This document shows positions 1-64,000 of a stretch of DNA of 64,000 nt, one piece after another. The position numbers and the translations under genes are program-made. The notes under the pieces were generated by a model. That model had not been told where the DNA came from, made no database searches, and saw nothing but the letters and a program-made list of their open reading frames with translations. How positions within the stretch are numbered: position 1 is the first letter of the stretch; the number at the start of each line of letters is the position of its first letter. Origin of the DNA: Octopus vulgaris. Lineage: Eukaryota. Where the stretch lies: positions 22,878,001 to 22,942,000 of the forward strand of contig OX597828.1 of assembly GCA_951406725.2 (NCBI GenBank), in the 5' to 3' direction.

Positions 1-1
1 T

Positions 2-58
<57 letters not shown>

Positions 59-435
59 TGGTGGGATTTTCGTGTGTGTGTGTGAAGATCTCTTGAACAC
101 CCATTGACACAAGTCAGCTAGTACATTATTCATGGGGACAAAGGCTCGGGACCGTATTGATAGTGAAATGTTTAGCATTTTTGCCCTGTAAGACAAAGAG
201 TTCGCCCTTTAACTAAACATAGGAGATATTTAATTATTGTTTATGAATTGCTGCATTTGGTATTTGTAACTCGTTTACAGACGCTTATACGCATATAAGT
301 CATCTATCTATCTATCACCCTACCTACCTGTCTATGTGTATTCACGTATCTATATGTACATATATACGTATATATACACACACATATATATATATGTGTG
401 TGTGTGTGTGTTTATATATACATATACAGGCATGA

Positions 436-479
<44 letters not shown>

Positions 480-527
480 CTGCGTATGTATGTATGCAAC
501 AGCTGACCAGGCACCTCTTCGTGTATG

Positions 528-576
<49 letters not shown>

Positions 577-593
577 AATATTAAATTTCTAAA

Positions 594-648
<55 letters not shown>

Positions 649-940
649 CATGTATGTGTGTATGTATGCATGTATATGTATGCATGTACATGTGCATTCG
701 TCAGAGTGTGTCTGTGAATAAATGTCTAGATAATGCAAGACTGTGGTTAAGAACGGGTGTAGAGAGGGAAAGAGAGAGGAAATAAGAGCGGTATAGAGAA
801 GAGAGAAGAGATAATAAATCGGAATACAATCTTCATTTCCATTCCAATTTCTAAATGTCCATTACGTTATAGATTAAATAAATATCGTGAGTACTTGAAA
901 CACGGGCTGCTTAGACACACATACATACATACACACACAA

Positions 941-1001
<61 letters not shown>

Positions 1002-1524
1002 AATATATGTATATATATATATATATACACATACATATAAACATATTTATTCATATTGGTATATATATATATATATATATATACAAACATACGCACATAT
1101 ATATATAGGTATATATATATGTATATGTGCATATATGTATATATATATATATTTGCATGCATAAATGTTAAGTGCAAATAAGAACAATATGTACAAATAT
1201 GTACACATGTATTTAATTTTATTGTATCTTAATCCAGACCCTTGCCAGTCCAACACTAAAGCCACCACCAAAACAATGAGCACTAATAAACACACACACA
1301 CACCGGCTCTAGTACACCGCCAACACCAAGTGTACCATGTACAGTACAGCCATTAACAAAAGCAAACAGCAATAATACAGTCACTACGAGCACCGAAAGC
1401 AAAGAAAATCGGTTGAAATTAGTCTTAATATATCTTCATACGTACTTCCTTTTGAGACACGCGCATATATCCATGTTAAGCGTATATATGCATGTACATG
1501 TGTGCGTATGTGTGTGTATATATG

Positions 1525-1577
<53 letters not shown>

Positions 1578-1623
1578 TTTGTATATATATATATATGTAT
1601 ATACATGCGTGTGTGTGTGTGTG

Positions 1624-1681
<58 letters not shown>

Positions 1682-1774
1682 TACACACACAAACACACAC
1701 ACACATATAATTGTTGCAATTATATATTGCAGAAAGTAAATATAGACCCACGCATACACACACTCGCCTAAAGT

Positions 1775-1814
<40 letters not shown>

Positions 1815-1875
1815 AATATGAGTATATATATTCAAATATGAGTATATATATAATTTTCGCGTAGAAATTAATAAA

Positions 1876-1917
<42 letters not shown>

Positions 1918-2017
1918 TGTGTTTGAGTGTGTCTATTTTTATTTATGTATATTAATATATGTATATATGTATATATATATATATATATGTGTGTGTGTAT
2001 GTGTATGTATGCTCAGC

Positions 2018-2061
<44 letters not shown>

Positions 2062-2662
2062 ACACAGAAAAACAACTGCTTAAAACATGAACTTTAAATT
2101 AAATTTTGCAACATGGTTTCACTTGAAAAATAATAACCCCAATACTACTAATAACAGGAATATTTCGAATGCTACAGACATCACTAATGCTCAGACCCTC
2201 ACATTTACTCTAAAAATGCTTCAGTAGTTTCGAAATAAGTGAAAACTGATTAAGCGGACAGTTTTAATACTATTGTACGTGAAGTTTCTACGCCGCTTTC
2301 AAACACAATTCTTATACACATGATAAATATCGATTTAGCTGCCATTTTGTTTTCCAATACAAACTGCGGCGGGAAAACAGGAAGCGTCTTCAAACTTATG
2401 TAGCGAAACTGGAGAAGAAAAAAAATGTAAAATTAAAATAAAATGAGTGTAAGAATGATTTGAATAGTAATGTACGCACGAATAGAACAAGCGAAATATC
2501 GAATATGAAATATTGACTTAAACACACTTGGTTTTTCTGTTTGTCTGTCTGTCTGTTAATATGTCTATGTCGGCATATGTATGTGTATGTATATGTACTT
2601 GGACGTGTCACCTATATGTTTATATATGTATGTTTAGCTGTAAAGAGCGTTTGTTGGAGAAT

Positions 2663-2705
<43 letters not shown>

Positions 2706-2953
2706 CATCCCACATACACACACACATATATATACATGCATATATATATATATATATATATATAGCTATATGTATTTATATATGTGGGATGGGTTAATGA
2801 ATATGTGTGCATGTGTACAAATACATATGCATATATATGTGCTTATGCACGTATGTATATATATGTATATAACATATATGTACTCAAATGCGTATACATT
2901 CTAACAAATAAACAAATAAAAATACAAAATGCGCATATATATCATTATCTAGA

Positions 2954-3037
<84 letters not shown>

Positions 3038-3429
3038 TGTGTGTGTGTGTATGTGTGTATGTGTGGACGTGTGTGCGCACTCGTTTTTTGTGTGTGAACG
3101 TGAAGTAATATATTTAGTTAGGTATGTCTCTATGTATATATGTTTGTATATATGTCAATAAGTATGTATGTATATAGGTATGTTTCAAGAATTGTATTTG
3201 ATTACTATTGTCTCGTAACGAAGCTAATTATCTTGAAGGAAGTATAGAGCTAATTTCTAATGGCACAGGTTATATTAATGCAAGCTAATTACTGCCTCGA
3301 TTTCCCACAGTCCTCACACTCTGTTTGCATTGATGTGACAGGAATTGGCGAGTAGCACCATTTTAATCTTTAAATCAGCATCTTGATGGTATATCACTGC
3401 ATAACATGCCTCCAGATAAACGCATTTCT

Positions 3430-3743
3430 CTTCTTCTTCTTCTTCTTCTTCTTCTTCTTCTTCTTCTTCTTCTTCTTCTTCTTCTTCTTCTTCTTCTTCT
3501 TCTTCTTCTTCTTCTTCTTCTTCTTCTCCGTTTCCTTCTTCTTCTTCGTCCTTCTTCTTCTTCGTCCTTCTTCTTCTTCTTTTCCTTCTTCTTCTTCGTT
3601 TCCTTCTCCTTCTTTTTCTTCTCTCTTCTTCTTCTTCTTCTTCTTCGTTTCCTTCTTCTTCGTTTCCTTCTTCTTCTTCGTCTTCTTCTTCCTCTTCTTC
3701 TTCTTATTATTATTATTAATATTATTACTCTACTACAACTACA

Positions 3744-3801
<58 letters not shown>
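3430..3801 (+). repeat. Compound microsatellite (TTC)n-(TTA)n-(CTA)n
   Basis: Directly visible trinucleotide arrays; source of the poly-F/L/Y pseudo-ORFs. Confidence 0.98.
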
Positions 3802-3802
<1 letters not shown>

Positions 3803-4293
3803 GCTAGTTCTTTTCATTCTTCTTCTACAACTATAAAATAACTACTACAACTAAGACGACGATCACCACCACCAACACCACCACCTCTACTACATCTTCA
3901 ATTTCTGATTTCATAACTAAACTTTATCTACTTTCCCTATAATCATTTAGTGAACGATAATATAAGGTACCAGTTACATTTTGGTATCGACGTCATGTAT
4001 TAATGACAAAGTAAACCTCCAGAGAACATGAACTCAGAATGTAGCAACGGACGAAATACCACTAGGTATTTTGCCTGGCGTACCACTTGAGCGAGTGTAG
4101 TAGGCTAGCAGCAAAAGGAGTATAATACAAGCATATCTGTATAGGGATCATAGTGGTTCAACATGATAGACATGTGCTATGAACACGAATCAGAGGTAAT
4201 AGAAAGTGAGATTTACGGGACCTTGCGAGTGTTCCTATGAAGACGGACCATATCTTTGAAGTAAAAAGAGCAAGTTTTTGAAGACAAAATGAA

Positions 4294-4585
4294 CAGATGT
4301 AGCTGCGTGGTAAGAAACTTTCTTCCCAACTACATGGTTCCGGGTTCAGTCCCACTGCATGGCATCTTGGGCAAGTGTTTTCTACTGGGTGTGTATATAT
4401 GTGTCTGTTCCTACCACCACCATACCACCATCCCTTGACAACCGATGTTGGTGTGTTTACGTACGCGCAACTTAGCGGTTCGAAAAAAGTGGCCGATATA
4501 ATAAGTACTAGGAGTTGATTTGTTCGATTAAAAAAAGCGGTGCTCCAGCATGGCCGCCGTCAAATCACTGTAACAAGTAAAAGAA
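4294..4585 (+). mobile_element. tRNA-derived SINE, family A (octopus OK/OR-type)
   Basis: A/B-box-like head (GTGGTAAG...GGTTCCGGGTTCAGTCCC), CTTGGGCAAGTG core, 3' CCAGCATGGCCG...ACAAGTAAAAGA; homologous to copies at 29952, 54728 and 61505. Confidence 0.85.
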
Positions 4586-4947
4586 CAAAAAATATACAAA
4601 GATATTGCGAGTCCCAATGTTAAGAGAATTTTAAAAAATTGAAACGTTAATATCTAATCCGAGAGCTGAGGTCTCTGCGGAAAGCAAACAACAATTATTC
4701 ACGTAGCACTGGCAACATTTTTCTCAAATTCCCAGAATGCAACTTCAAAGCGTGAAGGAGATTGGAAATGAGACTCGCATTGTCCACCTGGAGAAAAGTA
4801 TTAACCTGTATTCTACAAGAATTCTAAAGAAGTTTCTTGAGATTTGAGGAGACTTGTTATCAATAAAACTCGAGTTTAATATTCCTACCAGCAAAATTTG
4901 CACACCCTAGCGTAATAGTAATGATGATGATAATGATGATGATGATT

Positions 4948-5158
4948 GCTAATTTTGGTAAAAGTGTAGCAATTTCGGTAAGAATTGCCGTAATCGATTG
5001 TATCGACCCCAGTGATCAACTGGTTCTTATTATACCGACCCCAAAAGAATAGAAGGCAAAGTCGACCTTGTCGGAATTTGAACTCAGACAATAGTGACAG
5101 ACGACTTGACGTTAAGCATTTTTCCTGAAGTGCTAATGATTCTGCGAGCGTACCTCCT
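4948..5158 (-). mobile_element. tRNA-derived SINE, family B
   Basis: Reverse complement of CTGAGTTCAAATTCCG...GGTCGACTTTGCCTT...GGGGTCG; next to (TAA)n. Confidence 0.8.
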
Positions 5159-5160
5159 TG

Positions 5161-5226
<66 letters not shown>

Positions 5227-5272
5227 GTAATAATAATAATTATTATTATTATTATTATTATCATTATTATTA

Positions 5273-5548
5273 TCCTTTCTACTATAGGCACGAGGCCTGA
5301 AATTTTGGGGGAGCGTGCTAGTCCATTACATCAAACCTAGTACGCAACTGCTATTTAATTTATAGACCCCGAAAGAATGAAACGTAAAGTCGACCTCGGA
5401 GGCATTTGAACTCAGAACGTAACGACGGATGAAATACTGCTAATAATTTCGTTCAGTGTCCTAATAATTCTACCAGCTCGTTGAAGCATTTGAACCCAGA
5501 ACGAAAAGACGGACGAAATGCCTCTAGGCATTTTGTTCGGGTTGCTAG
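5273..5548 (-). mobile_element. SINE family B copy plus partial second copy
   Basis: AAAGTCGACCTCGG...TTTGAACTCAGAACGTAACGACGGATGAAATAC, partly repeated at about 5485-5548. Confidence 0.8.
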
Positions 5549-5549
5549 C

Positions 5550-5895
5550 AACAATGTGTAATCCTCAAGAAGGAGGAAATGTTAAAGGGCTGCTTATGGA
5601 AAAATACCATTAGAAAACCCTGGGTAACCTGAGTTTTGGAGCAGGCGCATTTTTCCTTTTCTTTTTTCACTCTGCAAGCATATGATCAGGGCAGGCCCAT
5701 TCACTCGCACCCTTCTCACCACTTTTATCCACTTTTCAGCAAACTGGCTAGAAGACAACACTTCCCTCTCTACCCTTCTGTTCCATTTCAAGTGAAACTT
5801 CAAGAAATTGGTCGGGGATTGACCAAAGATAGAGGCGTTTGTCTTCAGCCCCTGCAATCTCGTCCATCATACAACCGCTTTCGCTATGGCCACCT
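5550..5895 (-). mobile_element. L1/Tx1-clade LINE 3' fragment (ORF2 C-terminus and 3' UTR)
   Basis: Minus strand reads VAIAKAVV*WTRLQGLKT...NFLKFHLKWNRRVEREVLS..F.EKW, resembling Tx1-type ORF2 ends. Confidence 0.6.
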
Positions 5896-5928
5896 CACAT
5901 TGATGATAATAAAAATGATGATGATGAG

Positions 5929-6107
5929 GATTTCAAATTTTGGCACAAGTCTAGCAAGTTCAGTGAAGGGGGTAAGTCGATTATATCGACTTCAGTAGCG
6001 AATTCGAACTTATTTTATCGACCCCGAAAGAATGAAAAGTGAAGTCACCCTTGGCAGAATTTGAACTGAAAACGTGATACCGCTAAGGATACTGCTGGCT
6101 CGCCGAC
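5929..6107 (-). mobile_element. SINE family B
   Basis: TTTATCGACCCCGAAAGAATGAAAAGTGAAGTCACC...ATTTGAACT...CTGCTGGCTCGCCG, followed by (TAA)n. Confidence 0.75.
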
Positions 6108-6136
6108 GTAATAATAATAATAACAACAACAACAAC

Positions 6137-6198
<62 letters not shown>

Positions 6199-6199
<1 letters not shown>

Positions 6200-6389
6200 C
6201 CTTTCTATTATAGGCACAAGCCCTGAAATTTGGGGGAGGGGTATTATCGATAACATCGACTCAAGTACTCAATTGGTACATAATTTATCGACTCCGAAAT
6301 GATGAACGGTAAAGTTGCCCTCAGCGGAATTTGATTCCAAAGCGTATAGATGGATCAAATGCCGCTAACGACTCTGCCAGGTTGCCGCC

Positions 6390-6390
<1 letters not shown>
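6199..6390 (-). mobile_element. SINE family B
   Basis: CCTTTCTATTATAGGCACAAG...ATCGACTCCGAAA...CTCTGCCAGGTTGCCGCC between (TAA)n tracts. Confidence 0.8.
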
Positions 6391-6447
<57 letters not shown>

Positions 6448-6707
6448 TAAGGATAATTGTTTCTGATTAAAAAAAAAAGCCAGTATGTTGCGTCGAGGCG
6501 TTAAGAGATGTATTAAGGTAGTACTTGACTGAAAACTTATTTTATCGGCTACCGGTAGGGAAACATTTAAATGTATCTCTTGGGTATTTTAATTCCCAAT
6601 GTAAATTGCCAAATCTAAACACGGTAATTCATTTTTTTTCCATTGCTCCAACGTCTGCCACCATCAATAATAACAACAACATCAACCTCAGCAACAACAA
6701 CAACAAA

Positions 6708-6755
<48 letters not shown>

Positions 6756-6970
6756 TGTTTGTGTGTAAAGAAATCAATGAATGACAAATAGAGGTTGCGT
6801 GCTAATAAATATCTAATAACATAACACAAGTTGGAATATGCAGCAATAGGTTTCATCACACGAGTTTCAGATCAAAACCAAACCAAGCAACCAACAAGAT
6901 TGAAAATAATAAAGATATGATAATAATGATAATAATGATACCAATAATAATGATAAGAAGAAGAGCAATG

Positions 6971-7040
<70 letters not shown>

Positions 7041-8427
7041 TAATAATATTACAAAATGAGTAATAATAATAGTAACAAAAAAAAATAATAATAATAATAA
7101 AGTGAACAAGAGGCACACAACAGATACCAGACGAGAAGAGAAGACATTTCACAAAATTTGAAGAAATATTTACACAAAATTTAATCTTTAGTTTCCTTTT
7201 TTGAATTTTTTTTTTTATTATTTTCTCTTATTTTAGTTTTCTACAACTTCTTTTTTCACTCTTTAATATCAGATTAGCACTAAATATGATACTAATATTA
7301 ACATCTGTAGATTTTATATTTACATGCTGTCGTTTCATATTTTTATAGTCTTTCATATTTAATTGACAAGGTCCTTTTTTTTTTTTACCTAAATATAAAT
7401 ACCAAAATTTAAAATTTAAAGAGCAAATTTTATTGCAAAACTGTCAAATTACTTAATTCTATATTTTTTTCTGTTTTCGAATCTTTCCTTATTTCCGTCC
7501 ATTTCCTTCATTCTTTTCCCTCTTTCTTTGCAGTCCATCTTTCTTTCCTTCCTTCCTTCCTTCCTTCCTTCCTTCCTTCCTTCTTCTTCTTTCTTTCTTT
7601 CTTCCTTTCACCTCTCTCCGTCTACTTCTTTCTTTCTTCCTTTCTCTCCTCCATCACTTTCCCGTTCCCTTCCATTTTTCTACTTTTCTTTTCTTCCAGT
7701 ATATCTGCATCCTCATTCTCCCATCTTATTCCTGTCTGAAATGTTTTTCTTTATTTTTTTCCTACCCAAATATCTTAATATCTTGAACTATAATTTCGCC
7801 ATTTTGAGAATATAAATATGTTATTCATTCATATAAAGTGTGATTTAAAAAAAAAACTTATACAAAATATGTATATATCTATAACATATATACATGTACA
7901 TATTATTTATAAATATATCCATGTATCACTATATATATATATATAAATTCATATATATATATATAAAAAAATATATATATATATATATATGTATATCTAT
8001 ACATATACATACATGGATATATGTATATATATATATATATATATAACCAATATTGTAGTTGAATATCTAATGTATCGTTACGATATGGTTTAATAATCTA
8101 ATTGATCATGGTAAGGAAAAAAAGGATGATATTGGCTACACAAAATGAAACGTATTGCAAAATTAATAAATTCCACAACAAGCATCGTAGCAATATTATC
8201 TGTGTTAAGAGTAAATCGAGAAAACGGTGAATAAATGTTGTTTAGAGAACACATCATTGAGATAGGATATATTGATACATTTGTTTGAAGTTCTTTGGCA
8301 TATATTCCATGTTACGTATTATTATTTCATCGATGTATCTTTGCACACTCATATGTACTTGTATATATAAAATACATATATACATATATACACATGCGTC
8401 TCACTCTCTCTCTCTCTCGCTCTCTCG

Positions 8428-8469
<42 letters not shown>

Positions 8470-8538
8470 CGAATATATTTCTTTATATAAACCTATACAC
8501 AGATATTTATCACCACCTTTATATAATGCATACATAGA

Positions 8539-8605
<67 letters not shown>

Positions 8606-8791
8606 TTTTTTTTTCAAGCATACACATATATAAATACTCTCAAACACGCAGATAAACTGCGTACACACCTATATATAGATATGTGTATGTATATATACGG
8701 ATCTATGTGTATATACTTGTATATATATATATATGTATGTGTATATATATATATATATATATTTATGTATGTGTATATAAATATATGTGTG

Positions 8792-8865
<74 letters not shown>

Positions 8866-8939
8866 AGTATGTATGTATGTAAGCTCAAGTACCTGAGAGA
8901 CCAATACTGGTGAATGCATTTTTGTCACATAGGATGAGA

Positions 8940-10060
8940 GTGATTTAAATAAATTCTATGAGATTTAGAAATAGTCTATGATTACGTTAGGTGGGAACGT
9001 TCCTGCTTTGGTTATTTCTGATTCTGTAGACTCATTATCAAAGGCACTTTATGTGTGAACTTCCTTTCTTAACAGAGATCTCTAAGTTTCGCTTTATTAC
9101 ATCTGGCAGTTACTATTACCTCCGCATTAGGGGTATTTGGTTGGTTACAGCTTCATTAGGGGACTAGTTTAGGGATTTCATTGATAAGAGTGCTAATTCT
9201 ATTCTTTGTCATGAAAATTAACTATTTTGTGCCGAGATTTTACTACGAATAAAGTAACATTTTTTTTAAAGTTTATTTCTTTAGTGCTTATTCATATGAC
9301 GTAATATTAAACACCCATTAATATAGCAGAGGCCACCTTGTAAAAATTTAAATCTATTGTGTATCATTGGCAATATGTAAATGTAGTTTAATTCACATAT
9401 TTCCACGGAATCTATCGATCCCATGCAGACATCAAAGAAATAATTACCATTTTTATTTACCATCGGGTTTTTGTCAATGGTTGATATAGATTTTCTGCTA
9501 TTCATAATGATTTAATTTCTGATTCACTAATAGAAATATGTTTGCTGGCAAAGTTAATGCTTTTTGGATTAAGGTCTTAGTAGTAGAAGGATAATGATCT
9601 GCGATGTCAAAATGACTAAATCTATATTATTGATATTATCGAACCGCTTTATAACTTACATACTGCTTTTCAATACTGGTAACCAGGAAACGCTTTTAAT
9701 GTTGATAATTATTTTATCTAACGTATATTTGCTAACTGTATTTAATTGCGCTTTGTTTGGGCGGATAAGTCATGTAGATGCATTGCAATAAAATTGGCTA
9801 GTGATCCTTTTAGGTGTTATATGTTCTCTCTAGAGGTAAAACTTTAACTTTATCGTCTATATTGTATCAAGTTTTAATCTTTATAGTTTCTAAGATTATT
9901 GAATGTTACTATTGTTTTTTGTATCGAGCGATGTTTCCATTGGACTGGCTATTCTGGAGTGGCTTTTATTGACTTTGCCAATACGTCTTCATGCTTTTGT
10001 TCAAACATATAGTTATTTCCTTACTCATTCCATGATATCCATTGTAAATAATATATGGCT
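8940..10060 (-). mobile_element. Decayed Penelope-like element reverse transcriptase (resembles the Naiad type)
   Basis: Minus-strand motifs in the expected order across frameshifts: ITPK/DH*P...*LIRPNKAQLNTVSK; HFDIADHYPS; MNSRKS...FDVCMGSIDSVEICEL; GGLCYINGCLI (compare FDVTMGSYDGAEICEL...GLYRDDGL); KIVNFHD. Confidence 0.8.
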
Positions 10061-10182
10061 CCAAAAATTATGGTTGGTAAGCCAACATACTGCTACAACA
10101 ATCATACATACCTACACTTGCAGATATGTGTTTATCTGATATATACATGGATACACAAACACACACACACACACACATATAT

Positions 10183-10257
10183 GAGGAGAATTCACAAAAG
10201 AACAAAAGACGAAGACAGGTGGTGTGGACCACAAACAGATGTATTAGTATAACGCTC

Positions 10258-10258
<1 letters not shown>
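10183..10258. repeat. Truncated (TA)n-flanked interspersed repeat; loosely related inverted relic at about 12630-12790
   Basis: GAGAATTCACAAAAGAACAAAAGACGAAG...GTATTAGT resembles the reverse complement of ACTAATAAACC...TTCGTTCTTTGTTTTTTTGTAAAT. Confidence 0.4.
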
Positions 10259-10293
<35 letters not shown>

Positions 10294-11241
10294 CCTGTTC
10301 CCCTTTGTCTGATATTAACTGCAGCCCTATGTATTCAGAAACTCGAGAAAACCATCTGTTAGATGTTCTATCACGTGTGTCTGGCTTTTGGGAAGTTCTA
10401 GAGGGATACACAACACCACGAATTTATTGGGTCACCTAATAATTATTTGCGCAAATCATTTTCAGTTCCTTCCTTTTTTCCCCTGTTCCAAAAAATGTAT
10501 AAATGCCAAGAAAATAACTAAAGGAAAAAGAAATAAAAGACAAGAAAAAAACAAAAACAAATACCCTAAAGAAAAGAAAGACGAGATTGAAATATAGTAA
10601 CATTGTAAACTGATGACCGAAGGTTAATCACTTTGGTAATGTTGGTTCCACTAAAACCATTATAGTTCTACAACCTATATATCATAGATTAACATCGGTT
10701 CTGACATACAAGTGTGTGACATTTATGGTCCTGCACAGAAAAATGGCGAAATAAAATCAAAGAAGAAATATAGAAAAATCCACCGAGCTATCTGAATATT
10801 TGTGGATTTATTTTTATATGAAGTTATATTTTTTTTGCAGATGGGTGTGGGAGATGCGGTCTATTTTTTTTATATCTTTTTCTTTATTATATTTTTGTGG
10901 TACGCTTTTTACGCACGAATAACGGGGGAAAACAACAAGAATACAAGGCAAAAATGTAAAAAAAAAACGAGATATATGGATGAAAAAAGCAACATATTCG
11001 GTTATAACAAATTACTCTTGTAGAGAGAAGCGTGTGTATATATATATATATATATATATATGCATACACACGTGGACGTCTCTGTGACTTAGCCGCTCCG
11101 TAAAAAACTGATAGAAAAATTACCAGGATTCAAGAAATAATAAGTATTGGGGTTAATTCATTCGGCCAACATTTTTGAACCTCGTAGCCCAGCAGGGTCG
11201 CAGTCTAGTGAGTAAAAGCGAAGTAAAGGACATATATGTAT

Positions 11242-11306
<65 letters not shown>

Positions 11307-11404
11307 CACACCTACCCACTCACGTTCACACATATATATGTATATATATTTATATGGGAGGAATGGATGCTTTTAAGTTTCTGTCTGCAGTTTTCTATGC
11401 TTAT

Positions 11405-11570
11405 GCGGGAAGCTGGTAGAAACGTTAGCACGCGGGGTAAAATGCTTATCGCTATTTCGTTTTTCTTTATGTTCTGAGTTCAAATCATGCCGAGGCTGAC
11501 TTTGGCTTTCATCCTTTCGGGGACGATAAACTTTCCCCAAAATTTCGGGGCTTGTGCTTCGAGTAGAAAA
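11405..11570 (+). mobile_element. SINE family B
   Basis: GCGGGAAGCTGGTAGAAACGTTAGCACG...TTCTGAGTTCAAATC...CATCCTTTCGGGG. Confidence 0.85.
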
Positions 11571-11895
11571 GTATATATATATATATGTTTGTGTGTATGT
11601 GGAAATATATGTATATGTAAGAAAAGTAGAAGTTGAAAATGTAGTGAGAATAGATAAAATATTTTTTTAATAATATATTTAAAGCTTTAAGCGATTTTCC
11701 TCAGTTTACACCGATTTTCAAAATGTTGAAAATCATTTTAAATGTGAAACCGGTTAAAGCTGCAAATATCTTATTCTTTGTAAGCCTAGAACTTATTCTA
11801 TCGGTCTCATTTGCTGTATACACACCGGCATCCGTTGCCAAGCGATGTTGGGGGGACAAACACAAACACAGAAACATATACACACACATACATAC

Positions 11896-11949
<54 letters not shown>

Positions 11950-12118
11950 CGGAGATGTACTTGCATAGCAAGTGACCTGATCTCAGATCGTGTGCTGGAA
12001 GGAAAGCAATTGCATCTCAGCACGGAGTTTTGTCATTTAATGAGAAATTAAATTTAGATGTTGAAGCGAATCTAACGGTTTTTGTGTGTTTCTTAAATGG
12101 CTTATAAACACCTTCCAC

Positions 12119-12154
<36 letters not shown>

Positions 12155-13612
12155 TGAGAGAGAGAGGGGGAGAGAAATTATGAGAAAGTTTGAAATAGCC
12201 CAAGTAAATCATAGTGATTTTGAATGAGAACACTGAGAAAATTATACAGTACATTTATTTAGAAAGTAATTATATCTGGTAATTAATTTTAGATTAGAAA
12301 TTATACTTTATATATTAATGGATTAATATGTAATGAGATAAGTATAAAGAATAAAAGTATAGTGTGTATGATTTATGTTTAAGCCCTGGAAACAGTACGA
12401 CTACATTATTGGCAGCGCTTCGAGCAAAATTCCACAAAGAATGGTTATTTCCCCATCTTACTTGTTTCATGCATTGTTTTATCCTGTTATTTCTTATTTT
12501 TGAAATTGATACTCGTTCGATTTGTCCTCTTTGGGTATACATCCCAATTTACTGGGCTATAGTCAACCCCCGCATCGCCTGTTGTCAGCGACTGTTAAAA
12601 TAAAAAAAAAAGCAAGCACATCTTTAAACCCGTTCTTTTCTTTTTCTTTTATTTTTCCTCTCTGCAACTGTTATCTCTCCTCATTCTTTTTTGTGGAAAA
12701 GCCTATGTTCGAAACATTAAACACGCTTTCAATTTTTCTCAGTGACACACTAATAAACCTTGTTCGTTCTTTGTTTTTTTGTAAATGTGAGTGTGTGTGT
12801 CATGAACCATCATAACGTTTCCGTTATCTAATTCATTCGGAAGGCAGTGAAGTGAAAGGAGCTCGACTAAGTTACAGTGCTCTAGGACGAACCCAAAACC
12901 AACAGCTTATGAAGGAAACTTCTGAACCGGACCTCTATCCTTTCACCAAAGCAAATATATTATTCTGTCGGAATCTAAATATTTTCAGGTTCGGTTTCAT
13001 GCATTCTTGCCATTATAGATTGATGACAGAAATTGCAGTTAAAAGATGAAGTGAATAGTGTCGTTATTCCTAAGTACGAAATCATTATTATATGTGTAAA
13101 TGTCTGGAGTGCTTTTGGACAATAAAATTTCACTTGAACTTGGTGTTAATATATTTTTTCCTATTTAGTGTATAGTAACCCAACAATACACTTCACTGAA
13201 GCAGTCAACAAGTTTGAAGTGTCAGAGCTGTCTGGAAAGTATTTAACAACATCCTGTCGGCCCACGTATTTTGTATCAAGGAATATACTAAGGTTTCATA
13301 GAACTAAAAGGTTACGATATATAACACGTCATATTACTTAGATCAATAGGTACAATTAGAACAGACCAGGAAATATTAGAAATACTGTTGTTGTTAACAT
13401 TCATTTTCGTTGTAATCTATTTCTTTTATTCTTTATTTGTGTATTGTTCTTATAAGTAAATACAATGTGCGGGGGTAGATCCACAGGTCTAATTCTGACA
13501 GTATTTCACTTGCGAAGTACCAGATAGACCATTCCGGGTGCGTAACCTCTTATTTAGTGCACCCTTTGGTATTAGAGACTTAGGTCGCGAAGCTGATACA
13601 TACATACATACA

Positions 13613-13648
<36 letters not shown>

Positions 13649-13809
13649 TGTATGTATGTATGTATGTATGTATGTATGTATGTATGTTTGTATGTATGTA
13701 TGGATGGATGGATGGATGGATGGATGGATGTTGTGTTTATTTCTGTGTGAGTGTGTGTGCGTGTATTTTCCCTATTTCCTTCTCAGTGTCTCTGACTATA
13801 TTTATGTAC

Positions 13810-13841
<32 letters not shown>

Positions 13842-13969
13842 GCATACAGATAGAATCCCAAGTCGCCCACGCGCGCGCACACACAGACACACACACAGGG
13901 GCACATATACGCACAAAAACAGACACACGCACGCACGTATATATACGCACGTACATAGTTGTTATTTAC

Positions 13970-14190
13970 AGCTGGCAGAAACGTTAGCACGCCGGGCGAA
14001 ATTCTTTGAGGTATTTCGTCTGCCGTTACGTCCTGAGTTCAAATTCCGCCGAGGTCGACTTTGCCTTTTATCCCTTCAGGGTCGATAAATAATGTACCAG
14101 TTACGCACTGGGGTCGATGCAATCGATTTGATCCCTTTGTCTGTCCTTGTTTGTCCCCACTATGTTAGCCACTTGTGAGCAGTAAAGAAT
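13970..14190 (+). mobile_element. SINE family B, near full length
   Basis: High similarity to 54420-54648 (GCTGGCAGAAACGTTAGCACGCCGGGCGAAA...GGTCGACTTTGCC...CAGTAAAGAA). Confidence 0.9.
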
Positions 14191-14254
14191 TATATATATA
14201 TGGACATATATATTTATTTCAATTTATATAAGCACAGACACAAGCACAGATATG

Positions 14255-14311
<57 letters not shown>

Positions 14312-14519
14312 GACCAAATGGTTCGTAATGGATATACCCTGTGATCGATTCCACTCCGTTGTATCTTGGCCTATAATCTTGGATTATTCCCTATATGCAG
14401 AGATCAAAAGAAGGAATTCCGAAGGAATTTTTCCAGAATTTCAAATTATTCTTGGCGTACATACCGAGTTACGGAGATCTCCTTCGAGACTTCCATTAGC
14501 ATCCTAGAATGTTCAGCAT

Positions 14520-14945
14520 CTTAGCCATTCATTCAATGGCGGTTAATTCATCCTACACGTGATAGCAGTTGTTCGACGAAAACTCACAAGGGAGCAATGT
14601 CCGGACACTGAACGACGGGGTGCAGAACGGTTTCATCACTCTGCGAACACCTTGGAAGGCCTGCCTGACAGCACATCTGTACCTATAGAGTTTATCTCGA
14701 ACACGTAGTGTTCTCCGCTTCGCGGTATCACTGCAAGGCTATGGATATCTGGAAATTATCTATGGTAGTTCTAGACCCGGAAAGTTCTCCATAATAGACT
14801 ATCCAGTTTGTTCAGAGTCTCTCCGAGAACGTCGTCGCACTTCCCCGTCACTAATGCTCTATAAATTTCTGTAGCGGAACATCCACCGGTTACGTTACCA
14901 GACTGGTACAGGGCTGTGAGCGCCTGACGACATTCGAATAAAAAA
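14520..14945 (-). mobile_element. L1/Tx1-clade LINE ORF2 fragment (zf-RVT/CCHC region)
   Basis: Minus strand: ECRQALTAL...IYRALV; DNFQIS; VRDKLYRY; PRCSQSDETVLHPVVQCP..L*.FVEQLL (CxxC-ET-H-C knuckle), with stops and frameshifts. Confidence 0.75.
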
Positions 14946-14959
14946 TAATTCATTATATT

Positions 14960-15121
14960 ACAGGCACGAGGTCTGATAACATCTACCCAACTAGTATTTA
15001 TTTTATCGACTCCGAAAGGACAAAAGGCAAGGACGAATTCGGTGACATTTCATCTCAGATCGTAACGAAATATCGCGTGGCATTTTCCCGATGTGCTATG
15101 AATCCTGCCAGCTTAGCGCTT
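14960..15121 (-). mobile_element. SINE family B (decayed)
   Basis: TTTATCGACTCCGAAAGGACAAAAGGCAA...CCTGCCAGCT. Confidence 0.7.
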
Positions 15122-15195
<74 letters not shown>

Positions 15196-15197
<2 letters not shown>

Positions 15198-15678
15198 ACC
15201 GGGAAAAGTAATGGACAAAAAAGGGAAGGCAAAAATCCTCGGGGACTTTGAATTCCAGACAAAGTATTAGAGCACCGAAGGCCGGATATAGTAACGGACA
15301 AACAAGAGTGCGTAATAATTGACTTGGCAATGCCAGGAGATCAACATATCATCATGAAAGAAGGAGAAATGGTTGATTAATATGGTGACTTGAGAATTGA
15401 AAACACTAATATGTGGCAGCCACAGCAGTCAAACATAAAAGTTATCCCTATTGTCATCGGAGTATTAGGTTCAGAACCACCCAATCTGTAGAAATATCTG
15501 AAACCTATGGAAATAAGCTAAAATCTAGATGTTTTGCAAAAGTCAGCATTACTTGGAACTGCAAAAGTCAGCATTACTTGCGTGAAGTATCGTCTGTCTG
15601 AAGTCCTTTTTGTGATTTGACAAACAGACACAATACCTTCAATCAAGAAACTCACGATAATATATGCTGTGCGACGTC

Positions 15679-15680
<2 letters not shown>
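15196..15680 (+). mobile_element. 5'-truncated Dong/R4-clade LINE: restriction-like endonuclease and 3' UTR
   Basis: KILGDFEFQT/KVLEHRRPDIV..ECVIIDLAMPGD...KE.E...YGDLRIE..NMW...VIPIVIGVLG...LQKSALLGTA; (TAA)n on both sides. Confidence 0.85.
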
Positions 15681-15721
<41 letters not shown>

Positions 15722-15723
<2 letters not shown>

Positions 15724-15813
15724 CCTTATCAGACGGGTAGTCATGATGGGTATACTGGGCTTCGTATATTTTACCCCAGTGTCACTTTGATGACATGCAC
15801 TGCTCTCTCACTC
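15722..15813 (+). mobile_element. 3' fragment of TAA-embedded non-coding family
   Basis: Near-identical to 31020-31111; (TAA)n on both sides. Confidence 0.9.
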
Positions 15814-15867
<54 letters not shown>

Positions 15868-15868
<1 letters not shown>

Positions 15869-16081
15869 GTTTCAGATTTTGCCACAAAAGCAGCAATTTT
15901 AGGGGAGGGAATGAGTCAATTACATTCATCGCAGTCTTTCACTGGTACTTAAATTATCGACCCCGGAAGGATAAAAGGCAAAGTCGACCTCGGCGGAGAT
16001 TGGGCTCAGAACACAGTAGTAAACGAAATACCGCTAAGCATTTCGTCCAGCAGGCTCACGATTCTCCCAGCTAACCGCCTT
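15868..16081 (-). mobile_element. SINE family B
   Basis: TATCGACCCCGGAAGGATAAAAGGCAAAGTCGACCTCGGCGGA...CGAAATACCGCTAAGCATTTCGTCC. Confidence 0.85.
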
Positions 16082-16104
16082 AACTACTACTACTACTACT
16101 AGTT

Positions 16105-16156
<52 letters not shown>

Positions 16157-16175
16157 CAGCAGCAGCAACAACAAC

Positions 16176-16243
<68 letters not shown>

Positions 16244-16414
16244 TAGTAGTAGTCTTGACATTCATAACAGAAGAAAGCTGAATGTAGGTATGTAAGCCAA
16301 AATTTCTCCGATCATCCTTTCGCCTCCGCGGAATGTGATATATTATATTCTAAGCCTCTAGACCATACATACATACATACATACATAACTACATACATAG
16401 ATACACTCACACAC

Positions 16415-16480
<66 letters not shown>

Positions 16481-17154
16481 CATATACAGAGGGAGAGAGA
16501 GAGGCTGCTGCTTAAATGAAAATTTATGGACTCGTAGTAGTTCTCAGTATTTTACAGTCAACACATTGACCATTTAGCTGGCGGCATATTACATATTCTA
16601 CAGCAATAAAACATAGTAATTTTGAGGAAACAACGGAAATAATGGTAATTTACCGCCATCACTGTAGCCAAATACCGGACCAAAGTAATAATTCAAAAAT
16701 CTATTTATTGTTTTAACATACATCAACACATGTTCGTTTGGTAGTATTTTTGTTTGGTTTTTGTACTTCTGTTATTTGTTTTCGCTTTTGTTTCTTTTCC
16801 TGTAAAACTATTCTTTCAGAGGAATTGCTAGAATCTTGATGAAAATGTTGTTCGGTATTTAGCTGTTGTTTAGAACAGCGCCAAGCCCTATCTTGTATGT
16901 GTAGTGATATATATATGTGATGGGTATGAAAACGATAATGCGTGGATGATTGGCCGCTGATGATGATAAATGATGCTGATGGTGATGATGATAATGATGA
17001 TGACGACAACGGCGACGAGGACGATGATGATGATGATTTTGATGATTTATATTTATGTGTGAAGACGCATGTGCTAATATTTAGGCGCATTGCATTCACA
17101 ATCGTGACATAGTGGCTTAGAATTCCAGTCCAGCTACGTGTTATGTTCTTATGC

Positions 17155-17300
17155 AAATCACTTCGTCTCCTTTTGTTCCGGTCGACTCAGCAGTAAATAG
17201 TTAACACTGCCGAGGACGAACCTTCCGATCAGAGGAAAAGTTGGCCTTCTCTCCTAGCCAGCGGGGTGGCATCCTTCGAAAGGTAAAACACTGCATAGGG
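17155..17300 (+). mobile_element. SINE fragment with CORE-like segment
   Basis: GCAAATCACTT...TCCGGTCGACTCAGCAGTAAATAG resembles the core of the 21315 element. Confidence 0.45.
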
Positions 17301-17467
17301 CGAATAACTCTTTCGTTTAGGCATACCGTTACCTAACTGCACTATGTACGATACACAGATTGCTATTCTCATCTAATACTTTTCTGTCGCAAATAACGTA
17401 TATACGATCATACATACCTGTATCTATAAATACTCTCATACACACATATATAAATATATATATGTAA

Positions 17468-17534
<67 letters not shown>

Positions 17535-17550
17535 TATATACGCATATGTA

Positions 17551-17665
17551 TACGACGGACTTTGGTCGGCCCTATAGTAGAAGGAACCTGCCCAAGATGC
17601 GATGCAGTGGGACTGAAACCGGAACCATGTGGTTTGTAAGCAAGCTACTCACCACACACCCGCTC
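17551..17665 (-). mobile_element. SINE family A (internally deleted)
   Basis: CTTTGGTCGGCC..TATAGTAGAAG..CCCAAG..GCAGTGGGACTGAAACCGGAACCATGTGG. Confidence 0.8.
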
Positions 17666-18079
17666 ATCGCCTATATATATATATATATATGTATATGTTG
17701 GTTTATCCCGACTTGCACTTTCGCCCGCGAAACCTTTTTACTTGCATTTTCAAAACGTTAAATCGACCTAAATTAAACATTTATGTCGATCTGTAACAAA
17801 ATGTCTCTTTTTCCCACTTTATATCCGCAATAAAATTGCACTGCTTCCCCATTTATTCCCGAATATCTAGGTTCCTTACTTGATTTATTTTCTTTGTCGC
17901 TTTTTCTTTCTTTTTATTATGCTGTTTCTTTTTTATTTACCTCTTTCTTTTTTCGTAGTCTTTCCTTTATTTTTCTTCACCTTTTGCTTATGAATATGAA
18001 TGCATGCATTGGTCTTTTGAATTACGAAGATAAATTATACAAAAATGATCATTCATTTATCTCAAATTCTAACTCTACC

Positions 18080-18080
18080 A

Positions 18081-18162
<82 letters not shown>

Positions 18163-18185
18163 GTCTGTCTATCTATCTATCTATC

Positions 18186-18235
<50 letters not shown>

Positions 18236-18267
18236 ACTCTCATATATCTATCTAACTCTCTCTCTAT

Positions 18268-18313
<46 letters not shown>

Positions 18314-18395
18314 GTCTATCTATCTATCTATTTATCTATCTATCTATCTAACTCTATATATCTATCTAACTCTCATATATCTATCTAACTCTCTC

Positions 18396-18468
<73 letters not shown>

Positions 18469-18480
18469 TATCTATCTCTA
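18080..18480 (+). repeat. (CTAT)n tetranucleotide array with repeated AACTCTCATATATCTATCTAACTCTCTC interruptions
   Basis: Directly visible. Confidence 0.97.
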
Positions 18481-18532
18481 TCTCTGTTTATGTATGTATG
18501 CATGTATGTATATATGTATGTATGTATCTATC

Positions 18533-18563
<31 letters not shown>

Positions 18564-18795
18564 CCAGCAAGCTAGGTGTACATTTGTCCCTTTGTCTCTT
18601 AGCCTGTGTGCCCATTTATCTGTTTATCTGTGTGCCCATTTATCTGTTTATCTACCCTGCGATATCCATCGATCTATCTTTCTGTATATTATAATTTATT
18701 AATCAATGTACATGCATATCTACGTACACATGCGCTAACACGCATACACAAAAACACATATACATACATGTATATGCATATAAACACGCATATAT

Positions 18796-18847
<52 letters not shown>

Positions 18848-20268
18848 GTATATATTCAAACACACTCACACACACCACACATACAAATACACACACATAT
18901 ACTCACAAACCCTTACATACACGTATCCTTTTTACGTACCGAGAGAGAGGGAAATAATAAAGATATGTGAATGGACGAAGAACAAATGTCTTTATATCGG
19001 TGTATAAGTCTGTGAAATGTGCGAGACGCTAAGTTATATGTATACGTGATAACAAATTGCTTCTCTGCATATGTCTATGAAAGCGGATTCTATGTGTGTA
19101 TGTACGCGTACATGTGAGTGTGTGTGTGTGTCTGTCTGTAGCACTGTCTAAGAGAATGTATTGATTATATTGTTGCACTTCATTTTGCTTTTATTTCTGA
19201 TACACGAACATACATACACATATATACACATATACACACACACATATATATGTATGTATTTATATACCTATATGTAGTATGTATTTATTTATGTATGTAT
19301 ATATATTTGTGTGAGTGTATCTATGTATCTCTGTATCTCTATCTATACATATGTATGTATCTATGCATATGTATGCGTGTATATATTTATATCTTTGTTT
19401 TCGTTTATTTAATTTCTTTTTAGTATTGTTTATAGATACTCCAAGGATTATCGGCTAATTTCAAGTGTTATTCAAAAGTTATTCATCATCGTATTAATCT
19501 CTTTCTTGCTAAGTCTATCAAAGGAATCTTGAATCAGTTCTGTTCTGTTCAACAATATATATAATATATTGAATAGAGAAACATTGAATGAAAATATTCT
19601 ATTGATTATAATCAATTTCACATCCGGAATTTTCAAACTTCCAACTATTCGTTTCTCGCAATCGCCACCACTATCTCCCGCCATTACCACCACATCCACC
19701 ACCACCAACACCACCAACAACAACAACAACAACAAGTACAGCAATAACCCGACCACCGCCACAACCGTCATCAACGACGTCAATGACAATAGCAGCACTT
19801 TAGCGTCTTGCCACCCAATATCACCGCACCACTTCAGCACAGCACGTCACTTCCCCTTTTAGGCTCATATATCTAGCTGGCTATCAAAACTACTTATGTT
19901 TAAATTTAAATATGTGTAGCACCTGGTTCGTTGTGTGAGGTTGAACACTATCCGGGAATTAATTTCCAGCGCAGATTTTCATTTGTCTCCAAGAAGTAAT
20001 ATAAAATTTAATAAAAATAAAATTTAACAAATACATAATAAATACGATAATTCCCTCACCCCACCACACAAAAAATAACACAAAAATAGTTATAAATGTC
20101 AAAAGAAACACAAGTAAAAGAAAATATAATATATAACCTTTGGTTTTGTTTTGACTTCACGTTCTTCATGTATTGACGATGTTGTGGTTGATTTTTTTCT
20201 ATATTTTTGTTATTGTTCTTCTTGTTATTTTTCTATTACTCCTCACCTTCGTCCTTCTTCATCATCAT

Positions 20269-20339
<71 letters not shown>

Positions 20340-20387
20340 CATCATTATTATTATTATTAGTAGTAGTAGTAGTAGTAGTAGTAGTAC

Positions 20388-20440
<53 letters not shown>

Positions 20441-20592
20441 TTAACATTATTATTATTATCATTACTGTTATTATTGTTGGTATTGTTTTATTATAATTTT
20501 CATCATCATTATTATTATTGTTATTATTGTGTTTGTCATAAGTAGTTTTAATTGTATAAGGGTACAAATGTAAACACAAGCATCTTTGTTAC

Positions 20593-20631
<39 letters not shown>

Positions 20632-21098
20632 TAATATTAATATTATTATGATTGTTAAGCTCATCATCATCATCGTCGTCGCAGCCATCACCATCAACGC
20701 AATCATCATCATCATCATTATTATCATCCTCACCGTCCATCTTCTCCTCCTCCTCCTCATCATCATCACCATCATCATCGGCATTATTCGTGCTGCTTTT
20801 ATCATTATTATTTCTCTTGTTATTGTCATTTATTTCGCGTTCATTTCTTCATTAATATGAATAGACTTTGCCATTGAGGTTAATGATTTTTATACCGAAA
20901 TGCAATGATTGAATAGAGCTATAGATATAAAAATAGAGAATCAAAGCACTAGCACACTTTATACAAGACTTCGTGTATCTATATACATATGTATATATAC
21001 TTCTCTATGTATCTATGTGTATCATTACTCAAGGAGATAGGTACATGTGTGCCTAGGTATATATATATATATATATATATATCTGCCAATGTATCTTC

Positions 21099-21138
<40 letters not shown>

Positions 21139-21314
21139 ATGTATAAAAAAAACAGGACGCAAAGTATTCATCGGTACATATGTTTCGGGCTACATATCCT
21201 ATCACCTATACCACTAGCTGGCATATACAGGTGCTCACAGTTATCAAGTATTCACCCTGTATTTATTGTATATTTATATATATATATATACATATATATA
21301 TACATATATATATC

Positions 21315-21625
21315 ACTCAGTGGTTAGCGCGTGAAGTTGTGAGTTCGATTCCCGGACCGGTCTGCACGTTGTGTTCGTGAGCAAGACATTTTATTTGCCG
21401 TCGCTCCAGTTCATTCAGCAGTAGAAATCAGTTGTGACGTCACTGGTGCTAAGCTCTATCGGCCCCTTTTGCCTTTCCTTTGGATAACATCAGTGGCATG
21501 AAGATAGGGGACTGGTACGCTTGGGTGACTGCTGGCCTACCATAAACAAATTTACTCAGACTTGTGTCTCGGAGGGGAACATTCTGGGTACAATACTATG
21601 GTCATTCATGACCGAAGGTGGTCAC
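21315..21625 (+). mobile_element. tRNA-derived CORE-type SINE, family C
   Basis: CAGTGGTTAG (A box), GAGTTCGATTCC (B box), core GAGCAAGACATTTTATTT..GCTCCAGTTCATTCAGC.GTAGAAAT. Confidence 0.75.
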
Positions 21626-21626
21626 G

Positions 21627-21800
<174 letters not shown>

Positions 21801-21862
21801 GTATATATATAGCATTATTAAATCTCAGAACGAGATGTAAACAGTAATCGCTCGACAACGTA

Positions 21863-22133
21863 AAGTATAATAGCCATTATATATTTCCATTCAGACTTTC
21901 CCTTTCATCGTGATCCGGTGATTACCGCCCGTTGATAAGAGGCAACAACCTCGAAAGTGTCAGTCCGGTCCGTATCACTTAGGCTTACGAGAAAGGGATG
22001 GCCTCCCCTTTGCAAATACCATAAGGGCACAGATAGTGTGCCTAAAGCCAGCTGGAGACGATGATCTCCTGGGACTAAAAAACTACAGTAACCCCCCCCC
22101 TTTGTGGTTAGCCATATCGAGATGGCTATTATA

Positions 22134-22136
<3 letters not shown>
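21863..22136 (+). mobile_element. Mini-element with 15-bp inverted ends carrying a hammerhead ribozyme
   Basis: AAGTATAATAGCCAT (21863-77) and ATGGCTATTATACTT (22122-36) form a perfect inverted repeat; lies between (TA)n tracts. Confidence 0.65.
21899..21998 (+). ncRNA. Type-I hammerhead ribozyme fold (U3-A8 core variant)
   Basis: ccg-TTGATAA-gagg caacaa cctc-GAAA-gtgtcag-TC-cgg; stem I extended by gtgat/atcac, tcgtga/ttacga and tccctttc/gaaaggga. Confidence 0.7.
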
Positions 22137-22175
<39 letters not shown>

Positions 22176-22240
22176 AAGGTATATTATATATATATATATG
22201 TAAATATGCATATATATATATGTATATATATATATTTATA

Positions 22241-22308
<68 letters not shown>

Positions 22309-22497
22309 TGTGTGTGCATATATGTTTATGTTGATATACATGTACATGCGCACGAACTTGTATTCATTGATATGCATCACGCTGCTTGGATTGCAAATCT
22401 ATTGTGTTTGACTAATGATATCACCTCCACCTCGCTCATTCCTTCTCATACTCTTTCCGTGTATATTTGAAGTAGTGTGATCGTATATGATTTCCAA

Positions 22498-22552
<55 letters not shown>

Positions 22553-23200
22553 GGCACACACCACGAGAAAACGTGAAGCTAGAGAGAATATTGAAAGATT
22601 GTACAGGGCCAACTCTTTTAGATATTGAAAGACCAAGATCGAAAACACAAATTAAATACGTGAAATGAATAGAAAATTCATGGAAAATAACATTACGTAT
22701 CTGTAACGAATCTGAATAAGAAAGATAACTATTAATACTAGCATTTAACGAGAGTGAAGATCTTTTAAACCCGTGGTCCTGAAAACAAAACACTTCAGTA
22801 TAACCACACTTATAGAGATAGAGAAATTCACGCACACATATATATATGAATATAGAAGGTGCCTATTGCACAACAGGTGTATCGAATATACAAAATATTC
22901 TACATGCCCGTTTCTGTCTCTCATTTCTTCATCTACTTTTTACCACTCCCTTATTCTCTCTCTCACTTTCGTTCGTCCCTTCTATGTTACAATCTTTTCT
23001 CGTTTATTATATCATTCTTGTAACAGTCTAGTAGAGAGACTAGCTCTTTTAGTCTGGTGCTTATTCTATCCGTCTATATTACTGAACTGCTAAGTTACTT
23101 GTTTTCAAGCGGGAGCGCTGAAACAAACACAGGCAAAAAGACACACACACGCACACTCATGCACGCACACACACACACATACACACAGACACACACAATA

Positions 23201-23345
23201 TGCTTCTTTCAGTTTCCGTCTACCCATTCCGCTCACATGACTTTGGTCAACCCCACGCTGTAGAAAAAAGATGCTTGCCCAATGTGCCATGCAGTGGGAC
23301 CAAACCCGGAAGCAACCTCTTCTTGTAACCACACAGTGACGCCTG
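23201..23345 (-). mobile_element. SINE family A
   Basis: CTTCTTTCAGTTTCCGTCTACC...CTTTGGTC...CTTGCCCAATGTGCCATGCAGTGGGAC. Confidence 0.8.
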
Positions 23346-23945
23346 GAGTACTCTTCGAAAAGAGTAAAGTGCCTTACTATCTGGCCAAACTGTCATATAT
23401 TGTCATGTATTTCTTTTCATAATGTTAGACGAAACATCAAGACATAAATACTCTCGAGAAACTTCAGAGAGCAGCCTTATATCTTTAGTATGCAAATGTT
23501 TGCAGATATCTTATTAATGTTATGCTTCCAAACTCAAATACATTTGCATTATTGCGCTATTCTTCGTTAACTGTAGATTTACATAAGAGCTTTATTTATT
23601 GTTTTATTATTGCAAACAGCTTTCTCATTTGACAGGAATATTTCGTCATTTTTAATGTTCAGTTTATCGTAGTTTCTTACTTCTAGATTCGTTAACTGTT
23701 CCGATGATAAGAATTTTTGTATGTGTAGTCTAATTTATTTGACTATATTCCTTTACAACATTAACCTTATAATGATTTCATGCTCCTATCTTTAAGTAAT
23801 TTGCGTTAACAAAATTCAGATGGATTCATATATGAAATGAATGCTTCTGTTGCGAGTTTACACCAAGTGCAAATTTCCTTATGTACGTATTTACCTGTGT
23901 ATGCGACTGTGAACTTGAATATCTGCTTATGTTGTGTGTGTGTCT

Positions 23946-24013
<68 letters not shown>

Positions 24014-24650
24014 TACAGTATCTATATGTGTATATATGTATGAGTAAGAATATATATATATGTATACATATACAATATATATATATATACTCACACGTAG
24101 ATATACTGACACACAGGTACAAACACAAACATGCGCACACATATATATGCATATGTGTACGTCTGTGCATTTATGTTGCAGCTTGAATACATATCCATAA
24201 TTATTGCAAGTTATTAGTTATACTTCCTACAATTTTTCCGAACATGTCTTTGCTGTTGGTTATTAGTGTTAGTAGACTAATAATCAAAATAAGTACAGCT
24301 ATCAAATTTGATGTTGAATCGCACTAGAGAGGCTTTGTGCTACTTGCCAAACGATAGACGGCTAATTAAGAAATCATAACGTTGAAAATATCTTGAAAGT
24401 TGAAAGGAAATATTGCAAGGAAAATTTGCTGTAGATTTATTTACAAACCCTAATTGGATCTATACTCCCAGGAGTACGAAACCGTTCATCACTAATAATA
24501 AATGCCCTCCACGTTGTAGCAGCAGTGGTGGAATGGTAAGAGTAAGGGGAAGCAGAGATAGGAACTGAGGAAAGGCAAGAACTAATGAATATGATTTTCA
24601 GTATTAAGTTGTCGTAAACTATATATGCATGCATACATACTTATATACAT

Positions 24651-24701
<51 letters not shown>

Positions 24702-24879
24702 AATATATATGTATATATATATATATGTATGTGTATAAATATATATATATATATATGTATAAATATATGTATATATATATATGTATATATATAAATATAT
24801 ATATATATGTATATATATGTATAAATATATATATAGATATATACATATATACATATATATATATATGTATATATATGTG

Positions 24880-24920
<41 letters not shown>

Positions 24921-25049
24921 TTGTGTATTTGCACCTGGTGCTTGTTATATCGGACTCTTTTGCCGAGGTTACGCCAAGTTAGGAGCACGTAAACACGGCA
25001 ACACCGATTGTCAGTGGAGGTGGGAGGGAAAGACAGCCACAAAGACACT

Positions 25050-25111
<62 letters not shown>

Positions 25112-25179
25112 CACACACGCATACACACACCCAAACAAACGCCCGCACATATGCATACATACATACATATTCAGGTTTC

Positions 25180-25944
25180 TAAATTACGCAGAAATGGAAA
25201 TAACACTGACATTTCATTTTAATAGATTACCAAACTTACATAAAAAAACCTTGAAATAGTATAGAGTATACTTATTCAATAAAATTGCCAGTGGATACAA
25301 TCACGATCTCCAGATAACTTCGGAATGTCCTGCAGATCTTCTGGACAATCTCCTTGTTTAAGTTGGTGAATGCTGCCATAATCATTGCGCTCGGTTCATA
25401 TTTGGTGTTACAAGGTTTGTTGGTCTCTCGTTCAACTGGGTCCCACACATAATAATCGAGGGTGTTGCACTTTGAGTATTGAAGTGGCCAGATGTTTGGT
25501 GGTGAGTTCTGTTGCCACACATTCAGTCTTCCAGCATCCACCCTCTAGACGCAGGATAGCACTACCTCCTGAAGGCACTTGATGGAGGCCTTCGTGTTTG
25601 GTCTGAAGCCGTGTGGAAGCATAACTTCGCTGTCACTAGTGATCACTCCAAACACCATGATATTGACTGGATATTTGATTTTTATCCCTCTCCGTACATG
25701 TCCTCAGGCTAACACCCAAATACTCTGAAATTATCGTATTGGAACTTCCGGTGCGAATGCCAAGCCGTACGGCATATTGTTTCCAAGTTTCTGGCAGAGT
25801 GGATTGCTTTATGGTGATATTTTTCTTATAGACGGTGCCCAACTGTCTTTACTATAGTGTGCAGTCAACAAAATAAAAAAATACTGTGCTCATGCGCGAA
25901 ATAATTCATATAAAATTACGACAATTTACCCATTGCACACTGTA
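25180..25944 (-). mobile_element. Decayed Tc1/mariner DNA transposon (DDxD type), internally deleted
   Basis: C-terminus VWQQNS..PNIWP..S.CNTLDYYVWDPVERETNK..CNTK...ICRTFRSYLE.VI...GNFIE (compare WPPxSPDxNPLDYxVW); N-terminal ORF 25636-25842; one end reads TA-CAGTGTGCAATGGGTAAATTGTC. Confidence 0.85.
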
Positions 25945-25949
25945 GATAG

Positions 25950-26067
<118 letters not shown>

Positions 26068-26145
26068 CTGCGATGAGTATATCTCAGTTCCCATCTGCCA
26101 AAACTATTCACAATGATTTCGTCAGCCGGACGCTGTAGTAGAACA

Positions 26146-26224
<79 letters not shown>

Positions 26225-26569
26225 GCGAACGCACACATACACACACAGACACACACACACGCACACATATATATATGTGTACGTATATATTGAATTCTGA
26301 TACTCCAGCCATGTATGTATACGCCCGGTGTTCATAAATTTCGAAGTCGATATAATAATATCTATCTGTCACGTACTGGGTTTCATGCCATCAATTATAT
26401 GATTCTGCAGAAGAAAAAAACAAAAACAAAAAGAAAAACGAAATAGAGAAATCAACGCACATAAAACAGTCCCAGAAAATATGGCCCGTGAGCCTGCTAT
26501 GTTCTGATTTCTTCTTGTTCTCGCGATTATTCTTGTTGTTGTTCAGTATTCATCTACTGCATCGCATGA

Positions 26570-26610
26570 AACTGCTACGACTACTACAGCCGCTATTACT
26601 ACTAATACTG

Positions 26611-26644
<34 letters not shown>

Positions 26645-26820
26645 CACTACTACCACTACTGCTGACACCACTACCGTTACACCTACTACTCCCACTATCA
26701 CCTTCAATATTGCTACCCTTACTACCCTTACTACCACTGCTGCTACAATGATCATTAGTTTTATTACTACTACTACTACTACTACTTCCGCTGCTGCTAC
26801 TGCTATTACTACTCCTGCTG

Positions 26821-26854
<34 letters not shown>

Positions 26855-27000
26855 CTTCACTACTACTGCTGCTGCTGCTACTACTACTACTACTGTTACC
26901 CATGCTACTGCTACATCTACTACTACCATTACCACTGCTACTACTACAATGATCATTAGTCTTACTACTACTACTACTACTGCCACAACGGCTGCTGCTT
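26570..27000 (+). repeat. Degenerate (CTA/CTG)n array with about 200-bp higher-order duplication
   Basis: CTACAATGATCATTAGT occurs at about 26743 and 26944 within CTA repeats. Confidence 0.85.
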
Positions 27001-27853
27001 CCCCAGCATCTACTTATAGCCTCTCCTGTCGCTCTCAATGTCTGTAGTCTTTTGGTGGTTCCTGTATTTGGTGACCGTGGAATTGAATCTGTTACACTAC
27101 ACCTCTATTGCACTGTTATGGTGGAATTTTCCTTTTCGGTTGTCTTTGTTTTTCTGTTTCTTTTTTCTCTGATGTTTTCTTAGCGTGTCTTCTCTTTCTC
27201 CAGATCTTCATATCTGGAGAATTTGTCCGCTTCTTTGATTGATAGATTATCGGTTGTTGAGACTGAAATATCGATTAGAAAGCAACTTTGTTTATTAAAG
27301 ATGTTTCATCAAAAATATGTATATATAAAACCAAGTATATTCTGTCTAGATTGGCATATTTTAGAGGGGGGGTTGTTTATCATTCGCTAGAAATATCAGC
27401 CGATTTAAACGAAGTACGACATACTGATATAGCATATTCTATTACGTAATGAATTTTTACATACACTACGACTGAAAATCACGTAATCTCATTGGTCGAA
27501 AGCATTTTACGTCACCGGATTCCAACCCGGGCCGCATCAGTAAAGTCTCCCCGCTCTATTTCTCGGCCTACCATCACTGCTTCGAGGTCCTGGATACATT
27601 ACAAGCCAGTGTCTGCAATCAGGTTGTTGATGTGTGACGACAATTTCTTTTTCGTACAACGCCATGATGTTGGTAATAGAGCATCTTCTTGACACGAGTA
27701 GTAATGTGGTTCTGTATCTTATCTTTCCGACAGAGAGGAACGACAAAGTTGATGTCAGTAGGTTTTGAACGCAACATGCGTGAATATATACCATTATCTT
27801 TAAATAGTGTGTATACACACACACACACACACGTGCGCATGCAAATATTCATA

Positions 27854-27911
<58 letters not shown>

Positions 27912-28258
27912 GTAGCATTTTTGTGTAGCAACAAATTAGCTCTTCAAATAATATTTTTTTCAGAGTCCATATTTCACGATACATATATATATATAATATA
28001 ATAATAAATAAAATAAAACATATGCATATATATAAACATATATGTACGTACCTACCTCTACATGTACATATACACGCATATATGAGTACAGGACACCAAA
28101 AGGACGTCGAACACAATGAGAAACGAAAACATAGACACAAACCAAAGGAACTGGACATTTATTTAAAAACAGCAAAAAAATAGAGTACAGGGCAATTAAC
28201 ACAAGGAAAAACCACTTCTTCAGTCGCTAAAGGTTTCATCTACTCTACGTTTCGAAGG

Positions 28259-28323
<65 letters not shown>

Positions 28324-29654
28324 AGAGAGAGTGTGTGAGAGAGAGCGAGAGTGTATGCGTCTGTATGTGTACGTGCTTGCGCGCGAAACACTTTGCGCTT
28401 CACAATCTGTGTTGTTCTAACATAGTAGTTAGACAGAATTTCATGCCTGGGTTGATATCAAATCTTAAATTACAAAACCACTGTTAATTTAGTCTACAAA
28501 CCATTGCAATACGTGGTCCAGAATGATGGCAAATCCCTAATGATCGGATGCATATGACAGAAAACGTAGAACTTTCAACTTTCTTCATGTCAGAGAAGGC
28601 ATGGTCACTTGTGAATCGAATTTTGGAATTAACTGTCAACTATTTCTTCAAAGAATTGTCATGTACTCTACTAAATGATAAAAAATTACGAGAAAATAGT
28701 TGTTTAATACAGGCGTGAGGCCATGATTTTGCCGTTATCAGAGCTGCCTTCTTTTTTGTTTGTTTGTGCGTCAGTGTGCATATGTGTGTACGTATGTATG
28801 CATGTATACAATCTTAAATTTCGACGTATCATGTAATAGTATGTTTGCCTCAAAGGAAGACCTCAAGCAAGAATCTACGTAGTGATTGGATCATACCTAC
28901 ATAGACAGCCTTTAGACATACGTACGAATACAAAATTCTAAATGAACGATCAAGTAATTGATACAAAACAGGAAAAATAGGAATGTTTTGGGTGCTATTT
29001 AGACCTAAAGGGGGATATTTACGTCTCGATATATGCTGAGATCAAAACCCGCTGACTTCAGCTTTATCTCTTCGGGGTCGATAACATAGACTATCGCATT
29101 ACTATTTTGTCTATTGTGGTCTTGTGCCTACATCAAACATTTCTTTTCTTAACATTTTCTCGCTGCCGTTTTCCCAGATATGTATATAGTTATCAATATT
29201 TTCCTCTAAATTAATCTGACAAATTGTATATATATATATATGTGTGTGTGTGTTTGTGTGTGTGTGTATGTATGTATACTCATATGTATATACATGTATA
29301 TATACGTATATAAATACACAAAAAAAAAAAACGCATATATATGAAGAGAAATTTTTGTTGTACAGACGTATATGTGTGCGTGTGTGCACGAATAATTCTC
29401 TCACCGTTCCTTTCGGAGACAATCGTATTAAGTCGATTTAAATACAATTCTTAGACTGTATATCCTGAAGGTAAAATGTCACACGTTACGCCTGTTGTAA
29501 AGCAGAAAGAAACATGAGATTAAATTCTTCTTCTTCTTCTTCTTCTTCTTCTTCTTCTTCTTCTTCTTCGATTCTTCTTCTTCTTCTTCTTCTTCTTCTT
29601 CGATTCTTCTTCGACTTCTTCGATCCTTCTTCTTCTTCATGTAATAATAATAAC

Positions 29655-29693
<39 letters not shown>

Positions 29694-29694
<1 letters not shown>

Positions 29695-30495
29695 GCAAGA
29701 GCACCCAGAGAGCGCAAGCCTCTGCCAAGACAACACCAATGTCCTCTCAACGATAAGCCGGAAAATGGTTTATAAAATGAGAATATCTGAAATAAACTGG
29801 AGTGCTCTGACAAACGAGAATACTAAAAATGAACCTGACCACACTCAAATGGGAAAATAATCCATATATATATATATAATGAGTGAAAGGTGAAGGGAGA
29901 GGAGATGAATTACTAATATATTGAAGGAGGAGTAGTGTGAAACATTATCCAAGGAGTGGTTGTGTGGTAAGTAAGTTGCTTACCAACTACATGGTTCCGG
30001 GTTCACCTTGAGCAAGTGTCTTCTACAAAAGACTCGAGCCGACCAAAGCCTTGTGAGTAGATTTGGTAGACGGAAACTGAAAGAAAGCCCGTTGTATGTA
30101 TATATGTGTGTGTATGTGTATGTGTATGTTGTGTGTCTCTGTTTGTGCCCCCATCATCGCTTGACAACCAATGCCGGTGTGTTTACGTACCCGTAACTTA
30201 GCAGTTCGATAGATAGGTACTATGCTTACAATGAATAAGTTCTGGGCTCGATTTGCACGACTACAGGCGGTGCTCCAGCATGGCCACAGTCAAATAACTA
30301 AAACAAGTAAACGAATAAACGAGCATCCTTGTCCAGTACCGGATCGAACCCAAATTCTAATGAGACTGTGCCAGTCACAAAGTGAAATATTCCTGAAAAC
30401 GTCATCCGGATCCATCCAACGGTTCTTAAGATATCTTGTCCACAGACAAATAAACATGACTGAAACAATACGTCCGTCTTCAGTAAGGCGGGAGG

Positions 30496-30498
<3 letters not shown>
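29694..30498 (-). mobile_element. Helentron-associated (HINE/DINE-1-like) element interrupted by a SINE
   Basis: 29694-29863 and 30323-30498 are collinear with the reverse complement of 31256-31635. Confidence 0.8.
29952..30320 (+). mobile_element. SINE family A nested in the HINE
   Basis: GTGGTAAGTAAGTTGCTTACCAACTACATGGTTCCGGGTTCA...GACCAAAGCCTTGTGAGTAGATTTGGTAGACGGAAACTGAAAGAA...CCAGCATGGCCACAGTC. Confidence 0.9.
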
Positions 30499-30563
<65 letters not shown>

Positions 30564-30564
<1 letters not shown>

Positions 30565-31111
30565 GCAGTACCAGGCAGTGGCTCTCATGGCTTCTGATCT
30601 TAACTGATTGGTAGTGTTATCATGTACATTGTTTTGTCTTGGTATAAAAGATGGCCTACAGCAAATATTCTGCTCAATACCACAGATTTGCTTGTCAGTT
30701 GTTTGACCTTAACCAGTTGAGCATGTCCCTTAGTGGCTGACGATATGTGCATCTCTGATCACGAGCAGAAGTAGTGGGGGAGCATCATAGCCATGTGTTG
30801 AGAGGGATTCTTTGGGGTTTGAATAGTTCACCTCTGGAAACATGGGTGGTTCTTTCAACATCCTTAAACAGCCCTTATTCAGGAACCTTTTGAGCGGGAT
30901 GGGCTACTCAACCTGAAGAAAATTCTAACTGGGCCCCACCTGCAAGGTCATGTGCTGTTTAATCTTGATATGAGATCACCATGTCGCGCACATATGGTTG
31001 TGATGCATGTGCCTGGTGTACCCTTATCAGACGGGTAGTCATGATGGGTATATTGGGCTTCGTATATTTTACCCCAGTGTCACTTTGATGGCATGAACTG
31101 CTCTCTCACTC
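30564..31111 (+). mobile_element. TAA-embedded non-coding retroelement or LINE 3' UTR (about 550 bp)
   Basis: (TAA)n on both sides; homologues at 15722 (+) and 44762-45254 (-); no ORF. Confidence 0.85.
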
Positions 31112-31127
31112 AATAATAATAATAATC

Positions 31128-31205
<78 letters not shown>

Positions 31206-31255
31206 AAGAAGAAGAAGAAGAATTATGAGTAGTATCATCGTCGTCGTTATTATTA

Positions 31256-31635
31256 TTATTACCTCTGCCATAGCGAAGGCGTAGGTATTAATTTTAGTGA
31301 TGTTTGTTTATTTCTTTATCTGATCGTAGACAAGATATCTCAGGAACCGTTGAGTGGATAGGGATGAAATTTTCGGGGATGTTAGGGCATGTGACTGGCA
31401 CGAATTGATTAGATTTTCAGATAGATCCGGTACCGGACAAGGATTCTGGATAATTTTTCCTGCTTTGTTTCAAATTATTTTTTGAGAGCGGTCGGGTTCA
31501 TTTTTAGTATTCTCGTTTGCGAGAGCAGGCGAGTTTATTTCAGATATTCTCATTTTAAAAATCATCTGTGGTTAATCGTTGAGAGTACGTTGGTGTTACA
31601 TTGGCGGAGGGTTTGCGCTCTCTGAATGCTTTTGT
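31256..31635 (+). mobile_element. Helentron-associated (HINE/DINE-1-like) element
   Basis: 5' subTIR hairpin ACCTCTGCC...GGCGTAGGT, GTTT simple repeat, 3' subTIR GGCGGAGG, terminal stem-loop GCGCTCTCTGAATGC, T-rich flanks. Confidence 0.8.
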
Positions 31636-31661
31636 CATTATTATTGCTAGTATTATTACTA

Positions 31662-31741
<80 letters not shown>

Positions 31742-31852
31742 GCTATTATTACTATCATTATTATTAGTAGTAATACTATTACGTCCACCACATCTTGTTG
31801 GGCGATTTGACACAATATGGCTTCTAACTGTGTTTGCTGATTTTCTTGCTTG

Positions 31853-31883
<31 letters not shown>

Positions 31884-31991
31884 CTTTATATCATTTTGTG
31901 TCTTATTCTTTTTAGTTATACAATTTCTTATATCTATACACAAGAATTCCACTATCGTACATATATATGTGTGCGTGTGTGTCTGTGTGTG

Positions 31992-32042
<51 letters not shown>

Positions 32043-32279
32043 CCCAGATGAACATATGTATATGCATGTATCTATGTATGGATATATGTTGTGTATTGCA
32101 ATTAGATTGGGGAACCTAAACAACTGTAACTCTATTCATTTATTTTTTCCTAAATGTATTATATTATGTATCTGTCCAACATTTCTTTGGGCATTTTCTC
32201 ATTTTGCTTGTAGTAGTTCATTTCATATTTTCGGACCTGTCCTGTTTTTTTATATGTTATTATTATCATTATTATTATA

Positions 32280-32327
<48 letters not shown>

Positions 32328-32331
32328 GTTA

Positions 32332-32411
<80 letters not shown>

Positions 32412-32985
32412 ATTTCTTTTCGAAATTTGTCTGCAGGTTCAATATTGCTTTTCCAAAAAAAAAAAAAGATAGTAGATATAATAAAATGAAATATAGCTCA
32501 CATCATCGCCCATTCATTCACTATTTATACGGTTTTATAACTAATTCCAGTCTTGTTTACACCGTTGACAAACACTTCTATTCAGTATGTCATGAGATAC
32601 TAGAAAATATAAAAGAAACTAGGAAAAATATTTTCCCGAATATTCTTCTAGTAAAAGAATCATGTTTTAAGCTTATAGGGAATAATATGAAAAACAGTAA
32701 GAGGGGAAAGATTCAAGCCAGAACAACAATCAGATTCAGACAGTTTTATCAAAATATTCATAAAAAATTCTGCATGCACTTCGCCTCCCTGCCATTTCAA
32801 TATGCGCCATTTTAAATGGCCGACCGAATAAAAACGATTAGTATAAGTTTGAAATCACTATTGATAACTGTAACGTCTCCAACTATATTTGAAAAGCAAT
32901 AACATTGATATTAATAAGAATAATAATGAATATGGTATTAATAATAATATTCATAGTAATAACTTTGGGGATTGATAATAATAAT

Positions 32986-33017
<32 letters not shown>

Positions 33018-33402
33018 GGAAGCACTCCGTCGGTTACGACGATGAGGGTTCCGGTTGATCCGAATCAACGGAACAGCCTGCTCGTGAAATTAACGTGTAA
33101 GTGGCTGAGCACTCCACAGACACGTGTACCCTTAACGTAGTTCTCGGGGATATTCAGCGTGACACAGAGAGTGACAAGGCCGGCCCCTTGAAATACAGGT
33201 ACAACAGAAACAGGAAGTAAGAGTGAGAGAAAGTTGTGGTGAAAGAGTACAGCAGGGATCACCACCATCCCCTGCCGGAGCCTCGTGGAGCTTTTAGGTG
33301 TTTTCGCTCAATATACACTCACAACGCCCGGTCTGGGAATCGAAACCGCGATCCTATGACCGCGAGTCCGCTGCCCTAACCACTGGGCCATTGCGCCTCC
33401 AC
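33018..33402 (-). mobile_element. Young tRNA-derived SINE, family D, inserted in (AAT)n
   Basis: A box TGGCCCAGTGG and B box GTTTCGATTCC on the minus strand; about 5 differences from 58830-59214. Confidence 0.95.
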
Positions 33403-33942
33403 AATAATAATAATAACCACAATGGTTATGCTTATGTCTTTCAATGAGCATAAGGCCAGCTAGAGGTTATTGAAGATAAGAACAAGTTTTGAGTATTTCT
33501 TTACTGGGTGTTTTACTGTTACTTCCCACCATTTTCGATGTTACGTTTGAGAATTAATTTACCCTCCTTCTTCTTGTCCATCGCCGCCACCTCATCATAA
33601 TCATCATCATCATCATCATCATTAATTATAAATTACTAGGATGGATTGTAATAATTGTTACTTCCCAGGGATATTCTTGTATTAGACTGAAGTTAAAAAT
33701 CGTCATCAATTTACATTTCAATGAATGCTCTCAGAGACATTTAGCGTGTTGATACACGAATTTCAATTCTTGGTATTGGTTTAAATGTCGTTTTGAGGAA
33801 AACGATATCTGACAGAAATATGACTTCATTGGAAATGTAAAAGAAATACAAAAGGAATCATGTAAACGCAACATAAGATATGCCAAACCCCAAAATTATT
33901 ATCTCTGCAGAAACTCTAAAAGCTCATTCAAGTTATCCGTGA

Positions 33943-33973
<31 letters not shown>

Positions 33974-35520
33974 CATACATACATACATACATACATACAT
34001 ACATACATACATACGTATAGATTTGCATATATGCATCCAACATGCACAAACATACAATCCCACATATATGTACATATTTTATGAATTTCGCCCATGTTTT
34101 CATTGCGCTTATTTGTTGTTATATCAGTGTAGCTTATAATCAATTCAAACTTCCGTTCTTTATGTTACTTGTTTAAATAAAGACTTGAATAAATAGAGTA
34201 TTCAGAGATGGATGTCTACAGTTTCGCAGGTGAAAGATCACCTACATGTTTGGTAAGACTGTATCTTGGAGTGATGTAAGAATGAATCCAGTGGAGCATA
34301 TGAGTAAAAGGCATAACCTGTCATGTGTCACAACTTCTCAGCTTATTCCCACTAAGAGGGAATTGAATGTGGAATGAAATTTCGGTTTCTGAGTACTTAA
34401 TGGATGATATATCCTTCTAAATCCACACAACAACTGATTAAATGCTGGATATCTTCCAGCAATGCTAAACGGCTTTAAAATTAGATTTAAATAGATTTAT
34501 ACAGTGAAGAGCACCTATACTAATCTGAACGAAATATCGAAACTCACATGTCCAATCTTAAATGCTTTTCGGTTTTTAGCATTTAAGCATATACTGAGAG
34601 ATTGCGTGGGAAGATTAAATATTGAAAGTTACACACCAAAACAATGCGATCACCAGGGAATTCTCTATTTTCATCAAGTTCCTAGATTTTATATGTTGTT
34701 TTTACGCATCGGTCGATTCCACTGCTTGTAGCGATGACTTGTTTCTCCAGCCGTTCAACTGCTTATTGGATAACAGGTTAAAACGGGAAGTCATAGCTGT
34801 CACAAGTCATTCCAAATTATTGCAACGAAATACTTGTAAGCCAGAAATATACGACATCATCCACATAGAATTAAGTAGAAGTCTAAAAGCAGTAGATAGG
34901 TTTTATTTTCATCAGATCCTTATATGTTGAATAATTCACTTTGAAATTGATAGTGCTACTGCAGATGCTACAGGAGACTATGTCTCCTGTCATTAAGTCT
35001 GATCAACCATATTTACATGTGTGCATCCGTGGACAAACTTTCGGAGAACGACTGGATGTTTTGCTTAGAAACAAGTAGTTTCGTCCCTACGCCACCGATA
35101 TTTATCCGTGGAACAGTTCACCGACCTGGTCCGATACAGTTTGGTGCGAGTTTGTCATCAGTTACAACAAAATAGTAAAATATTGAGATACAATGTAAGA
35201 CATCTTGTTGTGTGCCGAAGGAACTCCGCCTTACATCGCACTGGAGTGGAATATTGCAAACGACACCAAAAGTGTAATAGGTAAATTTTACCATCCCGCG
35301 ATTGGAGCTCAGGGAGGCAGAGTCAAAACATGTAGCACAGAGAATTTTATCTCTCCAACTCCCGAACTCCTCCGCCAATTCGCAGAATTATCGGTGAGAT
35401 AAAAAACGCGAAATACAAGATCCAAAATAATCACAAAATCTGTCACCAAGGAGAAAACTCAATTAAACAGATCTCAGTAAAACAAACTCAGATACTGACA
35501 TCATTCAGTCGATAAATATT

Positions 35521-35744
35521 CAACATTTTCGTGTCCAAACCGGCCATATCAAACACCAATTGTCTTTCTGTTTTATGTTTAAACTGGACAGATAAAGTCT
35601 CTCACACGTACCATACAATGTCATTCTAAGAGTAAACAATCACATCCTCAAAATCTCAAAGCTACGAGATAAGTCATGATTCATTTAAAACAATGTCAAA
35701 AATAGGCATTGCATTTGACAGAGTAAACTGAATGCTAAAGGGTT
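35521..35744. mobile_element. Non-autonomous DNA element (MITE) with a piggyBac-like end
   Basis: Right end AATGCTAAAGGGTT (reverse complement AACCCTTTAGCATT); left end decayed; family recognised from memory only. Confidence 0.5.
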
Positions 35745-36365
35745 GTATATCATGTCGCTATTGCAACTAAAAACTATTAGACGAAGAGCAAACTACACAA
35801 ATCTACAGAATCCTAGGATTACAAAAATCATGAAGAACCTATGTAAGATTCCGAGAAATATGGTATCGGGACTGTATAAGTAGCAACTGCTATCGTTGCT
35901 GTTGTTGTTCTAGTTATTCTTGTAGTTATCTGTTGGTCTCTTGTTATTCCTCATTCATTAGAGCTTGAAAGAATAGATTCCGACAGAGATAATTAGCATA
36001 TTTATTTAGATACTCTGTATATGGCACTATATTATTTAATGAAAACTAACATATTACAAGCACGTTGCGTAGGTGATTTCAGGGAAGTTTTGGTAAATTT
36101 TCATACAGACACTAACGTGAGGAGAAGGGTCTTCCGTTGATAAACTTTCAGAAGAGGTACACTGATATGCTGGGGCGATTATATCTACCAAAATCGTTTA
36201 TAGAGTGTGCCGCGACAGAACGTTTTAAAGTTCGATAAGCGATTGACATAGAAAATAGAGAACAGAAGCTAAGAATAAGAAGACATGCATATCTGTATAG
36301 TATGCATATGCACACGTTTTCACATGAGATATATACATACGTTTATAAACACACATACACACATA

Positions 36366-36400
<35 letters not shown>

Positions 36401-36509
36401 CACATGTATGCATACGAAGAGGCCCACACACGCACACACATATATGTTTTCATATATACATACTTACATATATATGTATGTATGTATATATATATATATA
36501 TATATATGT

Positions 36510-36549
<40 letters not shown>

Positions 36550-37107
36550 GTATGTATGTATATATTTAGAAACATATAATGATTGGTTTCAAATAAATGT
36601 TTTCATTCAAACAAGATGATATCTTACACATCAGAATATTTATCGAAACGAAAATAAAAGTCCACAAAAGCACTCAACACCACTACTCTCCATGCCCAAA
36701 TAGTGTAAAACCAAATATGGAAATATATTTATTTATTTATTTATTAATTATTTCTTTTATTATTTTTAGAATTATCAAAAGTACAATCGTCTGAAGAATT
36801 ACCATAATGGGAAGCAGTAGACCACATTTAATTTACGTTAAATACAGAAACGGAATACTTTAGGAACATACACACAAACACACATACACGCATACATCTC
36901 CCACACACACACTCACACTGGCACAAACGCACACACAAATGTGTGATAATTACGTATATATATATATATATATATATGTATATTTATTGATATGTATATA
37001 TACACATGTATACGTAAATACATACATGAACAAAGGTATGTTCGTAAATCTATATATTTCTTTGTACGTATATACAAATATGTGTACATATATCCATATA
37101 AATAAAT

Positions 37108-37141
<34 letters not shown>

Positions 37142-37659
37142 AACATATGAATAGAAATGCATATATTTGACAATTTTCGTTATCATTAATTATAGTTATA
37201 TGGACACAGTTATATATAAGTCTACCATTAATAATCACTCACACACACATATGTATACATACATGTACACACATACATACACACACACACACATATGTTG
37301 CGCACATCACGTTTTCCGTTCTTCTTTCTCTTTCTTTTCCCTCCCTTCCTCCATATGCGGCATATGTGTACGCATGCACACGTACATACATAGATATACG
37401 TAAACATATACATACACATATTTTTTTTTTCCAAATTTGGAATTTCGTATTATAAATTCCGTTTAAATTAGTTTTTTTTTTTTCTTGACTGCAATTTTAT
37501 GAGACAATTTATTATGCATATCTACTTGCTATTTTGCTTATTAACATTTGGAAGATATATAAGTATATGTGTTCTTTCACTAATGTCAATTATCTATGCA
37601 TATGAAATATATATATATACATTGTACATGCATACGTATCTGTATTTATGTATGTAGTT

Positions 37660-37728
<69 letters not shown>

Positions 37729-37925
37729 TGTATGTATGTATGTATGTGTGTATGTATGTGTATATATATATACATATATATATATATGAATACACACATG
37801 TACATGCATACATATCTGTATGTATATATGTATGTGTTTATGTATATGTATATATATATGTGTGTGTGTGACTGTGTGCTTGTGTGTGTATGTGTATAGA
37901 TATTTGTAAGTATATATTTATGTAA

Positions 37926-37982
<57 letters not shown>

Positions 37983-38974
37983 TATACATATATATATATA
38001 TATGGATGTATGTAAATGTCTGCATGTTATATACATGTAGTCTTTATGTATGCTCTTGTTATAGAAGCATACGCACATGAAACTCCATCCTGTACATAAA
38101 CCTAATACAGCGTAAGAAAATTATACATCATTGATTATATTTCGGAAAATATAATATAACTTATCATTTATACAACGGAGCTTATTTTTAAACGATTTTT
38201 ATTTAATATAAGTCACATTTATTATATATACTTCGTTTAGCTAATATACTGAACTATAAACAAATACATTGCATCTGTAGTTATAGTAATGTTTATCATC
38301 ATCGTAGCGTTGATATTCTAAACCAATCAACGGCATGTTATTTTTTGTATTCATGTTCCTCCCTTGATTAGATATAGTTTCTCTCATTCTCTTATTGCTG
38401 TCTCGTGTTATCTGTATTTTGTTTTTAACCATATTTTTTTTGTACTTGTGACCCATATTTTGCTCGTGGTAAAAATTTTGTATTCCTATTTGTATGTGTG
38501 CGAATATGCGTCTGTGTTTTTATGCATATGGGTCGCAGCATAGCTATAATGTATACGAGTAGGGACACAGACGTACACACTTACTCATACACACCCCATC
38601 ACACACCCATATTCACACATATAAATATGTGCGTGTAGATATAAATATATATATATATATGTATATATATATAATACAAATAAGAAAATGCAGGATGATG
38701 ATTGAAATAAATTTGTTCCTCCATTTTCTTATTTGTATTATGAATTTGAGGCAAAATATTTTACCTTCGCCCATCTAATACAATAAATGAATTAATTGCA
38801 TTGCAATTATAAGCATTTATGTATTTGGAATTTCGGTGCTTCACCAGCAGTATATTGGATAACTGATATCCCATAGTGGGTTACACTCATAACCCCTATC
38901 TCACTTTGTGTATATATATATATATTTATATACTTACACACACACATAGTCGTATATATTCGTGGTTTTTATAT

Positions 38975-39180
38975 TATTTTCAAATTTTGGCACAGGGACA
39001 GAAACTTCAGGGGTTTGGATAAGTTGATTCCATCGAGCCAAGTGCTCAACTGGTGCTTCTTTATCGACTCCAAAAGAATGAAAAGCAAAGTCGGACACCG
39101 CGGAATTTGAGCTGAGAGCATAAAGAGGAACGAAAGCCGTTAAGCATTTTGACCGACGTATTAAAGATTCTGCCGTCTTA
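38975..39180 (-). mobile_element. SINE family B
   Basis: TTTATCGACTCCAAAAGAATGAAAAGCAAAGTCG...CGGAATTTGAGCT...TTAAGCATTTTG. Confidence 0.8.
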
Positions 39181-40097
39181 CAGCCGTATTAAGGATTCTA
39201 GTATTGGTATTTTGAGACTATCTAGACACACCCTGTCTCATTCTGAAGTAAATGATGACATAAGGGAACGTAGGTATATTGGATCTACACCGAATTCAAA
39301 AGTATTCATTTAGTAAAAAATATTCCCACTGCATTAAAGCGTCTAGGATGTCTGACTTCCTTTCTACGATCCGGGGCTATCTTTTGAGACATTTTTGTGG
39401 GGAAAGAGTGCGCCCTATATGCCATCAAATACAGCATATATATGTACATATTGGCGTGTTGACTCTATATATGTACGCTTTGTTAACAAACAGCATCTTC
39501 ATAAATGTTACGTTTGACAAAAGGGACACAGAATCACGCTCATAAGTGTATATTATACTCCACTGAGGTTTGAAATTTAATATAGAATTGTTATCTAGGT
39601 TGTATCTAATTTCACGAAATTTTGACTTCTACACATCTGTTTTTATAACAACATTAGGCTGGGTCTTTACAATTTGTTTTATATTGAGGTCATGTTGAAC
39701 GCCAGCCATCGTTCCAAGCCCTACATAAGAAGCCGTATCTATTCAATGCTTCCGCTGACGTAATTTGATTTGTGGTCAAATAAATGGTACTTCTATCGTA
39801 GACGACACTTATAATGATCTGTATCAAAATATAGCAATGGTGCGTTTTGAATGGAATATGTGTAAAAGAAAGGATTTTCCCCATATTTGCAAATATATAT
39901 GTACGTTTTTAAGTAGCGATATGTATATGTATGTATGTATATGTATCTATATATATGTATAGGTATGTATGTATATATATATATGTATATATATGTATGA
40001 ATATATATATATAAATATGTATATATATATATGTATATATATACGTATGTATATGTATGTATGTATATATATATATATGTATATATCTATATGTATG

Positions 40098-40219
<122 letters not shown>

Positions 40220-40277
40220 GAAATGTACATCTATACATTTATGTATGCACATTTATTCCGTCACAAACACGAACACA

Positions 40278-40316
<39 letters not shown>

Positions 40317-40765
40317 GTATATATAATCAATATATTTATCAATTTCCTTTTAACCTATTTACTCACTCCTCTCTTTTAACTATGCACCCTATTCTCCTTT
40401 GCCTTATCTCTGATAAGATATGTTTGTATAACACTAAAGCCTTATACCCCCTCGTTCTTTAATTCTTTAATTCCTCTCCTTTCTCACTATTATGTTTTTG
40501 TTCGTTTATCAATTTATCGTACTTTGAAATATTCATGAACATCATAATGGTTTTCCTCCTTCACAATCAAAATTTCCAATCTACGAGTACACCAACACTC
40601 AATTTTCAGAACATTCATTTATGTTTTCTTCGCTCTCTTATTACTATTCCTCTATTCTCTAAAACTCACAATCGCCTACTCTAGCTGACGACAGTCCACC
40701 TTCATTCTGTCGTTCCGTCTCTCCATCTCACTGCCTATACTTCTCCCTCCGCCTCTCTGTCTCTC

Positions 40766-40805
<40 letters not shown>

Positions 40806-41163
40806 TCCTTTGTTTTATTCCATTTCCCTTCTTCTTATCAATTTTGCCAGCTTTGGTTTTACTCACAAAAAGTAAACATTTTGGTCATAGATTCCTCTCT
40901 TTCACTGTAACCCGTTGTGTTCCTGATATAGATACACATGTATGCACATACTAACAAAGAAACAAAATGTTTCTGTGTATCTGTTATATAGCCATCACCC
41001 ATATACATGTATTTCTGTGAATATATACATACAAACACACACATACATACACAGACATATATATATATGCATGTATATGTCGCTGTGTGTGAGTATATAT
41101 ATATATATATAAGAAATATTGAATTTCTAAATCTCTCGTAGAGACATGTAGGGTGGTGGGGTG

Positions 41164-41329
41164 ATAGAATGGTTGTATACTGTCAATCTAACAAGAACGT
41201 GACAGTAGGGGGTACACCACCGCTGTATAGCCCTAGGAAGCATCGAGGAGGCGTTCGATGCTTCCTAGGGCTATACAGCGGTGGTGTACCACCTACTGTC
41301 ACGTTCTTGTTAGATTGACAGTATACAAC

Positions 41330-41337
<8 letters not shown>
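41164..41337. repeat. Long hairpin: 83-bp arms, 8-nt loop, one mismatch
   Basis: 41164-41246 is the reverse complement of 41255-41337; loop GGAGGCGT. Confidence 0.97.
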
Positions 41338-41362
<25 letters not shown>

Positions 41363-42024
41363 ATCATTCTCTGCCTCTTTTGCAGTTTTTCATATTTTAT
41401 TAAATGGATTATGGTTCTGTTTGGCACCTACGCTTTTACCTCTCTTCCTGGTATTGCTTTTCTTCTGGAATTTTCTCATCGTCGTTCTTCATCTCTATAT
41501 TTGCTGCTTTTCCTGCTCATATTTCTTCCATTTTGATTAATTCGTCCAGTTTCTTTACTCCATTGCTCATTCACCCTGTCTCTCCCACCCTCCCTATATC
41601 TGCCTCCTCTCTCTCACCTCTCTCTCTCTCTCTCTCGTCATTCTCTGTTTCTTTCTCTCGCACATTTGCTGCGAAAACCTACGTAAGATTATTCTACTTA
41701 TTTCCATAATTTATACAAACGTGCGGGAAAATATGTGTATATAGTTATATATATATATATATATGCGTGTGTGTAGGTGGGTGTGAGTGCGTATATATGC
41801 ATATATAATAAAATGCAAAAGATCATAAAATCCATAAATTTCACATATATCAAAATTTAATTACTTTCAACACCTGTTTCATTAAGAATAAACAAAATTA
41901 AGTATTTAATTATGCAATTACGATACGTAAGCAGTAAAAATTAATTAAAAATTTGGTGAGCAAGAGTCATCAGAAATATTAACGTTGAAGTCAACATTTT
42001 ACGCTTTTTACTGATTAGAGAAAC

Positions 42025-42060
<36 letters not shown>

Positions 42061-42063
<3 letters not shown>

Positions 42064-42660
42064 ATCTGCATGTTTCTTACAGTCACTTCCCGAAACACAC
42101 CCAGCGACCTAGCGCGAGTGAAGTATAAGAAATTTTGCAATATGACTGAAACCTTGGTATGATTATGTGCCGAAATATCTTCATACAATACATTTAAATT
42201 GATAGGTTTTTTCGAAGGATGTAGGTACTACTTGCCTGCACATTCTTTTAGATTTCTCTGAATCATGGTTCTCCTGAGATGTTTCTGCCATCCCTTATCA
42301 TACCAACGGCATCCACAATAACAGGGAACCTTGTCGCTTTAAGATGTCATTTCTTTTGTATTTCAATTTCCAGATCCTTATATTTCCTTAATTTCTCAAA
42401 TTCCTTTACAGATAGTTGTTTATTAGTTAGAACACTTACATCTTTTAGTCTACAAGTAGTTTCTTCTCTGTCTTTATTGACAATGGCTGGCGGGTTAATC
42501 TGGATTGTGCTGTCGGTGTGGACTGGAAAATCCCAGAGGATTATTACATTTTTTCCTTCAATGTTCTTAGCAGTAAATAGGAGTGCTGAGTTTGTAGTGT
42601 TTACATATTTTCCAATGTAAATACTGTACTACTCTACCGTGAGGATTTTTGTATTCGTTT
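42061..42660 (-). mobile_element. 5'-truncated Dong/R4 LINE (RLE domain and 3' UTR)
   Basis: QYLHWKICKHY; EGKNVIILWDFPVHTDSTI..NPPAIV...C.L.DVSV...KEFEKLRKYKDLEIEI...PVIV.AVGMI; 3' end runs into (AAT)n. Confidence 0.85.
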
Positions 42661-42689
42661 CTCTGGACTATTCTTATTATCATTATTTT

Positions 42690-44614
42690 CATTAGAATCA
42701 TCTTTCAATTCTGTTTCTATTTTTGCCGAGTGTCTTTCTGACAACTAGGGTATAAAAATATACTGTATACATTGTGAGAAAATGGGGAAAAAATAAATAA
42801 TTAAAAATTAAACAAATGAAACAAAGGTGTAAAAAAGAAAGAAAGTTCACAGCTACAATGTTCTTCTCTATACGTGTGACTTACCAGTTAAAACAATCTT
42901 TTAAACTTCCTGTAAGGATCATTATTTCCTGAGCTTATTAAATTCCTTTGCCGAGATATTATGGTCACAGGGTTTGCTCATGTCAGTCTATAAACAGACT
43001 TTATTACATTTGTCTTTCACAATATCTGGTTTATTTGCCTTGATGGTCCGGTCTGCACATGCTAGAAGTCTCCTCAGTTATAACCTCAGGGTGGTGCTTG
43101 TACCATTTGTCAGCAGTTTGGATTTCATAATGCCGACACATTATCCAATATAGATATTGGCCAACTCTGTTTTGTATTGATCTGTTGTCTACAGGTGCTA
43201 AAACATCACATTCAGAGATTAGGTGGTCCACTGTTTCTATCCCATCGTTGCAGTATCAGCACTTTGTGTCTAAACCATTTTTCATCACATTGACTTGATA
43301 GCTCCGGGTCAATGAGTTCTGATCTTGGGTAGCCAACATAAAAGCTGCACTCTCTGCATCTAGCCCTGATCTCCGTAGCCACTAATGGGTGTGCTTCTCG
43401 TCTACATCAGCTTATTTGCTACGGGCCACAAATTTGAATGCAGAGGTTTTTGTTCCCACCTATGCGCCAATTGTTCAAGCGCATTTTGCCTTGCTATTGA
43501 TTTCACCTTCTTTGCAACTACATTTGCTGCACTTCCCTCATGCTGTTCAATCTGTGTATTATGCATAAACTCACTCGAAAATGTTTTGCTCTCCTGCATA
43601 ACAGAATGTAGCTTCTTAGTCTTCATGTTTTCAAACAGCTTTAGCTTCCAGTCATTAGATATTTCAAAATATTTTGTCAGTCCAATTGTTGTGGTTTTGT
43701 AGGTTTCAAATTGTATCAAGCTCCGACCTCCTTGAACTCTGGGTAGGTAAAGACGATCTGTGTCTGCCTTTGGATGCTGCACTCTATTGAAAATCAGGAG
43801 CTTACGGATTTTCCTGTCAATCTTTCTTATTTCGCTTATATTCCACTTCAACACATTGAAACTGTAAATAACAACTGGAACTATTAAAGAATTTATAGCT
43901 AACACCATGTTACGAGTATTTAATTCGGATTTTAGGAATGCTCGAAGTTTCGTGTTACACTCCTTCCTGATCTTCTCTATCATACTTGCATGTTGAATTC
44001 CAGAGCCCTCATTTATTCCGAGGTGTTTATAAGTTTATTCCTGGTCGAGATCTTTATAACAGTGTCAACATCAAAATCACTGAATATGAGGTCTTCAGTT
44101 TTCCTTTCAGGAAAGTGGCACATTTATCAAGACCGAATTCCATCCCAAGTCATCACTGAATGCTTTCACTGTACGTAGTAGTCCTTCAAGCTCATTATCG
44201 TCTTTACCATAGAGTTTTAAGTCTTGCATATAAAATAGATGACTTATTTACTTGTCGCCAATTTTATATCCATGCCCTGTATTGTTAAGTTAACATGTAA
44301 AGGGTATTAGGGTTATGCAGAAAATTAAATGTGAAAGTGAATCACATTGGAAAATACTGCAGTCGATATTAATATTTTTGTGTGGTCAGTAGTCCATGAG
44401 AGTGGTATAATTGAAGATTCGCATTTTACATTGACATGTTGTGCTTCAGGAAGCTTGAAATCACAGGAGAAATTTTGAAGATATCCAGCGATTTCATGAT
44501 CCATGAATGCAGTATGTGGTCGAAGGCATTTTTATAATCAATCCATGCAGAACTGACATTTCTGCGTTATCTATGACAGGTCTAAAGGATCATGCGATTG
44601 ATAAAGAGTTGGTC

Positions 44615-44616
<2 letters not shown>
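42690..44616 (-). mobile_element. Decayed Dong/R4-clade non-LTR retrotransposon (RT, CCHC, RLE)
   Basis: AWIDYKNAFD; IFQCDSLSHLIFC; HLFYMQDLKLY; HPKADTDRLYLPRVQGGRSL; ETVDHLISEC...YLYWIMC; DRTIKANKPDIV; 5' end abuts a long (TAA)n. Confidence 0.93.
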
Positions 44617-44666
<50 letters not shown>

Positions 44667-44687
44667 TATTATTATTATTATTATTAC

Positions 44688-44748
<61 letters not shown>

Positions 44749-44761
44749 TTATTGTTGTTGT

Positions 44762-45254
44762 TGAGAGAGCAGTGCATGCTTACCCATCATGACTACCTGT
44801 CTGACAAGGGTACACCAGGTACATGCATCACCACCGTATGTGCGCAACATGGTAATCTCATATCAAAATAACCACGCATGAGTTTGTAGCTGGGGCCCAG
44901 TTAGAACTTTCTTCATGTAGAGTAAACGATCCTGCTCAAAAGGTCCTTGAATGAGATTTGTTTAAGGATGTCGATCGATACACCCATGTTTTCAGAGGTG
45001 AATTATACAAACTACAAAGAACTCCCCAAACACATAACTATGATGCTGGCCCCACTACTTCTGCTCGTAACCAGAAATGCACATATCATCAGCCTCCAAG
45101 GTACATGTTCAACTGGTTATGTTCAAACAAGTGACATGCAACCTGCGTTATTGAGCAGAATATTTTACAGAAAGACAAAAGTAAGCATATAACACATCCA
45201 AGTAATTAAAACCAGACACTACGAGAACCAGTGCCTGGTATTGCATCACGGCAG
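44762..45254 (-). mobile_element. Older copy of the TAA-embedded non-coding family
   Basis: Reverse complement collinear with 30564-31111 with small deletions; (TTA)n flanks. Confidence 0.85.
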
Positions 45255-45948
45255 TTATTATTATTATTATTTTTTTTTTGGAAGTATTAATTTTTTTATT
45301 AAAGTATATACCAATTATGAAAAATATTAGAAAGAAGTTGTTGTAGAAACACTAGGAGCGAGTGTAACGCTTCTTTTGTTATTACCGTCGTTAATGAAAC
45401 TACTTTTTTAATATCACTACCCCCGATAGTACATTTATTGTCGTCAAGAATATATAGTTCCGTTTCTGTTTTCATGTTGTCATTGCTACAGAAGTTAAAG
45501 ATTGACAATCGATAACTGAAAATGGTGAGAAAACAGAAACTGAGAGTATACATAATAAAGCTGAATGGAATTAAAATAGGATGAGTAAATAGATACGTGT
45601 ATGAGAATACCGATAATGCAAAGAAGCATAAGGCGATTTTACATATAAAGAATATGCAGAACAAGGAAAAAAAGATATTGAGACATAAGCAATAAGACAT
45701 CGAGAATGGAAGGGAAATATGAAAAATAATCTAAAGCGGTTCGTGTAAACTCAGTTCTATATCTGAAGGAAATGGGAAAAAATGAAAGAAAACAGTTTTC
45801 AAAATACAAACGGAATTGTACACGCATAAATATGTGTATGTGTGTGTAAGCATCCAGCCACATACGTATATATGTGTACACATATTCATACACACACACG
45901 CATATATATATAATTTATACACACACACATTAATATAATATATATATA

Positions 45949-46004
<56 letters not shown>

Positions 46005-46276
46005 ATGTGTACATATATATGTATATAAACACGAACGTACAAGCGCGTATGTATTTATGTATTTATGTATGTCTGTAGGTATGTATAGATGTGTACGTAT
46101 GTATATATATATATGTATATTTACATTTTTGCATACATAAGAAGACACAGATAGTGACACGCATGCACCCACAGATGGAGATTATTTATGTATGTATGTG
46201 GGTGTCTGTGTGTCAGTGTGTGTGTCTAGATATGTATGTATATGACTGTGTGTGTTTACATGCAAGTTTTCATAAA

Positions 46277-47477
46277 TACATACAGAATAAAATACCCATC
46301 CTTATAATCATTAAAATTTATATATATCTGAATTTATATAATCTAATTATTTATTAATTGTTATAATGTGAATATTTAATATTTAGTAGACATGTCCTAT
46401 GTGTGTTTCAATGCAAGGGCCTTATTACGCATGTTACAGATCAGATGGCGAATATTCTCTTGCGGAATTTCTTGAAAAGTTTCATGCATTAAATCTCAAA
46501 AGATCTGGCTTTGAAGATGCTTTCTTGTTATTTTTATCAATTTTCCTGTCCGTTATGTCCCAGAGGTGTTCCGTTGGGTTCATATCTGGTGACTGGCTTC
46601 GCTATGGAAGCTTTTTAATACAATTCTCATCCAACAAATCTTGGGTCATTTTAGCCGTGTGACAAGGAGCCCATCTTCCATAAATAAAAAGTCTTCTTTA
46701 ATCATTTCAATAATGGAGAAGGATTGGAAGGAGTCCTTTCTGCAATATTGTTTATGTTTCCCTCATACTCCACTAGTTTTGATCAACCATTGCTCCAAAT
46801 TGCTCCCCAGACCATCACAGAATAGCTGATTTGTTTCATTGTTGGCTGCAATCTTTTCACATCAAACTTCTTGATCACAGAGTCTGCAGTCCTACACACG
46901 ACCGTTGTCAGAAAATATAGCAAATCAGAGAATATGACAGATAGTGGCCCCTCCACTATTTCACTGGACCAGTCTTTCCTCCACTTGTTCGAAGAAGTGG
47001 CTTCCCTCTTGATGCTCTGCCATAATAACCAAGTTTTTGGAGATACTTGCCAGCTGTTCTGGGACTGACATCAACTTGTTCTGCTATGTCAGAGGTCTTG
47101 CAACGGGGATTATCCTCCATACTTCTCTTAACGAAGAGAAGGGTCCGGTCAGAGGGCCCTGGTTGATTTCGATGTGGGGATGTGAACACCTTCCCCTCGC
47201 TGGTGAATTGCACAATCTCTCTATTAACTGTAAAAAGCGGGATCCAAAGGTTTTCTGCGATTTTACGCTATGTCCACCTTCAGAATGACCCAAAATAAGG
47301 CCTCTTTGAAATTCAGACAGTTCCAAGGCATTTTTGTTCATGGCATGATTAAACAGTCACATACAGAGCGTGAAACATAAAAATGCCAATATTTTAAGCT
47401 TATATACCCTTACAAGTCAGAATAAACATAAAGCAAAATTTTAAGGGCTGTCTATTTACTTCTGTCGTGTCTGTGTA
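46277..47477 (-). mobile_element. Tc1-like DNA transposon with pseudogenised transposase (about 46376-47341)
   Basis: ELSEFQRGLILG; [32 protein letters not shown]; FMEDG..CHTAK; SQSPDM.P; C-terminal MSTKY*; degenerate TIRs (ACAGAA.TAAATA..CA.CC) next to TA. Confidence 0.88.
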
Positions 47478-47904
47478 CATTAAAGATTTCTTATAAGAAT
47501 GATCTGTTTTAAGACCACGGCACCGACGGCTTCCATATGGAGACTGTAATTTTCCGGCACTGCGTTCCATTACTTTTGTCACGACAAATGATTCTCGACA
47601 TGTTAGCTTGTGTTCATCGTCCTTAAGCAACGGGAAACGCATCGGTCAACACGAGCTTCTTGCCCGGGTTCCGACAATCAGCAGAATGTTTCATTGATGC
47701 GTCTCGAAGTGACGCATCGGGGAATTTTTAATTAAGATGGCAAAATAGTGCTCCAATGAGAATTGGACAAGACTCTCCAAGGAGCGTCAGTTACTGCCCC
47801 ACCCTTAATCTGTGATTTTTGATAAAAATAAATGGACAACTTTCTTTCAGTAGTTGCCCTAATACCTAAGACTTTTGATGTGAAAATATTAAAATTGACT
47901 CTTT

Positions 47905-48100
47905 AAGGCCGCGAGCTGACAGAGTCGTTAGCAAGACGGGTAAAATATTTGCGGTATTTCGTCAGTCTTTACATCCTGAGTTCGAATTCCGCCGAGGTCG
48001 ACTTATCCTTTCTGATGTCGGTAACATTAGCACAACGGGGTCGAATTCATCGACTTGCTGTACTTACCACAAAGTTCCGGCCTTTTCTTTATGGGAAAAG
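47905..48100 (+). mobile_element. SINE family B
   Basis: GGCCGCGAGCTGACAGAGTCGTTAGC...CTGAGTTCGAATTCCGCCGAGGTCGACTT. Confidence 0.85.
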
Positions 48101-48623
48101 GGTGAAAACCTAAAAAAAATATATCATTCAGTCGAATTGCACCATAAACAGATAAATCTTGCAATACGCATTCCGAATCAGTAAAGAATAAAAAAAATGA
48201 GTCGTGTATCAATAGCGAAGTGAAATCTGGTTAAATTAAGAATGAAAAAATTTTTGATGTGTTTTTTTTTACTCGACAGCTCACACAAAGACACACACAC
48301 ACACACACACACATTCTCATATATGTATGTATGTCTGCGTGTATGTGTCTGTCTCTGTCTCTGTCTCTGTGTGAGTGCCTGTGTGTAACGTTGTCCAAGC
48401 GAAATATACGAGCAGTGTGGTGTTGCGCGGCGACGGAATCAAGGTGTATGTGTTGGTGCATGAGTAAAAGTTACTTAAATTAGCACAAGTTTATTAAAGG
48501 GAAATTTCACACCAAATATAGTCTCGTGTCTGCGCAGATGCTTAAGTACTTTTACATTAGACACACAGACACAGATAATCATTCTCACATACCTACACAT
48601 ATATACATAGTATATACATACAT

Positions 48624-48656
<33 letters not shown>

Positions 48657-48700
48657 CATGTGTATATATGTGTATGTATATATATATATATATATGTATG

Positions 48701-48736
<36 letters not shown>

Positions 48737-49016
48737 ATAGCATTAGCTGGAGAGTAGATCACTGACATAAGTTTCAGTATATCTGGAACAATCACCATTA
48801 GTGGAGGTCATGGTCTTCTGACTCAGTCAGGCAATGTCACCCACTATATACAAACGTTTGAAAAGTTCGTGAATTGACACGAAAATCTCAGATTAGGTTC
48901 TGTAAAATACGCTTCAATAGCATTTTCTTTATCGACAACACCTAAACATCCGCCTACAAATTCACGTTCGAAATTTAAGACACGTATGCATATGTATGCA
49001 TACACACACACACACA

Positions 49017-49049
<33 letters not shown>

Positions 49050-49264
49050 GCATATATATATATATATATATATATATGCATGTTAGTGTGTGTTTTTGTG
49101 AGTGTGTGGTGCGTGTTCACGTGAGTGGATATGAGAAATTTAGTATATATATATGTAAAAAGACATATGTATATATATTATTTTATTCTTTTATATATTC
49201 AGAACATATATGTACAAATGCATGCGTGTGTGTGTGTGTAGACAGATATATGCATACATTTATA

Positions 49265-49302
<38 letters not shown>

Positions 49303-49319
49303 AGATTGGTACTTGTGTC

Positions 49320-49383
<64 letters not shown>

Positions 49384-49600
49384 CCATATTGGTTTGTATT
49401 TGGGGGTGAAATGTTTCGTGCATGTCACTGTACTGACGTACATATAAGAAATGTTAAGACCCCTACTTTAAGATATTGTACTCTATCCTTTCTTCGAGAA
49501 ATAAATATTTTTTAAAGATTGGTATTTTTTAAAGTTACTGAGCATATGTGACGGTTGTAGCGAAGTAAATATATGAATATCTATCTATATCTATCTATCT

Positions 49601-49680
<80 letters not shown>

Positions 49681-50137
49681 GGGAACCGAAATGTTTCTAT
49701 AAGAAGTGCAAGGTATTGACATACAATATGCGTGAGAGACAACGGAATCTCGGAGAGAAATTTATTAAAAGAATTGATAAATTTTAAAAAAATAACTGCG
49801 CTGAATATCTTTGGAGGTGGATGAGATATGATGTGATGTTAAGAGAAAAAGGAAGCGGAATGAGTAAATGGGGGGAAGGAAGGAAGTAAATAGAACGGTG
49901 ATGATATGCTGGTATTGAGCACTACTCCTGAAGCATGCTTCTTCCACGCCCCGTCCGGGACAATATTAACAAATATCACGCACGCCATCAGGAATTTGTT
50001 ATGGAACTTATATTTTATATTTGTACTCACACACACTCAGACACGAATATAGATATGTGTATAAATATATATGCATATGTGTGTGCAAAAATAAAATATA
50101 TATGTATATATTTACAACTATATATATATATATATAC

Positions 50138-50215
<78 letters not shown>

Positions 50216-51562
50216 TGTTCTGTTTAAAGTCAAAAAACATTCACAAACTGTTACTTAGAATCTCATGTTCGTCAGAGATTTGGGATAATACAGAAAGATG
50301 AAATTTTATAAAATGCGAGTATCTATTGAAATTATATATTTTTTATAGATAGTAATTCAAAGTATGCATTTAAATCTGATCATTAGGTAACGAATCTGAA
50401 AATTAACAGTTCATAAGTGACTGCAAGTAGGGCTAGACAGGCCCCCAGCGAAAAAATAATTCTGATCGATAGTTGAATCGAAAAAAATTGCGAAAAACAA
50501 GAATAAAAATGCACAGAATATAAAATACTATGTCAAGAAATATTTATTACAGATAAAGGGAGCGGTAGACAAACAATCTGACTGAGAGACAGACAGAGAG
50601 ACTGACAGACGGACAGACAGTCTGATAAATAGATAGATAAATAGAAAGAAAATATATTTCTTCATCACCATTTTATTGTAAGTCCTACTTGCATCCAATT
50701 CTAAATTAACATACGCCCACCAAAATATTGCGGTGCCTCACAGCCCGCCTCTCCTTCTGACACCAACAAACATTGCTTCAGAGATAACAATGAGATTTTC
50801 TGATATGGTTTATAGTATTTGAAGAATGGAAAGTTTAGAACAAACCTAAATGAAATCCATCATTAATGTGTCTACCTCTTCGTGTAGTAGATATAATCTA
50901 CATCGCTTAAAAGTACCATTTCAGAACTGTATACGTGAGGAAATGTAGATACCATTATTCATGAGCTTTGCTAGAAATAGATGCTAAAACCATTAAGAAA
51001 TGAATTGGCATAAAGCAAATATTAAATTTGACAATGCAGTCCTTTTGATAATTTACAAATGCTAAACTGTGGTTGAACAGCAAGGAGAAAAGCAACAAGA
51101 ACAAAAGTTTTGTGGTCCTTAGATATTTTGGGATTAGGCAGTAGGCATATATTCTCCAGTTTAAAACCCATACAAGTTCACTTAGTGCGCTTTGAAAAGG
51201 ATTCGTACTCAACCGTGTTTTCCCAGCAATTATTTTGGCTAAACATCTACCTCTTCCCTTTTACCTTTCTATCTCACAGAATTTATTTCAGTTGGAGACA
51301 AGCAGCAAAGATCATGAGCATTGCTCCCCTACCACCACAGCATCAACTTTTCCTGTGACTCAGTTATTTTAATTTTTTTTTTAATTTTAAAATATAAAAA
51401 TGGAAGTTTAAATAAGAGAGTGACAGAAAATGAAAGAGAAGAGATTGAGAGAAAGAGAGAAGGGAGATGAGGATAGAGATACAGAGAAAGACAAAATAAG
51501 AGTGAGCAAAAGTAATGAAAGGCTTTCAAAGAGAATATTAAGGATGATTGATAAAGAGAAAG

Positions 51563-51635
<73 letters not shown>

Positions 51636-52293
51636 GAAGGCATTAAAAATATAGTAGCAAGCTATGACATGTGAGTATATGTACGAGTGTGTGCATAGAA
51701 ATGAGTGTGTGACTGTGTTTGTTTATTTATCTGTTGAAAAATAAAGAAAAAAAAATATTTAGAACGTGTGCAAGTAGGAAGAAATTAAATGTAAAACACG
51801 ACAAAATCACCTTACACAAAACAGTATTATAGGAAAAGAAAGAAGTGGGGAAAATAACAACAATAATAATAAATAAACGAGAAAGTGTTGTCATGTGAAA
51901 AGCAATGAAAAATACAGAAAGCATTTGTTGTCAACTTTGGAACAGAATTCTTGTAGAAGAGCGAAGAGATAAAAATAAAAACATAAAAGTAAATAAAATA
52001 AGAAATAAAGAAAAAAATGCAAGAAACGAAATGCAAAGTATTGGCAAGAATTGGCAAGAAATATACTAAACCCTCTCCTCTTTGGCATCGTTGTATCTTT
52101 CTTTAATAATATTATGTTTAGTTTTTGTTGTTGTATTCTTTGCTATTTCTTTTGTCATGTATTGGCTTTCTCTTTCTATATACATATATATATATTGTGT
52201 GTGTGCGTGTGTGTGCGTCTGTATGTACATATATATGTATATGTATATATATATCTATATGTATATATATATATGTATGTATATGTATATATG

Positions 52294-52348
<55 letters not shown>

Positions 52349-52375
52349 ATGTATATGTATATATGTATATGTATG

Positions 52376-52425
<50 letters not shown>

Positions 52426-54388
52426 GATATATAGGTATGACTACGTGTGTACATTGTGTCTTAGTTGTGATGGAAAGCAACTGTCTTATTAGATGTTAAG
52501 TTCTCCTCACTTTCAGAATGACAGAAATACATTTATCTCGTTACCTGACACTCTTGCAAACATACATATACAGAAAAATTACATATACGGAAATGTATAT
52601 GCTGACAGACAACGGATAATCTATGACATAGGCGTACAATACAAACCATTACACATTATATATATATATATATATATCTTTATAGTAAGAGGTCAAACAT
52701 GACAACCTAACGCTCGTGCATTTTGTTGTCGCACTTTACATGCTGCTCCCACCTTCACTTCTTTCTCTCACTCGGATTGTTCTCTAATACCCGAAAACTT
52801 ATATCTTTATAGGAGACCTTATACTTGTATTCGAAACCTGATTACCTTACCGTATATTATTCATTCTGTTAAATGTTTACGTCTAGCGTTTACCAAAGAA
52901 TATTAATTTTAACGTCCCTTTAATTATTGCCCCTCTCTGAAATTTGCTTTGCGTTCTATATGCATATACATACACACATACGCACAGACACATACACACA
53001 AGAATGACATGCACACAAACACACATACACACCAACACAAACACACACGCGCACGCACACCCTTATTTATATGTATAAATACATATGTATGTGTGTGTGT
53101 ACCGTTATTTCTCGTTCATACATAGTGGCATTGATTTGTGACGTTTCTTTGTAATGGCAATGCTAATTCATATTAACAGCTTGGTGGCAGTAACCAGTTC
53201 TAACCTGCCGTCTACTTAAAGGGGAATGTTTTACTCGTTCAACGGCAGCTGAGGTTTTGAAGACGAAACAAAGCATCCAGATAAACCACGAATTTAACCA
53301 TATGTGTATGTTTCGCTGATTCAAATATTCAGAAGTTCGTGTTACCAACAGCATTAAGTCATTGAACAATGACAGACCTCATGGACAGACAGAGGTTTAT
53401 CAGCAAGTTTCTGTACTAAATAGCAAAGCTCATGTGGCCCAAGAATGGACCAAACTTGTGGACTGCAAAATTGTCAGATTTACATTTGATGGTGCAATAC
53501 GTTTAGAACATTGCTGAAATGGAGACGAATTGACATCTTCACAATTCCAAATATAAACTAACCCTTACCATTTTACACGTTAATTTTGAAAATTTTGCGA
53601 AACATTTAGAGCAGACGTTTCATTGATTCTGCTTTTGCAGTCGTTAAAACTGACGGCAGATTTATAAAATGATCTTAAACGAAAGTTTATGAAAAACAAG
53701 TGCGAAATTTACTATTAAACTATAAATGCCACATTACGCTGCTTCTATAAAATTACCAAATTATCAAATACAACCTCGAATGCATCTCGCGTTTGGTGAC
53801 GTCTAACTTGATAATCTTTTATTAGACTGTGTTTCTGATCACGGCACTCGGTCGCAATCATGGGACTACGGCATACAGGTTGTTAATTCCTATTCAATGT
53901 TGGTAACTTGGGCACAATCGCACTCCATAGCAGTATGACCTGTTGTTTTCTAAACATATATCCGATTTTCCGGAGACCAATAAAGTATTCCTCTGTATAA
54001 ATGAGTCGTTGAGATAGAGACGTATTTCAGCTAATTCATGAAAAAAAAAATTCTAAATTCCAGCGGGCTAAGGAGGAACTTCAATACAGATTTCAAAGTC
54101 AAACACGCGAGATAAGAGGTTTTATTGTTGCCACGCTTTCCTAAGGCAATGTGAAAAAGAAAGCAACATCGCGCTGTCAGCAACATGCCTAATGCACGCC
54201 GACCTAAAATCACATAACATGCATTACATACACACACATATGTGCACATATATGTGGAAGTATCCACGTATTCCCATGACGTACACACACACACACATAT
54301 ATACGTGTATAAATATATATGCATTATAAATATATGCATATGAATATAAATATTTGCATATATATAAAAACATATGGTATACATGCGC

Positions 54389-54419
<31 letters not shown>

Positions 54420-54420
<1 letters not shown>

Positions 54421-54648
54421 GCGGCGAGCTGGCAGAAACGTTAGCGCGCCGGGCGAAACGCTTAGCGGTATTTCGTCTGTCGTTACATTCTGAGTTCAAA
54501 TTACGCCGAGGTCGACTTTGCCTTTCATCCTTTCGGGGTCGATAAATTAAGTACCACTTACGCACTGGGGTCGATGTATCGACTTAATACCTATGTCTGT
54601 CCTTGTTTGTTCCCTCTGCGTTTAGCCCCTTGTGGGTAGTAAAGAAAT
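54420..54648 (+). mobile_element. SINE family B, best-preserved copy
   Basis: GGCGGCGAGCTGGCAGAAACGTTAGC...GAGTTCAAAT (B box)...GGTCGACTTTGCCTTTCATCCTTTCGGGGTCGATAAATTAAGTACC. Confidence 0.92.
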
Positions 54649-54727
54649 ATATATATATATATAGCGGTAGTGCCCCAGCATGGCCGCGGCCTTCGGGCTT
54701 TAAAATTTTTAAGGATTTTATAGGCAT

Positions 54728-54891
54728 AGGTGCAGGCGTAGCTCTGTGGTGAGATGCTGGCTTCCTAACCTCACGGTTCCAAATTCAGCGACCGCGTGGC
54801 ATCTTGGGCAAGTGTCGACTACTATAACTTCGGACCGACCAAGGTCATGTGAGTGGATTTCGTACACAGAAACTGAAAGAAGCCCGTCTTG

Positions 54892-54892
<1 letters not shown>
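54728..54892 (+). mobile_element. SINE family A, 5' half
   Basis: GCGTGGCATCTTGGGCAAGTGTC.ACTACTATA...GACC...GTGAGTGGATTT..GAAACTGAAAGAAGCCCGTC. Confidence 0.85.
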
Positions 54893-54941
<49 letters not shown>

Positions 54942-55909
54942 CATACATATATATACACATACAAATATATATACATATATATAAATTATATAAATATACA
55001 TACATATACACTCACACACACACATACACACGCACACACACATAGACACAAATACACACACACATATATGTATACATATATATATATATATATATATGCA
55101 CACCCACGAGGAGTAGTAATATGAATAGACCATACACACACGTACATATATGATATCCGATATTTTCATGTTTAGCTATCCTATTAGTCTATTATAAAGA
55201 AAAAAACTTACGTCGGCTACTACTGCTAACGTCATCATTATTGTTAATATTGTTATCATCATCATCACAGTCTGTCGTCGTCATCATCACCATCTTCAGT
55301 ATCAGTATCATTGTCCTCATCATCGTCACCACCACCACTATCATCATCAACATCGTCATCAACATCGTCGTCATTATGCCGATGTAGTTTTCAATTTTAT
55401 ATAACTTTTTTTTCCGTCCTTTACGCTATGTCGTTAAACGAAATGCGTCCCATTCTTTCTCTTTGGAATTTATTTGGATTTTTCTTTTTGGTTGTTCATT
55501 TATTTAGTAGCAGAAATTTCATAATTGAAAAAAAAAAAAGAAAAGAAATACATAAAATTATATAGAAATATACAAAAACAAAATGGCGTATGTTTCTTTG
55601 AAAGACTTCACGATTTTTAAGGGAGATGAATTAGATGAGTGCTATGAGATTCTTTAAAGGAATATCAACGATATTTTTGAAAGTGTATGGTTGTATATTT
55701 ATATGTTGTTATCGCAAAGATAAGAAGCGAGAGAGACACACAGAGAGTGATGGACACAGACAGAAAGAGAAGCAGGGAGATGGCGGAGTGGTTGTACTAG
55801 TGGTCGGGGGATATATGATGAAAATGCGAAAATTTGAATGAGATTTTACGGCATGTGTGTATGAGTTAATGACATACATTGTGTATGTTTGTGCATACCT
55901 CAATGCCTG

Positions 55910-55958
<49 letters not shown>

Positions 55959-55992
55959 GCATTGAGGGGTTTACATATATATATATATATAC

Positions 55993-56025
<33 letters not shown>

Positions 56026-56055
56026 TACATATATGCATATATATATGTATATGTA

Positions 56056-56087
<32 letters not shown>

Positions 56088-56532
56088 CATGTTTATATAT
56101 ATATATGTGTACATATATGTTTATATATATATATATATATTTACACATGTATATACATATATGTACACACATGTAAACATACACGTCTATATATGAGTAG
56201 CCATACACACACGCACGCATGTATATGCATATGTATATATATTTGTGTGCATACACGTGTCAATGTGTGTTTGCGTGCGAATGGTCGTTTTCCTTCCTTT
56301 CAATGAATTTTTGTTTCCTTTCTTTAATCTTTTGCAACGAACGATAATTCATAGCAAATTTTGGAATATCTCTACTTAAGCATTTGAATAGCAAACGCCA
56401 TTTTTAATGCGGGACGCATAGGCATAGGTACATTCATACATGCATACACACACACACACACATATACATATATATGTATATATGTATATATGTATATATA
56501 TGTAGATGTGTATATATGTAGATATGTATATG

Positions 56533-56631
<99 letters not shown>

Positions 56632-58084
56632 ATATATAATATTTTTAGTATCGATGATGTTGCAGTTACTTCGGTTAAGTTGTTTTACTGTTTATTTTTA
56701 TAATTTATAGCAAGATCGTGTTTTGTTTTTTAATCATATTTTTAGTGAACAAAAAATGACAAAAATACGGTATTACCCATCAAAAATAAAACCCGAAAAG
56801 ATTAAAATATATTTTTTTTGAAAATCAAACAAAATTCTACATAAACGAGTGCTGCCTTTCGGGTAATAGATGCTACTTTCGTTCACCCGATAATGTTCCT
56901 GCGAATCAGTATAAAACACTCGTGTTTCAGTGGGTATTCTGTGATTAACTTGCTTATCGGCGAATTAATCTTGACTAATTTTCCAGAATAGACAAAAAGA
57001 AAATGAAATACCGACAAAATTATCAAACAAACCGAAAACTCTATAGAAGCAAGAATATAACAACAAATACTACTACTCCACTGACTATTATTACTACTAC
57101 AACCACTACTACTACTACTAAATGTACAACAGCAACTGCATCATTAATACATTTATCAAATTTCTTAGTGATCATATACGTTGATGCTGTCACTTACAAA
57201 TGAAAGGTTGTGTTTGGGATGGATGGTGTGTGCGTATGTTGAAAAATGTCGGAAAATGGAAGTATAATGACGCCATTTTGTAATGAATTTTTATCATGAT
57301 GTGTTTACTGACAATCTTATAAACCGTTCAAAATGTATCACAGGCAGGTGTTTAAACGACAAGACAAGCTCGTTATGTTTTAGCGATTCTTCTCATTCTA
57401 TCACATTTGGTTTTTAAAATATTGTTCTTCGTCGTATTTCTTTTTTTTTTTTTTTTTGTCAAAATATATTTTAAAAATAATGTTCTGACCAGCTGAGTTC
57501 GCAACACAGATTTGATTCTCGGCTTCCGCTATTTCGTTTCAATTACATAACTAATGCCCTTCAAAAACAATAATACCCATAAAATAATATTAGTTATGTC
57601 AATGAAAGGAAATTATTAGACCCTGCCATTCTTGTACATTCTATCGCAAATTTCATTTATAATCGAGTTTGCTATTTTTAGATGTATGTGAACCGTTAGT
57701 GTGAAGTACGCTGAGTGATCAGCAGGGCGCTGTAGTTAATTTCATCTCAAATGCTTTGGTTATGTCAGAGACCATAAATGTTTTAAAACAATCAGATCCC
57801 AAGTGAGATATAGCAACCAAATCTCCATTGAATGGCCATCCTGCTGGATTTATATAAATCAAACAACGTTCTGAATAATGTATTGCTAAAAATGTTTTAT
57901 CTCTTTAGAATTCACTTCCTTCAACCATTGGACTATTGCTATGTAGGTTTAGTTGAACAATATTAAGTGTTTAGTTGAAATATACGCACAAGTGCACGCA
58001 TACGCATACACACACAGGCACACACATGTACACACATACATGCTCACGCACACTGCAGGTTTCCTAATAGTTTCACGTCTCACC

Positions 58085-58556
58085 TAATGTACTCTCAAGA
58101 CGACTGAGGACAAAGATTCTCCAAAGCATAAGCATTGTGTCTCTGTTCATGGTCCCGAATCATCTAAAGATCCAACCTGACACCCGCCTGCATAATGTTG
58201 CCATGTGACCAATGAGCACATGGAAAGTTGCATCGGTGCTAATATGGATTCTCAGGTCACGCACTGACTCTACCTCTGTAATTACATTGCATGCTGGTCC
58301 CGTGTACTTCAACTGAAGTGTGTTTGTGGGCTTAAAGCGGAGTGATAGCGGAGTGAGTGTTGGTGACTATGTAGCTGAAGGCATATCCCAGAGAACAATC
58401 ACAAACAATAGTGGACTCAGCACTGCTCCCTGGGGGAATCCACTGAGGATTGGTGTCACTTCAGAGAGAACACTATTTACAGTGATAGCCATAATTCTGC
58501 CCCTTAATAAATCATGCAGTCACTCACCCAGTTTACCAGCAATACTCAGTTCACGC
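58085..58556 (-). mobile_element. CR1-clade LINE RT fragment, internally deleted
   Basis: IAGKLGE*LHDLLRGR...VN...SGFPQGAVLSPLLFVI..DMP; YADD region missing; ESVRDL.I......F..........SGWIFR.F.......L.LW..FVLSRLE. Confidence 0.85.
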
Positions 58557-58613
<57 letters not shown>

Positions 58614-58829
58614 GATAGATAGATAGATAGATGGATAGATAGATACATGTGTATGTACGTGTGCGTGTGCTTGCCAACAGATACGTTTGTTGTGTAACTT
58701 ATTTCATAATTTGTAAAATTCAATTCTGTAAGCATCATCATAGAAGACAGATACTGAATTATTTCCCTCTTTATTGTCTAAATCTAACCATATTATAAAG
58801 TCCTTCGCTTTGTAGTTGGAGAACTGGAT

Positions 58830-59214
58830 GGAAGCACTCCGTCGGTTACGACGACGAGGGTTCCGGTTGATCCGAATCAACGGAACAGCCTGCTCGTGAA
58901 ATTAACGTGTAAGTGGCTGAGCACTCCACAGACACGTGTACCCTTAATGTAGTTCTCGGGGATATTCAGCGTGACACAGAGAGTGACAAGGCCGGCCCTT
59001 TGAAATACAGGTACAACAGAAACAGGAAGTAAGAGTGAGAGAAAGTTGTGGTGAAAGAGTACAGCAGGGATCACCACCATCCCCTGCCGGAGCCTCGTGG
59101 AGCTTTTAGGTGTTTTCGCTCAATAAACACTCACAACGCCCGGTCTGGGAATCGAAACCGCGATCCTATAACCGCGAGTCCGCTGCCCTAACCACTGGGC
59201 CATTGCGCCTCCAC
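58830..59214 (-). mobile_element. Young tRNA-derived SINE, family D, with 10-bp TSD
   Basis: About 99% identical to 33018-33402; TTGGAGAACT at 58816-25 and 59217-26. Confidence 0.96.
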
Positions 59215-60343
59215 AATTGGAGAACTAAACTACGTATTGCCGTTCAGATATATTAATACTGCATGCATTTGAAACAGTTATCTGTATTTTTCTCTCTCCT
59301 GTCGTACGTTGTTGCAAACACACAAAGAGTTTACTGTACATAGGCTGCTCCAGTTAAATTTCTTGAATTAAGACCGAGCAGAATTCAATTAAGTACGTTA
59401 TGTCAGAGTTGACCATGGGTCACACAAGACAAAACATAATAATTGATAATTTCTCCTGACATTCATGATATTTTAAATTATATTTTCTACAATATTACAA
59501 CGTCTACTAAATGTTTAATAAAACAATATTTCACTTCATTAAAACATGAATTTTCGCTGTAATCGCTGGAAACCAAAACAACATAGAAAAACCGACTTCA
59601 ACGTTAGCAACGATGTATGTCCTTAGTAGAGAATTTCTCAATATATAGCGACTTTAATTTCAATCAACGCCAAGACCTTCACTTAAGTATGAGTTGTCTA
59701 CAGTAAGAGAAAATCAATATGTGCTTGCAACCCTTTCTAATTGTATACAGAAGTCTCAGAGCATTGATTCGTAAACGGGCAACCTCTTGGAGGGTACTGT
59801 TCGCTAACCATTCAGGCAATATATTACTCAAACCTCACTCTATCATGTTAAACAAGAAAACATTGAATGGAATAGTCTTAGATACAGTTATAATTAGTTG
59901 GGTGGAATCCTGGATGTTGGCACGTGATCGACAGGTGGTACGTTGGAGAAAACCAAATTAAAGGTAGGCAACCATGAAAATAGCATTTTTCCACACGTAT
60001 TATTTTCAATAAAGATGTTCTGCTTATTGATGCTTAGATATATATGCTTATACAAGTGGGAGTGGACTCAAGAAAGAAAGTGTCACTCAAGGCATTTGAT
60101 AGAAGTTACGTATGTTATTTAATAACAGTTTGATTCGGCCCGTAGTAGGCTTGTTCAAAGAACCTATTTTCTCAGGCATGTAGAAAGCGGCTTTTGTCGA
60201 GATGTGTTCGGTTGACAAGATTACAAAGCTGTGAGTTGCACACAGCCACATCACACAGCCAGACACACGCACACACATATATATCTATGTTGCGTATATA
60301 TCTATATATATGTGTGTGTGTGTGTGTATGTATATGTATATAT

Positions 60344-60493
60344 AAAATGTGATAACAAAGCAGAGGCTGTGAGGAGTTTTCAGGACGTTTATAAGGAAAG
60401 GAATATAGATATAGTCTTACAGCTGTTTCAATATCCTTTTCCTCATAAATATCCTGAAAATTCCTCACACCATTGGCTTTGTCATCTCATTTT
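60344..60493. repeat. Imperfect inverted-repeat mini-element between (TA)n tracts
   Basis: AAAATGTGATAACAAAGC..TGTGAGGAGTTTTCAGGACGTTTATAAGGAAAGGAATAT pairs with ATATCCTTTTCCTCATAAATATCCTGAAAATTCCTCACA..GCTTTGTCATCTCATTTT. Confidence 0.85.
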
Positions 60494-60503
60494 CTCTAAT
60501 ATA

Positions 60504-60858
<355 letters not shown>

Positions 60859-60888
60859 TCGATCTTCTAGATACTAATACCTCTCACA

Positions 60889-60945
<57 letters not shown>

Positions 60946-61504
60946 TGTATACGCGTATTCACACCCGTTTGCCTTGCCGGTTAGTGAGTCGAGCTCATAT
61001 ACATTAACTTTTAATTCGTCGTTTAAATTCGTGGTGTGGGCGGCGCAATATATTTCATTTAACGTTGTGCACCTTATTCCAGTGATAATTAATGCAGGTA
61101 GAGGGGTAATGGTGGGCGACATTTCCTCCACTAGTTCTCAAAATATTTTCAATGACCCATGCGAGGTCATGTAAGGCGTGCCTGAGATTATGTTTATAGC
61201 TGCTTGAACCAACGGAAGCATCTAGAAATATTAGCAAAATTATAGGTATTCCCACTTGCTCTGAGAAAGGCAGGTCATATCACGTTGCTCCAGTCCACTC
61301 AGAAGGCAAAAATAAGTGACTATACAACAGGCTGGCGTCCCAACCAGGGGGAATATATATGTCACAGAAACTAGGTAACGTTGTGTCCCTGCTCCTTACG
61401 GACTAATGTAGACTAACCATATATTTCTAAACATAAGATTATTTAGTTCTGTTCATATACATACAAACATATACATACATATATACATACAGAGATCCTA
61501 TTTT

Positions 61505-61920
61505 TGATTCTTTTTACTTGTTTCGATCAACAGTATGCGACCATACTGGGGCACTGCCTTGAAGAATTTTTAATTTAATGCATCGACACCAATGCTTATT
61601 TTTTAAGAGCCACAGACATATTCTATCGGTTTCTCTTGCTTAAGCGCGAAGTTACGCTGACATAAACACCGATTGTCAAGTGTTTTTGGGAAGGACAAAC
61701 ACAGTCACAAATACTCATACACACACACACATACATATATATAAATACACACACATAGATATATATGACGAGCTTCTTTCAGTTTCCGTCAACCAAATCC
61801 ACTCACAAAACTTTGGTCGGCCCGAATCTATAGTAAAAAACAGCAGCCCAAGGTACCACGCAGCGGGACTGAACCTCGCATCATGTGTACGGGAAACAAG
61901 TTTCTTACCACACAGCCACG
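61505..61920 (-). mobile_element. SINE family A, near full length
   Basis: TTTTACTTGTTTC...CTTCTTTCAGTTTCCGTC.ACCAAATCCACTCACAA..CTTTGGTCGGCCCGA...CCCAAGGTACCACGCAGCGGGACTGAACC...TTCTTACCACACAGCCAC. Confidence 0.88.
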
Positions 61921-62018
61921 TATGCGTACGAACACACAGACAAGCACACACTCCCATATACATGCATCTACACAGAAACACAGAAATTTATATATATATA
62001 TATATATATATATAAATT

Positions 62019-62069
<51 letters not shown>

Positions 62070-64000
62070 TGGTTTGTAACCAAATAATCAACAACTATTT
62101 CAATGTGTAGGGCATTCATAAAACCATTAAATGACAGAAGTTTTATTAATTATTCCTCTTCGTTTTGACACAGTGTTACTTTTTGTTTGCAGAAATCTTC
62201 ATTTCCTGACACTAACTCTATCTCTTTTTGCTCTTTCACCCCAGGCGCTTATTTTCGTTTTCTTCTTTTTTTTCCCCATTTTCTTTTCCCACAAGATGTG
62301 TTTCATCAATTGTATATTCAGTCATCTTCTTTTTTTTCTTGTTTTTTTTTTCTTTTCCAATCTAGTTGCGATATTTTCTACGTGGCTGTAAATTAAATAT
62401 TGATTTGCTTTTCTTTTTTTAAAGAGTGAAGGACCTAAATTATTCATTTGTTTGTTTACAACTGTTAAAGGCGAGATATTAAATTAATTATATGGTTACA
62501 TTCAGGAAAGGAAGTATTATTCAGTGAAGAACTGTATTAAGGGCTTTAGTACTGATATAAATAGTAGCTAAATAGTATTGTCCCTTTGTTTTACGGATAT
62601 TAAAAGATGTATTAAGAGTTTTATTATTATCTGTTAACAGATTTATAGTGTAAAAACAAAGAGAGTAAGTACGTTTGTAGTAATTAATTGAAAAGCTTTT
62701 ACAAACGGTGTCCCACAGGAACTATATATCGCACGAGACACAAAATAAAGATTAACACCATAAGAGGTCTTTGAGTACTTTCGAGGTCATTTCTCTTTTG
62801 TAATGATTTCAATCAAAATTTCCAATACCTTTCTGCTCCGATCGTCTTTTTTCCTCGTTAACATACATTTAAGGATGCTGAGCGTCGCTAGAATTAACGT
62901 TTTTTTTCTATATGAGCCTAAAAGTTGATGAGGGATGCCTTCTCTTCCGCCTCCTCATTCCCTTCCCCTTCCCACACTCTTCCCCCTCTAATTGATTAAA
63001 AAATATACAGAAGCAAACTCATAAACATTAACAAAAAGAGCATTTAACAAAAGTTGTTCAAATTAATATAGGACTTATTATATGTTATAGATATTGTTTG
63101 GTAATCATTCTCTTTCAAGGAACGATTGAGCAAAGTTTACTAGTAAAGTCATCCGTTCTAAAGACATCAGCCAGATTACGTCCAGCATAGATAATCACAA
63201 CAACATAATCATTGTTAATATTAGCTTGTACACTTTTCTCCACAACATATAAGTCTTATTAAATAAAAGCATGCCTACCATTATTAAAATTATGTATGAT
63301 GTCACTAACATAGTTATAACAAAACCAAGAAGAGATGATTTAATCTCAAATTGGCTTCGTATTGCAATCCTGGGTTTTCATCTCAACTTCGATCACTTCA
63401 TCAGGATACAATAAACCATTCAAAACACATAACTGAACAGTCATCAGAATACGTTGACAGAATACTTAACGATATCACTTCCGTGTGTTGCACGCAAAGG
63501 TCAATTCACGCCAGTATAAAATTTGCTTTCATTCTTCCGGGATTGTTAAACGTAGAGCAAGTGGAAGATATATTTCTTTTCCTTTTATATTTGGAGTAAA
63601 AACAAAGGGAAGTTTGTATGTAGTAAATCATGAAAAAGTCTTATATATCGCACATAATGCATAATAAAACGCCTAGATTAACTCCATAAGAGGTCTTTGC
63701 ATTCATTCAAGATTACTCTTTTGTAATCAGAATATACATTAAAAGAACGAATATTCACGCTTCTACCATAGATAAAGCTAAAAGATAGATAAGAAAAATT
63801 GTATGCCCGTTTCAGTGCTTGAGTATCCACCGTCATAAGCCTTTGGTCGCCATGGTTGATTTTATATAAGCCGTCTGCTTGGCTCCTGTTTATTTATTCA
63901 AATGAAATCGTCCCATGTATGACCATCCTATCGCATTTAGAAATACTAATTTTAAGGATTCTTTGTCCAATATGACTCTTTCGGATTTATAAGGTGAAAA

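What the first reader, a model, noticed from the sequence alone, without database searches (positions are those of the whole stretch)
21863..22136. 274-bp ribozyme-carrying mini-element with inverted ends in a (TA)n context
Seen: a perfect 15-bp terminal inverted repeat, an extra hairpin at the right end (TAGCCAT-atcgag-ATGGCTA), internal hairpins (GGCACA..TGTGCC), no ORF, and (TA)n close by on both sides. Established: Penelope-like elements carry hammerheads in their pLTRs and often have inverted termini; retrozymes are non-autonomous hammerhead retroelements. Inference: a non-autonomous, PLE-mobilised, retrozyme-like family that looks superficially like a MITE.
Basis: partly seen in the sequence, partly recalled or inferred. 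Interest (0 to 1): 0.72.

Follow-up and report, generated by a model that had tools for sequence, protein, structure and literature searches.

The report
Retrozyme copy with Penelope insertion footprint
This is one damaged copy of a 355-base, protein-less repeat, found about a thousand times in the genome, that carries a hammerhead (predicted self-cutting RNA) motif; its "inverted ends" come from two back-to-back arms that start at two fixed points, likely because a Penelope-type enzyme copied the RNA from both cut DNA strands.

Summary
The motifs are real, but the boundaries and the "TIR" reading are wrong. The insertion spans ~21812-22136: an inverted arm (unit positions 354→289) joined to a direct arm (48→303) of a 355-nt tandem unit. 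The 15-bp repeat is just where the two arms overlap. An internal 21-mer has 1,115 exact genomic hits. The unit carries a type I hammerhead with a U3-A8 core, supported by covariation across sister units 48-64% identical. This copy's helix III is broken. Of 37 two-arm insertions, 30 end once at unit ~308 and once at ~354, and none uses the same site twice. Target-site duplications of 9-15 bp occur in 19 of 39 insertions outside microsatellites. [quoted passage not shown] Cleavage and circular RNA are untested. A ~4,000-copy Helitron variant carries a fragment of the unit. Verdict: new member of the animal non-LTR retrozymes. The scan reported the same architecture earlier on other DNA of this genome.

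The parts
21812..22136 (.). Whole two-arm insertion of the 355-nt retrozyme family; any target-site duplication is hidden in (TA)n
21812..21877 (-). Inverted arm, unit r354 back to r289: starts at fixed start site 2 and contains the ~46-nt 'tail'
   Evidence: L001 1514-1578, r289-353, 98%
21822..21836 (-). Short hairpin in the tail, tip of a long predicted stem-loop of the unit
21877..22136 (+). Direct arm, unit r48-r303, ending at fixed start site 1 (r303-312 in the family); 1-nt overlap with the inverted arm
21863..21877 (+). Left half of the apparent 15-bp 'TIR' (unit r289-303 in the inverted arm); not a terminus
22122..22136 (+). Right half of the apparent 15-bp 'TIR' (unit r289-303 in the direct arm)
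21878..21884 (+). TATA-like box (unit r49-55), candidate internal promoter
   Evidence: sequence; spacing to r78 and clustering of arm 5' ends; function inferred
21900..21920 (+). Candidate transcription-start region (r71-91; r78 = 21907); in other copies, the insertion site of ORF1-only elements
   Evidence: inferred
21929..21968 (+). Type I hammerhead: helix I 21929-31/21966-68 (extends to 21918/21980), core 21932-38 with U3-A8, helix II 21939-42/21949-52, GAAA 21953-56, GUC 21963-65. G21957 cannot pair with G21963, so this copy is likely impaired
22026..22042 (+). Six-pair hairpin kept through compensatory changes in sister units
   Evidence: 3 of 6 pairs with two-sided change
22109..22128 (+). 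Hairpin with a near-invariant GCCA/UGGC stem just upstream of start site 1; candidate RT-recognition element
   Evidence: role inferred
21629..21811 (.). (TA)n target, left
22137..22171 (.). (TA)n target, right

Best explanation
The feature is one two-armed insertion of a 355-nt, non-coding, hammerhead-bearing tandem repeat family (an animal non-LTR retrozyme), likely pasted into the (TA)n tract by the enzyme of a Penelope-like element. Shown: the tandem unit, the copy number, the covarying type I hammerhead with U3-A8 core, two fixed 3' ends about 46 nt apart used once each in two-arm insertions, 9-15-bp target duplications, scattered 5' ends, and no poly(A) tail. Inferred: tandem loci are transcribed, probably from the TATA-like box at r49 with a start near r71-78. 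Hammerheads with a self-complementary helix III would cut mainly as dimers between tandem units. A PLE RT/GIY-YIG protein would make a staggered cut about 12 bp wide in AT-rich DNA. It would prime cDNA from one strand at r~308 (base of the tail stem-loop, next to the conserved hairpin) and from the other at r~354. The two 5'-truncated cDNAs would then be joined head to head with 0-3 nt of microhomology or short fillers. Arms read through the cleavage site, so the template would be an uncleaved multimer or a circle; a circle is not required by my data. The window copy has a private helix III change and is probably a dead relic.
For: Unit and tandem period. Copies: 1,115 exact hits of an internal 21-mer; 59 exact hits of an intact 33-nt hammerhead pattern; 2,032 hits for the superfamily core; reversed-pattern controls 0 in each. 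Hammerhead: 93.7% of 364 cells paired, 7 of 13 pairs with two-sided change, 0 of 500 shuffles reach the covariation score, slid controls <=0.12 against 0.41. Helix III is self-complementary in 70 of 76 occurrences. Ends: 20 of 24 two-arm insertions are mixed, none same-site; in a position-ordered hold-out, 10 of 13 mixed, none same-site. The 361-nt sister family also shows two preferred ends, read by eye. TSD >=9 bp in 14 of 29 non-microsatellite insertions against 1 of 812 mismatched flank pairs, and in 5 of 10 in the hold-out. An empty site proves one duplication: 4,589 Helitron copies hold the 12-bp target once, while filled ones hold it twice. Inverted 5'-truncated copies, a 30-40-bp tail at one end and (TA)n bias are PLE hallmarks (PMC8557442, PMC3846280, passages); tail ends equal RT start sites in vitro (PMC11167929, main text). 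A young RT+GIY-YIG PLE in this genome has a U3-A8 hammerhead, ends in TTTACA like site 1, and has an optional ~40-nt tail.
Against: That PLE shares no alignable sequence with the unit, so no partner is identified. Rfam models do not detect the motif. Covariation rests on about four lineages, and U3-A8 never varies in the alignment. Cleavage is untested, and 8 of 9 Xenopus retrozyme dimers did not cleave in vitro (10.64898/2026.07.22.740005, part 3). Seven of 37 two-arm insertions have an off-site end. A second boundary caller with shorter alignments scored only 16 of 26 as mixed, still none same-site. Twenty of 39 non-microsatellite insertions show no TSD >=9 bp by the automatic caller. Arms of one insertion are hardly closer to each other than to other copies (4.6% against 5.2%), so a single template molecule is not shown.
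Confidence: 0.82

Rival explanations
1. The unit is the solo pLTR or a truncated end of an unseen autonomous PLE rather than a self-standing retrozyme.
For: All insertion marks are PLE-like. Retrozymes resemble pLTRs in Xenopus (10.64898/2026.07.22.740005, part 3). PLE frames lie within 1.5 kb of 4 loci.
Against: Units run head to tail with no ORF between them (L012, L022, L057; five or more units in sister L131). In loci L001-L060 (49 distinct insertions) no PLE frame ends where a pLTR would begin. The pLTR of the one PLE family examined is unrelated.
Confidence: 0.1
2. Same family, but the inverted arm arises by cDNA fold-back, self-priming or template switching rather than by a second priming event at the other nicked strand.
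For: Self-priming was proposed for PLE inversions (PMC3846280, passage). One junction has a 21-nt overlap (L028). The same-template test was inconclusive.
Against: 23 of 24 junctions overlap by 3 nt or less or have a gap. The outer end of the second arm is a fixed unit position downstream of the first arm's start, which a copy of the first cDNA could not contain unless it had run almost a full further unit; the window's direct arm lacks r304-354.
Confidence: 0.12
3. Mobilised by a LINE (L1/Tx1-type twin priming) instead of a PLE.
For: TSDs of 9-15 bp and 5' inversions also occur with L1 (recalled). Tx1-like ORF1-only elements insert into this unit.
Against: There is no poly(A) or repeat tail. 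The second priming site is fixed and lies downstream of the first, not at a variable upstream place. Each site is also used alone in one-arm copies.
Confidence: 0.04
4. A MITE or a Helentron-type (DINE-1-like) non-autonomous DNA element, suggested by the short inverted repeat and the terminal hairpins.
For: A perfect 15-bp inverted repeat and hairpins near both ends in this copy. A fragment of the unit travels in a Helitron.
Against: The inverted repeat is not at the ends and differs from copy to copy. Lengths run from 129 to 1132 bp with scattered 5' ends, tandem units and 9-15-bp TSDs. In the Helitron the fragment is an insertion with its own TSD, and the empty form exists.
Confidence: 0.02

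Closest known systems
Metazoan non-LTR retrozymes (Cervera & de la Pena 2020, PMC7229834: passages and Discussion read; Li, Clavereau & Pollet 2026, 10.64898/2026.07.22.740005: parts 1-3 of 5 read)
   Same: Non-coding unit of 150-450 nt (355), GC 45%, type I hammerhead with a short helix III and palindromic loop, tandem copies, TSD longer than 4 bp, co-occurring PLEs.
   Different: U3-A8 core. Mostly short two-arm inverted insertions rather than long arrays. Two fixed start sites are mapped here. No pLTR relative found. Circular RNA not shown.
EN+ Penelope-like elements: PAc of Anolis (PMC11167929, main text read), Adineta Pen2a (PMC3846280, passages), general structure in PMC8557442 (passages)
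   Same: Inverted 5'-truncated copy, an optional tail at one end equal to the span between two RT start sites, AT-rich or (TA)n targets, TSD of about 8-10 bp or more, hammerhead.
   Different: No ORF. The tail is about 46 nt rather than 30-40. The start sites lie about 170 and 220 nt after the cleavage site.
U3-A8 hammerhead variant of Schistosoma Cercyon PLEs (PMC4209133, part 1 of 4 read)
   Same: U3-A8 replaces C3-G8 in the core.
   Different: Here helix II has 4 bp and helix III has a 2-5-nt loop (canonical-type rather than minimal), and the motif sits in a non-coding tandem unit.

Membership tests
Animal non-LTR retrozyme | Type I hammerhead in each unit | tested here: met
   the family motif is intact (59 exact hits), the window copy has one helix III pair broken
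Animal non-LTR retrozyme | Tandem unit of 150-450 nt | tested here: met
   period 355 in L012/L055, L022, L057; arrays are short in this family, five or more units in sister L131
Animal non-LTR retrozyme | No protein coding, GC under 50% | tested here: met
   longest ATG frame 35 aa, GC 0.448
Animal non-LTR retrozyme | Dispersed copies, TSD longer than 4 bp when present | tested here: met
Animal non-LTR retrozyme | Self-cleavage | not testable with these tools
   needs in-vitro transcription
Animal non-LTR retrozyme | Expression as linear and circular monomers | not testable with these tools
   only contig-level runs were offered
Autonomous PLE / pLTR | RT + GIY-YIG ORF flanked by this repeat | tested here: not met
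   49 insertions and one PLE family examined, not all PLE families
PLE-type insertion | Inverted 5'-truncated arm with a tail at one end | tested here: met
   30 of 37 two-arm insertions
MITE / TIR DNA element | Fixed terminal inverted repeats and fixed length across copies | tested here: not met
Helitron / Helentron non-autonomous element | Fixed termini without TSD | tested here: not met
   variable 5' ends and 9-15-bp TSDs; defining features recalled

The most novel reading that the evidence does not exclude
A PLE protein dimer holds one retrozyme RNA by its tail stem-loop and starts two reverse transcriptions at the two sides of that stem, one on each nicked target strand, so every two-arm insertion takes exactly one of each start site. 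This would explain the long-noted one-sided PLE 'tail'. The unit also carries its own TATA promoter, whose start site is used as a landing spot by promoter-less ORF1-only elements, and a Helitron has spread one of its insertion scars about 4,000-fold.
Probability: 0.45. Interest if true: 0.7.

Novelty: new member of a known kind. Interest (0 to 1): 0.47.

Why it matters
PLE mobilisation of animal retrozymes has been argued from co-occurrence and pLTR similarity. Here the insertions themselves carry the PLE footprint, with mapped start sites. The one-site-per-strand rule gives a direct prediction for the existing in-vitro PAc assay. In practice, single copies of such families mimic MITEs, and copy counts based on the 3' end are inflated several-fold by a Helitron-borne fragment. 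The window copy itself is an ordinary decayed insertion.

Tried and rejected
Rfam: the whole-window scan listed only microsatellite-driven matches among the 150 of 421 shown; the 346-nt region gave 0. The repeat finder was swamped by (TA)n. The count of 4,725 for a 3'-end 21-mer was rejected as copy number: 27 of the first 30 hits lie in a Helitron. Expression: no RNA holder listed. Contigs of four runs labelled organisms A, B and C hold pieces of the unit but cannot show starts, strand or circles. Partner search: one PLE family only, no homology by blastn or by a six-monomer profile. The single-template test was inconclusive overall; one clear case is L024 (6 of 278 differences, 0 of 62 outside comparisons as close). 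Pile-up of arm 5' ends at the cleavage site r135/136: 4 of 59 within r130-139, not convincing. My own first idea of a Helentron-associated element was dropped. A sequence look-up in earlier findings returned nothing. Literature: searches listed no paper describing this family. PMC13282606 (passages) has 0 occurrences of 'hammerhead' or 'ribozyme' in its main text. No supplements were read, and those of PMC7229834, PMC4209133 or the 2026 preprint may list cephalopod units.

Full report
Observation. A search of the window's genome (G000, 2.8 Gb, 227 contigs) with 21800-22140 scored 40 of 4,502 candidates and gave 110 matches. In these, window 21811-21877 matches in the opposite orientation directly after the position equivalent to 22136. 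Numbering the unit on a real copy (r1-353 = L022:1454-1806; period 355), the window is r354→289 inverted, then r48→303 direct. The 15-bp 'TIR' is r289-303, present in both arms. It is neither terminal nor a family feature. The host looks like an octopus from its genome size and microsatellite load, and earlier scan notes say so; I did not test this.

Family. The unit is 355 nt, 45% GC, with no ATG frame over 35 aa, and folds at z -5.63. It occurs head to tail (L012/L055, L022, L057). An internal 21-mer has 1,115 exact hits. Arms differ from the column majority by a median 3.5% and the window arm by 4.6% (60 arms). Sister units of about 360 nt are 48-64% identical, and a shared core pattern has 2,032 hits.

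Ribozyme. The hammerhead is type I, with core U3 U4 G5 A6 N7 A8 A9, a 4-bp helix II and GUC at the cleavage site. On 28 sequences from this family and its sisters, 93.7% of cells pair and 7 of 13 pairs change on both sides. No shuffle of 500 reaches the score, and slid controls fall to 0.12 or less from 0.41. The tool warns that relatedness inflates such counts; about four lineages contribute. Helix III is self-complementary in 70 of 76 occurrences, the arrangement known to need dimers (PMC4209133, part 1), where U3-A8 is also reported in Schistosoma PLEs. The window is the only one of 28 with positions 15.2 and 16.2 unpaired (1 of 57 arms). Three 3' hairpins are kept across 12 sequences, with 9 of 20 pairs changed on both sides; the stem next to start site 1 is nearly invariant.

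Insertion anatomy. The first sample held 52 distinct insertions, after dropping 11 duplicate loci and 27 Helitron loci. Of 24 two-arm insertions, 20 end once at r303-312 and once at r350-353 (the reference end), and none uses one site twice. A second caller gave 16 of 26 with stricter trimming, again none same-site. A hold-out of 20 insertions, taken in genome order from an internal 21-mer after dropping 7 duplicates and 3 already seen, gave 10 of 13 mixed and none same-site; 4 of the 20 held an intact hammerhead. TSDs of 9-15 bp, mostly 11-13, were found in 14 of 29 and 5 of 10 insertions outside microsatellites; the control gave 1 of 812. Junctions between arms show 0-3 nt of overlap or short fillers in 23 of 24 cases. 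These are the features described for PLEs (PMC8557442 and PMC3846280, passages). In PAc the tail is the span between two internal RT start sites, both target strands are cut and extended, and the protein is predicted to be a dimer (PMC11167929, main text). That paper saw no strand difference in start sites; my data add that within one insertion the two sites exclude each other.

Template. Many arms pass through the cleavage site and the r355/r1 seam, so the template is an uncleaved multimer or a circle. Seven arm 5' ends fall at r71-79, among 15 that end between r13 and r102 (one further end at r75 is an inserted element's boundary and was set aside; the window was chosen after seeing the data). 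This lies 22-30 nt after a TATA-like box at r49. Two different ORF1-only elements (30% protein identity, weak zf-CCHC match) sit at r78 with r78-91 duplicated in L032 and L043/L044, and matching junctions recur in L177 and L192. I infer a transcription start near r71-78. L012 (r73 through one further unit to site 2) fits a linear two-unit transcript, so a circle is possible but not needed. The same-template test was inconclusive.

Partner. A GIY-YIG frame near one copy led to a young PLE family (16,791 candidates, 150 scored, 97-100% identical, many with a 781-aa open frame). It has an ORF1, then RT plus GIY-YIG with a CX4CX2C linker (Neptune-like; clade name from PMC8557442 and recall, no tree built). 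Its pLTR holds a U3-A8 hammerhead, ends in TTTACA before (TA)n, and sometimes extends about 40 nt with a short hairpin. These are parallels of motif only; no homology was found. The partner remains unidentified.

Helitron cargo. A 21-mer at r287-307 has 4,725 hits. Of the first 30, 27 lie in a ~390-bp element with 5' TC, a 3' hairpin and CTAG, inserted between A and T. It holds r353→335 inverted plus r245→308 direct, between two copies of a 12-bp target. The empty site has 4,589 hits. One retrozyme insertion, with the same two start sites, was thus amplified by a Helitron.

Verdict. This is a new member of the animal non-LTR retrozymes with unusually clear PLE-type insertion marks; cleavage, expression and partner are untested. 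I reached the two-site reading before consulting earlier findings. They report the same architecture for other units in this genome and a Helitron-borne fragment; one supplied the lead on the start-site target. They are not independent support. Interest 0.47.

Noticed in passing
L061, L063-L078, L080, L081, L083-L090 (e.g. L063 around 1430-1830): A non-autonomous Helitron (5' TC, 3' hairpin and CTAG, A|T target) carries a two-arm retrozyme scar with a 12-bp TSD in roughly 4,000 copies; the empty form has 4,589 hits.
   Followed up: yes
L032:1851-2984; L043:1771 to L044:1472; junctions in L177, L192: Two different 1.1-1.6-kb ORF1-only elements (weak zinc-knuckle match, Tx1-like by recall) inserted at the same unit position r78 with a ~14-bp duplication.
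   Followed up: partly
L121:44-5260 (also L122, L123): Young two-ORF PLE with an intact 781-aa RT+GIY-YIG frame, a U3-A8 hammerhead in the pLTR, repeated CCAAT/CRE-like motifs, (TA)n targets and an optional ~40-nt tail.
   Followed up: partly
L006:1459-1811: One full turn of the unit replaces about 23 codons (including the YLDD region) of an older PLE RT frame, in the same sense and without TSD: an insertion with deletion, or a template switch between PLE and retrozyme RNA.
   Followed up: partly
L105, L127-L156, L044:2660-3030, L085, L123:535-805, L077: At least four sister units (about 358-362 nt, 48-84% alike) with the same U3-A8 core and 3' hairpins; the 361-nt one forms arrays of five or more units.
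   Followed up: partly
L003, L005, L019, L051, L086, L095 flanks: A frequent minimal hammerhead-like motif with U at core position 6 and a CG loop, probably the pLTR of another abundant PLE.
   Followed up: no
window 21315-21628: SINE-like element with a tRNA-type head (B-box-like motif, recalled) immediately left of the (TA)n target.
   Followed up: no
window 60666-60807: Perfect ~142-bp palindrome centred on a (TA)n run.
   Followed up: no
window 43405-44034 (-): 210-aa frame resembling the C-terminal part of a LINE RT (similar to a frame in L014); Pfam gave no RT hit.
   Followed up: partly
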